Assembly (NCBI GenBank): GCA_049903315.1
Contig: JBNGBT010000004.1
Span: forward strand, 32,001 to 96,000
Length of the DNA stretch: 64,000 nt
Source of the DNA: Candidatus Cloacimonadota bacterium
GTDB taxonomy: Bacteria; Cloacimonadota; Cloacimonadia; JGIOTU-2
Reading direction: 5' to 3'
The notes beneath the pieces are model-generated. The model was not told the DNA's origin. It worked only from the letters and a program-made list of their open reading frames with translations, and ran no database searches. Positions 1 to 64,000 of this stretch are shown here, one piece after another. The translations under genes were made by a program, and so were the position numbers. Position 1 is the stretch's first letter, and every line of letters starts with the position of its first letter.

Positions 1-1
1 A

Positions 2-880
2 AATGGCGAAAAAAATAAAAATCTCAAAACTTGTGAACTTATTTGGACTAACCTATTAGAGCAAAATTGCGACAGACACTCGTTAATGATAAATCTTGGA
101 GGAGGGGTAATAACTGATATAGGTGGGTTTGCTGCTTCTACTTTTAAAAGAGGAATTAAGTATATTAATATTCCTACTACATTATTAGCTATGGCTGATG
201 CAAGTTCGGGCGGTAAAACGGGGATAGATTATCTTGGATATAAGAACATGATTGGCGTCTTTTCACAACCACAGTTTACTATAATTGATACAGATTATTT
301 GAAAACACTTGAAGAAATTCATTTAAAAAGTGGTTTTGCTGAAATGTTGAAACATGGATTAATTAGAAATGTCAAACATTGGAATGAACTTATTAGTGCA
401 GGTTATAAGAATATGACTTATAAATTGATAAAAGATTCAGTTAATATAAAATCCGAAATTGTTGAAAGTGATCCTTTCGAATCGGGACAAAGAAAATTAT
501 TAAATTTTGGACATACTGTAGGTCATGCTATTGAGTCATTATCCCTTAAAAATGACGATAATCATTTGACTCATGGTGAAGCAGTCGCTATTGGAATGAT
601 TGTAGAAAGTTACATTTCATATTCATTAGGTATGATTGATGAAGAAGCATTACAGCAAATATCTAAAAATATTTTTAAATGTTACTCCTTATATGAAATT
701 CCGAAATATGGACTTGAAGAAATTCTCGAATATTTGAAAAATGATAAAAAAAGCATAAAAGATACATATCTTTTTGTTTTACTTAAAAATATCGGCGAAG
801 CTGTTTACAATAACAGAGTTGAAGAAGAAATAATAATTAAGGCTTTGGGTTATTACTCTACTACTAAAAAATATGTATAA
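2..880 (+). CDS. aroB: 3-dehydroquinate synthase family protein (5' end lies outside the window)
   Basis: Frame is open from base 2 (NGEKNKNLKTCELIW...). Motifs GGGVITD, PTTLLAMADASSGGKTG, KNMIG, E-x-x-KHG, RKLLNFGHTVGHAIE and HGEAVAIGM. Confidence 0.85.
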   Translation, partial: NGEKNKNLKTCELIWTNLLEQNCDRHSLMINLGGGVITDIGGFAASTFKRGIKYINIPTTLLAMADASSGGKTGIDYLGYKNMIGVFSQPQFTIIDTDYLKTLEEIHLKSGFAEMLKHGLIRNVKHWNELISAGYKNMTYKLIKDSVNIKSEIVESDPFESGQRKLLNFGHTVGHAIESLSLKNDDNHLTHGEAVAIGMIVESYISYSLGMIDEEALQQISKNIFKCYSLYEIPKYGLEEILEYLKNDKKSIKDTYLFVLLKNIGEAVYNNRVEEEIIIKALGYYSTTKKYV

Positions 881-2066
881 TAATATAACTTTAGTAAATG
901 CACATTGGAACAACCGCGGAGATGAGGCCGCTCATTTAGCATTCATTGAGAAATTACAGCAAATATTTCCTGAAAGTAAAATCACAATCCTTATAAAGGA
1001 TGGAAAATCTGTTGAACAATTTCCTGAATTAAGAAATGTTACTTCTTATGCAGCCAAGTTCAAAGTAAAAATCTGGGAAATCTGGGTTTCTGTCTTAACA
1101 AGAGGTTTTTTTACTTTTAATAAAGAGTTAAAAAAAACTGTTCTGGCTCTTAAGAATTCTGATCTTATTATTTACCCTCCGGGTGGTTCGGTTATTAATG
1201 ATAGATTCTTCTGGTGGAAACAAATGGAATATCTCACACCATTTTTATGTGCTAAAATTTATAAAATACCCATGTTCGTTGCGGCACCGTCGATTGGACC
1301 TTTCCCTAAAAAAAATACTATTAGAAAATGGCTTTTAAAAACTCCCAAAGTAATATGCGTTAGAGAAGATATATCTCGAAAATATTTAGCAGATATTGGG
1401 ATAAAAGATAATGTCTATGTAGCCATGGACTTAGCTTTTTTAAATACCATCGATGAAAAAATGAATGAGGAAAAATTACAAAAACATTCAGAACTTAATA
1501 ATTTTTTAATTACTAATAAAAAAGTTGTGGGAATAACAATATCAGATTTTACTTGGCATGTAAAATATGGAAAAGATGAAAAATTAATGCAAAGAATTGA
1601 GGAATCTTTTCATCAAGTTATTGAAAATTTGGAGAAGAAAGGTTATTCCATACTATTTATTCCACAATTGTTTGGTAATCAAAACGATACTGAATATTTA
1701 TCTCGATTCAAGACCCAAAATTCATTTTTCATAGATGAGAATTATAATACATTCTTTCAACAATACATTATTTCGAAATTATATGCTGTGATCGGTTTAA
1801 GATATCATTCAAATATCTTTGCTGCTAAGATGGGAACGCCTTTTGTCTCTGTAGTTTATGAAGAAAAAATGGAAGGTTTCCTGAAATTGGCTGAACTTAC
1901 TGAATACTCATTACCACTATCTGAAATATCTGCATCAAAGATATTAGAGAAGTTCTTATTGCTTGAGATTAATTATCAGCAGATTAAATTACACCTCAAG
2001 GTAAAAAATAAAAATTGGAAGAAAATAGCTGCAAAAACAATTGAGTTATTCAGGAAATATAAATAA
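873..2066 (+). CDS. Polysaccharide pyruvyl transferase family (WcaK-like)
   Basis: N-terminal NRGDEA, PGGS, SIGPF, VREDIS, DLAF, GLRYHS and YEEKMEG motifs. Confidence 0.85.
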   Translation: MYNNITLVNAHWNNRGDEAAHLAFIEKLQQIFPESKITILIKDGKSVEQFPELRNVTSYAAKFKVKIWEIWVSVLTRGFFTFNKELKKTVLALKNSDLIIYPPGGSVINDRFFWWKQMEYLTPFLCAKIYKIPMFVAAPSIGPFPKKNTIRKWLLKTPKVICVREDISRKYLADIGIKDNVYVAMDLAFLNTIDEKMNEEKLQKHSELNNFLITNKKVVGITISDFTWHVKYGKDEKLMQRIEESFHQVIENLEKKGYSILFIPQLFGNQNDTEYLSRFKTQNSFFIDENYNTFFQQYIISKLYAVIGLRYHSNIFAAKMGTPFVSVVYEEKMEGFLKLAELTEYSLPLSEISASKILEKFLLLEINYQQIKLHLKVKNKNWKKIAAKTIELFRKYK

Positions 2067-3208
2067 TGGCAAAAGGTAAAGTTAATATATTAGATGAAAG
2101 TGCTTTAAGGGATTGTACAGGATGTGGCGGATGTAGTTTAATATGTCCATCCAATGCGATCAACATGAACTTTGATATATATGGTTTTTTCCGTCCATCT
2201 ATTGAGATGGATCTCTGTACTATGTGTGGTGCATGTACCGAAGTCTGTTATAAGTTTAATGAGTTTGATAACATTAATCCTTATAAAAATTCTGAAGTTA
2301 TCGCAGTAACAAATAATTATATTGATGATATGAATTTAGTAACGACAGCAGGTATCGCTACCAGATTGGCTGAATATTTTTATGAAAAAGATTATAATAT
2401 ATGTGGTGTAAAGTATGATTATAATAGTGATACTACAAAACATGATGTAGCAAATTCTTTGGATGATATTTTAGAATATAGAGGTTCGAAGTATATACCA
2501 AGTAATACCAAAATAGCGTTTGAAAAAATCCTGAAAGAAAACAAAAAATCTATTGTTTTTGGTTTACCCTGTCAAATATTTGGACTAAGAAAAGTTATAG
2601 AAAAAAAGAAAATAGCTGATAATTTTATTTTAATAGACTTTTTCTGTGCAGGCATACTTTCTAAGAAATTATGGGATAAATACTTAGATTATTTAAGAAG
2701 AAAATTTTCTATTTCAAAAATAAAACAAATCAATTTTAAAGATAAAACAGAAGGTTGGAGAAAATCATCTTTATATGTAATTGATGAATCTGGAAATAAT
2801 TATAAGCAAAATAGATTTAATGATATTTTTTACGCATTTTTATTGAGAAGAGTACCATATCAAGAAGCATGTTATGATAGTTGTGCATTTCGAAGACATG
2901 TTGTTTCTTCAGATATTCGGCTTGGTGATTTTTGGGGACCTAAATATAAAGCTTGGGATGATGGAGTAGAACTTATGACACTTATGAATGATAAAGGTAG
3001 ATATGCATGGAATGAAATAAAAGATTATTTTTCTTATCAAATATGTAAAGAAAAAGACCTATATGAATCGCAAGATTCAGGAGCTATGAATATGCATGTT
3101 AAAAAACCAAAAAATTATAAACAAGTAATAACTGCTTTATCTTCAAAACAAAATATTGAAGAGATTTTCAGAGATTTGCAAATTGCAAAAATACCTATTA
3201 GTAATTAA
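2066..3208 (+). CDS. Coenzyme F420 hydrogenase/dehydrogenase beta-subunit-like protein with 2x[4Fe-4S] N-terminus
   Basis: CTGCGGCSLICP and CTMCGACTEVC ferredoxin motifs; RGSKY, GLPCQI, DFFCAG and SDIRLGDFWG motifs. Confidence 0.85.
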   Translation: MAKGKVNILDESALRDCTGCGGCSLICPSNAINMNFDIYGFFRPSIEMDLCTMCGACTEVCYKFNEFDNINPYKNSEVIAVTNNYIDDMNLVTTAGIATRLAEYFYEKDYNICGVKYDYNSDTTKHDVANSLDDILEYRGSKYIPSNTKIAFEKILKENKKSIVFGLPCQIFGLRKVIEKKKIADNFILIDFFCAGILSKKLWDKYLDYLRRKFSISKIKQINFKDKTEGWRKSSLYVIDESGNNYKQNRFNDIFYAFLLRRVPYQEACYDSCAFRRHVVSSDIRLGDFWGPKYKAWDDGVELMTLMNDKGRYAWNEIKDYFSYQICKEKDLYESQDSGAMNMHVKKPKNYKQVITALSSKQNIEEIFRDLQIAKIPISN

Positions 3209-3354
3209 TTTAATCAGATGGGTTGAATACTAAGAAAATTTAAAAATTGTTAATGATAAAAGAAGAACTTATGGGTATAGATTAATTCGAAAAACGTAAA
3301 ATAATATTATTTTTGTTAGTTCAGTATTCTGTTCCAAATAAATTAAGGATTTTA

Positions 3355-4476
3355 ATGGAATATAAAACAAGTATTAACTCAATTCTCGAAAAAGCTATGA
3401 GTATTAACTCAATTCTTGAAAAAGCAAAAGAGTATCATAAATATAATTGGTTGGAAGAAGCAGAAAAATACTATAGAGCTATATTAGTTAAGATACCTGA
3501 TCATCCAGAGGCAAATCACAATTTGGGTGATATAGCAATGAGAGTAAACAAACCGGAAGTAGCATTAATTTTTTTTGAAAAAGCTTTAAGAATAAAACCA
3601 GAATGCAAACAGTTTCAAAATTCTTTAGAAAATGTTAAGGAGATGTTAAAATCAAGTTCAATTATTACTCAAAATATAGAGCATTCTGATATCTTTGAAT
3701 TAATGGGAAGTGATTTTATTTTTGAAAGAAAAATAAAATCACTTGAAAATAAGTTGTTCTTACTCAACGAAAAAATAAATAATATACATGAAGCATTGAT
3801 CTCACTAGATGTATTTGAGATGAAAAATATTGATGATGTATCTTCTAGAATGTTACCTATTGAAACTATTAACAAAAACTCAATGAAAACATTAATTGCA
3901 TTTGGGGGTATGGCTTCAGGATTGTCAATGCCGCCGAAAGAATTTTTTAAAAGTTTTATTCATAAAAATATAAATATAATCTTTGTAAAAGATTTTAAGC
4001 AATGTTGGTATCAAAAAGGTTTATTAGGTAAGACTAGTGATATTGAGAGTTCAATTGAGTATCTAAAAAATATTATCCCTAAAACTACTGAAAAACTAGT
4101 AACACTTGGTGCATCAGCTGGAGGGTATGCAGCAATAAGATTTGGTATAGCATTAAATGCTGATCGCATAATAGCATTTTCTCCACAAACATTAATTGAT
4201 GAAGAAACTGCAAGGGTGTTTTCTAAAAGTTGCTTAAGGAATATGATATTTGATAATATTGATTTAGATTTAAAAAAAATACTTGATAAGTATAATCCAG
4301 AAGTTAAAGTAGAAGTTTATTATGCAGTATATAATAATAGAGATAAGACAAATGTAAACAACATAAAAGATTATGTAAAAGAGTTTTCATATGAAACGGA
4401 TACACATTTATTAGCATCATATTTGAAAGAAAAAGGGTTGCTTAAAAAAATTGTAGATTCTATTTGTGAGAATTAA
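3355..4476 (+). CDS. TPR-containing protein with C-terminal alpha/beta-hydrolase-like domain
   Basis: N-terminal TPR (PDHPEANHNLG...FEKALRIKP); nucleophile-elbow-like GASAGGYAA and FSPQT. ATG at 3355 preferred to TTG at 3313. Confidence 0.6.
   Translation: MEYKTSINSILEKAMSINSILEKAKEYHKYNWLEEAEKYYRAILVKIPDHPEANHNLGDIAMRVNKPEVALIFFEKALRIKPECKQFQNSLENVKEMLKSSSIITQNIEHSDIFELMGSDFIFERKIKSLENKLFLLNEKINNIHEALISLDVFEMKNIDDVSSRMLPIETINKNSMKTLIAFGGMASGLSMPPKEFFKSFIHKNINIIFVKDFKQCWYQKGLLGKTSDIESSIEYLKNIIPKTTEKLVTLGASAGGYAAIRFGIALNADRIIAFSPQTLIDEETARVFSKSCLRNMIFDNIDLDLKKILDKYNPEVKVEVYYAVYNNRDKTNVNNIKDYVKEFSYETDTHLLASYLKEKGLLKKIVDSICEN
3370..3425. repeat. In-frame 30-bp-period tandem duplication (SINSILEKA x2)
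   Basis: AGTATTAACTCAATTCTCGAAAAAGC at 3370-3395 and AGTATTAACTCAATTCTTGAAAAAGC at 3400-3425, one mismatch. Confidence 0.9.
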
Positions 4477-4539
4477 AGACACAGAATTAAAAAATAGAAG
4501 GACTAAAGAAATCACATATAATTAATAAAAAGAAAATAA

Positions 4540-5379
4540 ATGCAATACATACGTTTAAATAATAATTTGGAAATGCCAATCATAGGAATCGGAACTTTTC
4601 CTCTTAAAGGTGTATCTTTAATAAAAACTGTATTGAATGCTTATAATTGTGGCTATATGAGTTTTGATACAAGTGCTGCCTACTTTAATGAAGAATGCTT
4701 AGGTGTTGCAATGAAACGTATTATTTCTTATGGTGGATCCTTGCCATTCATTACAACAAAGCTAAGTAATACGAGTCAAAGAGAAAACAATGTTAGAGAA
4801 GGTTTCTTTCATAGTTTGAAGAAATTAGGATTAAAAAAAATAGATTTATATTTAATGCATTGGCCTTATCCTGAAAAGTATTTAGAATCCTGGAAACAGA
4901 TGGAAGCCTTATATAGGGAAGGTTTAGTCGGCGCAATTGGAGTGTGTAATTTTCATCAGCATCATTTAGAACAGTTATTAGAAGTAGCAGAAATTGTCCC
5001 AGCAGTTAATCAAATAGAATTACATCCCCTTTTGTCTCAGAAACCGTTAAGAAATTATTGTAAAGATAAACGAATACATGTACAAGCATACTCTCCTCTT
5101 GCTAGAATGGATCCAAAGCTTGTTAAACATCCGGTGTTAATTGAATTATCAAAGAAATATAAAAAAACTGTCCCCCAAGTAATATTGAGATGGAATATTC
5201 AAGAAGGAATTATGGTAATACCAAAATCGGGCAATAAGAATAGAATAGAAGAAAATATTGAAATTTTTGATTTTGAATTAACAAAAAATGAGATGTTAGA
5301 AATAGATAATATTAATGAAGATTATAGAGTAAGATTCAATCCCGATACAGTAGACTATGTTAATATATTGAAAGCCTAG
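4540..5379 (+). CDS. Aldo/keto reductase
   Basis: FDTSAAYFNE, DLYLMHWP, IGVCNF, NQIELHP, AYSPL and IPKS motifs. Confidence 0.93.
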   Translation: MQYIRLNNNLEMPIIGIGTFPLKGVSLIKTVLNAYNCGYMSFDTSAAYFNEECLGVAMKRIISYGGSLPFITTKLSNTSQRENNVREGFFHSLKKLGLKKIDLYLMHWPYPEKYLESWKQMEALYREGLVGAIGVCNFHQHHLEQLLEVAEIVPAVNQIELHPLLSQKPLRNYCKDKRIHVQAYSPLARMDPKLVKHPVLIELSKKYKKTVPQVILRWNIQEGIMVIPKSGNKNRIEENIEIFDFELTKNEMLEIDNINEDYRVRFNPDTVDYVNILKA

Positions 5380-5446
5380 TTATCAATTATAAATAATAAA
5401 TGTTAGTGTATTATTTTGACAATAATATTGAGGTGTAGCGTGATAT

Positions 5447-5620
5447 TTAGAATGTTTATCTTCCCTTTATAAAGAAGATTTTGATGAGAACCTGACAAAA
5501 TTAGCAATTTAAGAATCTGATAGACCTATTTTATTTGAAGTATTTACTGAGAAAGATAAAGATGCATTAATTTTAATGGATTTTTATGATGAATGTAGAA
5601 AAGCTCTTAAACTACAATAA
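5447..5620 (+). pseudogene. Decayed C-terminal remnant of a TPP-dependent (MenD-like) enzyme
   Basis: Frame reads LECLSSLYKEDFDENLTKLAI*ESDRPILFEVFTEKDKDALILMDFYDECRKALKLQ*. PILFEVFT resembles the C-terminus of MenD-like enzymes. Internal TAA at 5510-5512; no start. Confidence 0.55.
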
Positions 5621-5667
5621 AATAGGAAATTATATAAATAATTCGAATAATTAAGAAATAACCTTAT

Positions 5668-6714
5668 ATGGAAAAGCTTAGAACCGAAGCAGAAATAATA
5701 AAGAACTGGCAGGGAGATATTACAAAACCCCTGGTAAGTATCGGTTGTATTACATACAACCATGAGAAATATATTCGAGATGCTTTAGAAGGTTTTTTAA
5801 TACAAAAAACTGATTTTCCATTTCAAATATGCATCCTTGATGACGCTTCAACTGATGATAATGTTAAAATAATACAGGAATATGCTGAAAAATATCCAAG
5901 GATATTTAAATGTTTTTTTTTGAAAGAAAATACCTGGGGTAAACCTTATCGCATAGAAAGAGCAAAACCGTATTTAGATGCTCGTGATCAAGCAAAATAT
6001 ATTGCTTATTGTGAAGGAGATGATTATTGGATTGATCCATTAAAATTACAGAAACAGATTGATTATCTAGAAGAAAATCCGACGTATGGATTAGTACATA
6101 CAGATGTGAATATAAAATATGAAAAAAACAACAAAATAATTAGTAATTATAACAAAGAAACAAATATAAAACTTTTAGGAAACAATGCATTTGAGGAAAT
6201 TCTTTCCTTTGAATATCCCATACAAACTTGCACTACCTGTCTTCGTACTGAATTGATTCAAAGATATCACTATTCTGATAAAAAAAGATCACAATTTCAA
6301 GTGGGAGATACTCCAATTTGGATGGATTTAGCAATGCATTCAAACGTTAGATACATTGATGAATCAATGGCAGTTCGCAGGATAATAGAAGAATCAGCGA
6401 GCCAAACCAAAAATATAACTAAGAAAATAAATTTCATTAAATCTGTTTTTTCTGCAAGAATGCATTATATTGATAAATATGATTGTTCAACACAATTAAA
6501 AAAAATAGTTCAAATAAAGTATAATAAGAAAATGTTAAAATACGGCTATCATTATACTGATAAGGCAGTTTCTAATAATGCTTATAAAGAACTTAAAGAC
6601 TTAGGGTATATTTTTACATTTGATGACTACATGTTTTTAATTGGTTCAAAAAACCACATATTAAAACTTTTCGTAAAAATTTATTTTAAAATTAATAAGA
6701 TATTAAAGAAATGA
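5668..6714 (+). CDS. Glycosyltransferase family 2
   Basis: ITYNHEKYI, DDASTD and YIAYCEGDDYW motifs. Confidence 0.92.
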   Translation: MEKLRTEAEIIKNWQGDITKPLVSIGCITYNHEKYIRDALEGFLIQKTDFPFQICILDDASTDDNVKIIQEYAEKYPRIFKCFFLKENTWGKPYRIERAKPYLDARDQAKYIAYCEGDDYWIDPLKLQKQIDYLEENPTYGLVHTDVNIKYEKNNKIISNYNKETNIKLLGNNAFEEILSFEYPIQTCTTCLRTELIQRYHYSDKKRSQFQVGDTPIWMDLAMHSNVRYIDESMAVRRIIEESASQTKNITKKINFIKSVFSARMHYIDKYDCSTQLKKIVQIKYNKKMLKYGYHYTDKAVSNNAYKELKDLGYIFTFDDYMFLIGSKNHILKLFVKIYFKINKILKK

Positions 6715-7754
6715 GAAACCGTATTTTTGATAAATTTGCAGAAAACCTATTGATAAATAACACAACTATTGGGATTCATGAAATACTAGAAAAAAATTAT
6801 TATTATTTGGAATCATTACTTACAAAAGATGGTGCCTTAATCGATAGATATGCAAGATCAGCGCTTGATTTTCAGTATCACATTCCCTGGTTTGTCCTAA
6901 GTTCTTCCATGTTGTATAAAATTGAAAACAAAAAGGTTTATATTAAGAATATAGAAAAAACTTTTACTCATCTTAATAAGATTGGTTTCAATGTAAATAA
7001 AAGATCTAATTCTTTTATTAGTATACCCTTATCACTTAGTTTAATTTTTTTAAATGAATCATCAATAACAGACCCATTATCAAAATATATCACAAATATT
7101 GATCATTATCCTGAATATGATTCAAATCAAAATGCAAATAATTTTTTTTGTTTAAAAATGTTAGCATTGTTACTGAAAAAAGAAATTTTACATATTAATC
7201 TTAAACAAGAAGATTTGGCATTTATTGATAAGATTATAAATATAAAAATTCCTACTTGGCAATCTGCCGATGGATTTTTCTATGATTCACCATACACAAT
7301 AAGAAAGAGAATCGGCACCCCCCATCTAACATATCATGCCACAATGTGGATGACTTTAATTTTTTCTGCTCTGTTGTTAGATGACAAGAAACTGATAGAA
7401 AGAAGTCGTTTAGCATTTAAAGCATTGGAATCTGTTACAGGTCCTAATGGTGAAATCTCTTATGGTAGAAGCAATAATGCAAGTTTTGGTTATTCAAGTG
7501 CCATTTTAGCTTGTACACTACATTCAATTATAGAACCCAAGGATAAAGCAAAATTGTTAAAATATAGAAATAAATTATTGAAGAGTTTACTAGATAATAG
7601 AGCAGATGATGGGCATTTTTACATTGTTCCCAATCCCTATGAGAAAAAACGTTGTGGATTTGATCATTATATGTTTGTTACGGTTTACGGAAGCTGGACG
7701 CTTGGATTATTATTATTATCTCATCTATTAATACCATTTGAAGAAAATGACTAA
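6711..7754 (+). CDS. Hypothetical helical (alpha/alpha-toroid-like) protein
   Basis: 347-aa ORF overlapping both neighbours; WQSADGFFYD, YHATM and YGRSNN are reminiscent of toroid glycan-processing proteins. Confidence 0.55.
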   Translation: MRNRIFDKFAENLLINNTTIGIHEILEKNYYYLESLLTKDGALIDRYARSALDFQYHIPWFVLSSSMLYKIENKKVYIKNIEKTFTHLNKIGFNVNKRSNSFISIPLSLSLIFLNESSITDPLSKYITNIDHYPEYDSNQNANNFFCLKMLALLLKKEILHINLKQEDLAFIDKIINIKIPTWQSADGFFYDSPYTIRKRIGTPHLTYHATMWMTLIFSALLLDDKKLIERSRLAFKALESVTGPNGEISYGRSNNASFGYSSAILACTLHSIIEPKDKAKLLKYRNKLLKSLLDNRADDGHFYIVPNPYEKKRCGFDHYMFVTVYGSWTLGLLLLSHLLIPFEEND

Positions 7755-8661
7755 AAAACCAAGAATATTTATAGGTAAAGATTCAGGATTTGTTTCCTTC
7801 AAATCACAAAAATTATCATTAGCATTTAATTTGTATGGGCATCAGGATCTGGAAAATGATGTGGTCGATCCGAGACTAATAGGAGGTGTACCATTTTGGA
7901 TGTGCTTCGGAGATAGAAGTATTATACCGGCTCCTCCTTATTTTCATGGATACAGTGTCAGCGGTCCTTCCAAAATCCCATTTGGAGTAAGAATCGGAAA
8001 AGTTGTTGATACATTTATTAAATGGGGAAAAAATAAATTACATTCAAGTGGTTTTCTATCTTATCTAATAAAAGGTAACAATGAATATATTTTTCAAGGT
8101 TTCGAAGAGTATGAAGTAGATGAAAAAGGAGATATTTTATCAATTAATGGTTCTGGATATTTATGGAATCAAAAAAATGGATTGATGCAAATAATTATCA
8201 ATTCATTTTCAGCTATAATTCCCAAAATCAAACATAAGAAGAATTACAGTTTGATTAATAAAAGTGATTTAAGAATAACTAAAAAAATCGAAGTTACAAA
8301 TGAATTGTTATATATAGAAGATGATTATAGCCAAAACGACTTGAAAAATTATCATGTAATTCCATTTACATTCAGAAGTTTTTCAAATGTTGAATTGAAA
8401 TATATGAATCATTATGTCATTTTTGAGAGTCTTGATAAGCGATTTTCAGTCGCTGTGTCTTTAATTGAAAATGAAAAAGTACATCTGAAAGAAAAATTAT
8501 ATTCAAGTACTGGAGAAGTAATTCTTTGGGAGTTCATAAATTATGATGCAAGTGAAAAATCAAACATTCTCAAAAGAATTATAATACCATTCGATAAATC
8601 TATGGATTTAGTTGTTTTGGATAAACTTATGAACAAAATATTGATCAACAAAATAAAATGA
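7747..8661 (+). CDS. Hypothetical protein (beta-rich, possibly heparinase II/III C-terminal-like)
   Basis: Long ORF coupled to its neighbours (ATGACTAA overlap at 7747-7754, ATGA at 8658); DSGFV near the N-terminus. Confidence 0.5.
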   Translation: MTKKPRIFIGKDSGFVSFKSQKLSLAFNLYGHQDLENDVVDPRLIGGVPFWMCFGDRSIIPAPPYFHGYSVSGPSKIPFGVRIGKVVDTFIKWGKNKLHSSGFLSYLIKGNNEYIFQGFEEYEVDEKGDILSINGSGYLWNQKNGLMQIIINSFSAIIPKIKHKKNYSLINKSDLRITKKIEVTNELLYIEDDYSQNDLKNYHVIPFTFRSFSNVELKYMNHYVIFESLDKRFSVAVSLIENEKVHLKEKLYSSTGEVILWEFINYDASEKSNILKRIIIPFDKSMDLVVLDKLMNKILINKIK

Positions 8662-9533
8662 TAAGAATAGTAAAACTTGTAATTAAAAAGATAAAAAATC
8701 TGTTTAATAATAAATATAGAAAAGGATTTGATAGAAGGCTTAGAATTGCTCCCCATGGCTGTGATCTTAATGAGAATTTGTTAGTATTTAGATATTTATG
8801 TCACCAACTTGACAAAACAATAAAAAATCCATTTGATAAAAACAATATACGGGGTTTAAGAAAATATAATAAAGCTAAAATGATTTTAATATATTTACAA
8901 ACTTCAGAATGGAAAACTTCCTCTGATGTTATTTGGGGTAGTGAAATTCTAAATAAATATGAACTTTGGAAAGAAAATAAATATATTTACGATTTAAAAA
9001 AACATAATCCCAGAAAAAAAATATCAAAGGATCTTAAAGAAATAGTATACAATAGAAGAAGTGTTAGGTTCTGGAAAAAAACATCAATTTCGATAGAAAT
9101 ATTGGAAAAAATTATTGAAATGGGTATTATGGCTCCATCTTCCTGTAATAGGCAACCTTGGAAATTTGTTATCGTTGAGAATACACAAAACATGGAAACA
9201 TTGAACGGTACAAACAATAAATCACTTATTGAAAAAGCTCCATATATTATTTATATTTCAATTGATAGAAGAATGCATCCAGAGATCTTTGCTCCTGCAA
9301 TCGATGCTGGTTTAGTAACTCAGAATATTTTGTTAGCTATTGAATATTATGGGTATAAGGGGTGTCCCGTTTATCAATGTGAGAGTATTAATCAAAAGCG
9401 AAAACAGAAAAGCCTTAATTTATCTAAGCATGATTATATTTATGTCGCGATTCCTTTGGGGCTTGCCCTCGAGGTTCCTGAAATTCCAGTTAGAGTATTA
9501 GTTAACAGTATTTTACAATTTATTAAAACATAA
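8658..9533 (+). CDS. Nitroreductase family protein
   Basis: NRRSVRFW, APSSCNRQPWKF and DAGLVTQNILLA motifs. Confidence 0.88.
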   Translation: MIRIVKLVIKKIKNLFNNKYRKGFDRRLRIAPHGCDLNENLLVFRYLCHQLDKTIKNPFDKNNIRGLRKYNKAKMILIYLQTSEWKTSSDVIWGSEILNKYELWKENKYIYDLKKHNPRKKISKDLKEIVYNRRSVRFWKKTSISIEILEKIIEMGIMAPSSCNRQPWKFVIVENTQNMETLNGTNNKSLIEKAPYIIYISIDRRMHPEIFAPAIDAGLVTQNILLAIEYYGYKGCPVYQCESINQKRKQKSLNLSKHDYIYVAIPLGLALEVPEIPVRVLVNSILQFIKT

Positions 9534-9544
9534 AGGTTTTTCTT

Positions 9545-10810
9545 TTGAAGAAACTTAGGATCTTACATTGTGCTAGAGAGGGTTTCCCTATAGTATCAGG
9601 AAATACTGTAAGAGTTAGAAATATTTCAAAAGCACAGACAAAAAATAATGATGTTATAGTTGCTGTAGGGGATTATAAAAGGAATAATAAACAAGTTACA
9701 AGAGGTTATTGTTATAGAGTTGACAATGTAGATTACTATGTTTGTAACAAAAAATATCTCAACGATGTCGGTTTTAATAAGAAGTTTTTTTCATTCCCCC
9801 GTAGTTGGTTTAATATTTTACAATATAAGAATTTTATTACAGAATTAGCAATAAAACATGAAGTGGATATTATTCATGGTCATTCTTCATATTCAAATGC
9901 TCTACCAGCTTTATTATCGGCTAAGAAGTTAGGCATCCCATTCATTTATGATATGAATGGAATTACTGAATTATCCAGACTTGCTAATGGTGTTTTCAGT
10001 GAGAAAAGCATCAAATATAAATGGCTCTCCTTCTGGGAGCAGTTTGTCATAAAAAAAGCAGATGGAATTAGCTGTATAAACAAAGGTGTAGTAGATTATA
10101 TTATTAACAAAAAGTTGAAATCGAAAACTAAAATGATTGTCATTAATAATGGCGTTGATACCGATTTTTTTTTCCATAAAATTGTTAATACCTCTTGTTT
10201 GAAGATAGGTAATTTATTGGATAATGTTTTCAAAATTGGAATGGTATCACCAAGATACCATGAGGGGATTTATTTTCTATTAAATTCAATCGCTGAATAT
10301 TTTGAAAATTTCCCCGAAGATAGACTTATCATATTTGGAAATGGAAAGGACATGAATGAAGATTCTAAAGTGATTAATATTATAAAAAAAAATAAATTTA
10401 AAAATAACATATATTTAACTGGTCGAATTCCTTTTGATAAAATAAATGAGTATTACAATATTCCCGATCTGTTCATTATACCAAGAATTAAAACTAAAGA
10501 AAACAACATGGTAAGTCCATTAAAGACACTTGAACTAATGGCAGTTGGTAAACCTTTGTTAATAAGTGATGTCTTAGGATTAACAAATCAAATAGAAAAT
10601 AATTCAACTGGCATAGTATTTAGGGCAGAAGACAGAAATGATTTCATAAAGAAATTGTTATATTGCAGGAATAATTATAATAATTTACTGGAGATGGGAT
10701 TAAGAGCACGTAATTATGTAAGTAGCTATTACTCATGGGATTCAGTTGTTAATAATTATTTTATTTTATATAAAGACTTAATAAAAAATACATTTCATAG
10801 AGAATCGTGA
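9545..10810 (+). CDS. Glycosyltransferase family 4
   Basis: IIHGHS, NGVD and SPLKTLELMAVGKPLLISDV motifs; TTG start. Confidence 0.9.
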   Translation: MKKLRILHCAREGFPIVSGNTVRVRNISKAQTKNNDVIVAVGDYKRNNKQVTRGYCYRVDNVDYYVCNKKYLNDVGFNKKFFSFPRSWFNILQYKNFITELAIKHEVDIIHGHSSYSNALPALLSAKKLGIPFIYDMNGITELSRLANGVFSEKSIKYKWLSFWEQFVIKKADGISCINKGVVDYIINKKLKSKTKMIVINNGVDTDFFFHKIVNTSCLKIGNLLDNVFKIGMVSPRYHEGIYFLLNSIAEYFENFPEDRLIIFGNGKDMNEDSKVINIIKKNKFKNNIYLTGRIPFDKINEYYNIPDLFIIPRIKTKENNMVSPLKTLELMAVGKPLLISDVLGLTNQIENNSTGIVFRAEDRNDFIKKLLYCRNNYNNLLEMGLRARNYVSSYYSWDSVVNNYFILYKDLIKNTFHRES

Positions 10811-11976
10811 ACAATAGGAAAAAAATCGCTTGGATCGTTCCCAAAACCTTCCAAATTACGGAAAGTCGTGTTTACAAAGAAGCTAGTTCCCTTACAAAAG
10901 CTGGTTATGAAGTTAAAATATTCTCAATGCTGCAAATCGAAGGTCTGAAGAAGAAAGAATTGGTAAATAAAATAGAAATTGAAAGAATCGATTTTCCATT
11001 TCTAAAGATGTTTGGCTTTCCCTTAAAAAAAGGAAAATTATTATTACCTATCTTTACTATAAGGGTTCTAAAAAAATTAAAAAAATTCAAACCTGATGTT
11101 ATCTATTGTATGAATTTGCTTTCTGTACATATAGGAGTAATTGGAAAAAAATGGTTTAGATCGAAATGTATATACGACTCTCATGATTTATATGTTGATC
11201 AGAGCGAAAGATTTAATTCTCATTTTATTATAAGAAAATGTACGATGTTATATGAAAAATTTTTATCAAGAAATGTGGACCATGTAATACAAACTACTGA
11301 AGGACGATGCAATCAATTTAAGTCTTATTATGGAATAAACGCCGTAAAAATTATGAATAAACCTCTTGTCTCTTCAACAAATTTAAAACTACCACAATCT
11401 ATTATAAGATTTCAGAACTATAATTCAAAAATAATTGGATATGTAGGTTCCATCCATAAACATAGAGGATTAGAACAAATGGTCCAAGCAATATCAGATC
11501 TTGAAGGTGTACAGATAGTGTTATTGGGGTATGCAAGGAGTAAATGGGCAAAGGACTTTTTAGAAAAATACAAACATCAAGTTATCGTAATTCCTCCTGT
11601 TTCACCAGAGCAAATTACAGCTTCAATAAAAATATTCACTATTGGATTTTCTTTGATTCAAAATTCAGGACTAAGTTATTATTACTCTTGCCCAACAAAG
11701 GTTTTTGAATTAATTGTAGCTGGGATTCCTCAAATTACAAGTAATTTTCCTGAGATGAAGAATCTAATATTGAATAATTCAGTAGGGCCTGTAGGACGAG
11801 TCGTTAATCCTGATAACATTAATGAGATCAGAGAAGCGGTGACTGGATTATTAAATAATAAAGAAGAATATCTCAAATATAAAAAAAATTGCCAAGAATT
11901 AAGTAAGAATTGTGAATGGTTTACAGAAGAAAAAAAAATTATTAAACTAGTAAATTCTTTTTGGATGGATAAATGA
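10807..11976 (+). CDS. Glycosyltransferase family 4
   Basis: RVYKEA, YDSHD, YVGSIHKHRGLE and PTKVFELIVAGIPQITSNFP motifs. Confidence 0.9.
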   Translation: MNNRKKIAWIVPKTFQITESRVYKEASSLTKAGYEVKIFSMLQIEGLKKKELVNKIEIERIDFPFLKMFGFPLKKGKLLLPIFTIRVLKKLKKFKPDVIYCMNLLSVHIGVIGKKWFRSKCIYDSHDLYVDQSERFNSHFIIRKCTMLYEKFLSRNVDHVIQTTEGRCNQFKSYYGINAVKIMNKPLVSSTNLKLPQSIIRFQNYNSKIIGYVGSIHKHRGLEQMVQAISDLEGVQIVLLGYARSKWAKDFLEKYKHQVIVIPPVSPEQITASIKIFTIGFSLIQNSGLSYYYSCPTKVFELIVAGIPQITSNFPEMKNLILNNSVGPVGRVVNPDNINEIREAVTGLLNNKEEYLKYKKNCQELSKNCEWFTEEKKIIKLVNSFWMDK

Positions 11977-12590
11977 AGATAGTCATTATTGATTATGGAA
12001 TGGGTAATAATAAATCAATACAGAATCAACTAAATAGGATTGGTGTTAATTCAATAATTTCAAACAAATCATCAGATCTAAAAGATGCTGATAAGCTTAT
12101 ATTACCTGGTGTAGGTCATTTTGATAATGGGATAGATCACCTGAATAAACATCATTTGATAGAGACTCTTAATAAAAGAGTGTTAATAGATAATATACCA
12201 ATCTTAGGAATTTGCCTCGGAATGCAACTTTTTGCTAAAGATAGTGAAGAAGGAATGTCTAAAGGATTAGGTTGGATTGATGCCCATGTTGTGCGATTCA
12301 GTAATTCGAAGTTAGAGAAACAATTTCGAATCCCTCATATAGGTTGGAATAATCTAAATATTCAAAGGCAAAGTAACCTTCTGGAAGGTATAGACGAACA
12401 ATCATTTTTTTATTTTGTACATTCTTATTATTTGTATAGTCATGATTCAAAAATAATTCTTGCAACAACTGAGTATTCCGAAAAATTTACATCAGTTGTA
12501 CAAAAAAAGAATATTTTTGGAACTCAATTCCATCCAGAAAAGAGTCATGATGCTGGAATCAGAATATTGAAAAATTTCTGTAGGATATAG
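11973..12590 (+). CDS. hisH: Glutamine amidotransferase HisH paralog (polysaccharide-associated)
   Basis: DYGMGN, LPGVGHF, LGICLGMQ, PHIGWN, YFVHSY and QFHPEKS motifs. Confidence 0.93.
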   Translation: MKIVIIDYGMGNNKSIQNQLNRIGVNSIISNKSSDLKDADKLILPGVGHFDNGIDHLNKHHLIETLNKRVLIDNIPILGICLGMQLFAKDSEEGMSKGLGWIDAHVVRFSNSKLEKQFRIPHIGWNNLNIQRQSNLLEGIDEQSFFYFVHSYYLYSHDSKIILATTEYSEKFTSVVQKKNIFGTQFHPEKSHDAGIRILKNFCRI

Positions 12591-12592
12591 AT

Positions 12593-13351
12593 ATGTTTAG
12601 ATATAGGGTAATACCCTGTTTATTGTTAAGTAATAATGGACTGGTAAAAACGGTGAAGTTTAAATCTCCTAGGTACATTGGAGATACAATAAATGCTGTT
12701 CGAATTTTTAATGAAAGCTTTGCTGATGAACTGATACTCTTGGATATTACTGCTACAAAGGAAAAAAGAATTCCACCTCTTAATCTAATATCTGAATTAT
12801 CAGATGAATGTTTTATGCCTTTTGGAGTAGGGGGTGGTATAAGAAAACTCGATGATGTAAAAAAAATCATTCAGTCTGGTGCAGAAAAGATAATTGTAAA
12901 TAGCTATGCAACGGAAAATCCAAAATTTGTTTATGATGCTGCTAAATGTGTAGGAAGTCAAAGTATAGTTGTTTCTCTAGACGTAAAGAAAACTATTTGG
13001 GGTAAATATAAAGTTTTCCGAGATTCGGGAAAAACTAATACAGGTCTAGATCCGAAGAATTTTGCATTAACAATGCAAAATAATGGAGCTGGAGAGATAT
13101 TCCTTAATTCAATTGATCGAGATGGCACATTTTTAGGATATGATACTGAATTAATCGAGATAGTTTCTGAAGCTTTAACAATACCTGTAATAGCTTGTGG
13201 AGGAGCAAGAAATATAAGTGATTTTAAATCAGCTATTGAATGTGGTGCTTCAGGAGTTAGTGCAGGTAGTCTTTTTGTTTATCAAGGTAAGCACAATGCC
13301 GTTATGATTAATTATCCCAACAGAAACCAATTAAAAGAGTTATTTTTTTAG
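12593..13351 (+). CDS. hisF: HisF paralog (AglZ/HisF2-type acetamidino modification protein)
   Basis: RVIPCLLL, LVKTVKF, CFMPFGVGGGI, SIDRDGT and AGSLFVY motifs; located between hisH and an N-acetyl sugar amidotransferase. Confidence 0.9.
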   Translation: MFRYRVIPCLLLSNNGLVKTVKFKSPRYIGDTINAVRIFNESFADELILLDITATKEKRIPPLNLISELSDECFMPFGVGGGIRKLDDVKKIIQSGAEKIIVNSYATENPKFVYDAAKCVGSQSIVVSLDVKKTIWGKYKVFRDSGKTNTGLDPKNFALTMQNNGAGEIFLNSIDRDGTFLGYDTELIEIVSEALTIPVIACGGARNISDFKSAIECGASGVSAGSLFVYQGKHNAVMINYPNRNQLKELFF

Positions 13352-13362
13352 AGGAGATTACT

Positions 13363-14481
13363 GTGAAAGAAAAGTTAGTGATTTGTAATAGATGTATATT
13401 GGATTCAATGATTCCTAATATTGCTTTTAATGAAAAAGGTATATGTAACTACTGTAGTTTATTAGATAAGTTAGCAAAAAAGTATGATTTAAATCAAACG
13501 AACAAAAAAAAAATAGATGAAAAAATATCAAGAATCAAGAAAGATGGCAAAAATAAAAAATATGATTGTATTATCGGTGTTAGCGGTGGTGCTGATAGCA
13601 CCTATGTGTTGTATCTAGCTAAAAAACTTGGTCTAAGACCTTTGGCCGTCCATTGTGATAATGGATGGAATTCAGAGCTAGCTGTAGATAATATCAAAAA
13701 TATGTTAAATATTTTGGAAATAGATTTGTATACGTATGTAATTAATTGGGAAGAATTTAAAGAATTACAAAAAGCTTACTTAAGAGCTTCAGTTCCAGAC
13801 GTTGAATCCTTAACTGATAATGCTAATACTCGAGTGTTATATTATTCTGCACTAAAGTTTGGTGTAAAACATATAATTAAGGGCAACAATTTTAGAACTG
13901 AGGGAATAATTCCACGTGGATGGACATATTACGACGGTAAGTATTTTAACAATATTATAAAACAATTTTCAGATATTAATATTAAAACCTATCCAAAGAT
14001 GACTTTATTCCATCATATTTATTTCAAAAAAATCAGAAAAATAGAAATTTTTAAAATTCTAAATTATGTCCCTTATGAGAAAAAGGAAATTATTAAACTG
14101 TTAGCAAATAAGCTCAATTGGAGAAATTACGTTGGTAAACATTATGAATCAATTTTTACAAGATTTTTTCAATCCTATTACCTTCCTCGAAAATTTAACA
14201 TTGACAAAAGAAAAATTCACCTTTCTGCATTAATTTGTTCTGGTCAAATGTCTAGATCGGAAGCTTTAAATGAAATTTCAAAAGACCCCTATCCTAAAGA
14301 TTTGATAGAGAAGGATATTATTTATATCCGTAAGAAACTAGGTTTCACTAAGGATGAGTTTAATAAAATTTTGAATGCTCCTCCCAAGTCATTCTTAGAT
14401 TACAAGAATCAATATCAACTAATTAATTTTATAAAAAAAATCAGAAAAAAGTTTAATTCAAATACTTTAACTAGGCCCTAA
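13363..14481 (+). CDS. N-acetyl sugar amidotransferase (WbuX/WbpG family)
   Basis: CNRC...CNYC, YDCIIGVSGGADS (PP-loop), DNGWNSELA, KHYES and DKRKIHLS motifs. Confidence 0.9.
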   Translation: MKEKLVICNRCILDSMIPNIAFNEKGICNYCSLLDKLAKKYDLNQTNKKKIDEKISRIKKDGKNKKYDCIIGVSGGADSTYVLYLAKKLGLRPLAVHCDNGWNSELAVDNIKNMLNILEIDLYTYVINWEEFKELQKAYLRASVPDVESLTDNANTRVLYYSALKFGVKHIIKGNNFRTEGIIPRGWTYYDGKYFNNIIKQFSDINIKTYPKMTLFHHIYFKKIRKIEIFKILNYVPYEKKEIIKLLANKLNWRNYVGKHYESIFTRFFQSYYLPRKFNIDKRKIHLSALICSGQMSRSEALNEISKDPYPKDLIEKDIIYIRKKLGFTKDEFNKILNAPPKSFLDYKNQYQLINFIKKIRKKFNSNTLTRP

Positions 14482-14804
14482 CAATCTATATATTTCATGT
14501 TTTTATGAATCTAATTTGTACTATAGATAAACATCTAAAAATTTGGATGATTTCAATCGAATAATAGGTATAGGATTATCTCTGATTTTAACAAAGAATT
14601 CACTTATTCATGGCCATTTCATTGGTGGAGATTTAAGATTATCTCTAATTTAAAAGATTTAGAAAATATAGTTGAGAAACTAGATTTATTATTTGTAAGT
14701 ATAAAGAATAAATCTATAATATGGGAATAAAGTGATATTAAACATTGATACGAATCACAAATCAAAATCTATAAGATATTGTATTAAAATATAGTGGAGA
14801 AAAT

Positions 14805-16928
14805 ATGTTACAACTAACACAGAATCTTAAAAATGGTGAGATGAAGGTACTAGAAGTTCCTTTCCCAAGTTTATCAGACAATCAAATATTAGTAAGAAAT
14901 CATTACTCGGTGATTAGTGCTGGTACAGAAGGTAGATCAGTTCGTGATGCAAGAGCCAATTATGTAAATAAGGCCAAATCAAGACCGAACGAAGTTAAAC
15001 AAGTCCTAAACACAGTTAAAACTCAGGGAGTTATTGGAACTTATAAAATAGTAATGGATAAGTTGAATTCATTATCTTATCTTGGTTATTGTTGTGCTGG
15101 CGAAGTAATAGAAGTTGGCAAAAACATTACTAAGTTTCAAGTTGGTGATATAGTTGCTTGTGGAGGACAAGGAGCTGTACATGCAGAAGTTGTAAGTGTA
15201 TTGGAAAATCTTTGTGTTAAAATTCCTGAAAATATTGATTTACGCTATGCATCTTTTGCTACAATTGCATCTATAGCAATTCAAGGTATTAGGCAAGCAG
15301 ACAATAGATTCGGTGAAAGTTGTTTGATAATTGGTTTAGGATTGCTAGGTCAATTTACAATTCAAATTCTTAACGCAGCAGGGATTAAAACAATAGGTGT
15401 AGATATAGATAAAGAAAAGGTTGAATTAGCTAAAAATAATGGTTGTAATTTAGCATTACACAGAGAAGAATCAGGATTAGTTGAGCAAATAATGGATTTC
15501 TCAGACGGTAATGGTGTAGATTCTGTGATTATTACAGCGGCTACAAAATCAAATGATCCTGTTAATTTGGCAGGAGAAGTCTCTAGAATGAAAGCTAAAA
15601 TTATTAGTGTTGGAAGGATATCAACTGATTTCAATCGAGATCCATATTATAACAAAGAACTAGAATTGTTAATGTCTTGTTCATATGGTCCAGGTAGATA
15701 TGATGTCTCATACGAAGAAAAATGTGTTGATTATCCAATTGGGTATGTTAGATGGACAGAAAATAGAAACATGCAAGCTTATATTGATTTATTAGAAAAG
15801 AAGAAAATTAATATCGAACCATTAATTACTCACACTTTCGATTTTTCTGATGCAAAAAAAGGTTACGATCTTATAATAAATAATACTGAACCTTTTCTTG
15901 GTATATTATTGAAATATAATGTTTCAATAAAAACTAATAAAAATTATGAAAATCCAAATATAAAGCATGAGAAAGAGAATCTGAAGGTTGGATTTATCGG
16001 GGCAGGTTCTTTTGCAAGAAGCTTTTTATTACCGAACTTTCCGAAGGAAGTTGATCTTGTCTCTGTAACAACATCTTCAGGGCAGAATGCTCGACATGTG
16101 GCGGATAAATTTAATTTTAGAAATGCTGTAGGAGATTCGCAACAAATAATTAAAGATCAAACCGTTAATACTGTTTTTATAGCAACTCGACATAATACTC
16201 ATGCAAACTTCGTATTGGAAGCTTTAAGAGCAGGAAAGAATGTCTTTGTGGAAAAACCACTTTGTATGCATCCAGAAGAATTAGAAAAAATAAAAGACGA
16301 ATACAATAAACATAACAAATTATTAATGGTAGGTTTTAATAGAAGGTTCTCACCGTTAATCCAAAAAACGATAGAGATTTTAGGTGAGAGCACAAAAAAA
16401 ACAATTAACTACAGGATTAATCTAGGTTATATTGACCCAAAACATTGGACACAGGATAAAAGTATTGGCGGTGGAAGAATTATTGGAGAAGTTTGTCATT
16501 TTATAGATTTATGTATGTATCTTGTTGGATCTAAACCTATTAAAATTTCATCCTTTGCAATGGATGATCCAAACAATTTAGATGATACAGTTATTATAAA
16601 CCTGAAATTCAAGAATGGATCAATTGCAACAATTTCATATTTTACAAATGGAAGTAAGTTGTTAGATAAGGAATATTTAGAAATTTACTCTAATGGGACA
16701 ACGACCGTAATTGAGGACTATAAAAAGTTAACCATATATAGTAAAAAGAAAAAAACAATAAAAATTAAACAAAATAAAGGGCACAGAAAGGAACTATTTA
16801 AATTTTTTGACTCGATAAAAAATGGAAAAGAGTGTCCAATTTCTTTTGACGACATATATTGGTCTTCAAAAATGACATTTGATGTTCTGGAATCAATAAA
16901 AGAGAGTAAAACTATTTCATATGATTAG
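14805..16928 (+). CDS. Bi-domain oxidoreductase (Zn-binding dehydrogenase fused to Gfo/Idh/MocA)
   Basis: SVISAGTE, GLGLLG, SYGPGRYD, RWTENRN, GAGSFA, VFVEKP, VGFNRRF and GGRIIGEVCHFID motifs. Confidence 0.9.
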   Translation: MLQLTQNLKNGEMKVLEVPFPSLSDNQILVRNHYSVISAGTEGRSVRDARANYVNKAKSRPNEVKQVLNTVKTQGVIGTYKIVMDKLNSLSYLGYCCAGEVIEVGKNITKFQVGDIVACGGQGAVHAEVVSVLENLCVKIPENIDLRYASFATIASIAIQGIRQADNRFGESCLIIGLGLLGQFTIQILNAAGIKTIGVDIDKEKVELAKNNGCNLALHREESGLVEQIMDFSDGNGVDSVIITAATKSNDPVNLAGEVSRMKAKIISVGRISTDFNRDPYYNKELELLMSCSYGPGRYDVSYEEKCVDYPIGYVRWTENRNMQAYIDLLEKKKINIEPLITHTFDFSDAKKGYDLIINNTEPFLGILLKYNVSIKTNKNYENPNIKHEKENLKVGFIGAGSFARSFLLPNFPKEVDLVSVTTSSGQNARHVADKFNFRNAVGDSQQIIKDQTVNTVFIATRHNTHANFVLEALRAGKNVFVEKPLCMHPEELEKIKDEYNKHNKLLMVGFNRRFSPLIQKTIEILGESTKKTINYRINLGYIDPKHWTQDKSIGGGRIIGEVCHFIDLCMYLVGSKPIKISSFAMDDPNNLDDTVIINLKFKNGSIATISYFTNGSKLLDKEYLEIYSNGTTTVIEDYKKLTIYSKKKKTIKIKQNKGHRKELFKFFDSIKNGKECPISFDDIYWSSKMTFDVLESIKESKTISYD

Positions 16929-16947
16929 ATTTTTTATGAGGTAAGAT

Positions 16948-18063
16948 GTGAAGAAAATTCTTTTAATCTCTACTTTTTTTCAAGATAAAACGCAATATAT
17001 TCAGATTCAAATAGCTGATACACTTTTCGAATTAGGTTATGAAGTTACTGTAATAGCTTCTAATAAAAGTCTTATTGAAGATAAAATTGTAAATGATAAA
17101 AAGCCATACGAAATCCATAGGATAGACAAGTATATTAGAATTACTGATACATTTTACCCAATTGAAAAGAAAAGGATAGAAATTCATAAATTTGATCCAG
17201 ATATAGCAATTCTAATATATCCTGGATTTGGTTTACCATTTTTTTTATTAAAATATATTCCCCCAAGAACCAAGATTATCTCAATATTTGGAGATATACA
17301 TCAGCATGCTCAATTAAAATTAGGGAATAAATTAATTAAGCAATTTATTAAGTATTCTTGGTATAAAACCATTATTAAGCGTTCTGTAATTGTTGGTGGT
17401 GTTACTGATCAAACTATAAATATTCTGCGGAATGTACCTAAATTGAAAAAAGTTTTGGATTCAAAACTTAAGAGAATTGAATTAGGTTTTAATTCGAAAA
17501 ACTATTTTCTATGCTCTGAAGTGAGAGAAAAAATTAGAAGTAAACTTGGTTATACAAATAATACGATTGTGTTAATTACCATAACAAGAATTGTTCAACA
17601 TAAACCAGTCGATAAATGGCTTGTTCCAATATTCAATGCTCTAGAAAAGAACAATAGGTTAAAGTATATTCTTGCAGGTTTTAATGAATCAGAGTTTTCA
17701 AGTCAGATAAAAAAGGCTATTCGAGAATCTAAATATTCACAAAGAATAAAGTTATATGATTATGTTGAAACACAATTTATGAATACATTATTTAACTGTG
17801 CAGATTATGGGGTTTGGTTTTCATCTGCTTCTATTGCAATTCAACAAGCCATGGGAACCGGCTTACCAGTTTTTCTAATGTGTCAGGAGACCTTAGGACA
17901 TTTATTAGATGAAGGTTGTAATGGAGTTTACTATAAAGATTACAATGATTTAACATTGAAATTAATTGCACTTAAACAAAAATTAAATAGAAGTAATATA
18001 GCACAAATGAATCATAAGTTTTCTTATCATAAAATTCTAGAAGAAATACTAAAATCAGTTTAA
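16948..18063 (+). CDS. Glycosyltransferase family 4
   Basis: GT-B-like C-terminus (ITRIVQHK, ADYGVW, QQAMGTGLPV). Confidence 0.75.
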   Translation: MKKILLISTFFQDKTQYIQIQIADTLFELGYEVTVIASNKSLIEDKIVNDKKPYEIHRIDKYIRITDTFYPIEKKRIEIHKFDPDIAILIYPGFGLPFFLLKYIPPRTKIISIFGDIHQHAQLKLGNKLIKQFIKYSWYKTIIKRSVIVGGVTDQTINILRNVPKLKKVLDSKLKRIELGFNSKNYFLCSEVREKIRSKLGYTNNTIVLITITRIVQHKPVDKWLVPIFNALEKNNRLKYILAGFNESEFSSQIKKAIRESKYSQRIKLYDYVETQFMNTLFNCADYGVWFSSASIAIQQAMGTGLPVFLMCQETLGHLLDEGCNGVYYKDYNDLTLKLIALKQKLNRSNIAQMNHKFSYHKILEEILKSV

Positions 18064-18068
18064 ATTAT

Positions 18069-18808
18069 GGTTCATGACAACTTAACTTGACTTTAAGGAG
18101 CCGTAAGTTGTTGTTATGAAGATGATTAATAGGTATGCATACCGTTCAAGAATTTCTGAAGCAAAATTCAGAGAAATTATTAAGTTATTTAGTGCTGATT
18201 TGACGAGTAGTCAAATAGCACAATTAAGTGGAATAAGTAGAAACACTATAAACAAAATTCTTAAAGCAGTAAGGTTCAGAATTGCAGAACATTGTGAACA
18301 GGAAAGTCCTTTTGATAAAGGCGAGATTGAACTCGATGAGAGTTATTTCGGAGCTCGAAGAGTACGAGGTAAGAGAGGGCGCGGAGCTCGTGGTAAAACA
18401 ATCGTATTTTGAATGATCAAAAGACATGAAAAAGTGTTTACACAAATCGTGAAAAGCTGCACAGCTAAAGAACTTCTTTCGATAGTGAAAGAAAAGGTTC
18501 CTAGAGAATCTTCTATCTATACTGACACGTTTAGAAGCTATGATGGATTGGTCAATATGGGTTATAAAAAGCATTATCGAATAGCACATGGTAAGAATGA
18601 ATTCGCTAAAGAACGTAATCACATAAATGGTATAGAAAACTTCTTGGGACTTGCAAAAGTATGCCTAGTTAAGTTCAGAGGAATGCATAAATCTACCTTT
18701 AATTTGCATCTTAAAGAATGTGAATTTAGATATAATTATAGACACCAAAATCTCTATGATCTTTTATTGGAAATGTTAAGAAAAAAACCCCTTAAGTTGT
18801 CATGAACC
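18069..18808 (+). mobile_element. IS1595-family insertion sequence (size fits the IS1016 group), 740 bp
   Basis: Perfect 17-bp terminal inverted repeats GGTTCATGACAACTTAA (18069-18085) and TTAAGTTGTCATGAACC (18792-18808) enclosing a DDE transposase. Flanks (TAAATTAT / TTTTTTAA) show no target-site duplication. Confidence 0.93.
18116..18805 (+). pseudogene. IS1595-family transposase interrupted by an in-frame TGA
   Basis: N-terminal HTH, ELDESYFG, RGRGARGKTIVF*MIKR, YTDTF and HINGIENF. Both ORF halves are in one frame, separated only by TGA at 18410-18412. Confidence 0.88.
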
Positions 18809-19024
18809 TTTTTTAATGTTAATAGTGTTGATTCAGCAATAAAAAAAAATTATTATATTTCAAAAGAAATTGGAATGAATTTAAAATTAGATAAATCAAA
18901 ATTCTATGTTAAACAAGTTGAAAATATTGTATTAAATGGGATTAATCACGAAAGATTAAGAAATAATCCCAGATTGATTTCTTATTTAGAATCTAAAAAA
19001 ATTATCAGAGAATTATTTGTATGA
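18809..19024 (+). pseudogene. 5'-truncated iron-containing alcohol dehydrogenase family gene (C-terminal 71 aa)
   Basis: Open frame from the IS end: FFNVNSVDSAIKK...INHERLRNNPRLISYLESKKIIRELFV*. The NNPR tail is typical of Fe-ADH enzymes; the stop overlaps the next ATG (ATGA 19021-19024). Confidence 0.65.
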
Positions 19025-20040
19025 ATAATGAAATAAATAGTAAAGAAATTATTTTCGTAGCTGGGTTAGGATATACAGGTTCAAGTGCATTAATTGATTT
19101 AATAAAAGAAGTTGACTCGTATTTTGTTTTTGAAAATGAATTCAGATTACTAGTTGATCCTAAAGGTATTGTAAATTTACGGGATGCCTTAACAAGAAAT
19201 TGGAGTATTTTCCAAACAGATATGGCTTTAAGGGAATACGTTTTGTTTGTTAAGAACATAAGTTCAAGATTTAGAAGTCCCTATGCTTCTTTAGATCATT
19301 CAAGATATTTTGATTCTTTTCTAATAGAAGAGACAATAAAATTTATTGAAGAGCTTACTGAAATATCTTTTCGAGGATTTTGGTATGGGATTGACAATAT
19401 TATTATCCGAAAGTTAAAGAAATTTAATTTTTTCCATAAAAAAAAAATTACAACAAAATTAATGCGTGTAGGGAAAATTTTTTCAGAATCAGATTTCGAT
19501 AAAATTGCAGGAAAATATTTGAATCATTTATTTAATTTTTTATTAAATAAATATGAAAAAAAGTCAATATGTATTAACGAGAATTTTAGTTGTATGTTTC
19601 CTAAACGAATATTTAAAATAGTTAATAATTCTAAAATAATTTTAGTAGTTAGAGATCCAAGAGATGTTTATTCTTCTGGATTAAAGTCAAATGCAGTATT
19701 TGCTCCTAAAAATCCAGAAGATTTTATAAGATGGGAATTTTCTATCTACTCACGATGGCTAAAGATATTCAAACTACTTAAAGAAAATTCTACTTTTTCT
19801 CATCGGATAAAAGTTATTAAATTTGAGGATTTAATACTTAATTATAATGACACAATCAAACATATTTTTAATTTTTGTAATATACGCCAATCAGAACATA
19901 AGCAAAAGAATAAGTATTTAAAAATAACTGAATCTTCAAAAAATGTAGGACTTTGGAAACAGACATTATCAGCACAAGTTGCATGTAATATTGAGAAAAA
20001 ATTCGCGGAGTTTTATTCTTGTTTCCATTACAAAATCTAA
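19021..20040 (+). CDS. Sulfotransferase family protein
   Basis: 5'-PSB-like GLGYTGSSAL, 3'-PB-like VRDPRDVYSS, IKFEDLI and C-terminal VGLWK. Confidence 0.75.
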   Translation: MNNEINSKEIIFVAGLGYTGSSALIDLIKEVDSYFVFENEFRLLVDPKGIVNLRDALTRNWSIFQTDMALREYVLFVKNISSRFRSPYASLDHSRYFDSFLIEETIKFIEELTEISFRGFWYGIDNIIIRKLKKFNFFHKKKITTKLMRVGKIFSESDFDKIAGKYLNHLFNFLLNKYEKKSICINENFSCMFPKRIFKIVNNSKIILVVRDPRDVYSSGLKSNAVFAPKNPEDFIRWEFSIYSRWLKIFKLLKENSTFSHRIKVIKFEDLILNYNDTIKHIFNFCNIRQSEHKQKNKYLKITESSKNVGLWKQTLSAQVACNIEKKFAEFYSCFHYKI

Positions 20041-20152
20041 CTCTAAACATTTATGATCATAAAATTTATTGGACTTCACTTCATCTTCAGTACAAATCTA
20101 ATAAATAGAGACTGAATTATAAATTGATTATTTGTAAGTAATTGGAGAATAA

Positions 20153-21331
20153 ATGAACAGAAAGCAAATTCTTAAATCGTTTAAAATATTATATGAATAT
20201 TGTGCTGTTCATAGATTTATTGGATATAGCTTATTTGATTCACACACCTCTAAAATACCTTTTACCAAACTTCCTCATAAATTATCATTTATAATTAATC
20301 AAATAGTAAAAAGATCACCAATAAATATTAGACCTGTGCTTGGAATTAGGAAGAATTTCAACCCTAAGGGAATGGGTTTGTTTCTTTATGCTTTTTCCAA
20401 AATCAAAGCAGATGATATAGTCACACTAGATAATTTAGAAGATATAATGCGTTTTTTCTTCGAATGGTTACGTGAAAATTATAGCAAGAAATATATTGGT
20501 AAAGGTTGGGGATATCATTATGACTGGCCGAAAAGTGATGGCGCATTTGTTCCTAGGAATACCCCTAACACTGTAGTAACTGCATTTAATACTAGAGCAA
20601 TTTTTGAATATTTTCAATTAACTAAAGATCCTGAAGCTTTCAATTTAATACTAGGAGCTAAAGATTTTATACTTAATAATACTTTTAAATTTTCAACATC
20701 AGATGGTATATGCTTTTCTTATACTCCTATAAAAAATGATATTACTATTAATGCCAATTTATTAGCTGCAGAGGTGTTAGCATATAGTGATTACATTCTT
20801 AAAGAAAAAAAATTCCAGGAAACAATATTAAGTGTTCTAAATTTTACGATGAATCGTCAAAATGATGATGGGTCTTGGTATTATAGTTTCAACGTGAAAA
20901 CAAATGAACCCAAAAAACAAATTGATTTTCATCAAGGCTATGTTTTGGATTCAATATATCTTTTATGTAAATATTCTACAATAGATATGGATATTTATAA
21001 AAAGAATGTTATTCGGGGTTTAGAATTTTATTTTTCAAAACAATTTGATCCATCAGGTTTTGCTTATTGGCGATATCCCCAAAAATGGCCTATTGATATA
21101 CATAATCAAAGTCAGGGTATTATTACTTTTAGTAGATTCTCAGATTTTGATAAAAAGTATCTTTCTTTTGCAAAAAAAATTGCTCATTGGACAATTAATA
21201 ATATGCAAAGTAAAAACGGTGGATTTTACTACCAAAAATGGTCATTTGTAACTAATAAAGTTTCTTACATGCGATGGAATAACGCTTGGATGCTAGTAGC
21301 ACTATCATATTTGCTGGAGAAATTAAAGTAA
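20153..21331 (+). CDS. Polysaccharide-locus alpha/alpha-toroid protein of unknown function
   Basis: WGYHYDW, PNTVVT, QNDDGSWYY, IDFHQGY, YMRW motifs; repeated Q-x-x-D-G-x-W/F-Y motifs. Confidence 0.6.
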   Translation: MNRKQILKSFKILYEYCAVHRFIGYSLFDSHTSKIPFTKLPHKLSFIINQIVKRSPINIRPVLGIRKNFNPKGMGLFLYAFSKIKADDIVTLDNLEDIMRFFFEWLRENYSKKYIGKGWGYHYDWPKSDGAFVPRNTPNTVVTAFNTRAIFEYFQLTKDPEAFNLILGAKDFILNNTFKFSTSDGICFSYTPIKNDITINANLLAAEVLAYSDYILKEKKFQETILSVLNFTMNRQNDDGSWYYSFNVKTNEPKKQIDFHQGYVLDSIYLLCKYSTIDMDIYKKNVIRGLEFYFSKQFDPSGFAYWRYPQKWPIDIHNQSQGIITFSRFSDFDKKYLSFAKKIAHWTINNMQSKNGGFYYQKWSFVTNKVSYMRWNNAWMLVALSYLLEKLK

Positions 21332-21336
21332 AAATT

Positions 21337-22419
21337 ATGAGAATATTGATAGATATTGGTCATCCTGCACACGTCCACTATTTCAAGAATTTTATTAAAA
21401 TAATGGAACAAAAAGGTAATAAATTCTTGATAACTGCTCGTGATAAAGAAATGACTCATTACCTATTGCAAACATATAAAATCGATTATTTTAATAGAGG
21501 AAAAGGTAGCAATTCCATATTTGGAAAGTTAAAATATTTACCAAAAGGTGTTTTAGCCATACTCAAATACTCAAGGAAATTTAAACCAGACATATTTTTA
21601 AGTTTTAGTTCTCCGTATGCTGCACAAGCCTCTCTTATTATGAACAAACCACATATTGCTTTTGATGATACCGAGCACGCTAAATTTAGCAGATTATTGT
21701 ATCGACCCTTTACAAATATTATTCTTTCACCTTCTTGTTTTAAAACTAATCTGGGAAAGAAACAAGTTAGATTTAATAGTTATATGGAATTGTGCTATTT
21801 ACATAAAAACTATTATCGAGCTAATTTTCAAATAAAAAAAATACTTGGATTGAAAGATGATGAGAAGTATGTAGTTTTAAGATTCGTTGCCTGGCAGGGT
21901 AATCATGATATTGGACATAAAGGAATAAGTGATAATTTCAAAGTTAAAATAGTTGAAGAATTTTCTAGGTATGCGAAAGTCTTTATTACATCTGAATCTA
22001 AGTTGCCGGAGAAAATCAAGAAATATGAACTTAATTTACCCTTTGAAAAAATCCATGATGTACTTGCGTCTGCCAACTTATTTTTTGGAGAGAGTGCTAC
22101 AATGGCATCCGAATCAGCAGTATTAGGAATCCCTGCAATATATATAGATGATGTTGGAAGAGGGTATACCGATGAGCAAGAATTAAAATATGGATTAGTA
22201 TTCAATTTCAGTGAATCATATGAAGACCAAAAAAAAGCCTTATCAAAAGGAATAGATATATTACGCAATTATGATTCATCTAACTGGAAGGGGTTAGGGC
22301 AGAAGTTGATTCGGGAGAAAATTGATATTACAGCTTTATTAGTTTGGCTAATAAAGGAATATCCAGAAAGTTATTATCAATTAAAAAATAATACGGAATT
22401 ACATTATAATTTCTACTAA
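21337..22419 (+). CDS. DUF354 domain protein (GT-B-like)
   Basis: IDIGHPAHVHYFK, ARDKE, FDDTEH and ATMASESAVLG motifs. ATG at 21337 avoids overlap with the upstream gene. Confidence 0.82.
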   Translation: MRILIDIGHPAHVHYFKNFIKIMEQKGNKFLITARDKEMTHYLLQTYKIDYFNRGKGSNSIFGKLKYLPKGVLAILKYSRKFKPDIFLSFSSPYAAQASLIMNKPHIAFDDTEHAKFSRLLYRPFTNIILSPSCFKTNLGKKQVRFNSYMELCYLHKNYYRANFQIKKILGLKDDEKYVVLRFVAWQGNHDIGHKGISDNFKVKIVEEFSRYAKVFITSESKLPEKIKKYELNLPFEKIHDVLASANLFFGESATMASESAVLGIPAIYIDDVGRGYTDEQELKYGLVFNFSESYEDQKKALSKGIDILRNYDSSNWKGLGQKLIREKIDITALLVWLIKEYPESYYQLKNNTELHYNFY

Positions 22420-22420
22420 A

Positions 22421-23980
22421 ATGCGTAAAGAAAAAAAATCACGTTACATTTTTATTGACTTAGTAATAATTTCGTTCTCATTTTTCTTTATTATTTGGTT
22501 AAAACCTGCTACAAAAAGGATATACTTCCCGCAGTATTTTCTTCCCTTTATTTTCTTCGTGTTTTTGTGGATTATATTATCTTTCCTTTTTGATAAATTT
22601 AATTTCAAGAATAAATTAACGATAAAGCATTATATTTCACCCATATTTAAAACTTCTCTTACATCATTAGCAATAATATTATCGATAATTTTTCTATTTG
22701 ATCTATTACACTACTCTAGATTAATAGTTCTTGGCACAATAATATTATGTACCGCTTTAGAGTTATTTTTTCTGTTTATTTTATTTTTACATAGGAAAAT
22801 TAAAGGTGATATTGATTTTTCTGATAGATTTACAAAACGTATTTCTTTATTAGATGATCAAGATATCGATCAAGAAATTACCAGCGAATATTCCTTTCCT
22901 GATTTAAAAAATATAGATGATTCAATATCCAGGACTCTTGTGAATAAGTATCTGATTCGCTATAAAGAATTATATAAGTTTATATTAGCTAATATAAATT
23001 TAAATGGAATCATTAAGACAAAATCATCAGTAGTAAAAACGCACACACTCTATAATATTGAACACTATGATCTAGAGTCTCAACAATTATTTATTAATCT
23101 ACATAAGATAAATGATATAAGAAGAATAAACCGTTTTTTTATTCAGGTTAATAAAAATTTACAATTTGGCGGTTACTTTGTTGGGTCTGCTGAAACAATA
23201 AAAGAAAGATATCAAAGGTACAAGAAGAAGTATCCAATAATAGTATTTCATATAATGTATGGATTAAGTTTTCTTTTTACTCGAGTTTTCCCGAAAATTC
23301 CAATTTTAAAAGAAATATATTTTGTAATTACTAAAGGTAATAATCGACAAATATCAAAAGCTGAAATTCTTGGCCGATTATCGTATTGTGGTTTCAGCAT
23401 TATTTCTGAAATCGAAGTTGAAAATTTATTTTATTTTATTGCTCAAAAGGTTCGAAAATATGAGGAGAATGAAGTACCAACATACGGACCATTGATTAAA
23501 TTAAGAAGAGTAGGAAGAGAAGGTAAATCCATTTACATTTATAAACTAAGATCTATGCATCCATATTCAGAATATTTACAGAAATATATTTGTGATATAG
23601 GAGGTGGAACAATAGATGGAGATGGTTTTAAGAAAGATTTTAGAATAACAAGCTGGGGAAGGATATTAAGAAAATTCTGGATTGACGAATTGCCAATGTT
23701 TGTGAATTTTTTTAGATCAGATTTGAAATTAGTAGGAATAAGACCTTTAAGTTATCACAAATACTGTCTTTATTCAGATAAAATGAAAAAATTAAGAGTT
23801 CAGTTCAAGCCTGGAATAATTCCTCCATTTTATGCAGACTTACCAAAAAATTTAGCAGAATTAGAGAAATCTGAATATAATTACTTGATCAAATATCAGC
23901 AAAGACCTCTTCGAACTGATTTTGAATACTTCTTTAAAGTTTGGTTTAATATTTTATTTAAAGGAGTGAGAAGCAAGTAA
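22421..23980 (+). CDS. Initiating polyprenyl-phosphate sugar phosphotransferase (bacterial sugar transferase)
   Basis: Four N-terminal TM segments; C-terminal YKLRSM, D-x-RIT-x-x-G-x-x-LRKFWIDELP, LVGIRP and KPGI. Confidence 0.88.
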   Translation: MRKEKKSRYIFIDLVIISFSFFFIIWLKPATKRIYFPQYFLPFIFFVFLWIILSFLFDKFNFKNKLTIKHYISPIFKTSLTSLAIILSIIFLFDLLHYSRLIVLGTIILCTALELFFLFILFLHRKIKGDIDFSDRFTKRISLLDDQDIDQEITSEYSFPDLKNIDDSISRTLVNKYLIRYKELYKFILANINLNGIIKTKSSVVKTHTLYNIEHYDLESQQLFINLHKINDIRRINRFFIQVNKNLQFGGYFVGSAETIKERYQRYKKKYPIIVFHIMYGLSFLFTRVFPKIPILKEIYFVITKGNNRQISKAEILGRLSYCGFSIISEIEVENLFYFIAQKVRKYEENEVPTYGPLIKLRRVGREGKSIYIYKLRSMHPYSEYLQKYICDIGGGTIDGDGFKKDFRITSWGRILRKFWIDELPMFVNFFRSDLKLVGIRPLSYHKYCLYSDKMKKLRVQFKPGIIPPFYADLPKNLAELEKSEYNYLIKYQQRPLRTDFEYFFKVWFNILFKGVRSK

Positions 23981-23998
23981 GTTTGGAGTTAATATATA

Positions 23999-25078
23999 AT
24001 GAGTAAGATAAAATTTGCACTTGTAGGCTGTGGACGTATTTCAAAGAAACATATCGATGTTTTGCAAAATCACATTCAGAATAAAGCTGAATTAGTTGCA
24101 GTATGTGATCATAATAAATCACGGGCAAAAGAAGTTGGAAAGCGAACTGGTGTCCCGTATTATAATTCGTATGATGAGATGTTGACTAAACATCCTGAAA
24201 TCGATGTTGTAACCATCCTCACCGAAAGTGGAAATCATGCAAAAAATACTATTGACATTGTATCAAAATATAAAAAACATGTTGTCGTAGAAAAACCTAT
24301 GGCTCTTGATTTAGACGATGCTGACGAAATGATACGAATATGCGACGAGAATGGCGTGAAATTATTTGTGGTTAAGCAGAATAGATATAATCTTCCCGTT
24401 ATTAAGCTGCGAGAAGCACTTGAGTCTGGAAGGTTTGGTAAGATCGTTATGGGAACTGTCCGTGTAAGATGGTCAAGAGGACAATCATATTACGATCAGG
24501 ATAACTGGCGCGGAACCTGGGCTATGGATGGTGGTGTTTTTACCAATCAAGCTTCTCATCACGTTGATCTTCTCGAGTGGATGCTTGGAGAACCAGTTTC
24601 TGTATTTGCGAAATCAAGAACTGCATTAGTTGACATTGAAGTTGAAGATACTGGTGTGGCGATAATACAGTTTATGAGTGGAGCCATTGGCGTGATAGAA
24701 GCGACAACAGCCACAAGACCCGATGATTTGGAGGGCTCATTGTCGGTTCTTGGTGAAAAGGGGACAGTTGAGATAGCTGGTTTTGCAGTAAATGAAATGA
24801 AGATATGGAATTTTCAGGATAAAATTCCCGAAGATGATCAAGTTTTAACTAAATACAGGGAGAATCCACCTAATATATATGGCTTTGGGCATATCCGCTA
24901 CTTGGATAGTGTATGTGACTCTTTAATCAATAATAAAAGAGCGTTGGTTGACGGACTTGAGGGTAGGAAAAGTCTGAAACTGATATGTGCAATTTATGAA
25001 TCAATTGAAACGGGCGAAGAAGTATTTCTAAAATACAAACCGCGAAGATGCAAGCTTGGAAATCACAATGGAAAGTAA
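23999..25078 (+). CDS. Gfo/Idh/MocA oxidoreductase (WbpB/WlbA-like UDP-GlcNAcA 3-dehydrogenase)
   Basis: GCGRIS, VEKPMA, VVKQNRYN and WRGTWAMDGGVFTNQASH motifs; adjacent acetyltransferase and aminotransferase. Confidence 0.85.
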   Translation: MSKIKFALVGCGRISKKHIDVLQNHIQNKAELVAVCDHNKSRAKEVGKRTGVPYYNSYDEMLTKHPEIDVVTILTESGNHAKNTIDIVSKYKKHVVVEKPMALDLDDADEMIRICDENGVKLFVVKQNRYNLPVIKLREALESGRFGKIVMGTVRVRWSRGQSYYDQDNWRGTWAMDGGVFTNQASHHVDLLEWMLGEPVSVFAKSRTALVDIEVEDTGVAIIQFMSGAIGVIEATTATRPDDLEGSLSVLGEKGTVEIAGFAVNEMKIWNFQDKIPEDDQVLTKYRENPPNIYGFGHIRYLDSVCDSLINNKRALVDGLEGRKSLKLICAIYESIETGEEVFLKYKPRRCKLGNHNGK

Positions 25079-25544
25079 TGATCCAAAAACAGTAAATGCT
25101 TCAATTCGAGAAGTACAATTTGGGACGAATGTAACAATAATCAAACCTGTTAATTTATATGAATGCTCAATAGGTGATAATTGCTTCATCGGTCCCTTTG
25201 TGGAAATACAAAAAGGAGTAGAGGTAGGTAAAAATACAAAAATTCAGTCTCATTCATTTATTTGTGAATTAGTTGTCATAGGTGAAGGATGTTTTATTTC
25301 CCATGGGGTTAAATTTGTAAATGATCTTTTCCAATCTGGTCATCCAGCCGGTGGAGATACGAGCAAATGGAAAAAAACTGTTGTTGGCAATAATGTTTCA
25401 ATTGGAACTAATACTACCGTTCTTCCAGTAAAAATTTGTGACAATGTTGTAATTGGAGCTGGAGCAGTAGTAACAAAGAACATAACTCAATCGGGTGTTT
25501 ATGCTGGTAATCCAGCTAGACTAATCAGAGTCTTGAAAGGATGA
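25068..25544 (+). CDS. Hexapeptide-repeat N-acetyltransferase (WbpD/WlbB-like)
   Basis: Left-handed beta-helix repeats; IGPFVEIQK, QSHSFICE, IGAGAVVTK and AGNPAR motifs. Confidence 0.87.
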   Translation: MESNDPKTVNASIREVQFGTNVTIIKPVNLYECSIGDNCFIGPFVEIQKGVEVGKNTKIQSHSFICELVVIGEGCFISHGVKFVNDLFQSGHPAGGDTSKWKKTVVGNNVSIGTNTTVLPVKICDNVVIGAGAVVTKNITQSGVYAGNPARLIRVLKG

Positions 25545-25545
25545 A

Positions 25546-26649
25546 ATGAGAATTCCATTTGTAGATCTTCAAATTCAATATCAATCAATAAAAGATGAAA
25601 TTGATCAATCGATTAAAGAGGTTATAGACAATACAGCTTTTATTGGAGGAAAGAAAGTAGAAGAATTTTGTGATAATTTCTCACAATATATCGAGACAAA
25701 ATATTCTATTCCAGTCGGCAACGGTACTGATGCCCTTTTTATTGCGTTAAAAGCACTCGGTATTGGACAAGGAGATGAGGTTGTCACAGTTGCGAATACT
25801 TTCATAGCAACTTCAGAAGCTGTTACTGCAACCGGAGCAAACGTTGTATTTGTAGATTGTCATCCTGATTATTTTACGATGAATTCTGCTTTAATAGAGG
25901 AAAAGATATCTGAAAGAACAAAAGCAATAATTCCTGTACATCTTTATGGACAACCAACAACGATTGAAGATATTTGTAATATTGCTCAAAAACATGACCT
26001 GTATGTTATTGAAGACAGCGCACAGGCTCATGGTGCTAAATATAATGGTAAGAAGGTGGGGACTTTTGGTGACCTTGCAACCTTTAGTTTCTACCCGGGA
26101 AAAAATCTAGGTGCTTATGGTGATGCCGGAGCTATCTTAACTGATAATCAAGATCTAGCTGATCTATGTAAAAAATTAGCCAATCATGGTAGAATTGATA
26201 AATATGATCATGAGATTGAGGGCTTTAATTCTCGTATGGATGGGATTCAAGCTGCTGTTCTGAACGTAAAGTTGAAATATATAGAAAAGTGGAATGCGCA
26301 TAGAAGGCGGGCTGCTCAAATATATGATACACTTCTCGAAAATGTAGCGGAAATTATTACACCGAAAATCTGTGATAAAACTTTGCCCGTTTATCACTTA
26401 TATGTAATTCGAGCAAAAAAAAGAAACGATTTACGACTATTTCTGAAGGAAAAAGGCATCTCTACAGGCATTCATTATCCTATTGGATTACCGTTCCTAA
26501 AAGCATATGAATATTTAGGTCATCGCCCTCAGGATTTTCCTGTAACATATAAATATCAATCAGAAATTTTAAGCTTACCAATTTATCCTGAAATTACAAA
26601 TGAAATGATCAACTATGTAGTGGATAAGATAAAGAGCTTTTATGCATAG
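25546..26649 (+). CDS. DegT/DnrJ/EryC1/StrS aminotransferase (WbpE/WlbC-like)
   Basis: IPFVDL, NGTDAL, PVHLYGQ, IEDSAQAHGA and FSFYPGKNLGAYGDAG motifs. Confidence 0.93.
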   Translation: MRIPFVDLQIQYQSIKDEIDQSIKEVIDNTAFIGGKKVEEFCDNFSQYIETKYSIPVGNGTDALFIALKALGIGQGDEVVTVANTFIATSEAVTATGANVVFVDCHPDYFTMNSALIEEKISERTKAIIPVHLYGQPTTIEDICNIAQKHDLYVIEDSAQAHGAKYNGKKVGTFGDLATFSFYPGKNLGAYGDAGAILTDNQDLADLCKKLANHGRIDKYDHEIEGFNSRMDGIQAAVLNVKLKYIEKWNAHRRRAAQIYDTLLENVAEIITPKICDKTLPVYHLYVIRAKKRNDLRLFLKEKGISTGIHYPIGLPFLKAYEYLGHRPQDFPVTYKYQSEILSLPIYPEITNEMINYVVDKIKSFYA

Positions 26650-27742
26650 CAATAGAGTTCCAGTTAAGAAAATTTATTCTTTGATCAACACCGTATTTCT
26701 AAAATTAGGTGTTCCTATAGATGATGCACATATTTGCACTGAAGTCCTAATTGCATCAGATCTTAGCGGTATTGAGTCTCATGGTATCGGTCGCCTCAAA
26801 ATGTATTATGATCGTATCATAGCAGGTATTCAAAATCCAATAACCAAAATTGATGTAATAAAGGACAGGGCTGCAATTGCTGTATGGGATGGCAATCATG
26901 GTATGGGACAAGTGATCAGTCATCAGGCAATGCTAGCTGCCATTGATAAAGCTAAAGAATATGGCGTTGGTATCATAACCGTGAGGAATTCTACACATTA
27001 TGGCATAGCTGGGTATTATGCAAAATTAGCATCAGATAATGACATGATTGGCATTACAATGACGAATGCGCGCCCATCAGTTGCACCATTATTTGGAGTG
27101 TCACCAATACTGGGAACAAATCCGATTGCTTTTTCTACACCAACTAATATGGACTATCCTTTTCTTTATGATGCGGCAACTTCAATAAGTCAGAGGGGAA
27201 AGATTGAGGTGCTTAATCGTGAAGGCAAATCAACACCTGATATTTGGGCTATTGATAATTCAGGTAATCCTTGTGATGATACCGAGGAACTATTGATTGA
27301 ACTGTTACAAAAGAAAGCTTCTCTTGTAGCTTTAGGAGGAAGGGAAGAAATTACCGGTGGTCATAAAGGATATGGATTAGGTGTTATTGTTGAAATTTTA
27401 AGCAGTGCTCTGCAGAACGGCGCATACTTATATCAACTTTCGGGGTTAGAAAAAGATAAACAAGTTCCATATAAATTAGGACATTTCTTCATGGCTATAG
27501 ATATTGATTCCTTTACTGATATAGGATCATTCAAAAAAATAACAAGTGATATTATAAAACAAATTAAAAATTCAAAACGAGAACCCGAAAAGGATAATAT
27601 ATTTATTGCTGGCGAGAAAGAATATTTAAAAGAAAAAGAAGTAAGAAAAATAGGTATACTAATTAATAATGAACTACGAAAGAATCTTGAAGTAATGATT
27701 TATGAATTAGATATTAATTTTACATTTGATGACTATAACTAA
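26642..27742 (+). CDS. Ldh_2 family (malate/L-lactate/sulfolactate/ureidoglycolate) dehydrogenase
   Basis: GIESHGIGRL, RNSTHYG, GTNPIAF and GGHKGYGL motifs. Confidence 0.9.
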   Translation: MHSNRVPVKKIYSLINTVFLKLGVPIDDAHICTEVLIASDLSGIESHGIGRLKMYYDRIIAGIQNPITKIDVIKDRAAIAVWDGNHGMGQVISHQAMLAAIDKAKEYGVGIITVRNSTHYGIAGYYAKLASDNDMIGITMTNARPSVAPLFGVSPILGTNPIAFSTPTNMDYPFLYDAATSISQRGKIEVLNREGKSTPDIWAIDNSGNPCDDTEELLIELLQKKASLVALGGREEITGGHKGYGLGVIVEILSSALQNGAYLYQLSGLEKDKQVPYKLGHFFMAIDIDSFTDIGSFKKITSDIIKQIKNSKREPEKDNIFIAGEKEYLKEKEVRKIGILINNELRKNLEVMIYELDINFTFDDYN

Positions 27743-27785
27743 TCAAGGAATAAGAATCATTATTACTAAATATATAGGCAGAGCG

Positions 27786-29330
27786 ATGAGAAAAAAATTA
27801 GCAATTTTCCTTCTTCTCTTTCTTTTAAGTACTAATTCGATTTATGCAGATTTCACCGTCCCTCTGGATGATGAGGTTTACGATTATCTGCAATCTATGG
27901 AAATCTTGGATAAAATACCATCAAATGCTGTTTATCCGAAATATTATGATCGTATCGAAAATTACCTTTACGATATCGCTGATGAAGATATTCCAAGAAG
28001 CTATAAAGAGCTGAATAGAAAATATTTATCATTCATGAAAATCGATGATGAAGATGGGTTTCATTCAGAAATAATTCCTCTAAAAGAACTTCCTTGGAAA
28101 ATATTAAAGCCAAATAGTATTGATGAATCAAGATCATCATTTTTATCATATAAGAAAGATGATCTCAATCTATTTTCATCATTTATACTTGGCATTGACT
28201 ATGACATAAAAAACGATGACGATCAGCAGCATAGAACTTATCAATATTATGGTCTGGAATTTGGTGGTAACTTTCAAAAAAATCTAGGACTATATACTCG
28301 TTATAGAAAAGGCAATTATACTGGTGATTACGACTTCATTCATGAAGATCCTTATATTCATCATAGCGGAGGAATGGATCGTAAAGTGTCTGTTTATTCC
28401 GAATTTGATTTCAAGAATCCTGTTCTGGATCTTTCTATTGGTTATAGTAACTTCAAAATTGGGAAAAATATTACTTCATCCGTAATTCTAAACGGAATGA
28501 CTAATCCATTTGGGTATTTTAAATATTATAAAAAAATTGGTAAGTTTAATTTTATGGCATTTAATTCACAACTTACTGCAGATAGTGTGACCATCTCATC
28601 AGAATTTCCGGTTAAATCATTTTCTCTGCAAACTCTCTATTATCAAACTGAAAGATTGCAGGTTGGTGTTGGACAGTCAGTTATATATGGTAACAAAACT
28701 ATAGATATTGCCTACTGGACTCCCTTGATGGTATTCAAGCTTATTGATTTTAAAAATCACAATAGAGATAATGAATTTGTATTTGCTTATTCAACATGGA
28801 TTCCTTTTAATGGTATATTGCATTATTTCAATTTATTTATGGATGATTTAAAAAAGAGTCAATTATTTACTAAAGATTGGCTTACAAATTTTGCTTTACA
28901 GACAGGATTCATGTATCAGTCTTCATCATTTCCGTTGAGATTGTCAGCTGAATGCACTGCAGTCGGACCAACTACATATGCTCATCGTGATTATGAACTG
29001 ATTTATTCACAGGATAATATGCTCTTAGGATATTTATATGGATCAAACCTATTCAACCTTTCATTCCAGATAAACTATATGAATCCATATTTCATTGCTG
29101 AGATCCAATACGAGAATATGCAGCAAGGAAGCAATGGAAGCGACCCTTTTAGTTGTGATACTGATCCAGCTGAGTTCCTTTCCGGTGAATTCACTCGTAC
29201 GCAAAGATTAACTGGAAAAATATCTTTTTATTTAAATCAACATCTCAAAGCAAAGGTACAATATTCGATTATTGATAAAGTTAATAAAACCATCAATTAT
29301 CTTTATTCTGGATTGGAGTTTCAATTTTGA
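27786..29330 (+). CDS. Outer-membrane beta-barrel, capsule assembly Wzi-like
   Basis: Signal peptide MRKKLAIFLLLFLLS...IYA; beta-strand-rich body with DN-x-F and LG-x-x-x-GSN motifs; C-terminal LEFQF. Confidence 0.65.
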   Translation: MRKKLAIFLLLFLLSTNSIYADFTVPLDDEVYDYLQSMEILDKIPSNAVYPKYYDRIENYLYDIADEDIPRSYKELNRKYLSFMKIDDEDGFHSEIIPLKELPWKILKPNSIDESRSSFLSYKKDDLNLFSSFILGIDYDIKNDDDQQHRTYQYYGLEFGGNFQKNLGLYTRYRKGNYTGDYDFIHEDPYIHHSGGMDRKVSVYSEFDFKNPVLDLSIGYSNFKIGKNITSSVILNGMTNPFGYFKYYKKIGKFNFMAFNSQLTADSVTISSEFPVKSFSLQTLYYQTERLQVGVGQSVIYGNKTIDIAYWTPLMVFKLIDFKNHNRDNEFVFAYSTWIPFNGILHYFNLFMDDLKKSQLFTKDWLTNFALQTGFMYQSSSFPLRLSAECTAVGPTTYAHRDYELIYSQDNMLLGYLYGSNLFNLSFQINYMNPYFIAEIQYENMQQGSNGSDPFSCDTDPAEFLSGEFTRTQRLTGKISFYLNQHLKAKVQYSIIDKVNKTINYLYSGLEFQF

Positions 29331-29393
29331 GTTTGAGGATTCATATATAGAGTAGAGATTCAGAATGTCCATAACCAACATTCCCCATCCTAA

Positions 29394-29783
29394 ATGACCA
29401 TCAACAATAATGTTTTCCGGATTCTCTTCTGGCTTTCCCTCGCGATTATCACAATTGCATCGATTATTCCTCAATTTTTCCCGCAGCGTGTTAAAATTTC
29501 TCATGATTTTTCGTTTCGGTTAGATTACGTACTTCATTTTCTCAGTTATTTTTTCTTAGCTTCTTTTCTCACATTCTGGAAATTTTCAAAGAATAAAAAG
29601 TATAAGCTTATTTTATTTATCGTAATTTTTGGGATTATCGTAAGTTCAATTTTTGAAACCATCCAATATTTTCTTCCATCCAGAACATTCAATCCTTATG
29701 ACATGCTTTGCAATTTTTCTGGATTCATTATTGGGCTCGTTTCTTCGCTGATTTATCTAAGAATAAATATTCGATCGAAATAA
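29394..29783 (+). CDS. VanZ family membrane protein
   Basis: DYVLHFLSY and ETIQYFLPSRTFNPYDMLCNFSG motifs; four TM segments. Confidence 0.87.
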   Translation: MTINNNVFRILFWLSLAIITIASIIPQFFPQRVKISHDFSFRLDYVLHFLSYFFLASFLTFWKFSKNKKYKLILFIVIFGIIVSSIFETIQYFLPSRTFNPYDMLCNFSGFIIGLVSSLIYLRINIRSK

Positions 29784-29792
29784 ATTAGAAGA

Positions 29793-29885
29793 AATAATCA
29801 ACGATCTGTACGAACAAGCATAACTATAGAAATAAGAAATGAAATTTTGTAATATTCAGTTCAGTATAGTTAGTGTTCTTTGTTA
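29793..29885. repeat. Degenerate copy of the GxxExxY-associated hairpin unit
   Basis: Left arm AATAATCAACGATCTGTACGAACAAGCATAAC and right arm GTTCAGTATAGTTAGTGTTCTTTGTTA resemble the downstream units. Confidence 0.45.
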
Positions 29886-29915
29886 ATAAGCATTATAATT
29901 TAAAAACATTTAAAT

Positions 29916-30299
29916 ATGGATTTGATCTACAAAGAAGAATTTTACAAAATTAAAAAAGCTTGTATAATAGTTCGGAGAAAGCTAGGCAATGGATTTTTGG
30001 AGAAAGTTTATGAAAATGCCCTATCCATTGAATTGAAGAAATTAGGATTTATTATTGAATTACAGAAGGAATTGTTAGTTTACTATGACGATAAAATCAT
30101 TGGGAAATATTATGCAGATATTGTTGTTGATAATAAAATCATTATTGAGCTGAAAACTGTTTCGAGGATCTTACCAATACATAAATCTCAACTTCTTAAC
30201 TATCTTGTTGCAACTGGTTTTGAGTTGGGTGTTTTAATAAATTTTCCAAACGATAGTAATGGTTTTGAAATTGAAAGAATACCAAATTTCAGAAAATAA
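29916..30299 (+). CDS. GxxExxY protein (PD-(D/E)XK nuclease superfamily)
   Basis: LGNGFLEKVYENAL, YADIVVDNKIIIELK, QLLNYL and GVLINF motifs. Confidence 0.93.
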   Translation: MDLIYKEEFYKIKKACIIVRRKLGNGFLEKVYENALSIELKKLGFIIELQKELLVYYDDKIIGKYYADIVVDNKIIIELKTVSRILPIHKSQLLNYLVATGFELGVLINFPNDSNGFEIERIPNFRK

Positions 30300-30552
30300 T
30301 AAGATAGCAACGAACGCTAACGAACAGAGACGAACAAGATTAATTAAAATACTTAAATACATCATTTCCGAATTTATTATTAAAGTATCTTTTGTTAGGT
30401 GTTGTTAGTGTTTGTTAGTTGCAAAATAAGATAGCAACGAACGATAACGAATGGGAACGAACAAACATAAATGTATGTGCTAACAATTAAACAGTGTCAA
30501 AGCCGTTTTCTTAATATTTTTGTTCGTTTTTGTTAGCGTTTGTTAGTTGCTA
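30298..30552. repeat. Two tandem ~127-bp imperfect-hairpin units with 10-bp-periodic arms
   Basis: AATAAGATAGCAACGAACG is identical at 30298 and 30425. CGAA cores at 30311/30321/30331 and 30438/30448/30458; TTGTT(A/C)G at 30392/30402/30412 and 30520/30530/30540. Both units end TTGTTAGTTGC. Confidence 0.88.
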
Positions 30553-30570
30553 ATTATATAAAGGAGACTC

Positions 30571-32109
30571 ATGAAAAATATGTCGATTTCCCCCAATGGA
30601 ACTGAATACCAGCTTCCAACTGAAGAGCAATCAGCTAAGGAGTTAGACGTACTAAAAAAAATCACTGAAGAACAAAGGAAACTCGGACGTAAAATTGTGG
30701 CAGTCCAGGGCATGGGTTTTGTCGGATGTGTCATGGCAGCAGTTGTAGCAGATGCAGTTGACGAGGATGGGAATCCCCTATACTTCGTTCACGGTCAGCA
30801 AAGAGCGTCTGCGCGTTCCTTCTGGAAAGTACCAGTCATCAACACCGGAGTTCCACCGGTAAGTTCATCAGACGCTGAAGTTCCTGAAATTTTCCACAGG
30901 ACTGTTGTTGAAAAGAAAACACTTCGAGCAACTTGGCTGAATTATGCCTATGAAATAGCTGATGTTGTGGTGGTAGATATTCAGCTGGATGCCACCAAAC
31001 CTGCCTTTGGAGATGCATCTCAGGGATATTGCGATATGTCTGCATTCAGGGATGGTATGAAAACACTTGGCAAGTATATTTCACGTGAGTGTCTTATTCT
31101 CGTAGAAACAACTGTACCTCCTGGTACTTGTCAAAATGTGGTGAAACCAGTTATTGAGGAGGAATTCACAAAACGCGGGATTGATATTAAAAAAAGTCCC
31201 CCATTGATCGCACACTCTTATGAACGAGTTATGCCCGGCGCAAAATATGTCAGTTCCATTCGTGATTTCTGGCGTGTGTTTTCCGGAGTGAATGAAAAAA
31301 GTAAAGAGATCGCTCGTGAGTTCTTAAATAATATTCTCGATACCGAGAAATATCCTCTAACAGAATTGGATAATACAAATGCATCAGAACTCTCCAAAGT
31401 TATGGAGAATTCCTATCGCGCAACCAATATTGCACTCACTCTTGAGTGGGCAAAATGTGCAGAAAAGATCGGCGTGGATCTTCATAAAGTACGTGTTGCG
31501 ATTCGTAAACGTAAAGGAACACATGATAATCTGTTGCGACCAAGTCTTGGTGTTGGTGGATATTGTCTCACCAAAGATCCGGTTCTGGCAAACTGGGCAA
31601 TGGACGCGATCTTCCATATTGACGAGAAATTGAAGATAGCCATCAATTCTGTTGACGTGAATGACAAAATGCCGCTCCATACGATCGATCTAATCCAAGA
31701 GGAGTATCCAGAGCTAAAAGATATAAAGATTGTTGTTCTAGGGGTCTCATATCTCGAAGATCTTGGTGATACACGACATTCACCCTCCGAAACCTTGATA
31801 AAATTCTTGAATGAGTATTGGGCAGTTGTCAAAACGCATGATCCTTATGTGGAATATTGGGCAGAAATGGAGAATGTTCCGATAGAAAAATCTCTGGAAG
31901 AAGCATTAAAAGGAATTGATGTCATCATATTTGCAGTTGGGCATACAGAATACCTTGAGCTCATTCCGGATGATGTTGTGAAGATGTCAGAAGGCAAACC
32001 GCTCATCATAGACTGCTCGAATTTTCTCCCGGATGAGAAGATCAAGAAATATCTGAAATTGGGATGTAAGGTAAAAGGCGTTGGGAAAGGGCATATAAAA
32101 GACTTGTAA
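30571..32109 (+). CDS. UDP-sugar 6-dehydrogenase (UDP-glucose/GDP-mannose dehydrogenase family, WbpA-like role)
   Basis: GMGFVG, VETTVPPGT, SYERVMPG, KVMENSYR, GVGGYCLTKDP and DTRHSPS motifs; SD AAGGAG upstream. Confidence 0.9.
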   Translation: MKNMSISPNGTEYQLPTEEQSAKELDVLKKITEEQRKLGRKIVAVQGMGFVGCVMAAVVADAVDEDGNPLYFVHGQQRASARSFWKVPVINTGVPPVSSSDAEVPEIFHRTVVEKKTLRATWLNYAYEIADVVVVDIQLDATKPAFGDASQGYCDMSAFRDGMKTLGKYISRECLILVETTVPPGTCQNVVKPVIEEEFTKRGIDIKKSPPLIAHSYERVMPGAKYVSSIRDFWRVFSGVNEKSKEIAREFLNNILDTEKYPLTELDNTNASELSKVMENSYRATNIALTLEWAKCAEKIGVDLHKVRVAIRKRKGTHDNLLRPSLGVGGYCLTKDPVLANWAMDAIFHIDEKLKIAINSVDVNDKMPLHTIDLIQEEYPELKDIKIVVLGVSYLEDLGDTRHSPSETLIKFLNEYWAVVKTHDPYVEYWAEMENVPIEKSLEEALKGIDVIIFAVGHTEYLELIPDDVVKMSEGKPLIIDCSNFLPDEKIKKYLKLGCKVKGVGKGHIKDL

Positions 32110-32141
32110 TTATATAATTTCTAATAACATAAACTACCATC

Positions 32142-32175
32142 AAATGGGATTGAATTTTTTCAGTCCCATTTTTTT
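32142..32175 (+). terminator. Rho-independent terminator ending the polysaccharide locus
   Basis: AAATGGGATTGAA-TTTT-TTCAGTCCCATTT stem followed by a T-run. Confidence 0.75.
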
Positions 32176-32310
32176 ATTGTAATGGGAAAATAGTTCTATT
32201 TTTTTAACTGAGAAAGTTGGGAAAAAAATGTAAGAATAAACAATCAATTTTAGACGAAAAAAAAGTTCTAAACCACCAAAAAGTGTGTCCCAATTCCTTA
32301 AGAACATTTT

Positions 32311-32418
32311 TCATCCTTTAGAAGTCTCGTTTCGTCGGCTTGACGAAGGATCTCCCTGGTCTATAATTTGTCTTTTCTGAGAGATCGTTGTGCTGATAAA
32401 TCGGTATAACAATAACGA
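32311..32418. repeat. Degenerate REP-like composite hairpin element
   Basis: TTCGTC-GGCTT-GACGAA hairpin; GATCTC (32349) / GAGATC (32381) inverted pair; GTTGTGCTGA-TAAA-TCGGTATAAC hairpin whose three mismatches are all G-T. Confidence 0.4.
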
Positions 32419-32899
32419 ACTTATTTTATCTCTAATCAACGATAAAACCTTTCTATATCTATCTTTATAGGTTTTATGCTTTTTCACAAATACTGTCTGA
32501 AAATACCTAATTCGACTACAAAAAATACCTCGAAAAAAGTACTCAAAACCAGTCTTATTATCTCTTATGTTTTGCATAGCGAAGACCAGTTCTAAGGCAG
32601 GTTCTGAAGTGTTCTGGAGGAATGGGCGAAATTTGCCGTTTTCGGGGGAAAAGTGGGGCTATAATACGGGTAATTTTGTTAGAAAATGAACCAAGGTAAT
32701 GTGCTTCCAGTAAGCACTTTAGACTAAACAGGCTATCCACAAAACAGAGGTAATCTTTTAGTTCAAAATACGCACCTAGATGGACAAACCCGCCATGCCC
32801 GTAAATAGCTTAAAACCAAGAGGTTACAGATTTTGAGCCGGTGGTTTTAAATTAATAAATTCCGAACAATTCCAGCTAATACCTATAAATACCCTAATA

Positions 32900-33673
32900 T
32901 CATACACCCAATACCCTCAATAGCTCCCCATGAACTTTTCCATTCGATGCAGCGATCTCCTTATCAAAAATTGAAAATTTTGAGCCATCAAATTTCGTGA
33001 CCTTCCCGCCAGCTTCCTCGAGTATGACAACACCTGCAGCAGTATCCCAGGGATAAAGCTCAACCTCCCAATAACCATCAAATATTCCACACGCAACATA
33101 GCACATATCGAGTGCGGCAGCGCCGGGACGACGAATACCCCGGCATTTTTTTATCATTTTTGAAAAATTGCTGATATTGTTTCTTTCTTCATTCAACATG
33201 TCATAAGGAAATCCTGTGGCAAGGAGCGATTTTGAAAAGTCTGCATTATCTGATACTGAGATTGGCTCGCTGTTTCTAAAACTACCTTTGCCTTTCTCAG
33301 CATAAAAAAGTTCATTGAGGATGGGATTATATACAACACCAACAATACTCTTACCATCTTTTTGTAACGCGATCGAGACACACACAAAAGGAAATCCATG
33401 CACATAATTGGTCGTGCCATCCAGCGGATCGATGACCCAGCGATAGGGTTGTGATGCATTTTGTTTGTGCTCGGTTTCTTCTGTGAGAATGTTATGCTTC
33501 GGATAATATTTTAAGATTGTTTCTACAACAGCTTTCTCAGCTTCTCTATCAACATTTGTAACAAGATTAATCCGTCCTTTGTAGTCGATCTCTTTCTTCT
33601 CATGAAAATTTTCTCTGATGATATTACCGGCTTTTTCTGCGGCTTCGAGTGCAATATCCAGATATTTTTTCAT
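32900..33673 (-). CDS. suhB: Inositol monophosphatase
   Basis: LVTNVD, ILTEE, WVIDPLDGTTNYVHG, AALDMCYVACG and PWDTAAG motifs. Confidence 0.92.
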   Translation of the reverse strand: MKKYLDIALEAAEKAGNIIRENFHEKKEIDYKGRINLVTNVDREAEKAVVETILKYYPKHNILTEETEHKQNASQPYRWVIDPLDGTTNYVHGFPFVCVSIALQKDGKSIVGVVYNPILNELFYAEKGKGSFRNSEPISVSDNADFSKSLLATGFPYDMLNEERNNISNFSKMIKKCRGIRRPGAAALDMCYVACGIFDGYWEVELYPWDTAAGVVILEEAGGKVTKFDGSKFSIFDKEIAASNGKVHGELLRVLGV

Positions 33674-34746
33674 GATTTATCCTTTGCAGCACCTTTCAGG
33701 TTGAGAAGCTTTTTTCCATGCTCTTTCAATTGGGTGAAATTCTGTGGATGAAAAAGCAGGTATTTCTGCGTGTAACAACTACTCCAGCAGCCATCGCATG
33801 TTGAGTATTCTTCAAGCGTCTTAAGATATTCTTCACTGTTCACAATTTCTTCGAGATCCTGTTCAAACAGGTTTCCAATGCCATCACCCTTGCAGAGATG
33901 TACCTCCCCATTATGCATTATGGTGAGACGTGTTGCCGTGCGTTTGCCATCCACAAAAGGACAGAAGTCGGGAAAATCATTATCGATAATTCGTGGAATT
34001 CCTTCAATGAAGCTATTGAGATTAAGAATTGATGGATTATCTTTCAGAAAATCTATAGTTTTTTGTAGAGCTTCTGCATCGGTGATCTTCATCTCATCAT
34101 CTTCTTTTGTCGTGTCGAGTAATGAGTGATACACACCAATCGTCACTTCCCAGCCAGCGTCTTTGCTGGCTTTTATTATTTCAGGAACCTGATCGAGATT
34201 TTTTGCACTGAGTACGCAATTAGCATAAGTGAAGGAAGATGAACCGAGCTCCATTTTACGTGCAGTGATTTTTTTCATATTACTCAGCACAATATCTGCA
34301 TGATCTTTTACCCCTCGCAGATAATCACCATTTCCGCCGAGTCCATCCATAGAGGTTTGGATGTTTATCCCGTTTTTCAGGCAGAAGTCGATCACATTTT
34401 CGATCTTATCATAATCAAAATAGAGTCCCGAAACAAGTGAAACAGAAAGCGGGAAAACAGTTCGTGCACGATCAAGAATCTCTATTATATCAGGATGGAG
34501 AAGCGGTTCACCTCCGCTGATCATGCCGACAAGACTGCCGTATTTCTTCAATCTTCGGAGCACGAGCATATAATCAGAGAAACTCATAAAGGGCTTACCC
34601 TCACGGTTCTCATGAATGTTGCACTGCCTGCATCGCTGGTTGCACAGACGGGTGATCTTTATTTCTGTGACAGAATTGATCGGCTTATTCTGAAGGAGGT
34701 GCTTCGTTATTTTCGGAAGGGTTTTGAGCAGTGTTCTTTTTCTCAT
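33670..34746 (-). CDS. Radical SAM protein with SPASM/twitch domain
   Basis: CNQRCRQC (CxxxCxxC), SGGEPLL, and C-terminal C...GEVHLC...IGNL...CDGCWSSC. Confidence 0.88.
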   Translation of the reverse strand: MRKRTLLKTLPKITKHLLQNKPINSVTEIKITRLCNQRCRQCNIHENREGKPFMSFSDYMLVLRRLKKYGSLVGMISGGEPLLHPDIIEILDRARTVFPLSVSLVSGLYFDYDKIENVIDFCLKNGINIQTSMDGLGGNGDYLRGVKDHADIVLSNMKKITARKMELGSSSFTYANCVLSAKNLDQVPEIIKASKDAGWEVTIGVYHSLLDTTKEDDEMKITDAEALQKTIDFLKDNPSILNLNSFIEGIPRIIDNDFPDFCPFVDGKRTATRLTIMHNGEVHLCKGDGIGNLFEQDLEEIVNSEEYLKTLEEYSTCDGCWSSCYTQKYLLFHPQNFTQLKEHGKKLLNLKGAAKDKS

Positions 34747-35944
34747 TGATTCTTTCTACGTTCTTTTTTGCCAGTTCGAAATCGGGATCAAGTTCCAGAG
34801 CTTTTTTTAGGAGTACAAGCGCCTGTTCGAGCTGCCCGTCATTTTCATATATAACAGCAAGATTGTTGAGGGTTTTCATTTCTTCTTTATGTTCGAGGAT
34901 CTCTTCATACAACACACGGCATTTCTGAATATTTCCCTCTGCTTGAAAGAGGAAAGCATAATTATATTTTGCTTCTGTGAACTCCGGATCTAATTCCATT
35001 GCATTGAAAAAATGCTCTTTTGCTTTTTCGATTTTTCCCTTTGTGGAGTAATAAATACCAAAATAGTAGTGAAGATCAGCAGAATCAGGGAAAACCTGCA
35101 GGTATTTCTTCAAATCATTATACGCTTTATCAAAATGCTGCTGTGCGTATTTATAGGCAATTCGCTGGATAAATTCACTTTCTGAGAGAACCATGCCCGA
35201 TTCACCAAATACCTTTTCTTTGATATACCAGTTACTATTTATTTTTTTTAAAATAAGTGAAAGTGAATATTTCCCATTTATCTCGAATTCCACAATCGCC
35301 TGATCCTGCTCTTTACTCAGCGCAGACCGGATAAGATCGAATTCTCTGATGGATTTGAATGCTTTATTTGCGATATTTCTTTTGATATAATTCAGCGTGA
35401 AATCCTTGTCTTTATATACTTCATGATGAACAAGGAGCGGAAGTGTGTCTTCGTGGTCAAAATTAACAACCAATTTCATAAAACGGTTTGCAGCATCCTC
35501 GTGAGTTTCATAAGCTTTCTTTTGAAGTGGAATGCCAAGTTGTTCTCGAACATAATTATAGGATAATGCACCTTTTAATGCCTGCTCATGTTTTTTTAGA
35601 AAAGAATCGATCTTCTTTTTTCCGGCTTCGTTTTCTGCATAGGATTTTGGGGTATTATTTTCAAAGAGGTGATTTTCAGTCTTAATCCATGTATGAAGGT
35701 GAAGATCAAGGAGCTCCTGCTGTTCTGAGATAGATTCAGAGTAATTGTTCAACTGAAGAGAGTTTTTGTCCTGAGCGCTTTTAAGAGCATATTTGCAGTC
35801 TTGCGGACACTCCATCTTGATACGAATTTCGTTACAGCAATGGAAGCAGATTTGCCGATGAGTTTTTGGGCATTTTCGCATGGCTTTATGTTTTTTACAG
35901 ATCTGGCAGCGTTTGGGTGGAAATATTCCAAAATAGGTTTTCAT
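34685..35944 (-). CDS. TPR protein with N-terminal Cys-rich putative metal-binding domain
   Basis: N-terminal CQIC...CP...CFHCC...CPQDC; C-terminal TPR repeats (AMELDPEFTEAKYNYA, TLNNLAVIY, ALELDPDF). Confidence 0.75.
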   Translation of the reverse strand: MKTYFGIFPPKRCQICKKHKAMRKCPKTHRQICFHCCNEIRIKMECPQDCKYALKSAQDKNSLQLNNYSESISEQQELLDLHLHTWIKTENHLFENNTPKSYAENEAGKKKIDSFLKKHEQALKGALSYNYVREQLGIPLQKKAYETHEDAANRFMKLVVNFDHEDTLPLLVHHEVYKDKDFTLNYIKRNIANKAFKSIREFDLIRSALSKEQDQAIVEFEINGKYSLSLILKKINSNWYIKEKVFGESGMVLSESEFIQRIAYKYAQQHFDKAYNDLKKYLQVFPDSADLHYYFGIYYSTKGKIEKAKEHFFNAMELDPEFTEAKYNYAFLFQAEGNIQKCRVLYEEILEHKEEMKTLNNLAVIYENDGQLEQALVLLKKALELDPDFELAKKNVERINEKKNTAQNPSENNEAPPSE

Positions 35945-35956
35945 ATAGTGTCTTTC

Positions 35957-36742
35957 TTATGCGGTTGTATAGGTTTCGGGATTTGGGGGGATTGATTGCT
36001 TAAAGCGGTTTTTCTTTACGAGGGAAATTATGTGTTGGATTTGCTCTTCCGTAAATCCCCGTGAAAGTAATTCTTCAAGTGGCAGCTTTTTTTCATAAAG
36101 AGCATAGAGGATTTCGTCAGCATCGTTGTAGGAAAACCCGAGTTCTTCTTCGTCGGTTTGATCTTCCCATAGATCGGCGGTAGGGGGTTTTGTTATGATA
36201 TTTTCGGGAACTCCCATCATTTCTGCAAGTTTCCAGACCTCTGTTTTATACAGGCAGCCGAGCGGTTCGAGTGCGCAAGCTCCATCTCCGAATTGCGTAA
36301 CATACCCGAGGAGAAGTTCTGTTTTATTGCCTGTGCCAAGCACGAGTGCATGCTCTTTTGCAGCGAGGTCATAGATCGTGCACATGCGCATTCTTGCCTT
36401 CATGTTGCCTTTTCGAAGTATGTCTGCTTCGGGTTCATAAGTGTCAAAATAGGCATTGACCATCGGGGTAATTTCACGCACATAGTATTTTATTCCGAGA
36501 TTGTCAGCAATCAATTTCCCATCATCGAAACTATCATCCCTGCTCGTTTTGTAGGGCATGAGTACGCCGATCACATTTTCTTTGCCAAGCGCTTCCACGG
36601 CAATATATGCAACGAGGGATGAATCAATCCCGCCGGACAGTCCGATAATACCTTTTGAAAAACCGGCATCCTTGAAATAGGTTTTGATGAAGTTAATTAT
36701 CTTTTGCTTTTCTTTTATGAGATCGATATTTCGCATTTTCAT
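35957..36742 (-). CDS. nadE: NH3-dependent NAD+ synthetase
   Basis: GLSGGIDS, GNMKARMRM, GTGNKTE, LYKTEV and PTADLWEDQTDEEELG motifs. Confidence 0.95.
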   Translation of the reverse strand: MKMRNIDLIKEKQKIINFIKTYFKDAGFSKGIIGLSGGIDSSLVAYIAVEALGKENVIGVLMPYKTSRDDSFDDGKLIADNLGIKYYVREITPMVNAYFDTYEPEADILRKGNMKARMRMCTIYDLAAKEHALVLGTGNKTELLLGYVTQFGDGACALEPLGCLYKTEVWKLAEMMGVPENIITKPPTADLWEDQTDEEELGFSYNDADEILYALYEKKLPLEELLSRGFTEEQIQHIISLVKKNRFKQSIPPNPETYTTA

Positions 36743-37506
36743 CTCACCTTAATATTATCAATCGATTGCACTATGAAATCTGCAAAGGATTCAAGAAGGT
36801 CAGCGCTATCTTTGCCTGAAAGCACTGCAATAGAAAGCCCACAACCTGCGTTCTTTGCCATTTCCATATCCAGCGTGCTGTCACCCACAACTGCGGTATG
36901 CTCTGGTTTGATTTCAAGCCTCTCACACACATAATGCACCATATCTGGAGCAGGTTTGTCATTCGTGATGCTGTCCGCACCGGAAATCGCGTGTACCTGG
37001 TCGAGTACATCGAATGCTTCCAGGATTTTCTCACATCTCACTGCGAGGTCGGAAGTTGCAACTGCGATCTTGATGTTGTGTTCCAATGCATTTTCAAATA
37101 ATCCCCGAATATCCCCAAGCGGATTTGCGATCTTCTTCAAATCCACAATACTGTCCACTTCTCCAAAAATGCGGTGAGTTGACTCGTGCGCTTCATCTTT
37201 CTTCAATCCAAACTCTATGAGTTTTTTTATTACTTTTTTTTCTGTTGTCGGTCGGGAATCTGTCAGGATAGCAACATCGAGAATATTCGTTGAATAAGGA
37301 TCTGCACCCATTGCCCGAATGATGTCATCAACTCTATTCTCTGCTAATTCGAAATGCTCGCCAAGTAATCTCGCCCGTTGTTTGATGATCTCAATCCACA
37401 TATTTAAATCGGATAACGTGCCGTCTTTATCAAATATCATGAGTTTTATTTGTGCAGGATCAATATATACCGTGCCGTTCTGCAAATGTGCTGCTTTGTG
37501 TGCCAT
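36739..37506 (-). CDS. HAD-superfamily hydrolase
   Basis: FDKDGTL, ATSD, KPAPD and VGDSTLD motifs. Confidence 0.88.
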   Translation of the reverse strand: MAHKAAHLQNGTVYIDPAQIKLMIFDKDGTLSDLNMWIEIIKQRARLLGEHFELAENRVDDIIRAMGADPYSTNILDVAILTDSRPTTEKKVIKKLIEFGLKKDEAHESTHRIFGEVDSIVDLKKIANPLGDIRGLFENALEHNIKIAVATSDLAVRCEKILEAFDVLDQVHAISGADSITNDKPAPDMVHYVCERLEIKPEHTAVVGDSTLDMEMAKNAGCGLSIAVLSGKDSADLLESFADFIVQSIDNIKVR

Positions 37507-37994
37507 TAAATCCTTTCTATTGCCTGAAGAACATCCATAAGAGTGATCTCGTCGAGTTTCCTGTTTTTGCCGATCATGCTTGCAAGGAGCGAGAGAAATT
37601 GTTCGACGGTCATGTCTGCATACTTATCGAGGATCAAGTAGGATATATCCGAACTGCTTCCTTTTAGTATATTGTCGAGTTCATCTGTATCTTCTTTTTT
37701 TTCTGATTTCTTTTCAGGTTTGGATGTTGGTTTGCCGGTTTCCTTTTCCTCATCTTTCTTAATATTGAACACGTCCTTTTCGTCATCACTCATGACGAAT
37801 GAACCGATTGCCGCGCGATCCTTTTTACTTTTAGAGCTTATTATCTCTTCAAGATAGGTGATCTTCTTTTCATAGAACTCATCATGCTTTTTCTCGTTGA
37901 GTTTTTTATACATGATCAGTGCCATTGCATACTTACCCTGTTCCTCGTACATTTTTGCAAGAGCCGGTGATGCGGCAACATCCTGAAATTCCAT
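37506..37994 (-). CDS. Hypothetical protein
   Basis: ORF coupled to both neighbours; SPALAKMYEEQG TPR-like start; GAGG before the ATG at 37994. Confidence 0.65.
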   Translation of the reverse strand: MEFQDVAASPALAKMYEEQGKYAMALIMYKKLNEKKHDEFYEKKITYLEEIISSKSKKDRAAIGSFVMSDDEKDVFNIKKDEEKETGKPTSKPEKKSEKKEDTDELDNILKGSSSDISYLILDKYADMTVEQFLSLLASMIGKNRKLDEITLMDVLQAIERI

Positions 37995-37995
37995 A

Positions 37996-38628
37996 TTAAA
38001 CCTCAATCCTGTTTTTTATTTTATCGAATATGCCCTGTCCGATGCCTTTCACGTTCATGATCTCTTCGATGGTTTGAAAAGAGCCATGTTCGTTTCTGTA
38101 GTCAATAATTGCCTGCGCTTTTTTCTCTCCTATTCCGCTTAAATTCTGCAGCTGTTCAATCGTCGCAGAATTAATGTTGATAATATCAGTTATGTCGGAA
38201 GAAGCAGCATTCGATGAAGGAGAATCATCAGCAACAAACGCATATACTTCTACCGAATCTCCAATCATTTCGAGATAGGGAAGGAGTTTTGCCAGAGTTT
38301 TCTTGCCGATTCCTTTAATATTCGTCAGTTCAATAAGAGAAGAAAGTGTTCCATGTTCTGTTTTATATTCGTAAATCGCCTGTGCTTTTGCAGGACCGAT
38401 ACCCGGCAATTCCGCAAGCGTTTCAATATCTGCAATATTGATGTTGATCATCATGGGCTCATGGGATTTTTCCACAACTTTCTTTAGACTGTCTTTAATT
38501 GTACTCGTAGAATCGGCATCGAGAATGGAAGAAATGTTTTTCACATTGAGCACAACCAGCCCAATAACAAGGAATACAACAACAAAAATGATGATGTTGC
38601 GTTCCTCGGGAGTGAAATATTTATTCAT
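37996..38628 (-). CDS. comEA: ComEA-family DNA-binding protein with two helix-hairpin-helix modules
   Basis: N-terminal TM segment; two ININ-x-A...LPGIG/LSGIG-x-x-KA...KGIG modules. Confidence 0.85.
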   Translation of the reverse strand: MNKYFTPEERNIIIFVVVFLVIGLVVLNVKNISSILDADSTSTIKDSLKKVVEKSHEPMMININIADIETLAELPGIGPAKAQAIYEYKTEHGTLSSLIELTNIKGIGKKTLAKLLPYLEMIGDSVEVYAFVADDSPSSNAASSDITDIININSATIEQLQNLSGIGEKKAQAIIDYRNEHGSFQTIEEIMNVKGIGQGIFDKIKNRIEV

Positions 38629-39505
38629 AGATCAAATGTGTCAGGACTGTGCCCACATTCTGCAGACTTTCTGGGCTGCATTTGTCGGGCGTATCCTCGA
38701 TAGTGTGCCAGTATGGATACTCCATATCAATAATATCTATCGCTTCGTACCCTGCTTCAAGAAAAGCATAATGATCGTCATAAATATAATATGTTTTTTT
38801 GGAAGAAAAGGAGCGGATATCGTTTTTTCTGGCAATGTCCCACACTTTTTTTACCAGTGCAGGAGATGAATTTTGTGAAAATGATTCAATCCTAATATCC
38901 AAATCAGCATCTCCGATCATGTCGACCACGATCACGAACTCGGGGTCTTTTCCCTTATAGTGCTCGACAAAATATTGTGATCCAAGGCACCACGTTTCGT
39001 TCTCTCCATAAGAGCCAGCATCTTCTGCATCAAAAAAAAGAAGGTCGATTCCGTATACAGGTGGTTCGTTTGCCTGTAATATAGTTGCAAGTTCCATGAG
39101 CACAGCAACACCGGATGCGGCATCGTTCGCACCGATAATCGGCGTGTTATGATTGGAAACATCCTCATCTTTATCAGCCCATGGGCGCGTATCCCAGTGA
39201 GCTCCGATGAAAATGCGTCGTGGTCTGTCCGGGTAATAGGATGCGAAAATATTCGTGCATTGAAATGTTTCTTCATGAATTTCAATGGGAAATTCCTGAG
39301 TGCTTACTTTTGCACCGTAAGAGTTCAGGAAGTCTATAAAGTAATCTTTGCATTGAGTGTGACCTTCAGAGCCCGGATTCCTTGGCCCGAAATCGCACTG
39401 TGCTTCGAGGTAATCGAATGCTTTCTCTCCGCTGAATTCGGGAATGGTACTCGAGCATCCAAAAAGGAGCAACGCGCATAACCATATCAAACCAATTATT
39501 TTCAT
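38621..39505 (-). CDS. M28 family peptidase / glutaminyl-cyclase-like lipoprotein
   Basis: Lipobox LLFGC; FGPRNPGS, AHWDTR, GANDAASG, FDAED, DDH and YWHT motifs. Confidence 0.88.
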   Translation of the reverse strand: MKIIGLIWLCALLLFGCSSTIPEFSGEKAFDYLEAQCDFGPRNPGSEGHTQCKDYFIDFLNSYGAKVSTQEFPIEIHEETFQCTNIFASYYPDRPRRIFIGAHWDTRPWADKDEDVSNHNTPIIGANDAASGVAVLMELATILQANEPPVYGIDLLFFDAEDAGSYGENETWCLGSQYFVEHYKGKDPEFVIVVDMIGDADLDIRIESFSQNSSPALVKKVWDIARKNDIRSFSSKKTYYIYDDHYAFLEAGYEAIDIIDMEYPYWHTIEDTPDKCSPESLQNVGTVLTHLIYE

Positions 39506-39571
39506 AATATATTTTTGTAATATTTTCCTATGAATTCAACGAGAAATGAAACAGATTCGTTGTCAATTTTT

Positions 39572-40405
39572 CTATTGGTGAAAATCCCTCGAATAGATAA
39601 TCTGAGTGAAATCTTCAGGAAGATCAGCCTGGGTCACATTTCTCGGATAAATCCGCAGGGGATTAATATCGATGCCTCCGCGACGAGTGTATTTGCAGAT
39701 CAGAGCTAGTTTTTGGGGTGCTAAAATATTTACCAGATCAAAGAGGATTCTCTCGCAGCACTCCTCGTGATATTCATTATGTAGTCTGTAGGAGATAATA
39801 TATTTGAGTAAGGATTCCGGCTGTATCGTTCTTTTGTCAGCGCTAAAATACAAATATAAAGAACCCCAGTCCGGCTGGTTTGTGAGTGGACAATTCGATC
39901 TTAGAAGATGTGAACAAAAATAGTAATCCTGATGCTTTGAAATATCTGTCTGCAGCAGAGAGGTATTCGGCTTGTATTCTGAAATTTCATCAATTTCAAG
40001 TTCATCTATACAGAAGAAATTCGAGCTGTCGGTAAAAATATTTGAGAAAGATGAATGTGTTTCATAAGAGATCTGAACATTATCAGTATCAAGAATTTTC
40101 TCGATATCTGTCTTAACCAAATAGAGTACCTCTTCAAATGTAGAGAACCTTACCATTGCATAGGAATTAAGGTACAGTTTTAATGATTTGCTCTCCACGA
40201 TATTTGGAGAATCAGAATCATATTCAATGGTAAGAATGCCTGCTGTCGGTTTCCCAATATTTTGAAGGAATGAGAATTCATAGGCATTCCAGATATCGAT
40301 CCCATGAAAAGGCACCGGCTCTGTCCAGCCGATTTTGTTTCTGCCCTTTGAGCGGGGTATCGGTTTGAGAATTTCCGCATTGTGATTTAAAAATACTTTG
40401 TCCAT
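39572..40405 (-). CDS. queF: NADPH-dependent 7-cyano-7-deazaguanine reductase, bimodular (type II)
   Basis: DIWNAYE, VESKSLKLYLNS, LLRSNCPLTNQPDWGS, YHEECCE and YTRRGGIDINP motifs. Confidence 0.93.
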   Translation of the reverse strand: MDKVFLNHNAEILKPIPRSKGRNKIGWTEPVPFHGIDIWNAYEFSFLQNIGKPTAGILTIEYDSDSPNIVESKSLKLYLNSYAMVRFSTFEEVLYLVKTDIEKILDTDNVQISYETHSSFSNIFTDSSNFFCIDELEIDEISEYKPNTSLLQTDISKHQDYYFCSHLLRSNCPLTNQPDWGSLYLYFSADKRTIQPESLLKYIISYRLHNEYHEECCERILFDLVNILAPQKLALICKYTRRGGIDINPLRIYPRNVTQADLPEDFTQIIYSRDFHQ

Positions 40406-40481
40406 TTTAAACCCTCATCTCAAAAAATAATAATTCTTCTGTCAGAAATTTTAACAAAATTGTAATAGAAATATTTCAGTG

Positions 40482-41549
40482 TCAAAATGCTTCTCCTGTG
40501 GAGATCGAAAAATTCCAGTCCTCTTCTCCAAATCCGATATCGATACGCAGGTTAAGCCGGTCATCCGTGAAGAATGAGTAGCGCAACCCAAAGCCGAGAT
40601 CCGATCTGGCTTGAGCGAGAGAGAAGTTCTTGATTTTGTCGGCTACTTGACCATTCTCAGCAAAAACAACAAATCCCAGTTTATTGAGAAATCCACTTTC
40701 CCATGGAAAAACACGGTACTCGGCTCTGAATACAGCAATTTGTTTGTCAATATTCAGGTTGGGCGTCATCCCGCGCATATGCTTATCCAGATGGGGTATG
40801 CTGTAAAAGGGAGGATTCTTGGAGGTGAGAGATACATATCCCTGAAGCGCAAAAACGTGTTTATCAGAAAAGGAAAAGTACTGCCGGAGATCAAGAGTGT
40901 ACTTATCAAAATTATAATCGCTTCCTATGAACTTATTGTAGTTTATTGCTTGAAAACTCACGAGCTGTCCTTTTGTCGGGTAGGATTCAGCATTTCTGCT
41001 ATCATAGCTGATCTGTAAGCCCATTCCTGAATTAAAACCACCTTTGCTTCCGGGAATTGTTCCTGAATATAATAAACCGCCATCCTCCTTTTTCGTAATA
41101 TCATAATAACTGAAGTCATATATAATTGATAGATCCAAATTTGCGGATATCTTTCTACTCACATCAAAGGTGCATCCGAATTCGATTGGAGTAAAATTCT
41201 CTGCTTTATCAACTTCTGCGTATCTGCCGATGCCGTAAAATATTGAGGGCCATTTTTTGAAATTAAGTGTTGAGTTGAGTGTATAAAGACCATTCTTAAA
41301 ACGAATCTCAGGTTCAAATTTAACTGCGAACTGCTTCTTAGCGCTATATTCAAGAGAGAGGTAATAACTATTTGGGGGGATGGATGTATCAAAGTGCTTT
41401 GGTCGAATTCGGGCATAAGCAATACCGCCTGCGTAAAAGCCGGTTTCAGTCTCGTAACCGAAAATAGGGTACCCGGCAATCTCTGATTCTGCGAAAAGAG
41501 TGCAGCATAAAAGTAATGTAATGAAAAGGAGAATAAGAAATCTTTTCAC
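40482..41549 (-). CDS. Omp85/TamA-like beta-barrel outer-membrane protein
   Basis: Signal peptide from GTG at 41549 (SD GGAAGG); YDSRN-x-x-x-YPTKG, MRG, GFGLRY, NLRIDIGFG and C-terminal GEAF. Confidence 0.82.
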   Translation of the reverse strand: MKRFLILLFITLLLCCTLFAESEIAGYPIFGYETETGFYAGGIAYARIRPKHFDTSIPPNSYYLSLEYSAKKQFAVKFEPEIRFKNGLYTLNSTLNFKKWPSIFYGIGRYAEVDKAENFTPIEFGCTFDVSRKISANLDLSIIYDFSYYDITKKEDGGLLYSGTIPGSKGGFNSGMGLQISYDSRNAESYPTKGQLVSFQAINYNKFIGSDYNFDKYTLDLRQYFSFSDKHVFALQGYVSLTSKNPPFYSIPHLDKHMRGMTPNLNIDKQIAVFRAEYRVFPWESGFLNKLGFVVFAENGQVADKIKNFSLAQARSDLGFGLRYSFFTDDRLNLRIDIGFGEEDWNFSISTGEAF

Positions 41550-41625
41550 TAATCCTTCCCGGGATTTTAGAGAATTTGAAGATGAACGACAAGCACCAGC
41601 ATACATCCTCATCATTATAATCTAA

Positions 41626-43557
41626 CTAATCAATTGTACTGATCGTTTTATTTTGAATTTCTTGAGTAACTGTGGAAACGAAATCTTTGAGATCCATCGC
41701 TCCAAGATCGCCAGTGAGATGCTTTCTTACTGAGATATTCTGATGTTCAACTTCTTTATTACCAACAATGATCATGTACGGGATTTTCTGCTTTTCTGCT
41801 TCACGGATCTTGTAACCGATTTTTTCGTTCTGTATATCGATTTCAGCACGGATATCAGCATTTCTCAACGCTTGCAAAATACCTTTTGCATATTCAGTTT
41901 GATGCTCACTGATGGGTATGACCTGAACCTGTACCGGAGCTAACCACACTGGGAAGTTGCCCATATATTGCTCGATAAGAACACCATAGAAACGCTCAAG
42001 AGAACCAAGCAGTGCGCGGTGTATCATATAGGGACGGTGAGCTTCATTATCCTCGCCTATATAAGTCATATCGAAGCGCTCGGGAAGATTGAAGTCGAAC
42101 TGAATGGTTGTACACTGCCATGAACGGTCAAGTGCATCTTTGATCTTGATGTCTATTTTAGGTCCGTAGAATACACCTTCTCCGGGATCGACTTTATAGT
42201 CCAGTCCGGAAATTTCGAGAGCTTCCTTTAAGGATTCTGTTGCTCTTTCCCAGTCAATGTTTTCTCCGACATATTTATCCGGTTTAGTGGAGAGGAAAAT
42301 ATCATACCTGTCGAAACCGAAGGATTTAAGGAAGAAAAGTGAGAAATCAAGCAGTTTTACTACTTCGCTCACAAGCTGATCCGGAGTACACATAATATGC
42401 GCATCATCCTGAGTGAAACCGCGAACTCTCATCAAGCCATGCAGAGCACCGGATCGTTCATAACGGTACACAGTACCGAGTTCTGCGGATTTGTAGGGTA
42501 ACTCACGGTAACTGCGCAACTTGGATTTATATACCATAATATGAAAAGGACAGTTCATCGGTTTGATATAATAATCGATCTCATCGATCTTCATTGGTGC
42601 ATACATACTGTCCTTATAAAAATCAAGGTGTCCGCTGGTCTCCCATAGGATGGATTTTCCAATGTGGGGAGTGTAGATTATCTGGTAACCGGCTTTGTAA
42701 TGTTCCTTTTTCCAGAAATCTTCAATCACATCCCGCATGACACCACCCTTTGGATGCCAATGCACCAGTCCAGCACCGACATCTTCATAAAAGCCGAACA
42801 GATCGAGTTCTTTTCCGATCTTTCGATGGTCTCTTTTCTCTGCTTCTTCCAGTTTTTGAAGGTAGTCATCAAGCTCTTTCTGGGTAGGGAAGGAGATGCC
42901 GTATATGCGCTGCAGCATCTTGTTCTTTTCATCTCCACGCCAATAAGCACCGGAGAATTTAAGAAGTTTAAAATATTTCACTTTATTTGTGGACTGCAAA
43001 TGCGGTCCACGGCAGAGGTCAACAAAATCACCAAGCACGTAAATTGTGATGGTTTCATCTTCTGGCAGTTCTTTGATGAGTTCTATTTTGTAGTCCTCAC
43101 CAAGACTCTTGAAGAGTTCAAGAGCTTCTTTGCGGCTTACGACTTTTCTTTCAAAAAAGAAATTTTCGTCAACGATGCGCTGCATTTCTTCCTCAATTAA
43201 ATGCAAGTCCTCTTCTGTGAAGGGAGTTTCTTTATCAAAATCATAGTAAAAGCCCTGCTCGATAGATGGCCCTATCGCAACTTTCACGTCCGGGAAAAGC
43301 CGTTTCACTGCCTGTGCCATAATATGCGAACTACTGTGCCAGTATACATCTTTTCCTTTTTCATCGGAGAATTTATAGAAGAGAATGGACCCGTCTTCTT
43401 CGAGAGGCCTGGTCATATCTACCGCAGCATCATTGAATTGCGCACAGAGCACTTCTTTTGCCAATCCTTTGCTTATTCCTTGAGTGATCTCAAGGGGAGT
43501 AATGCCTTTTGGAAATTCTTTTTGGGAACCGTCCGGGAATAAAATTTTTATATTCAT
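41626..43557 (-). CDS. thrS: Threonyl-tRNA synthetase
   Basis: TGS domain, HSSSH, DLCRGPH, RDHRKIG, KPMNCP, LMRVRGFTQDDAH, FYGPKID and MIHRA motifs. Confidence 0.98.
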   Translation of the reverse strand: MNIKILFPDGSQKEFPKGITPLEITQGISKGLAKEVLCAQFNDAAVDMTRPLEEDGSILFYKFSDEKGKDVYWHSSSHIMAQAVKRLFPDVKVAIGPSIEQGFYYDFDKETPFTEEDLHLIEEEMQRIVDENFFFERKVVSRKEALELFKSLGEDYKIELIKELPEDETITIYVLGDFVDLCRGPHLQSTNKVKYFKLLKFSGAYWRGDEKNKMLQRIYGISFPTQKELDDYLQKLEEAEKRDHRKIGKELDLFGFYEDVGAGLVHWHPKGGVMRDVIEDFWKKEHYKAGYQIIYTPHIGKSILWETSGHLDFYKDSMYAPMKIDEIDYYIKPMNCPFHIMVYKSKLRSYRELPYKSAELGTVYRYERSGALHGLMRVRGFTQDDAHIMCTPDQLVSEVVKLLDFSLFFLKSFGFDRYDIFLSTKPDKYVGENIDWERATESLKEALEISGLDYKVDPGEGVFYGPKIDIKIKDALDRSWQCTTIQFDFNLPERFDMTYIGEDNEAHRPYMIHRALLGSLERFYGVLIEQYMGNFPVWLAPVQVQVIPISEHQTEYAKGILQALRNADIRAEIDIQNEKIGYKIREAEKQKIPYMIIVGNKEVEHQNISVRKHLTGDLGAMDLKDFVSTVTQEIQNKTISTID

Positions 43558-43651
43558 GAGAAATCCTTATATATAATTATATTTTGAACTTGTAAAATGT
43601 CCAATCGCTTAAAATGCAGTCAAGAAAATCAGACCGCAAGAGCTGTTATTA

Positions 43652-44602
43652 CTATTCCGTGTAATACTCCCGATTGGTCAGATAATGATAATCCGTCCAT
43701 GTTGATTTTTCATCAGAAGCTTTGTCGATTAAATCTGCTGCACCTGTGACCTGGGCATCGAGATTGTCTGCATGATGGAGGATGAGTGCTTCTTTTGTTT
43801 TGGGAGGAACTGCTGCTCCAAATTCTCTTTCTCCATGATGACTAAGAAGAAGGTGTTCGATCTTCATGAGGAGGTCCTTAGGAAAATTATTGATCTCTTC
43901 GCATGTATCAACGACTATTTTATTACCGATAACAACGTGTCCCACCAGGCGTCCCTCATCAGTGAACTCGATAAATGGTGCGAGAGTATATTCCTTTATT
44001 TTACCAATATCGTGCAAGAGAGCACAAGCCACAAGAAGGTCTCTATCGATTCCCTGATACATCGTGCTAACCGCATCACAGATGGAAGTAACAGTTACAG
44101 AATGATGAAGAAGTCCTCCAACGACATTATGGTGCCAGTTCTTTGCAGCGGGTGATTTTGAGAATTTTTCCAGCAATTCTTTGTCATCAAATATAAGATG
44201 GAGAAGTTGGGATAAATACTCATTCTTAATCGAATCGATGAAACCAAAAAGTTTTTCTAAAAGTTTATCGGTATCTTTTGTGGTTGTCGGGGCAAAATCA
44301 GAAATTTGATATTCGTTTTCTTCTGCTTTACGTATGTTGCTTATGGAGAGCTGCATATTGTTTTCAAAAGTCGTGACAAGCGCTTTCAGTTTCACAATAT
44401 CTCCCACGCTGAATGAATCTTGCAGTTTTGGCACATTATCCCAGATAAATCCTGTCACCTGTCCAGTTCTGTCCACGCACAACAAACGTATGAAGAATTT
44501 TCCATTTCTGCTTTTTCTCACAGATTTTTCGCTGATCGCAAAAAAATCAGTTATTTCACTGCCCTCTAAAGGGCTTAGATCCTGTACAAATATTTCTTTC
44601 AT
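43652..44602 (-). CDS. yhaM: 3'-5' exoribonuclease YhaM family (OB-fold plus HD domain)
   Basis: N-terminal OB-fold; PAAKNWHH, GGLLHHS, LLHDIGK, GH, SHHG and ADNLDA motifs. Confidence 0.85.
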   Translation of the reverse strand: MKEIFVQDLSPLEGSEITDFFAISEKSVRKSRNGKFFIRLLCVDRTGQVTGFIWDNVPKLQDSFSVGDIVKLKALVTTFENNMQLSISNIRKAEENEYQISDFAPTTTKDTDKLLEKLFGFIDSIKNEYLSQLLHLIFDDKELLEKFSKSPAAKNWHHNVVGGLLHHSVTVTSICDAVSTMYQGIDRDLLVACALLHDIGKIKEYTLAPFIEFTDEGRLVGHVVIGNKIVVDTCEEINNFPKDLLMKIEHLLLSHHGEREFGAAVPPKTKEALILHHADNLDAQVTGAADLIDKASDEKSTWTDYHYLTNREYYTE

Positions 44603-45281
44603 AAAACTCCTTCAAACAATATTTAAACATTATAAGTACAAAACCACGAAAAGGGCAAACGAATTTTTATGTCAAAGCAAAAATTTTATCACCTGTTTTG
44701 AGAGTGTGATTTTGTTTAAGATACTTTCCTATATCCTTCGTACAAAGGAAGGATTTGCTGCTGTTTTTACATTATGGATTTTCCCTTTTCCTGAATAGGA
44801 GAAGATGTAGGGATGAGGTTTGATACTACATATATCGGCTAGTAAATATCCAGACTTTGTGTCTGTAAAAGATGTCAATGAAAAACATTTATCTATCCTC
44901 AGGGCTGTTTAATCTTATGTGTTATATATGGAGCGAGCTTTGTTGAGAGATGAAGTTCGTTTATGAGTAATAGTGTGCACGTCATGTTTTCAGTGTATTG
45001 CAATAAAATCCAATAATTTTGACAAATGTATAGTATTATTTTTCAATTTTGACAAATAAAAATTTGGAAGTTGCCATGAAAATACTCTCAATGCTGGTAA
45101 ACCTTGCATCCTTTTCTCACTTATATCGAGATGTAATCAGTGTACAATGCGCAAACTAACCTTACCCCATGATTTTATTTCATTCGATACTTTAATGTAT
45201 TTGATATGAAAATCTTTTAATTTCTTTAATAAGGAAAAGCTATTCATTTAAGAAAAAGAAAAAAATCAATGGAGTTTACAA

Positions 45282-45608
45282 ATGAAACGATGGATTGTAT
45301 TGATTATAATAATGTTACCTTTCTGGCTTTTGAATGCAAAGACCGTCAATGGTGTCTATGAAACCGATTTCAATAAGATGACCCTGCACCAGGAGGGCAA
45401 TCAGGTGACTGGCACCTATGAACATGATAACGGCAGAATTGAGGGGACTTTGACGGGTCGAATTCTTCGAGGTTGGTGGTATCAGACCCAAAGCGAAGGG
45501 CGGTTAGAGTTTGAATTTAATACCGATTTTACAGAATTTACAGGTAAATGGGGTTATAATGAAGATGAACCAAGCTCTGAATGGAATGGGAAAAAGATCA
45601 ATCCCTAA
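45282..45608 (+). CDS. Small secreted beta-rich hypothetical protein
   Basis: Signal peptide MKRWIVLIIIMLPFWLLNA; repeated G-x-Y/W strands; SD GGAG. Confidence 0.75.
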   Translation: MKRWIVLIIIMLPFWLLNAKTVNGVYETDFNKMTLHQEGNQVTGTYEHDNGRIEGTLTGRILRGWWYQTQSEGRLEFEFNTDFTEFTGKWGYNEDEPSSEWNGKKINP

Positions 45609-45708
45609 GCCCTGCAAGTACTATATTCTTGAGAATTCGTTAACATGAAGGTGTTTTAGTTTCTGTATCCCGGAAACGTGTATCTGAAAAAGATCTAAAT
45701 CAAATATT

Positions 45709-46776
45709 TTATGTCACATACATGGGATTCGAGAAAAGCCATCCTTTTAGCCCAATAAATACCTCAATACGATAAAAACCCTTCTCTTTGATTGGATAGG
45801 ATATCTTATTTCGATATTCAGTGTGTTTGGTTTTTCCATTATGTATGATCTTCACATGACAGTCCTGCTGGAGATAGACAAATAAACATAGATCTTTTTC
45901 GTTTATTGAAATCTCTTCGCCGGGCAAAGCAAATTTCTCTGATGCTTTCGATTCTATCCCACAGTAAAAAATGTAGGGATCTGCATGGGTATAATTAACA
46001 ATGTACGAATTACCTTTTTTCAAACATGTAAGTATATCTTGAGCTGCATTAACAGAAGAGAGAGGTTTCCTTGTCTGGATATTCGTCCTTATTGTCCCGA
46101 ATAATTTTCGGTGTGGAAGAAAGCTTATGGAAAGCGGACCAGCAGAGTACTTGTTTTCATGAGAATCAACACTGCCGATACCAGCTATTTTCATCCCCTT
46201 ATTATTCAGCTCATCCCATTTTTTCAGAACCTGTTTCTTGGGCTTAATGATCGAACTGTTAGGGAAAAGTATTTTTGGTATCACGTTCAGTGGAATTCGT
46301 AATTTGTCCGTCCATTCAGAGATATAATTCCAAATCTCGATCCCGTCAAATTCCTCAACATTCCATGATGTCCAATTATAGGTGCGCAAAGTTCTTTTTG
46401 ATCGTCTTTTCTCATAAGGATGAGCAATAAATCCGGTACCGCCGGCTTTCCTGGTTTGTTTCACGTATTCTTCAGCTTTCATAGATAAAGGGAAAACCTC
46501 GTCAACATTGAAAATAAGATAATGATTATTTTTCTTGGCATCATTCATCTCATAGCCGATAAGAAGTTTTACATCTGTTTGCCTGAGTGCGGGAATTTTT
46601 TTTTTTATGTCAAGAGATCGGTGGTCTGTAATGCACACAAAATCCACGTTAAGTTTTTCTGCGATATCAACGATCTCTTCGAGACTTCCATGTCCATCAA
46701 AGGAATGTTCCGTATGAACATGAATAACGCCGGAGTATTCAAATATCTCTTTTCCGAAAACTGATTTTTTGATCAT
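45709..46776 (-). CDS. PHP-domain metallohydrolase (CehA/McbA-like)
   Basis: IHVHTEHSFDG, ITDH, IAHP, GIEIWN and GSVDSH motifs. Confidence 0.83.
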   Translation of the reverse strand: MIKKSVFGKEIFEYSGVIHVHTEHSFDGHGSLEEIVDIAEKLNVDFVCITDHRSLDIKKKIPALRQTDVKLLIGYEMNDAKKNNHYLIFNVDEVFPLSMKAEEYVKQTRKAGGTGFIAHPYEKRRSKRTLRTYNWTSWNVEEFDGIEIWNYISEWTDKLRIPLNVIPKILFPNSSIIKPKKQVLKKWDELNNKGMKIAGIGSVDSHENKYSAGPLSISFLPHRKLFGTIRTNIQTRKPLSSVNAAQDILTCLKKGNSYIVNYTHADPYIFYCGIESKASEKFALPGEEISINEKDLCLFVYLQQDCHVKIIHNGKTKHTEYRNKISYPIKEKGFYRIEVFIGLKGWLFSNPMYVT

Positions 46777-46923
46777 ATAAAATCCTGAAGGAAACCCATT
46801 CGAGTGAATGATGTTGTCAATAATTATATGTCATATTATATATATATAAATATTTGTTCCTAAAAAAATTGACTTATTTTTTCCCCAAAATAAATTTTCT
46901 GGCATCAATTTTTGGAGGTTGCC

Positions 46924-48903
46924 ATGAAGAAGATAATATTTCTGGTGATCGTTACGATTTTTTTATTTTTTACTGCATGTGACAATATAACAGATACTCC
47001 CAATCAGAATGACCAGATAGATGTTAATACTATTGAGGTACCTGAAGAATTTAATTATGAAACCTGCATTGATATCAATGTGAATCTACTTGTTACATCC
47101 CCAGACGAAGAACCTGTTCAGGGTATTGATTTTAAGATCTATGATGCACATCCTGATGCAGGTGGACGTTTAATAGCAAAAGGTATGACACAGGATGATG
47201 GGAGATATGAAACACGTCTTATCGTTCCTGAAGGATGTACTGAGCTTGCAGTTGTGATTCCAACAGATACTCGAATGATCCCAATCGTTAATGGTGAACT
47301 CAGCTTTCAGTATGGGGATTATACAAAACTCGAATCTCCATTCCTCGATCCTAAAGGTTACAATCCCCAGACAAAATTAACTAATTATTGTTTGAGTTTT
47401 GATGGTTTTAATGATCTTGTCAATCTTGGGGATATCTCGGCATTAAATAATACTTCTGCATTTACTATAGAAGGATGGGCAAACCAAGCCAGTAATACAG
47501 ATAGTGAATTACTTATGTTCAAATGGATAGATGTGGATAACGACATCGAGCTCTCTACCAGTGCTGGTGTAATGTTTATTCAGGTTGGTAATGGCTCTAA
47601 CTCATATGGAAGTTGGGCAAACTATTCTACCACTATTGCATCTGGAACCTGGTTTCACTGGGCAGTTGTTTTTGACGGTAGTGGTGGGACGAATGCAGAT
47701 AGACTAAAACTGTACATTAATGGTAACACAACGCCTATAACATTATCTTTTACAGGTACAATTCCAGCGACGACTGCCAATCTTTCCGGGCACGATGCCA
47801 TTATATCTGGAACTACTTCGTCGTTTGGTGGGTATATGGATGAAGTACGTATCTGGTCAACCGCAAGGACTGGAGCGCAGATTGGAACTTATTATAATAG
47901 GCTGAGCGACCCTTCATCTGCGAATCTTGCTGCTTACTGGAGAATGGATGAAGGATCGGGCACGACGCTATATGACGAGACTTCCAATGATTATGATGCG
48001 ACTATAAATGGCTGTTCGTGGGCACTTTATGTCAACGGCTGGGATAGTGATTGTGATGGAGTGACTGATCTGAATGATGATTATCCAATGGATGATGAAA
48101 GAGCATACGATAACTACTTCCCTGCACAGAATACATTCTATACACTTGCTTTTGAGGACAAATGGCCTCGGAAAAATGATTATGATTTCAACGATATTCT
48201 AGTGCATTGGAACTATACTCAGGTAACCAATGCAAGCAATGAACTGGTTGATATTCACGGATCCTTTAAACTAATGGCTGTAGGTGCGGGTTATCATGAT
48301 GGTTTTGGAGTTCAGTTCCCCTTTGTTACAGGAAATTACTATGCGTTCAATAATCACGGAGATGCGCACCAGTATGTTGATAACGGCACCACCAATGCAG
48401 TGGTCATTCTTTTTCAGGATGCATTCAACCTAATGCAGGAAGCACCAGGGGATCCATCAACATGGATCAATACTGTTGAAAGTGAATCGTACATAACGCC
48501 AGCAGAATTCGAATTTACATATACACTTGGCACACCGATCGCAACAGCAAGTCTGACACGAACACCTCCTTATAATCCATTCATTTATGTAAATGATGAC
48601 CGGCTTCTGGAAATCCATCTTCCTGACTATGAACCAACTTCAAAGATGGCTGCTACTCCTCACTGGGGAACATACGATGATGACTCCAATCCTGGAACAG
48701 ACCGTTACTTTAAGACGTCAAACAACTTGCCGTGGGTTATTAATGTAGCTGATGAATGGGAATACCCAATTGAGAAAAGTCAGATCACCTGGGCATACTT
48801 GTATTTTGCAGACTGGGCAGAAAGCGGAGGTGCCTTGCATACTGATTGGTACGATAGCTCTATTCCTGCAAACATTGATGCGAATCATATCTATTCACCG
48901 TAA
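46924..48903 (+). CDS. LruC-domain (DUF4842-like) lipoprotein with internal LamG-like domain
   Basis: Lipobox FTAC; LamG-like segment (SFDG-x-ND, FTIEGW, WFHWAVV, LYING, MDEVRIW); AFEDKWP...DYDFND, EIHLPD and LPW motifs; SD GGAGG. Confidence 0.85.
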   Translation: MKKIIFLVIVTIFLFFTACDNITDTPNQNDQIDVNTIEVPEEFNYETCIDINVNLLVTSPDEEPVQGIDFKIYDAHPDAGGRLIAKGMTQDDGRYETRLIVPEGCTELAVVIPTDTRMIPIVNGELSFQYGDYTKLESPFLDPKGYNPQTKLTNYCLSFDGFNDLVNLGDISALNNTSAFTIEGWANQASNTDSELLMFKWIDVDNDIELSTSAGVMFIQVGNGSNSYGSWANYSTTIASGTWFHWAVVFDGSGGTNADRLKLYINGNTTPITLSFTGTIPATTANLSGHDAIISGTTSSFGGYMDEVRIWSTARTGAQIGTYYNRLSDPSSANLAAYWRMDEGSGTTLYDETSNDYDATINGCSWALYVNGWDSDCDGVTDLNDDYPMDDERAYDNYFPAQNTFYTLAFEDKWPRKNDYDFNDILVHWNYTQVTNASNELVDIHGSFKLMAVGAGYHDGFGVQFPFVTGNYYAFNNHGDAHQYVDNGTTNAVVILFQDAFNLMQEAPGDPSTWINTVESESYITPAEFEFTYTLGTPIATASLTRTPPYNPFIYVNDDRLLEIHLPDYEPTSKMAATPHWGTYDDDSNPGTDRYFKTSNNLPWVINVADEWEYPIEKSQITWAYLYFADWAESGGALHTDWYDSSIPANIDANHIYSP

Positions 48904-48934
48904 TAAATTAATTAATTTCTCTCTAATATGTAAT

Positions 48935-48963
48935 AAGCCAGGCACATTGTCTGGCTTTTTTTT
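48935..48963 (+). terminator. Rho-independent terminator
   Basis: AAGCCAGGCA-CAT-TGTCTGGCTT stem followed by a T-run. Confidence 0.85.
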
Positions 48964-49044
48964 ATTATAACAAACTATTTAAAACATTGACGTCAATATC
49001 GCTTGTTATTACTTTATACTTATCAAAATTCATTTGGGGGACAG

Positions 49045-51021
49045 ATGAAAAAAATTTTTGTTATAGTGATTGCAGCAACGATGCTGTTTTGGGCAGGTTG
49101 TGATTTAGCCACGAATAATAATACTAATAATGATCCTGTTAATATTAATGATATTGAAGTTCCTTATGACTTTGCATATAATACATCACAATCTATTGAT
49201 GTAAACCTCATTGTGAAAACGCCTTCAGATGATCCTGTACAGGGAATCGTCTTCAAAGTCTATCAGTGCCATCCGGATAATGGCGGACATTTGATAGCCA
49301 AAGGTATTACACAAGCAGACGGAGTGTATTCCACGTCTCTGATCGTTGCAGAAGGATGTGACTCCTTAACTGTGATTGGGTATATGAACACACTTACTTT
49401 ACCGATAGTAAATAGTGAAGTAACGTTTGAATATGGAAACTTTCCTTATGGAGAAAAGGGATCCGCAGATGACATAAAAGGTGACTCAAAAGCGTGGTCA
49501 TATCTTCCCGGAATCAGCTACAATGCGATGGGGACACCCTCTCCAATTCTTAACAGACCCGTTGATGCAGGACTTCTTTCCAGAATAAATGCAGCCCTAC
49601 CGGAATATACTAATGCCACAACAGCACACCCGGAATACTTTGCTTCAGATGTATCTCCACATATTTTACTTGAAGAAGATGCAGATGTTTTTATGACATT
49701 CGTTCATGAAGGTGCAGGATACAAGAATAGTCTAGGATTCTTTGATTTCCCCAGTCTGGCATCTCTTCCGGTTGATCCAACTTCATTAACTAGGACGATC
49801 GTTTTTCCCAATCTATCTTTCCCTTCTTCTGGCGAATTACAAACTGATGATGCCTTGCAATTAGGAAGTTATACAGCGGGAAGCTATATTGGTACTTTCC
49901 TTGTAAGTAATGGATGGATTTCTGGTAGCACTGTTAGTGAAACACAAACTGTATTATATTCTCCTAAAAAATATGAACGTGCTGCTGGCGCACAGGTAGT
50001 TGCTTTATATGACGGAATTTCCGGGAAAATTGTTGTGAGTTATGAAGATATTCCCAGACCAGGTGGAGATATGGATTTCAATGATGCCATCTTCCTACTA
50101 GAAACGAATCCACCGGACCTGTTCAATACAGATAGTCTTTATCATCTGAGTGAACCGATTGATGATGATGGAGATGGCGTACCAGATGATGAAGACGATT
50201 ATCCTGATGATGGAGATAGAGCTTTCAATAATTACTATCCTGCAGAAGACGTGTACGGAACCCTTGCATTTGAAGATAACTGGCCCAGCAAAGGAGATTA
50301 TGATTTCAATGATATCGTGATCGATTACAATTTTAATCAGGTGACAAATGCAAGCAATGAGCTGGTAGACATTCACGGTTCATTCAAACTTCGTGCAGTG
50401 GGTGCCGGATATCATAATGGATTTGCTGTACAGCTCCCAGTTGGTGCTCCAAACTACTATGCGTTTAATAATTACGGCAATACAACTGTTTATATCGATA
50501 ATGGTAATACAAATGCTGTTGTCGTTCTTTTCCAGGATGCTTTTGACCTTATGCAAGAACCACCTGGAACTCCATCTACATGGATAAATACTGTAGAAAC
50601 TGAGCCCTATGTGACTCCCGCTGAACTCGAATTTACTTATACTTTGGGTGCTCCTCTGGATGTTACAGCACTGACATATCTGCCACCCTATAATCCCTTC
50701 ATCTATGTCAATAATGACAGGCAAAAAGAGATACATCTTCCAGATTATGCGCCGACATCAAAGATGGCGGGTACTCCTTATTGGGGGACAGCGGATGATG
50801 ATTCTCATCCAGCCACAGACAGGTATTTTAAAACTTCCAATAATCTTCCTTGGGCAATTCATATCGCTGAATCATGGGATTATCCGATCGAGAAAATTCA
50901 GATAACCTGGGCTTATTTAAAGTTTGCTGCCTGGGCAGAAAGTGGTGGAACTCAGCATACTAACTGGTACGATATAGCTGTGCCCGGAAATGTGAGTACT
51001 GAAAATATTTATTCCCAATAA
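49045..51021 (+). CDS. LruC-domain lipoprotein with internal DUF4114-like domain
   Basis: Lipobox WAGC; FVHEGAGYKNSLG, YED...DMDFNDAIF, DDDGDGVPD and AFEDNWP...DYDFND motifs; ATG at 49045 after GGGGGA. Confidence 0.85.
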   Translation: MKKIFVIVIAATMLFWAGCDLATNNNTNNDPVNINDIEVPYDFAYNTSQSIDVNLIVKTPSDDPVQGIVFKVYQCHPDNGGHLIAKGITQADGVYSTSLIVAEGCDSLTVIGYMNTLTLPIVNSEVTFEYGNFPYGEKGSADDIKGDSKAWSYLPGISYNAMGTPSPILNRPVDAGLLSRINAALPEYTNATTAHPEYFASDVSPHILLEEDADVFMTFVHEGAGYKNSLGFFDFPSLASLPVDPTSLTRTIVFPNLSFPSSGELQTDDALQLGSYTAGSYIGTFLVSNGWISGSTVSETQTVLYSPKKYERAAGAQVVALYDGISGKIVVSYEDIPRPGGDMDFNDAIFLLETNPPDLFNTDSLYHLSEPIDDDGDGVPDDEDDYPDDGDRAFNNYYPAEDVYGTLAFEDNWPSKGDYDFNDIVIDYNFNQVTNASNELVDIHGSFKLRAVGAGYHNGFAVQLPVGAPNYYAFNNYGNTTVYIDNGNTNAVVVLFQDAFDLMQEPPGTPSTWINTVETEPYVTPAELEFTYTLGAPLDVTALTYLPPYNPFIYVNNDRQKEIHLPDYAPTSKMAGTPYWGTADDDSHPATDRYFKTSNNLPWAIHIAESWDYPIEKIQITWAYLKFAAWAESGGTQHTNWYDIAVPGNVSTENIYSQ

Positions 51022-51043
51022 ATCAACGTTCTATTAGATTTGA

Positions 51044-51070
51044 AAGCCAGGCACATTGTCTGGCTTTTTT
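51044..51070 (+). terminator. Rho-independent terminator, identical to the one at 48935
   Basis: AAGCCAGGCACATTGTCTGGCTTTTTT. Confidence 0.85.
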
Positions 51071-51118
51071 ATTATGAAATTAGTTTGACATTTTTTTTCA
51101 TAGGACTTTGAAATAATT

Positions 51119-52996
51119 ATGAAAGAGAAAAAGAAATTATTGCATAGGAAATTAAACCTGCTAGATGTGTTCAGCATTGCAAGCGGTGCAATGATAAGTT
51201 CCGGACTGTTCGTGCTGCCCGGGCTTGCATTTGCAAAAGCCGGTCCTGCAGTTGTGGTTGCATACATTTTGGCTGGGATTATTGTCATTCCAAGTATGCT
51301 CGCACAAATAGAACTCGGAACTGCCATGCCAAAAGCAGGAGGAAGTTATTTCTATATCGAGAGAAGCATGGGACCCGCTGCAGGAACTTTAGGTGGTTTT
51401 GCAAGCTGGTTCAGTCTAGCGTTGAAAAGTGCATTTGCGCTTATTGGTATTGGAGCATTTGCAAACTTAATGTTTCCTATGCTTTCGGAAGTCCATATAA
51501 AAGCGATAGCAATCCTCTTTTGTCTTCTCTTCACATTTGTAAATATCAAAAGCGTGAAACAGACGAGTAAATTCCAAGTCTTTCTTGTGCTGGGACTACT
51601 GGCAATGTTATTGCTTTACTGCACAGTTGGTATCACAAAGATCAATCTGCATAATTTTATTCCGTTTTCACCAAAAGGATTTGGAGCAGTAATTCCAGTT
51701 GTTGGGCTTGTATTTGTGTCTTTTGGAGGTTTAACGAAAATAGCAAGTATTGCTGAAGAAATCAAAAAACCGAAACAAAACCTGCGCTTGGGTATGCTGT
51801 TGGCTTTTCTCGTTGTGATGTCCTTTTACATTGCAGTAGTATTTGTGACAGTGGGTGTTGTCGATGGAAGTAAACTTACTCATTCTCTTACGCCGATTTC
51901 TCTGGGCGGTGAGGTGGTGCTTGGAAAAGCGGGAATGATCGTTTTATCAATAGCAGCGCTTTTTGCATTTTTTTCGACTGCAAATGCCGGCATTCTCTCA
52001 GCTTCTAGATTTCCACTTGCAATGAGCAGGGACAGGTTGGTTCCGAAAATTTTCGGGAAGATGAGCAGAAAGAACCAGACACCTTTTATCTCGATCATAT
52101 TTACTTCCGCTTTTATGATCTTGATGATCACTTTTCTCAATTTCGAAAACCTCGTGAAAGCAGCATCCACAATGATGATCATCCTGTTCTTGTACACAAA
52201 TGTAGCGCTGATAGTAATGAGGGAAAGCAGGATCGACACCTACCAACCATCATTTAGAGTCCCTCTCTACCCCTGGCTTCAAATAGCTGCGATCATAATT
52301 TATGCCTTTCTTATTTTTGAAATGGGAACCCTGCCCCTTCTTATCACAGGATTTTTCATCATACTTTGTCTCGCATGGTATATCTTTTATGTACGTAGGA
52401 GAGTAGTGCGAAAATCTGCACTCATACATATTGTTGAACGGGTAATGAATAAAAAGATCACGAGCAGTACACTTACAGAGGAACTGAAAGAAATACTCAT
52501 CAGGCGCGATAACATAATTGAAGACAGGTTTGATAAACTGGTAAAATCTGCAATTGTGCTTGATCTTGAGCACTCTATTGAAGCAGAAGAGTTTTTTAAG
52601 ATTGTATCGGAACAACTTTCTTCACGGTTGAATATTCCCTCACAAGAGCTCCATAATCTGTTTGTCGAAAGGGAAGAGCAGTCTTCCACAATGCTCGAGC
52701 CCGGACTCGCGATCCCTCATATTATAGTAAAAGGTGAGAAAAAGTTTGATATACTTATCGTGCGCTGCAAGGATGGTATAAATTTTGAAAAGGATGAACC
52801 TCCTGTTCATACAGTGTTTGTTCTGATCGGTACGATGGATGAGCGTAATTTCCACTTAAGGGCACTCATGTCGATAGCCCAGATAGTAAAAGAACAGAAC
52901 TTCAATAAGAGATGGTTCGTCGCGAAAAATATCGAAGAATTAAGAAATATAATATATCTTTCAACAAGAAAGCGAGAAACTAATGAGAGCAAATAA
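51119..52996 (+). CDS. APC-family amino acid permease fused to a PTS EIIA-type domain
   Basis: GAMISSGLFVLPG, ELGTAMPKAGGSY and AEEIK motifs, about 12 TM segments; C-terminal REEQSST...GLAIPH. Confidence 0.88.
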   Translation: MKEKKKLLHRKLNLLDVFSIASGAMISSGLFVLPGLAFAKAGPAVVVAYILAGIIVIPSMLAQIELGTAMPKAGGSYFYIERSMGPAAGTLGGFASWFSLALKSAFALIGIGAFANLMFPMLSEVHIKAIAILFCLLFTFVNIKSVKQTSKFQVFLVLGLLAMLLLYCTVGITKINLHNFIPFSPKGFGAVIPVVGLVFVSFGGLTKIASIAEEIKKPKQNLRLGMLLAFLVVMSFYIAVVFVTVGVVDGSKLTHSLTPISLGGEVVLGKAGMIVLSIAALFAFFSTANAGILSASRFPLAMSRDRLVPKIFGKMSRKNQTPFISIIFTSAFMILMITFLNFENLVKAASTMMIILFLYTNVALIVMRESRIDTYQPSFRVPLYPWLQIAAIIIYAFLIFEMGTLPLLITGFFIILCLAWYIFYVRRRVVRKSALIHIVERVMNKKITSSTLTEELKEILIRRDNIIEDRFDKLVKSAIVLDLEHSIEAEEFFKIVSEQLSSRLNIPSQELHNLFVEREEQSSTMLEPGLAIPHIIVKGEKKFDILIVRCKDGINFEKDEPPVHTVFVLIGTMDERNFHLRALMSIAQIVKEQNFNKRWFVAKNIEELRNIIYLSTRKRETNESK

Positions 52997-53387
52997 AGTA
53001 TTATATCGAAACACAAAGAACGGTAAGATCGCAGGTGTGTGCAGCGGATTAGCGGAATATTTGGATGTTGATGTGTCACTTATCCGTATTGTGTGGCTCT
53101 TTTTTGTAATCTTTGGTGGAGCTGGATTGATGCTGTATCTTATTGCTGCACTCATCATACCTGCAAAATCCGGAGATGATGTTGAGATAATAGTCGAAGA
53201 TGAAGAACAAAAGCGTCTCACCCGAGATTCGGAAAATGCAGTGATTTTTGGCGTGTGTTCCGGTATTGCGAAACACTTTGGCATGGATGTGAGCGTCGTG
53301 AGGATCATCTTTTTACTGATGGGATTGTACTTTGCATCCGGTATATTTCTCTATATTGTCTTAGCACTCATTTTACCAAAAAACTAG
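52983..53387 (+). CDS. PspC-domain protein (two PspC domains)
   Basis: LYR...IAGVCSGLAEY and LTR...IFGVCSGIAKH repeats, each followed by a TM segment. Confidence 0.88.
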   Translation: MRANKVLYRNTKNGKIAGVCSGLAEYLDVDVSLIRIVWLFFVIFGGAGLMLYLIAALIIPAKSGDDVEIIVEDEEQKRLTRDSENAVIFGVCSGIAKHFGMDVSVVRIIFLLMGLYFASGIFLYIVLALILPKN

Positions 53388-53392
53388 AGGGA

Positions 53393-56300
53393 ATGCACTT
53401 TTTCCGATTACTTCTTTTCGTGTTGTTAATTTTCTGCGTAAGCAGTGAACTTTCAGCAGAGGATTACTCAATACTGGATAAGACAAGTATTATTACAATT
53501 GAACTCGAAAAGGCACAATATGAACTCGGATACGATCATATAATAAATAACTCTGAAGAAGTGGTTCTTGAAGATTCAGTTTTGATTAAGGGAAAAGATT
53601 ATTTGCTTGATCATATGCATGGTATCATTTCATTCGTGAGGGAGTTTGAGTCCGGTTCAAGAGTGAAGATTTCTTTCAAAGTCTTTCCCAAAAGTCTGCT
53701 CTACTCTTTCCAGCAATTTACACAACAGGATAATGTTTTAGAGTCTGGATCAAAGAAAAACCAAACCTCAATACCTACACAAAAATATGATACTTCGACA
53801 AATCTGAATATTTCCGGAAGTAAAAGCTTTGCACTTTCTCTGGGTAATCAGCAGGATATGGATCTCGATCAATCTCTCTATCTGCAGGTAGATGGCGAAC
53901 TCTCAAGAAATGTCTTCATTAAAGCTCAATTGTCTGATAATACCACACCGATTTCTACAGAAGGAACAACAAAGAAACTCAGTGAGTTCGATAAAATGTT
54001 CATCAAAGTATATTCCGGTAACTACAGCTTACAATTTGGTGATTTTTTTGCAAGGTTCGATGACACATACTATGCAAATTATGATTATAAGCTTGAGGGG
54101 GTGACATTTCAGTGGAACGGACATCAAAAAGTAAACGGTTCCGCAGCAGTCTCAAATGGAGATTTCAAAAGCTACTCTTTTTATGGCACAGAAGGTATTC
54201 AGGGACCTTACTTCCTGCCGGGTAAGAACAGCTCCAGTGTGCGCGTGTTATCAGGTACTGAGAAGGTATATCTGAACGGAACCTTTCTTACTCGCGGTGA
54301 AGATTATTTCATCGATTATAATGAGGGCTCGATCACGTTCCAGAATAACAATATCATTACCGAAGACTCATATGTTATTGCAGATTATGAATACACTGCA
54401 GAGGAATATCGAAGTAACTTTTATCTCGGTTCAGGTTCGGTTGCTCTTTTTAATAAGGCCGTGGATATCTCTCTAAAAATCCTCAGCAATAATGACGACA
54501 AAGAAAATCCGCTCAATTTCACACTTACACAAGAAGAAAAGGAGATATTGAAAAATGCTGGCAACGATCCTGATAAAGCACGCATCAGCGGTGTGGATTC
54601 TGTTGCGGTCGGGCAGGGGAACTATATTCTTGAAGATTCACATTACGTGTATGTGGGTTTCGATTCAACAGGTAATTATCTGGTGAGTTTTTCCTATGTG
54701 GGTGCAGGAGAGGGCTCGTATAATAAATCAGGATACATTCAATATGAATGGGTTGGAGAAGGGAATGGCGAATATATTCCGGAAATACAACTTCCTTTCC
54801 CAGAGAAACGCACCAATGTTGATCTAAGAGCAATGGTTGCTCTTGGCAAATTTAAACTTGTTTCAGAAGGGATGTTCACCAATTTTGACCAAAACAGCTT
54901 CTCCACGATCGATGATGAACACGATAACGGTTTTGCGCATTATCACTCCCTGGATTACAATTTGCCGATATTTTCCATCGGTAAGATACAGACTTCTGCC
55001 TATTATAAGGCTCATGATAAATATTTCCATTCTCTGGCAAGGGTAGAATCTGCACAGACACAATATCATACATCAGATTTTACTGAGGTAGATACTGTAG
55101 ATGTATCGGAATATGGCGGTTCTTTTGAGCTTTTATTCCCGAAATGGATGGCGAATAAACTGCGGTTTTACGATAAAACCATGCATGATATTGCGCACCA
55201 GCAGACGTTTTCAAACACTTTTTCCTATATGCAGAATTCTTCTCTCTTTTTTATGCCCTCGGTCAATTACACTTTTTCAAGAATTCGAGAAGAAAACGAC
55301 TCTCCTTATAGTTCGGAACAGGATAAACTCATTCAAAGAATGCATTCACTGGACGGGAGTTACGCATTTAGCTTTTTGGAGATCAATGCTGGATTCTCGG
55401 ACAGGAAGTTTACGAATGAAGGAGCAGTGGATTTCGGTTTCAGTAATGTAAAATATTTTTATGGGCTCTCAACAGCACTCTGGAATACGGAGGTCAATCT
55501 TCAGTATGAGCAGGAGTTTGTGGACAGTCTGAAGATAGATTGGTTTGATTTTAAGAAAGCTCATCTATATAAAATAGGAGTGAATTATAATGAAGGCACG
55601 ACAAATTTCAAGGCAGAGTTTTCTCATCGATCAAATCACTATCTCACTGGCGAGAGCAACAGTAATTTCGATCTCCTGAACTCCCAGCTTTCTTTCAATC
55701 TCATGAACAACAGCATTTCAAATCGTGTAAATTACAAGATAGGGAATCTCGAACTGTATCCAAAAGTGAAGGAGCTTATCTATGTAGGAGATGGGCAAGG
55801 TTTGTATGATAGTCTTGGTTTTTATCAAGAGGACGGAGATTACGATTATGAGATCACCATCGTTGGGACTCCCCAGCCGATCACAGAGCTTCAAATGAAC
55901 TGGAATCTGCAGATCAATCCGGCACGGGCTATTACTCAGAAAGATAAGGGATTAAATGAAATTTTAGATAAAATTATTTTTACTTCAGATATTGCGATAC
56001 AGGAAAAATCAAAAACCCCACACAAACTCGATCTCTACCTCCTCAAGCCAAGTGCTCTGATGAATAAACAGTACACGGACTACGGATACCAGCGATATAA
56101 AGAGCAGCTCTGGTATAATATTGTGAAAAACCGGATCGTAACCCGGCTGCTCTATGAAAAGGTAAAAAAGATAGATTACCAATACGAGAATGAGTTTGAT
56201 GAGCTTGATCAGGATGCCTATACTGCTGCAATGAATTTTTATAATGTCAAGCAATGGAATTTTGAGAATGAAATCAATTATACAGATATCGTCTCAAATT

Positions 56301-56725
56301 ATCAGACAAAGGATTTTCTACACTCCGAAGTATGGGGATTTTCCACTGATATTGCCTATAAATTCAGCTATAATATGATCGTTTCGTCATTGCTTGGATT
56401 AGATATTGAAAATGGCGCAAAGACCGATGGTACAGACGATTATAAGATAACCTCCTATACAATCGAACCGGAATTCACGTATAATGCAGGTTCAAAATAT
56501 CACGTGACCGCACTCCTGCATTTACAGCAGAATAAACGGGAAGGATCAGATTATTTTGCGAACATTCTCTATAGTAAACGAGCAGGATTGAACACAAGAT
56601 TAACACTTCAGTTCGATTATAAATTCAGCAAATATGTGACAGGATTTCTCAAATATTATTTGGAAAAATATCCCCAGACCGATACCCGATACCAGCTTAA
56701 AATGGAAGTGAGGGCAGATTTCTAA
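53393..56725 (+). CDS. Large outer-membrane protein of unknown function
   Basis: Signal peptide from ATG 53393 (SD GAGG); SGSKSF, GIQGPY, SGTEKVYLNG and DY-x-IDY-x-x-G-x-ITF motifs; beta-strand-rich C-terminus ending VRADF. Confidence 0.7.
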   Translation: MHFFRLLLFVLLIFCVSSELSAEDYSILDKTSIITIELEKAQYELGYDHIINNSEEVVLEDSVLIKGKDYLLDHMHGIISFVREFESGSRVKISFKVFPKSLLYSFQQFTQQDNVLESGSKKNQTSIPTQKYDTSTNLNISGSKSFALSLGNQQDMDLDQSLYLQVDGELSRNVFIKAQLSDNTTPISTEGTTKKLSEFDKMFIKVYSGNYSLQFGDFFARFDDTYYANYDYKLEGVTFQWNGHQKVNGSAAVSNGDFKSYSFYGTEGIQGPYFLPGKNSSSVRVLSGTEKVYLNGTFLTRGEDYFIDYNEGSITFQNNNIITEDSYVIADYEYTAEEYRSNFYLGSGSVALFNKAVDISLKILSNNDDKENPLNFTLTQEEKEILKNAGNDPDKARISGVDSVAVGQGNYILEDSHYVYVGFDSTGNYLVSFSYVGAGEGSYNKSGYIQYEWVGEGNGEYIPEIQLPFPEKRTNVDLRAMVALGKFKLVSEGMFTNFDQNSFSTIDDEHDNGFAHYHSLDYNLPIFSIGKIQTSAYYKAHDKYFHSLARVESAQTQYHTSDFTEVDTVDVSEYGGSFELLFPKWMANKLRFYDKTMHDIAHQQTFSNTFSYMQNSSLFFMPSVNYTFSRIREENDSPYSSEQDKLIQRMHSLDGSYAFSFLEINAGFSDRKFTNEGAVDFGFSNVKYFYGLSTALWNTEVNLQYEQEFVDSLKIDWFDFKKAHLYKIGVNYNEGTTNFKAEFSHRSNHYLTGESNSNFDLLNSQLSFNLMNNSISNRVNYKIGNLELYPKVKELIYVGDGQGLYDSLGFYQEDGDYDYEITIVGTPQPITELQMNWNLQINPARAITQKDKGLNEILDKIIFTSDIAIQEKSKTPHKLDLYLLKPSALMNKQYTDYGYQRYKEQLWYNIVKNRIVTRLLYEKVKKIDYQYENEFDELDQDAYTAAMNFYNVKQWNFENEINYTDIVSNYQTKDFLHSEVWGFSTDIAYKFSYNMIVSSLLGLDIENGAKTDGTDDYKITSYTIEPEFTYNAGSKYHVTALLHLQQNKREGSDYFANILYSKRAGLNTRLTLQFDYKFSKYVTGFLKYYLEKYPQTDTRYQLKMEVRADF

Positions 56726-56753
56726 TGAAGATCACATGCGATAGGAGTACAGA

Positions 56754-57632
56754 TTGAGAAAAAAAGTTAGATTGTCGCTATTCTATATACTATATCTCAT
56801 TATTGGTTTTTTGATTTATAGCTTTCTTTTTGGAAAACTATTTCCCTATTCTCCGATCATTATCGGATTTGAAAAACATGAGCTCGCAAATGCGATTGTG
56901 TATGTTCAAAATGGAGCCGAATATACTTATTATGCAAGAATCGATTCGCTCATTCCAGGTGTGGAGCAGTTTCATGATCTGCAATTCAAGAGAAAACCAA
57001 AAATATTTCTCTTTGCTGATAAAAGTACCTATTTCAGCCATACCACAACGAAAGCAAGGTTTTGTGCTTTTTACAGTAGCGCTGTAGTTGTTTCTCCCTG
57101 GGCTCAAGAAGAAGCATTAAAGGGAATAATCTCCATGAAAATATATCTTACGCACGAGTTATCCCATTCACTGCTTTATCAGAACATGGGAATTATCAAT
57201 GCCTTTACCTATCCGAAATGGCTTATGGAAGGTATTGCAGTTTATAGTGCGTGCCAAATGGGCACTTCCTGGTATCCTAGCAAGGAAGAAACCTATGATT
57301 ATATACGGCATGGTAATTTCATGCCGCCGGATTATTTCAAGACAAAAAAAGAGGACAAAATTGAACTTGATGTGGAAAATAGAATTGCATTTATGTATTC
57401 CGAATTTGCCTGTGTTGTGGATTATCTGATTGCACAGTATGGGAAGGAAAAGTTTCTCGTTTACATGAAACGGCTTCTGAAGGGGCATAATGATGCAAAG
57501 GTTTTTAAAGAAGTATTCGGCATCGATTTGGATGCATTTTTAAAGGAATTTCAGGAAATGATAAAAAATAGTGGAAATTTGCAGGTTCTTCAGTCATTTG
57601 CCACAAAATATAAGGATGAGTATTACGTATGA
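56754..57632 (+). CDS. Gluzincin-type (peptidase MA-like) metallopeptidase domain protein
   Basis: N-terminal TM segment; THELSH...PKWLMEGIAVY. Confidence 0.7.
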   Translation: MRKKVRLSLFYILYLIIGFLIYSFLFGKLFPYSPIIIGFEKHELANAIVYVQNGAEYTYYARIDSLIPGVEQFHDLQFKRKPKIFLFADKSTYFSHTTTKARFCAFYSSAVVVSPWAQEEALKGIISMKIYLTHELSHSLLYQNMGIINAFTYPKWLMEGIAVYSACQMGTSWYPSKEETYDYIRHGNFMPPDYFKTKKEDKIELDVENRIAFMYSEFACVVDYLIAQYGKEKFLVYMKRLLKGHNDAKVFKEVFGIDLDAFLKEFQEMIKNSGNLQVLQSFATKYKDEYYV

Positions 57633-58702
57633 AGATCACAAAACCAACCTTACTCTTGGATGAAGAAAAGTGCAGAAGAAACATGCATGATATGTTTTTA
57701 AAAGCACAGAAAAATGAAGTGCAATTCCGACCGCATTTTAAAACACATCAATCACTCGAAATAGGAAGGTGGTTTAAAGCACTCGTCACGGACAAAATAA
57801 CTGCCTCATCCCTTGAAATGGCTGAAAAATTTTCCGTGCAATGGGATGACATTACTGTTGCATTTCCGGTAAACATTTTAGAAATTGATACCATTAACAA
57901 GCTGGCGGAAAAAATACATCTCAATATATTAATAGAGTCACCAGAGACTACAGAATTTTTGAAGAATAACCTCAAACATGAAGTCGGTTATTTTATTAAG
58001 ATAGATGTCGGGTATCACAGGGCTGGAATACTTCCAACAGATAGTGATGTAATAGAAAGAATATTAAGAATTTCTGATTTGAGTAGTCTGATGAATTTTA
58101 AGGGATTTCTTACACATGCAGGGCAAACCTACACCTGCAGATCAAAGGAAGAAATTCGAAAAACACATCAGAAAAGTATTGCGCAGCTCATCGCGCTGAA
58201 AGAGGAATACCCGGATGCAATTCTCTCGATCGGTGATACACCAAGTTGCAGTGTAGTTGAAGATTTTTCCAGCATTGATGAGATACGACCCGGCAATTTC
58301 GTTTTCTATGATCTCATGCAATACTATATCGGTTCATGTGAGATCAGCCAGATCGCAGTTGCGATGGCATGCCCGATCGTTGCGATACATGAAGCGAGGA
58401 GCGAAATAGTGATATATGGCGGAGGAGTTCACTTTTCCAAAGAAAGATTAGAAGATGAAGAATTCGGAACAATGTACGGAAAAGTTGTTGAGAAAAAAGG
58501 AAATGCTTGGGGAAATGTAATTCCTGATATGTATGTAAAAAATCTCTCTCAGGAACACGGGATTGTTGCAGTACCGAATTCGAGGATTATCGATTATGCA
58601 ATTGGAGATTTGCTGTTCATTCTACCAGTGCATTCCTGCATGGTTGCCAACCTGATGAAAGAATATGTGACGATTGAGGGAAGAGTGATTGAGAGAGTTT
58701 AG
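57629..58702 (+). CDS. Alanine-racemase-fold PLP enzyme (D-threonine aldolase / DSD1 family)
   Basis: RPHFKTHQS, KIDVGYHRAG, THAG, IGDTP, EIRPGNFVFYD, LSQEHG and HSC motifs. Confidence 0.87.
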   Translation: MKITKPTLLLDEEKCRRNMHDMFLKAQKNEVQFRPHFKTHQSLEIGRWFKALVTDKITASSLEMAEKFSVQWDDITVAFPVNILEIDTINKLAEKIHLNILIESPETTEFLKNNLKHEVGYFIKIDVGYHRAGILPTDSDVIERILRISDLSSLMNFKGFLTHAGQTYTCRSKEEIRKTHQKSIAQLIALKEEYPDAILSIGDTPSCSVVEDFSSIDEIRPGNFVFYDLMQYYIGSCEISQIAVAMACPIVAIHEARSEIVIYGGGVHFSKERLEDEEFGTMYGKVVEKKGNAWGNVIPDMYVKNLSQEHGIVAVPNSRIIDYAIGDLLFILPVHSCMVANLMKEYVTIEGRVIERV

Positions 58703-58716
58703 ATAAAGTATTAGCT

Positions 58717-59895
58717 TTAAATCACTCCCAGCTTCTTACCAACCTTTTTAAATTTATCAAGAGCCATATCAAGTTGTTCATTTGTGTGAGTTGCCATGAA
58801 ACTGGTTCGGATCAAACAGTCATGTTCTGGAACGGCAGGAGGAATGACTGGATTGATGAAAACACCGTCATCAGCGAGTATGCGCCACATCTTAAAGGCA
58901 GTCATTAGTTCGCCCACATGCAGCGGAATGATGGGGGTGCAGCTTGTGCCGATATCATATCCCATGTCCGTAAATCCTTTTTGCATATACCTTGTGATCT
59001 CCCACAAGCGCTCGATGCGTTCTGGTTCGGACTCCATAATATCCAACGCTGCAATAACAGTCGCAGCAGAAGCAGGGGGCAAACTTGCACTGAAAATAAG
59101 AGGTCTGGAAAAATGCTTGAGATAGTGCATGAGCATTTCATTTCCTGCAATGAAACCACCAACTGAAGCAAGGGATTTACTGAAAGTTCCCATGACAACA
59201 TCAATTTTATCTGTGATTCCAAAGTGACTTGCAGTTCCGGAACCATTTTTCCCAAGCACACCGATAGAATGAGCATCATCGCACATTATTTGTGCATTAT
59301 ATTTCTCTGCCAGATGCACGATCTGAGGTAAGGGTGCGATATCACCTTCCATGCTGAATATGCCGTCAACAACGATTAATTTAGGAGTGTCCTCAATATT
59401 TTGGAGTACGCGCTCAAGGTCGTTCATATCATTATGATTGAATCGGAGCATTTTACCATACGATAAATGGCAGCCGTCTATGATACTTGCATGATCCAGC
59501 TTATCTGTGATGAAGTATTCTCCACGCCCCACGATCGTGCTCAGTACACCAAGATTTGCCTGATATCCTGTCGAATAAGCAAGTGCAGCGTCCATTCCAA
59601 CCAGATCAGCAAGCCGTCGTTCAAGCTCGATATGAATATCAAGTGTGCCGTTTAGAAAGCGCGATCCGGCACAACCGGTGCCATATTTCTTTATCGCATT
59701 TTCTGCAGCTTCTTTCACCTTGGGATGATTGGTAAGCCCGAGATAGCTGTTCGAACCGAGCATCAGGGTCTTCTTGCCGTTTACGATTACTTCAGTGTCT
59801 TGTTCGGAACTGATCACACGAAAATAGGGATAAAAACCTTGCTCTTCAAGGATTTTTGCTTCAGTAAAGCTTGCACATTTATCATAGAGATTCAT
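58717..59895 (-). CDS. Alpha-oxoamine synthase, probable serine palmitoyltransferase
   Basis: YPYFR, GSNSYLGL, YGTGCAGSRFLNGTLDIH, HASIIDG, DGIFSMEGD, DDAH and GTFSKS motifs. The family call is firm; the substrate is inferred. Confidence 0.8.
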   Translation of the reverse strand: MNLYDKCASFTEAKILEEQGFYPYFRVISSEQDTEVIVNGKKTLMLGSNSYLGLTNHPKVKEAAENAIKKYGTGCAGSRFLNGTLDIHIELERRLADLVGMDAALAYSTGYQANLGVLSTIVGRGEYFITDKLDHASIIDGCHLSYGKMLRFNHNDMNDLERVLQNIEDTPKLIVVDGIFSMEGDIAPLPQIVHLAEKYNAQIMCDDAHSIGVLGKNGSGTASHFGITDKIDVVMGTFSKSLASVGGFIAGNEMLMHYLKHFSRPLIFSASLPPASAATVIAALDIMESEPERIERLWEITRYMQKGFTDMGYDIGTSCTPIIPLHVGELMTAFKMWRILADDGVFINPVIPPAVPEHDCLIRTSFMATHTNEQLDMALDKFKKVGKKLGVI

Positions 59896-60074
59896 GGAGT
59901 ACTCCTTTTAAATTCACAAAGAATGTTGGATCAATGTGTTAGTAGTTTTATTGAATTTAATTTTCATTGCTCATATTTCAAAAATCTATTTTCCGGCTGT
60001 CAATAAATTTGGTTTTGAGCATTCAGTAAAAATATTGACATGAACAGTCCTCAAACAGCAATTAATATAAACCT

Positions 60075-62396
60075 ATGAAAAAGAAGATCATATTCATATT
60101 TCTGATAATTATATTATGCACAGGTAGTCTTTTTGGTGCAGAAAAATCACGTCCATCGATTGGGGTGGTATTGAGTGGCGGCGGTGCGAGGGGAATTGCC
60201 CATATAGGTGTGCTGAGGGCTTTGGAAGAATATAATATTCCGATAGATTTTATCGGGGGAACAAGTTTTGGCGCGCTAGTCGCAGTTTTCTATGCGTCAG
60301 GATATTCTGTCCAAGAAATGCAGGAGATCATTGAAAACACAGAATGGAATATTGCAACTAATCCAGACAGGCAGCAGTATTATTATTATTCAAGAAGGAT
60401 CAATGAAGCGAATGTGCTGAGAGTGCGATTCGAGGACTGGGAACTTAAATTTCCGAATTCTCTCGGCAATACACAGAAGATCGTCAGCCAGCTCGATTAT
60501 TATTTTACAAGAGCAAATTATCTATGCAGGAATAATTTTCTGAAGCTGAAAACTCCACTCTTTATTTCGACAACAAATATAAAAAACGGAGAGAATCACA
60601 TCTTCACTAAAGGGGAACTTCCCCAGGTTGTTCAGGCAAGCATGACAGTACCTTTCCTGCTGTCTCCTACTTTGATTGATTCGACATTCTATGTGGATGG
60701 AGGAATAACAAACAACCTTCCTATCAGCAGTATGCGTGATATGGGAGCTGATATTATTATCGCTTCAAATGCCACAAATTACCTGGCTACGGATACAGAC
60801 CTCACCAATATTTCGAGTTTTACAAACCAGCTTATCAACATCATGATGTTCTCAAAGATCAAAGATGAACTCACACAGGCAGACATCATCATCAGACCGT
60901 CTACGAAGCACATAAAGAATACTGAATTCTCGCGATTCAAGGAATTACTCACTCTCGGTTACTATGAAACATATTCTCATATCGACTCTATCTTGAGTAT
61001 CGTAAAACCGGATACAGTATATTTTGATGGTAAAAAATCACTCAACAGGATAGAGGGCAGGAAGATAATTATTCATGGCAATTCCTTATTCTCGGATGAG
61101 GAGCTCCTAAGCCAAAGTATTTTTGATTCTCTGAATTCTATTAACAAACTCAAGGAACATATTGAGGATTACTACATAAAGAAAGGGTATGTGCTCGTAG
61201 AAATTGTAAAAACCAATATCTCATCTGATGTAATTGAGATAGAATTAACTGAGGGAGTGATTGATGATGTGAAGATAATTGGCAATGCTCTTACAGATGA
61301 GAATGTCATTTTACGGGAAGTTAATACCAATCCCGGCGATATGTTCAATATTTTCAGTATTCAAAAAGATATTCAGCGAATCTACGGCACAAATTATTTC
61401 AATCTCGTAGATTTCACAGTAGTACCTCTCAGCAATGGAGCAGTGGATATTGTATTCTGCGTTTCCGAGAAGCCATTTGGTATCATAGAGGCAGGCGCAC
61501 AGTATGCATCCCAACAGGGAGCTTCCGGTTTTGTTTCTGTGGGGCATGATAATTTATTCGGTAAAGGTCATCTCCTACAATGGTATCTTCGATTTGGAGT
61601 TGATCGTAAGTATGGTGTACGTTTTAGTACGGATAGGATTTTTAACTCCAACTGGAACAATCTCCTACATTTATATCTGTATGATGATACAGAGAATCTG
61701 GAAAACAGATATTGGAATTTTCGGCTGGAAAGCGGTTTCTTTGATGACACAAAATTGGGAATGCTCTCGTTCATATTTGATTATCGGACCGCAAACCTGG
61801 AGTTTGAGAAAACCAGTTCCGGTATTGGCTTGCAGATTCTGTTTGATGATTTTGATAATATGCTGTATCCCACGAAAGGTCTTTATCGTAGGGCATCATA
61901 TGTACGCTTTGATAAAGCGCTTGGATCAATGAACAATTTCAGCGAAATTCAATTCGAGAACGGTTTCAGCTTTTCTATTCATAAGAAATGGACTCTTGAG
62001 AATTGGTCTCGATTATACCTTCATGACAGCGAAAGCGGGAATATTCCGGAAAACAGACTCTTTTTCCACAAGCCTGAGGATACATTCTATGGATTCAATT
62101 ACGATGAAGTAAAGGGAGAGGATATTATCTATGCTTCTCTGAAGTTGCGTTATCTTTTACGGGATTTTGCAATAAGCGATCCGCGGAAGCAACTTTTCTG
62201 TGTTGCAAAGATCGGGATAGGGGATTTTGGGAATATCGACTCGATGGAAGATTTTTGGAATATTTTTGATAAGGGAGAGAAAGTTGGGTATTCTGTCGGC
62301 TTGGAAATGACCACAATATTTGGGCCGGTCAAGTTTGCTTATGAGCAGAGCAAGAAGCACAGTTTTTGGAATTTTTCTATAGGATATTCTTTCTAG
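60075..62396 (+). CDS. Patatin-like phospholipase with POTRA domain(s) and Omp85 barrel (PlpD/type Vd-like)
   Basis: Signal peptide; GGGARG, GTSFG and VDGG catalytic motifs; POTRA-like IIGN-x-x-T-x-x-x-VI-x-RE; YPTKG, FGPV and C-terminal SIGYSF. Confidence 0.85.
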   Translation: MKKKIIFIFLIIILCTGSLFGAEKSRPSIGVVLSGGGARGIAHIGVLRALEEYNIPIDFIGGTSFGALVAVFYASGYSVQEMQEIIENTEWNIATNPDRQQYYYYSRRINEANVLRVRFEDWELKFPNSLGNTQKIVSQLDYYFTRANYLCRNNFLKLKTPLFISTTNIKNGENHIFTKGELPQVVQASMTVPFLLSPTLIDSTFYVDGGITNNLPISSMRDMGADIIIASNATNYLATDTDLTNISSFTNQLINIMMFSKIKDELTQADIIIRPSTKHIKNTEFSRFKELLTLGYYETYSHIDSILSIVKPDTVYFDGKKSLNRIEGRKIIIHGNSLFSDEELLSQSIFDSLNSINKLKEHIEDYYIKKGYVLVEIVKTNISSDVIEIELTEGVIDDVKIIGNALTDENVILREVNTNPGDMFNIFSIQKDIQRIYGTNYFNLVDFTVVPLSNGAVDIVFCVSEKPFGIIEAGAQYASQQGASGFVSVGHDNLFGKGHLLQWYLRFGVDRKYGVRFSTDRIFNSNWNNLLHLYLYDDTENLENRYWNFRLESGFFDDTKLGMLSFIFDYRTANLEFEKTSSGIGLQILFDDFDNMLYPTKGLYRRASYVRFDKALGSMNNFSEIQFENGFSFSIHKKWTLENWSRLYLHDSESGNIPENRLFFHKPEDTFYGFNYDEVKGEDIIYASLKLRYLLRDFAISDPRKQLFCVAKIGIGDFGNIDSMEDFWNIFDKGEKVGYSVGLEMTTIFGPVKFAYEQSKKHSFWNFSIGYSF

Positions 62397-63322
62397 TCCT
62401 TCACATCGCTTTCTAATTTATCACTTTTTTTGTTCTTTTGCCGGGAACTATATACGATCATTTCTCCGAGCAGGCCAAGTGAAATAAGCTGCACGCCGAC
62501 AACGATCAGAAGGATACCGAGAAAGAGCAGAGGTCTATTACTCAAACTCATACCAAAGAAAATTTTCTTCACCGCGAGCCATACACTAATTATAAATCCG
62601 ATAAGTGAGATGATCAACCCACTTGCCCCAAAGAGATAGAGAGGGCTTCTGCGATATTTTGTGATCATCGTCACAGTGAGCAGATCGAGGAAACCGCGTA
62701 TAAGACGACTTGCACCATACTTTGATCTTCCAAATTTTCGTTTATGATGAGTGACAACAATTTCAGTAACGGAAAATCCTTTTGACCACACTATAGCAGG
62801 AATATAGCGGTAAAGCTCTCCGTAAATATTGAGGGATTTTGCTGCGTCTCTGCGGTATGCTTTGTAACCGCAATTGTAATCGTGAAGGCGTAAATGGAAG
62901 ACCATAGACGTGATTAGGTTGAAAAATTTAGAGGGCCAGCGTTTCGTGATAGGATCTTTTCTTTTTTTCTTCCACCCGGAAACAAGATCATATCCTTCAT
63001 CGATCTTTTCGATAAAGCGAGGAATCTCTTTCGGGTCATCCTGAAGATCTGCATCCATGGTAAAAATGATCTCACCCTGTGCTTTATCAAATCCTGCTTG
63101 CAATGCTGCTGCTTTCCCAAAGTTTGTACGGAATCTGATTGGCTTGATATTGGCATCTTCTCGAGCGATCTCTTCTATAACAGTATATGAATTATCAGTA
63201 CTGCCATCATCAATAAAAATGATCTCGTACGTTGTGTTTGGAATGTTTTCTATGATCTCTTTGTGTAACACTTTAAGACTTTTTTCTTCATTAAAAACCG
63301 GGATCACAAAGGAAAGTTTCAT
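62393..63322 (-). CDS. Glycosyltransferase family 2, polyprenol-phosphate glycosyltransferase type (ArnC/GtrB-like)
   Basis: IPVFNEE, DDGSTD, NFGKAAAL, MDADLQDDP and G-x-SKY motifs; two C-terminal TM segments. Confidence 0.9.
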   Translation of the reverse strand: MKLSFVIPVFNEEKSLKVLHKEIIENIPNTTYEIIFIDDGSTDNSYTVIEEIAREDANIKPIRFRTNFGKAAALQAGFDKAQGEIIFTMDADLQDDPKEIPRFIEKIDEGYDLVSGWKKKRKDPITKRWPSKFFNLITSMVFHLRLHDYNCGYKAYRRDAAKSLNIYGELYRYIPAIVWSKGFSVTEIVVTHHKRKFGRSKYGASRLIRGFLDLLTVTMITKYRRSPLYLFGASGLIISLIGFIISVWLAVKKIFFGMSLSNRPLLFLGILLIVVGVQLISLGLLGEMIVYSSRQKNKKSDKLESDVKD

Positions 63323-63331
63323 GTTGTCTCC

Positions 63332-63991
63332 TTAAATAAATAAATATATGACAGTCATCGCCAGAGCAGATAGTATCGGAATGCTTATGTTATCATTGAT
63401 GTGAAGATCAACCGATTCAACCACAGCGGCGGTGAGTGCTCCGATAAGGATCATTATAACTGCAAGTTCTGGGTGTGCGCAGTCATAAGAGAATACGCGC
63501 TTAAGAAATAAAAAGTAGCTTAAAAGTCCCCACACAGAACACGCAAGAAAAGCACCGATCAATCCTTCAAGAGATTTTTTTGAGTGTATAAATTTTCTTC
63601 TCCCCATAGAAAGTCCAACGAAAGCTGCAAAAGTATCTCCTATTACCAGATAGGATATAGCAAGGAAAGCAATCTCTCTTGAAAAAACTGCAATTATCAC
63701 AACAGAAGCCGTGAGGAGGTATGACCCGCCGGTAAGCCTACTTACTTCAGAATCTCTGAGGTGAGAACCGAAAAGTTTCAGGAATTTGTGCCGATATTTT
63801 GGATTCTCAATTCTCGCAGAATCCCAGACCACTGATCCGATGGCAAAGGGCAGGAGTATTGCGATAGCAATGAGCTGGTTCTTAATCACAAAGTAATAGA
63901 GGACAGGAATAATGATCGCAAAGAGATGCGTGAGTTTCCTGTAAATTTCAATGTGACTAATTGGTTTGATTTCTGTTACCATCGTGTTCAT
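63332..63991 (-). CDS. CTP-dependent diacylglycerol/polyprenol (dolichol/phytol) kinase family; start may lie beyond the window
   Basis: EIYRKLTH, GDTFAAFVG, KKSLEG and DNISIP motifs; multiple TM segments. Confidence 0.82.
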   Translation of the reverse strand: MNTMVTEIKPISHIEIYRKLTHLFAIIIPVLYYFVIKNQLIAIAILLPFAIGSVVWDSARIENPKYRHKFLKLFGSHLRDSEVSRLTGGSYLLTASVVIIAVFSREIAFLAISYLVIGDTFAAFVGLSMGRRKFIHSKKSLEGLIGAFLACSVWGLLSYFLFLKRVFSYDCAHPELAVIMILIGALTAAVVESVDLHINDNISIPILSALAMTVIYLFI

Positions 63992-64000
63992 CTCGTAAAA

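Follow-up and report, generated by a model that had tools for sequence, protein, structure and literature searches.

A GxxExxY nuclease-fold gene and its phased inverted repeats in a Cloacimonadota genome belong to a widespread cassette system

The window analysed (the whole 64,000-nt stretch taken from contig JBNGBT010000004.1 of a Candidatus Cloacimonadota bacterium) contains a small GxxExxY gene between a VanZ-like gene and a nucleotide-sugar dehydrogenase gene, preceded by one decayed repeat unit and followed directly by two tandem units, each made of two inverted arms around a spacer (Table 1). As a sequence-only reading of this DNA had described, the (A/G)ACGAA motifs of the left arms (starts in Table 1) and the TTGTT(A/C)G motifs of the right arms (starts at 30392, 30402 and 30412, and at 30520, 30530 and 30540) recur at a period of exactly 10 bp, and the two tandem units nearly repeat each other: compared over 40 nt at a spacing of 127, the left flanks agree to 88%, and the right arms, compared over 39 nt at a spacing of 128, to 85%. 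Other details of that reading stood in part: the 19-mer shared by the left arms is present but contains the first motif rather than preceding the motifs; the spacers are AT-rich and dissimilar but, measured from word to word, exceed the size of about 50-55 nt first given; the central G-A mismatch recurs, its exact extent being five of six facing pairs; and the third unit upstream is in phase but weak, its left arm being equalled or beaten by 9 genome positions and its right arm by 162.

Table 1. Features of the GxxExxY locus and its neighbours (window coordinates)
Feature	Position	Strand	Remarks
VanZ-like host gene, upstream context outside the cassette	29394..29783	+	PF04892, NF037970
Unit 0, decayed	29797..29887	+	two-word left arm 29799-29815, spacer 53 nt, weak right arm 29869-29887
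GxxExxY (PDDEXK_3) gene, 127 aa	29916..30299	+	profile matches, PD-(D/E)XK fold model
Unit 1 left flank and arm	30298..30335	+	three AACGAAC-type words: 30309, 30319, 30329
Unit 1 spacer, AT-rich, 58 nt	30336..30393	+	without phage, plasmid or own-genome match
Unit 1 right arm	30394..30422	-	three minus-strand words, centre T in all
Unit 2 left flank and arm	30425..30462	+	words at 30436, 30446, 30456
Unit 2 spacer, 59 nt	30463..30521	+	likeness to spacer 1 not significant, p 0.05-0.18
Unit 2 right arm	30522..30552	-	three minus-strand words; centres T, T, G from outside inward
AAGGAG, Shine-Dalgarno-like, of downstream gene	30561..30566	+	8 nt past last arm
Nucleotide-sugar dehydrogenase, downstream host context	30571..32109	+	TIGR03026; UDPG_MGDP_dh

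The repeats are real. Their pattern occurs four times in the window against a shuffle mean of 0.28, and a scan with an arm profile built from other genomes ranked the four arms as the top four among 5.9 million genome positions. Measured against doublet-block shuffles, the folding of units 1 and 2 has z -2.5 and -3.6, and that of unit 0 only -0.6. The placement of a Shine-Dalgarno sequence just after the last arm is seen again at a junction between two fumarate hydratase subunit genes, which is described below.

The product of the gene matches the family profiles PF13366 (122.6 bits, cut-off 22) and TIGR04256 (125.5 bits, cut-off 35), and its closest named homologs are from Cloacimonadota. Its catalytic set is intact (E29, D68, E78, K80, Q92 and Y96), the same residues are 99-100% conserved, and the median dN/dS of the clade is 0.16 (75 unsaturated pairs). 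An alignment-based structure model (pLDDT 95.3; a single-sequence prediction reached only 33.5) has a PD-(D/E)XK core that is nearest, with middling scores, to Cas4, phage exonucleases, Hjc and restriction enzymes; the top Foldseek match is Cas4 4ic1 (E 3e-5), and BpuSI matches with Z 8.9 and rmsd 2.4 over 94 aligned residues. A sequence search of the PDB found no relative. The modelled core fold, together with D68, E78 and K80, assigns the protein to the PD-(D/E)XK superfamily and predicts metal-dependent nuclease activity. Among 27 matches of 240-290 aa, 22 are fused doubles with two recognisable halves, and all 22 keep the catalytic D-E-K triad in one half only, so that the protein may well act as a dimer of which a single active site works. 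The PF13366 family is large (12,212 clusters at 50% identity match the window protein with E up to 0.001), and the passage of PMC3424549 that deals with PDDEXK_3/GxxExxY (PF13366, TIGR04256) describes unknown function, multiple transfers and mixed clades, and names no repeats, substrate or mobility.

Flanking arms are usual in the family. From 290 loci we obtained 254 genes, 231 without near-duplicates, of which 213 have full flanks; 138 of the 213 lie between an upstream left arm and a downstream right arm. Shuffles give 10.9 of 213, and among 1811 other genes of the genome from which the window comes the count is 32, the two-arm pattern being loose and single-arm controls high. By this pattern, the layout is absent from 75 of the 213 genes. 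Within the window's clade, all 34 genes have at least one arm by a loose pattern counted without a control, in layouts that range from left arm, gene and right arm to long stacks. The arm pattern of this clade is found in 74 of 232 genomes of the phylum: in 26 of the 27 that carry a protein of the clade and in 48 of the 205 others, related genomes not being independent. Because arm, gene and arm is the usual layout, the units in the window are no spacer array: they are gene-less copies of the arms of a cassette, which in its full form has the GxxExxY gene between a left and a right arm, and they are best read as derived and stacked by tandem duplication. The supposition that gene and units form one system is borne out by the enrichment of arms at GxxExxY genes and by the way in which the arm word tracks the protein tree.

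The genome of the window holds further material of this kind. All six of its GxxExxY paralogs have arms by eye, and about 90 intergenic arms elsewhere in the genome belong to the same four word classes as the paralogs; the AACGAAC class is represented outside the locus by one gene-less unit and one lone arm, which is little spread. Five further paralogs, each with phased arms of its own, lie at C44:153650-154054, C33:94855-95244, C55:235026-235451, C22:211144-211524 and C22:285140-285568, and in some of them the reading frame begins within the left arm or shares its first bases with it. At C11:234171-234290, a gene-less unit of the AACGAAC class overlaps an opposite-strand arm of the CACGAAA class. 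No relative of the GxxExxY gene was found in viral contigs, and viral matches of the arm pattern were taken as chance because none of 120 had a facing arm or gene.

Of the 231 genes, 140 yielded a consensus word. On a quick protein tree, in which many forks are open, the words cluster by clade and across phyla, with clades of CACGAAT, CACGGAT/CGCAGAT, CACAGAC, CACAGAG and AACGAAC type; the window's clade (25 tree rows) has a word of its own, and the six paralogs of the genome fall into different clades with four word classes, the word of the window gene being AACGAAC. The 7-base word follows the protein subfamily and not the host, in line with the covariation of arm and protein that had been put forward for testing, and part of this agreement is expected simply from gene and arms being inherited together. 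Among the 140 loci, 84 have a period of 10 and 55 a period of 9, which does not correspond to a strict helical turn and weakens the argument that the motifs lie on one helical face.

Candidate specificity residues in the window protein are R20, P111 and P123, the last adjoining a near-invariant R121. Proline or arginine at position 123 accompanies A as the first base of the word in 30 of 30 rows, and valine, isoleucine or alanine accompanies C in 98 of 98, a total of 128 of 128 from which 12 rows with other residues are excluded, with leucine mixed and the classes picked after viewing the data. The association is not significant, since it reflects only two changes on the tree (2-3 independent origins), and independent-pair tests of residue-base links, with 2-4 pairs each, could not reach significance. 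Between residue 20 and base 7 there is agreement in 115 of 121 rows; the rule fails in L421, a fused protein of Chloroflexota type with Y20 and a word ending in C. A link between residue 90 and base 5 did not hold in an independent-pair test. By eye, the tandem-fused proteins with proline at position 123 (L421, L427) have words that start with A, as does L428 with leucine, and L426 with threonine has no such arms. The fused proteins form a separate clade, and the third origin of the residue-123 link is insecure because their joining the window's clade is not rejected (AU test, p 0.069). The arms of the fused two-domain gene in L421 (1400-1480 and 2290-2375) alternate two words, as a pseudo-dimer with two specificities might need.

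Cassettes come and go at gene junctions. A comparison of the VanZ-dehydrogenase junction among related genomes, which the sequence-only reading had proposed, found the cassette absent before the dehydrogenase in all seven same-genus genomes with flanking sequence; one of the seven has a four-helix-bundle gene instead, and two more appear similar by eye. At the fumarate hydratase junction, for which 30 of 50 matching genomes were examined and 29 were usable, 10 sites are empty (7-19 nt), 10 carry an AACGAAC-type word (five of them with a complete gene and four gene-less, the tenth running off the end of its contig), and two other words occupy 7 and 2 sites; the inserts lie between the stop codon and the ribosome-binding site. 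The state of the junction changes 12 times on the host-gene tree, compared with 14.8 after shuffling, and well-supported sister pairs differ. One insert (L442) is a hollowed cassette, whose spacer retains 25 nt identical to the 3' end of the window gene (E 8e-10). Likeness of 5-10 nt at both ends of the insert in L432 and L453 is A-rich and of low complexity, and no target-site duplication is clear because the junctions are too A-rich.

Lake metagenomes offer related variants, as single contigs at a depth of 2.6-3.6. One contig joins position 30409 to 30538, skipping exactly 128 nt, one unit, in register. A second (run X14) is 99.6% identical over 29704-30158, then diverges, and is about 135 nt shorter before the dehydrogenase; divergence just past the E-L-K codons (30147-30158) in this one contig suggests recombination between GxxExxY alleles inside the gene. 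Compared with window positions 29382-30651, runs X15 and X16 contain another strain, in which a GxxExxY-like fragment precedes vanZ, and vanZ is separated from the dehydrogenase by about 745 nt of different sequence. Elsewhere, L439 has a tandem unit duplication that takes in the last codons of the upstream gene, and L433 and L434, from two genera, have identical junction units and near-identical downstream genes, as a result of either transfer or binning contamination. The polysaccharide setting of the locus is incidental, since the same clade sits at the fumarate hydratase and other junctions. That polysaccharide locus also encodes a 534-aa protein (27726-29330) without a Pfam match, homologs of which lie beside the dehydrogenase in relatives.

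Several known systems invite comparison. IS elements and MITEs consist of a gene bounded by terminal inverted repeats and its internally deleted derivatives, and leave empty and filled sites; the present cassettes likewise have a gene bounded by inverted ends, internally deleted copies, and orthologous sites both empty and filled, but no DDE, HUH, serine or tyrosine transposase, and their ends are phased words with free linkers. Published accounts describe Ssn enzymes as GIY-YIG nucleases with NTS/SRM repeats, SRMs being hairpins of 20-50 nt (Chenal et al. 2025, PMC11893778), and REPINs as intergenic inverted doublets with a spacer, several repeat groups per genome each having its own RAYT enzyme gene (Bertels and Rainey 2011, PMC3116915). 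The cassette resembles Ssn/SRM in that a small single-domain nuclease gene is flanked by its own cognate repeats, variants of the repeat go with variants of the protein, and gene-less copies are dispersed elsewhere in the genome; it differs in the enzyme, which is PD-(D/E)XK and matches only PF13366/TIGR04256 rather than GIY-YIG (cd10448), and in the arms, which consist of two or three 7-base words in phase and enclose either a gene or a free spacer. The analogy with REP/RAYT drawn in the sequence-only reading fits inasmuch as intergenic inverted doublets are able to form hairpins and repeat groups are tied to one enzyme each. Unlike a RAYT, which as described is a tyrosine (HUH) transposase, the linked gene here is PD-(D/E)XK with VanZ and dehydrogenase genes as neighbours; it is also enclosed by a single inverted pair, and the hollowed copies stem from the gene-bearing cassette. 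Because the fold of the enzyme differs, the cassette belongs to neither Ssn/SRM nor REPIN/RAYT. The main text of PMC11893778 does not mention GxxExxY or PDDEXK, and the literature on GxxExxY, TIGR04256, PF13366 and PDDEXK_3, within a search that covered the main texts of mostly open-access papers, yielded no description of these repeats. The locus is a real feature and part of a widespread system for which we found no published description; it is best read as a system of DNA repeats that resembles REP/RAYT or Ssn and relies on a PD-(D/E)XK enzyme, which would cut and mobilise the repeats.

Since the word follows the subfamily and cassettes come and go at junctions, it is likely that the repeats of its own cassette are what the enzyme recognises, and likely too that it contributes to their spread as DNA. 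The explanation that we consider on balance the probable one is that the protein binds its cognate word on both arms and nicks or cuts the DNA there, whereupon host repair would copy the cassette to new junctions, duplicate it, delete it, or hollow it to give gene-less units, and units would stack by recombination between right arms. The layout across phyla, the match of word to subfamily, the turnover, the hollowed copies and the conserved active site are observed; we infer direct binding, action as a dimer, cutting, a role of the enzyme in spreading, and a substrate of DNA, as single-stranded hairpin or as duplex, rather than RNA. The host step must be assumed because PD-(D/E)XK enzymes cut DNA and do not rejoin ends; we know of no joining chemistry in a restriction-fold nuclease.

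A rather unlikely alternative, compatible with this explanation and not exclusive of it, is that the protein acts as an Ssn-like gatekeeper, cutting incoming repeat-bearing single-stranded DNA and so tuning natural transformation, with the repeats spreading otherwise or as a by-product. The repeat-gene-repeat layout and single-domain size are those of SsnA, described in PMC11893778 as a cutter of single-stranded DNA only, and the top fold matches include Cas4 and MGME1, which act on single-stranded DNA. Facing words give a further hint that the arms meet as a hairpin. In short-loop units the difference between facing words depends on register. Of 33 units in the window's clade, 11 have outer words that match across the loop, the expected fraction being 0.56 (p about 0.001); these are 6 of 28 short-loop and 5 of 5 long-loop units (p 0.002, with the cut chosen afterwards); with one unit per genome the median p for the excess of central mismatches is 0.07, and in other word classes the excess is not seen (12/24 vs 41/66, p 0.34). 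If the mismatch is real, either selection acts against short hairpins that pair perfectly, or the two ends have to be unlike. Compensatory covariation, which the sequence-only reading had set as a check, is lacking: the linkers of gene-less units are 0.46 complementary against 0.44 when shuffled, and G-U pairs show no excess over shuffles, so that the word matters more than the stem. The gatekeeper is at odds with this and with the difference in fold, and alone it leaves unexplained why several word classes alternate at one junction.

It is improbable that the element works at the level of RNA, its arms pairing in the operon mRNA to loop out the insert for processing by the nuclease or a host RNase, like an intervening sequence. 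The ORF-bearing intervening sequences of 23S rRNA (PMC4990558) encode a four-helix-bundle family (TIGR02436) and resemble the cassette in enclosing a small gene by inverted arms in a transcribed unit; the cassette differs in lying between protein-coding genes, in its nuclease-fold protein, and in showing no sign of selection for RNA pairing in most word classes. Co-orientation of 127 of 150 genes with both neighbours is predicted by a role in RNA likewise, as is the position of cassettes between stop codon and ribosome-binding site; tRNA splicing endonucleases are among the weaker fold matches, and in the window's clade 17 of 22 units, which are not independent, have the more stable fold on the sense strand. 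Against this, the sense strand is not favoured in other word classes (21 of 56), and the G-U pairs point the same way. The best match of the locus to Rfam has E 3.3, far below gathering, and five related loci have none either. By crude gene calls, gene-less arms are present in 8 of the 151 gaps between divergent genes, in 13 of the 121 between convergent genes and in 32 of the 596 between co-directional genes; with arms as frequent in divergent as in co-directional gaps and linkers without compensatory pairing, the processing site in polycistronic mRNA that had been offered earlier is doubtful at best.

We regard as no less improbable an operator array, in which the protein would mainly be a DNA-binding regulator of its own gene or operon and the repeats its immobile binding sites: phased sequence-specific words with free linkers do resemble cooperative binding sites, but the catalytic residues are invariant, junction states turn over almost randomly on the host tree, and the region has no excess of promoters (6 vs 6.4 expected), a search for terminators having found none. 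Last, a guide array of CRISPR or TIGR type, whose acquired spacers would be expressed as small RNAs directing the nuclease, was suggested by near-identical flanks around dissimilar spacers in two units beside a nuclease and by Cas4 as top Foldseek match, but is largely refuted and very improbable: rather than having near-constant length and foreign matches, the AT-rich spacers of 37 unit clusters vary in length between 2 and 134 nt, those of the window match nothing in phages or plasmids (best listed E 0.8) or, beyond chance, in their own genome, some tandem spacers are diverged copies of each other, the L442 spacer is a remnant of the gene itself, and at most loci the gene lies between arms and there is no array.

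Returning to a cassette spread as DNA, its most far-reaching form, which we put forward tentatively and hold to be possible, short of probable, is that the very large GxxExxY family consists of sequence-specific nucleases, 127 residues long, that act as dimers with one active site, read their 7-base word by a simple residue code (base 1 by position 123, base 7 by positions 20 and 111) and mobilise their own arm-bounded cassette without known transposase chemistry. They would then form a third system of small nucleases and repeats, next to RAYT/REP and Ssn/SRM. From the flanking word a substrate can be predicted for each GxxExxY protein, and paralogs with differing words serve as specificity controls, so that the function of the family becomes testable with oligonucleotides. 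If the enzyme mobilises the cassette, this would explain a common class of intergenic repeats and add a route of mobility without a known transposase; if the residue code is true, it would describe a very small nuclease with readable specificity.

Other small gene-plus-repeat elements share these junctions. Four-helix-bundle genes with short-period repeats occupy the same junctions in relatives; in two same-genus genomes (L096, L097) such genes (TIGR02436) lie downstream of vanZ together with small genes that have a weak GIY-YIG-type match, making this region a hotspot of very small cassettes in which a gene is joined with repeats. In L447 and L455, the AACGAAC-type arms at the fumarate hydratase junction enclose a different, GC-richer palindromic element without an Rfam match, which may be a nested repeat of another small-nuclease system.
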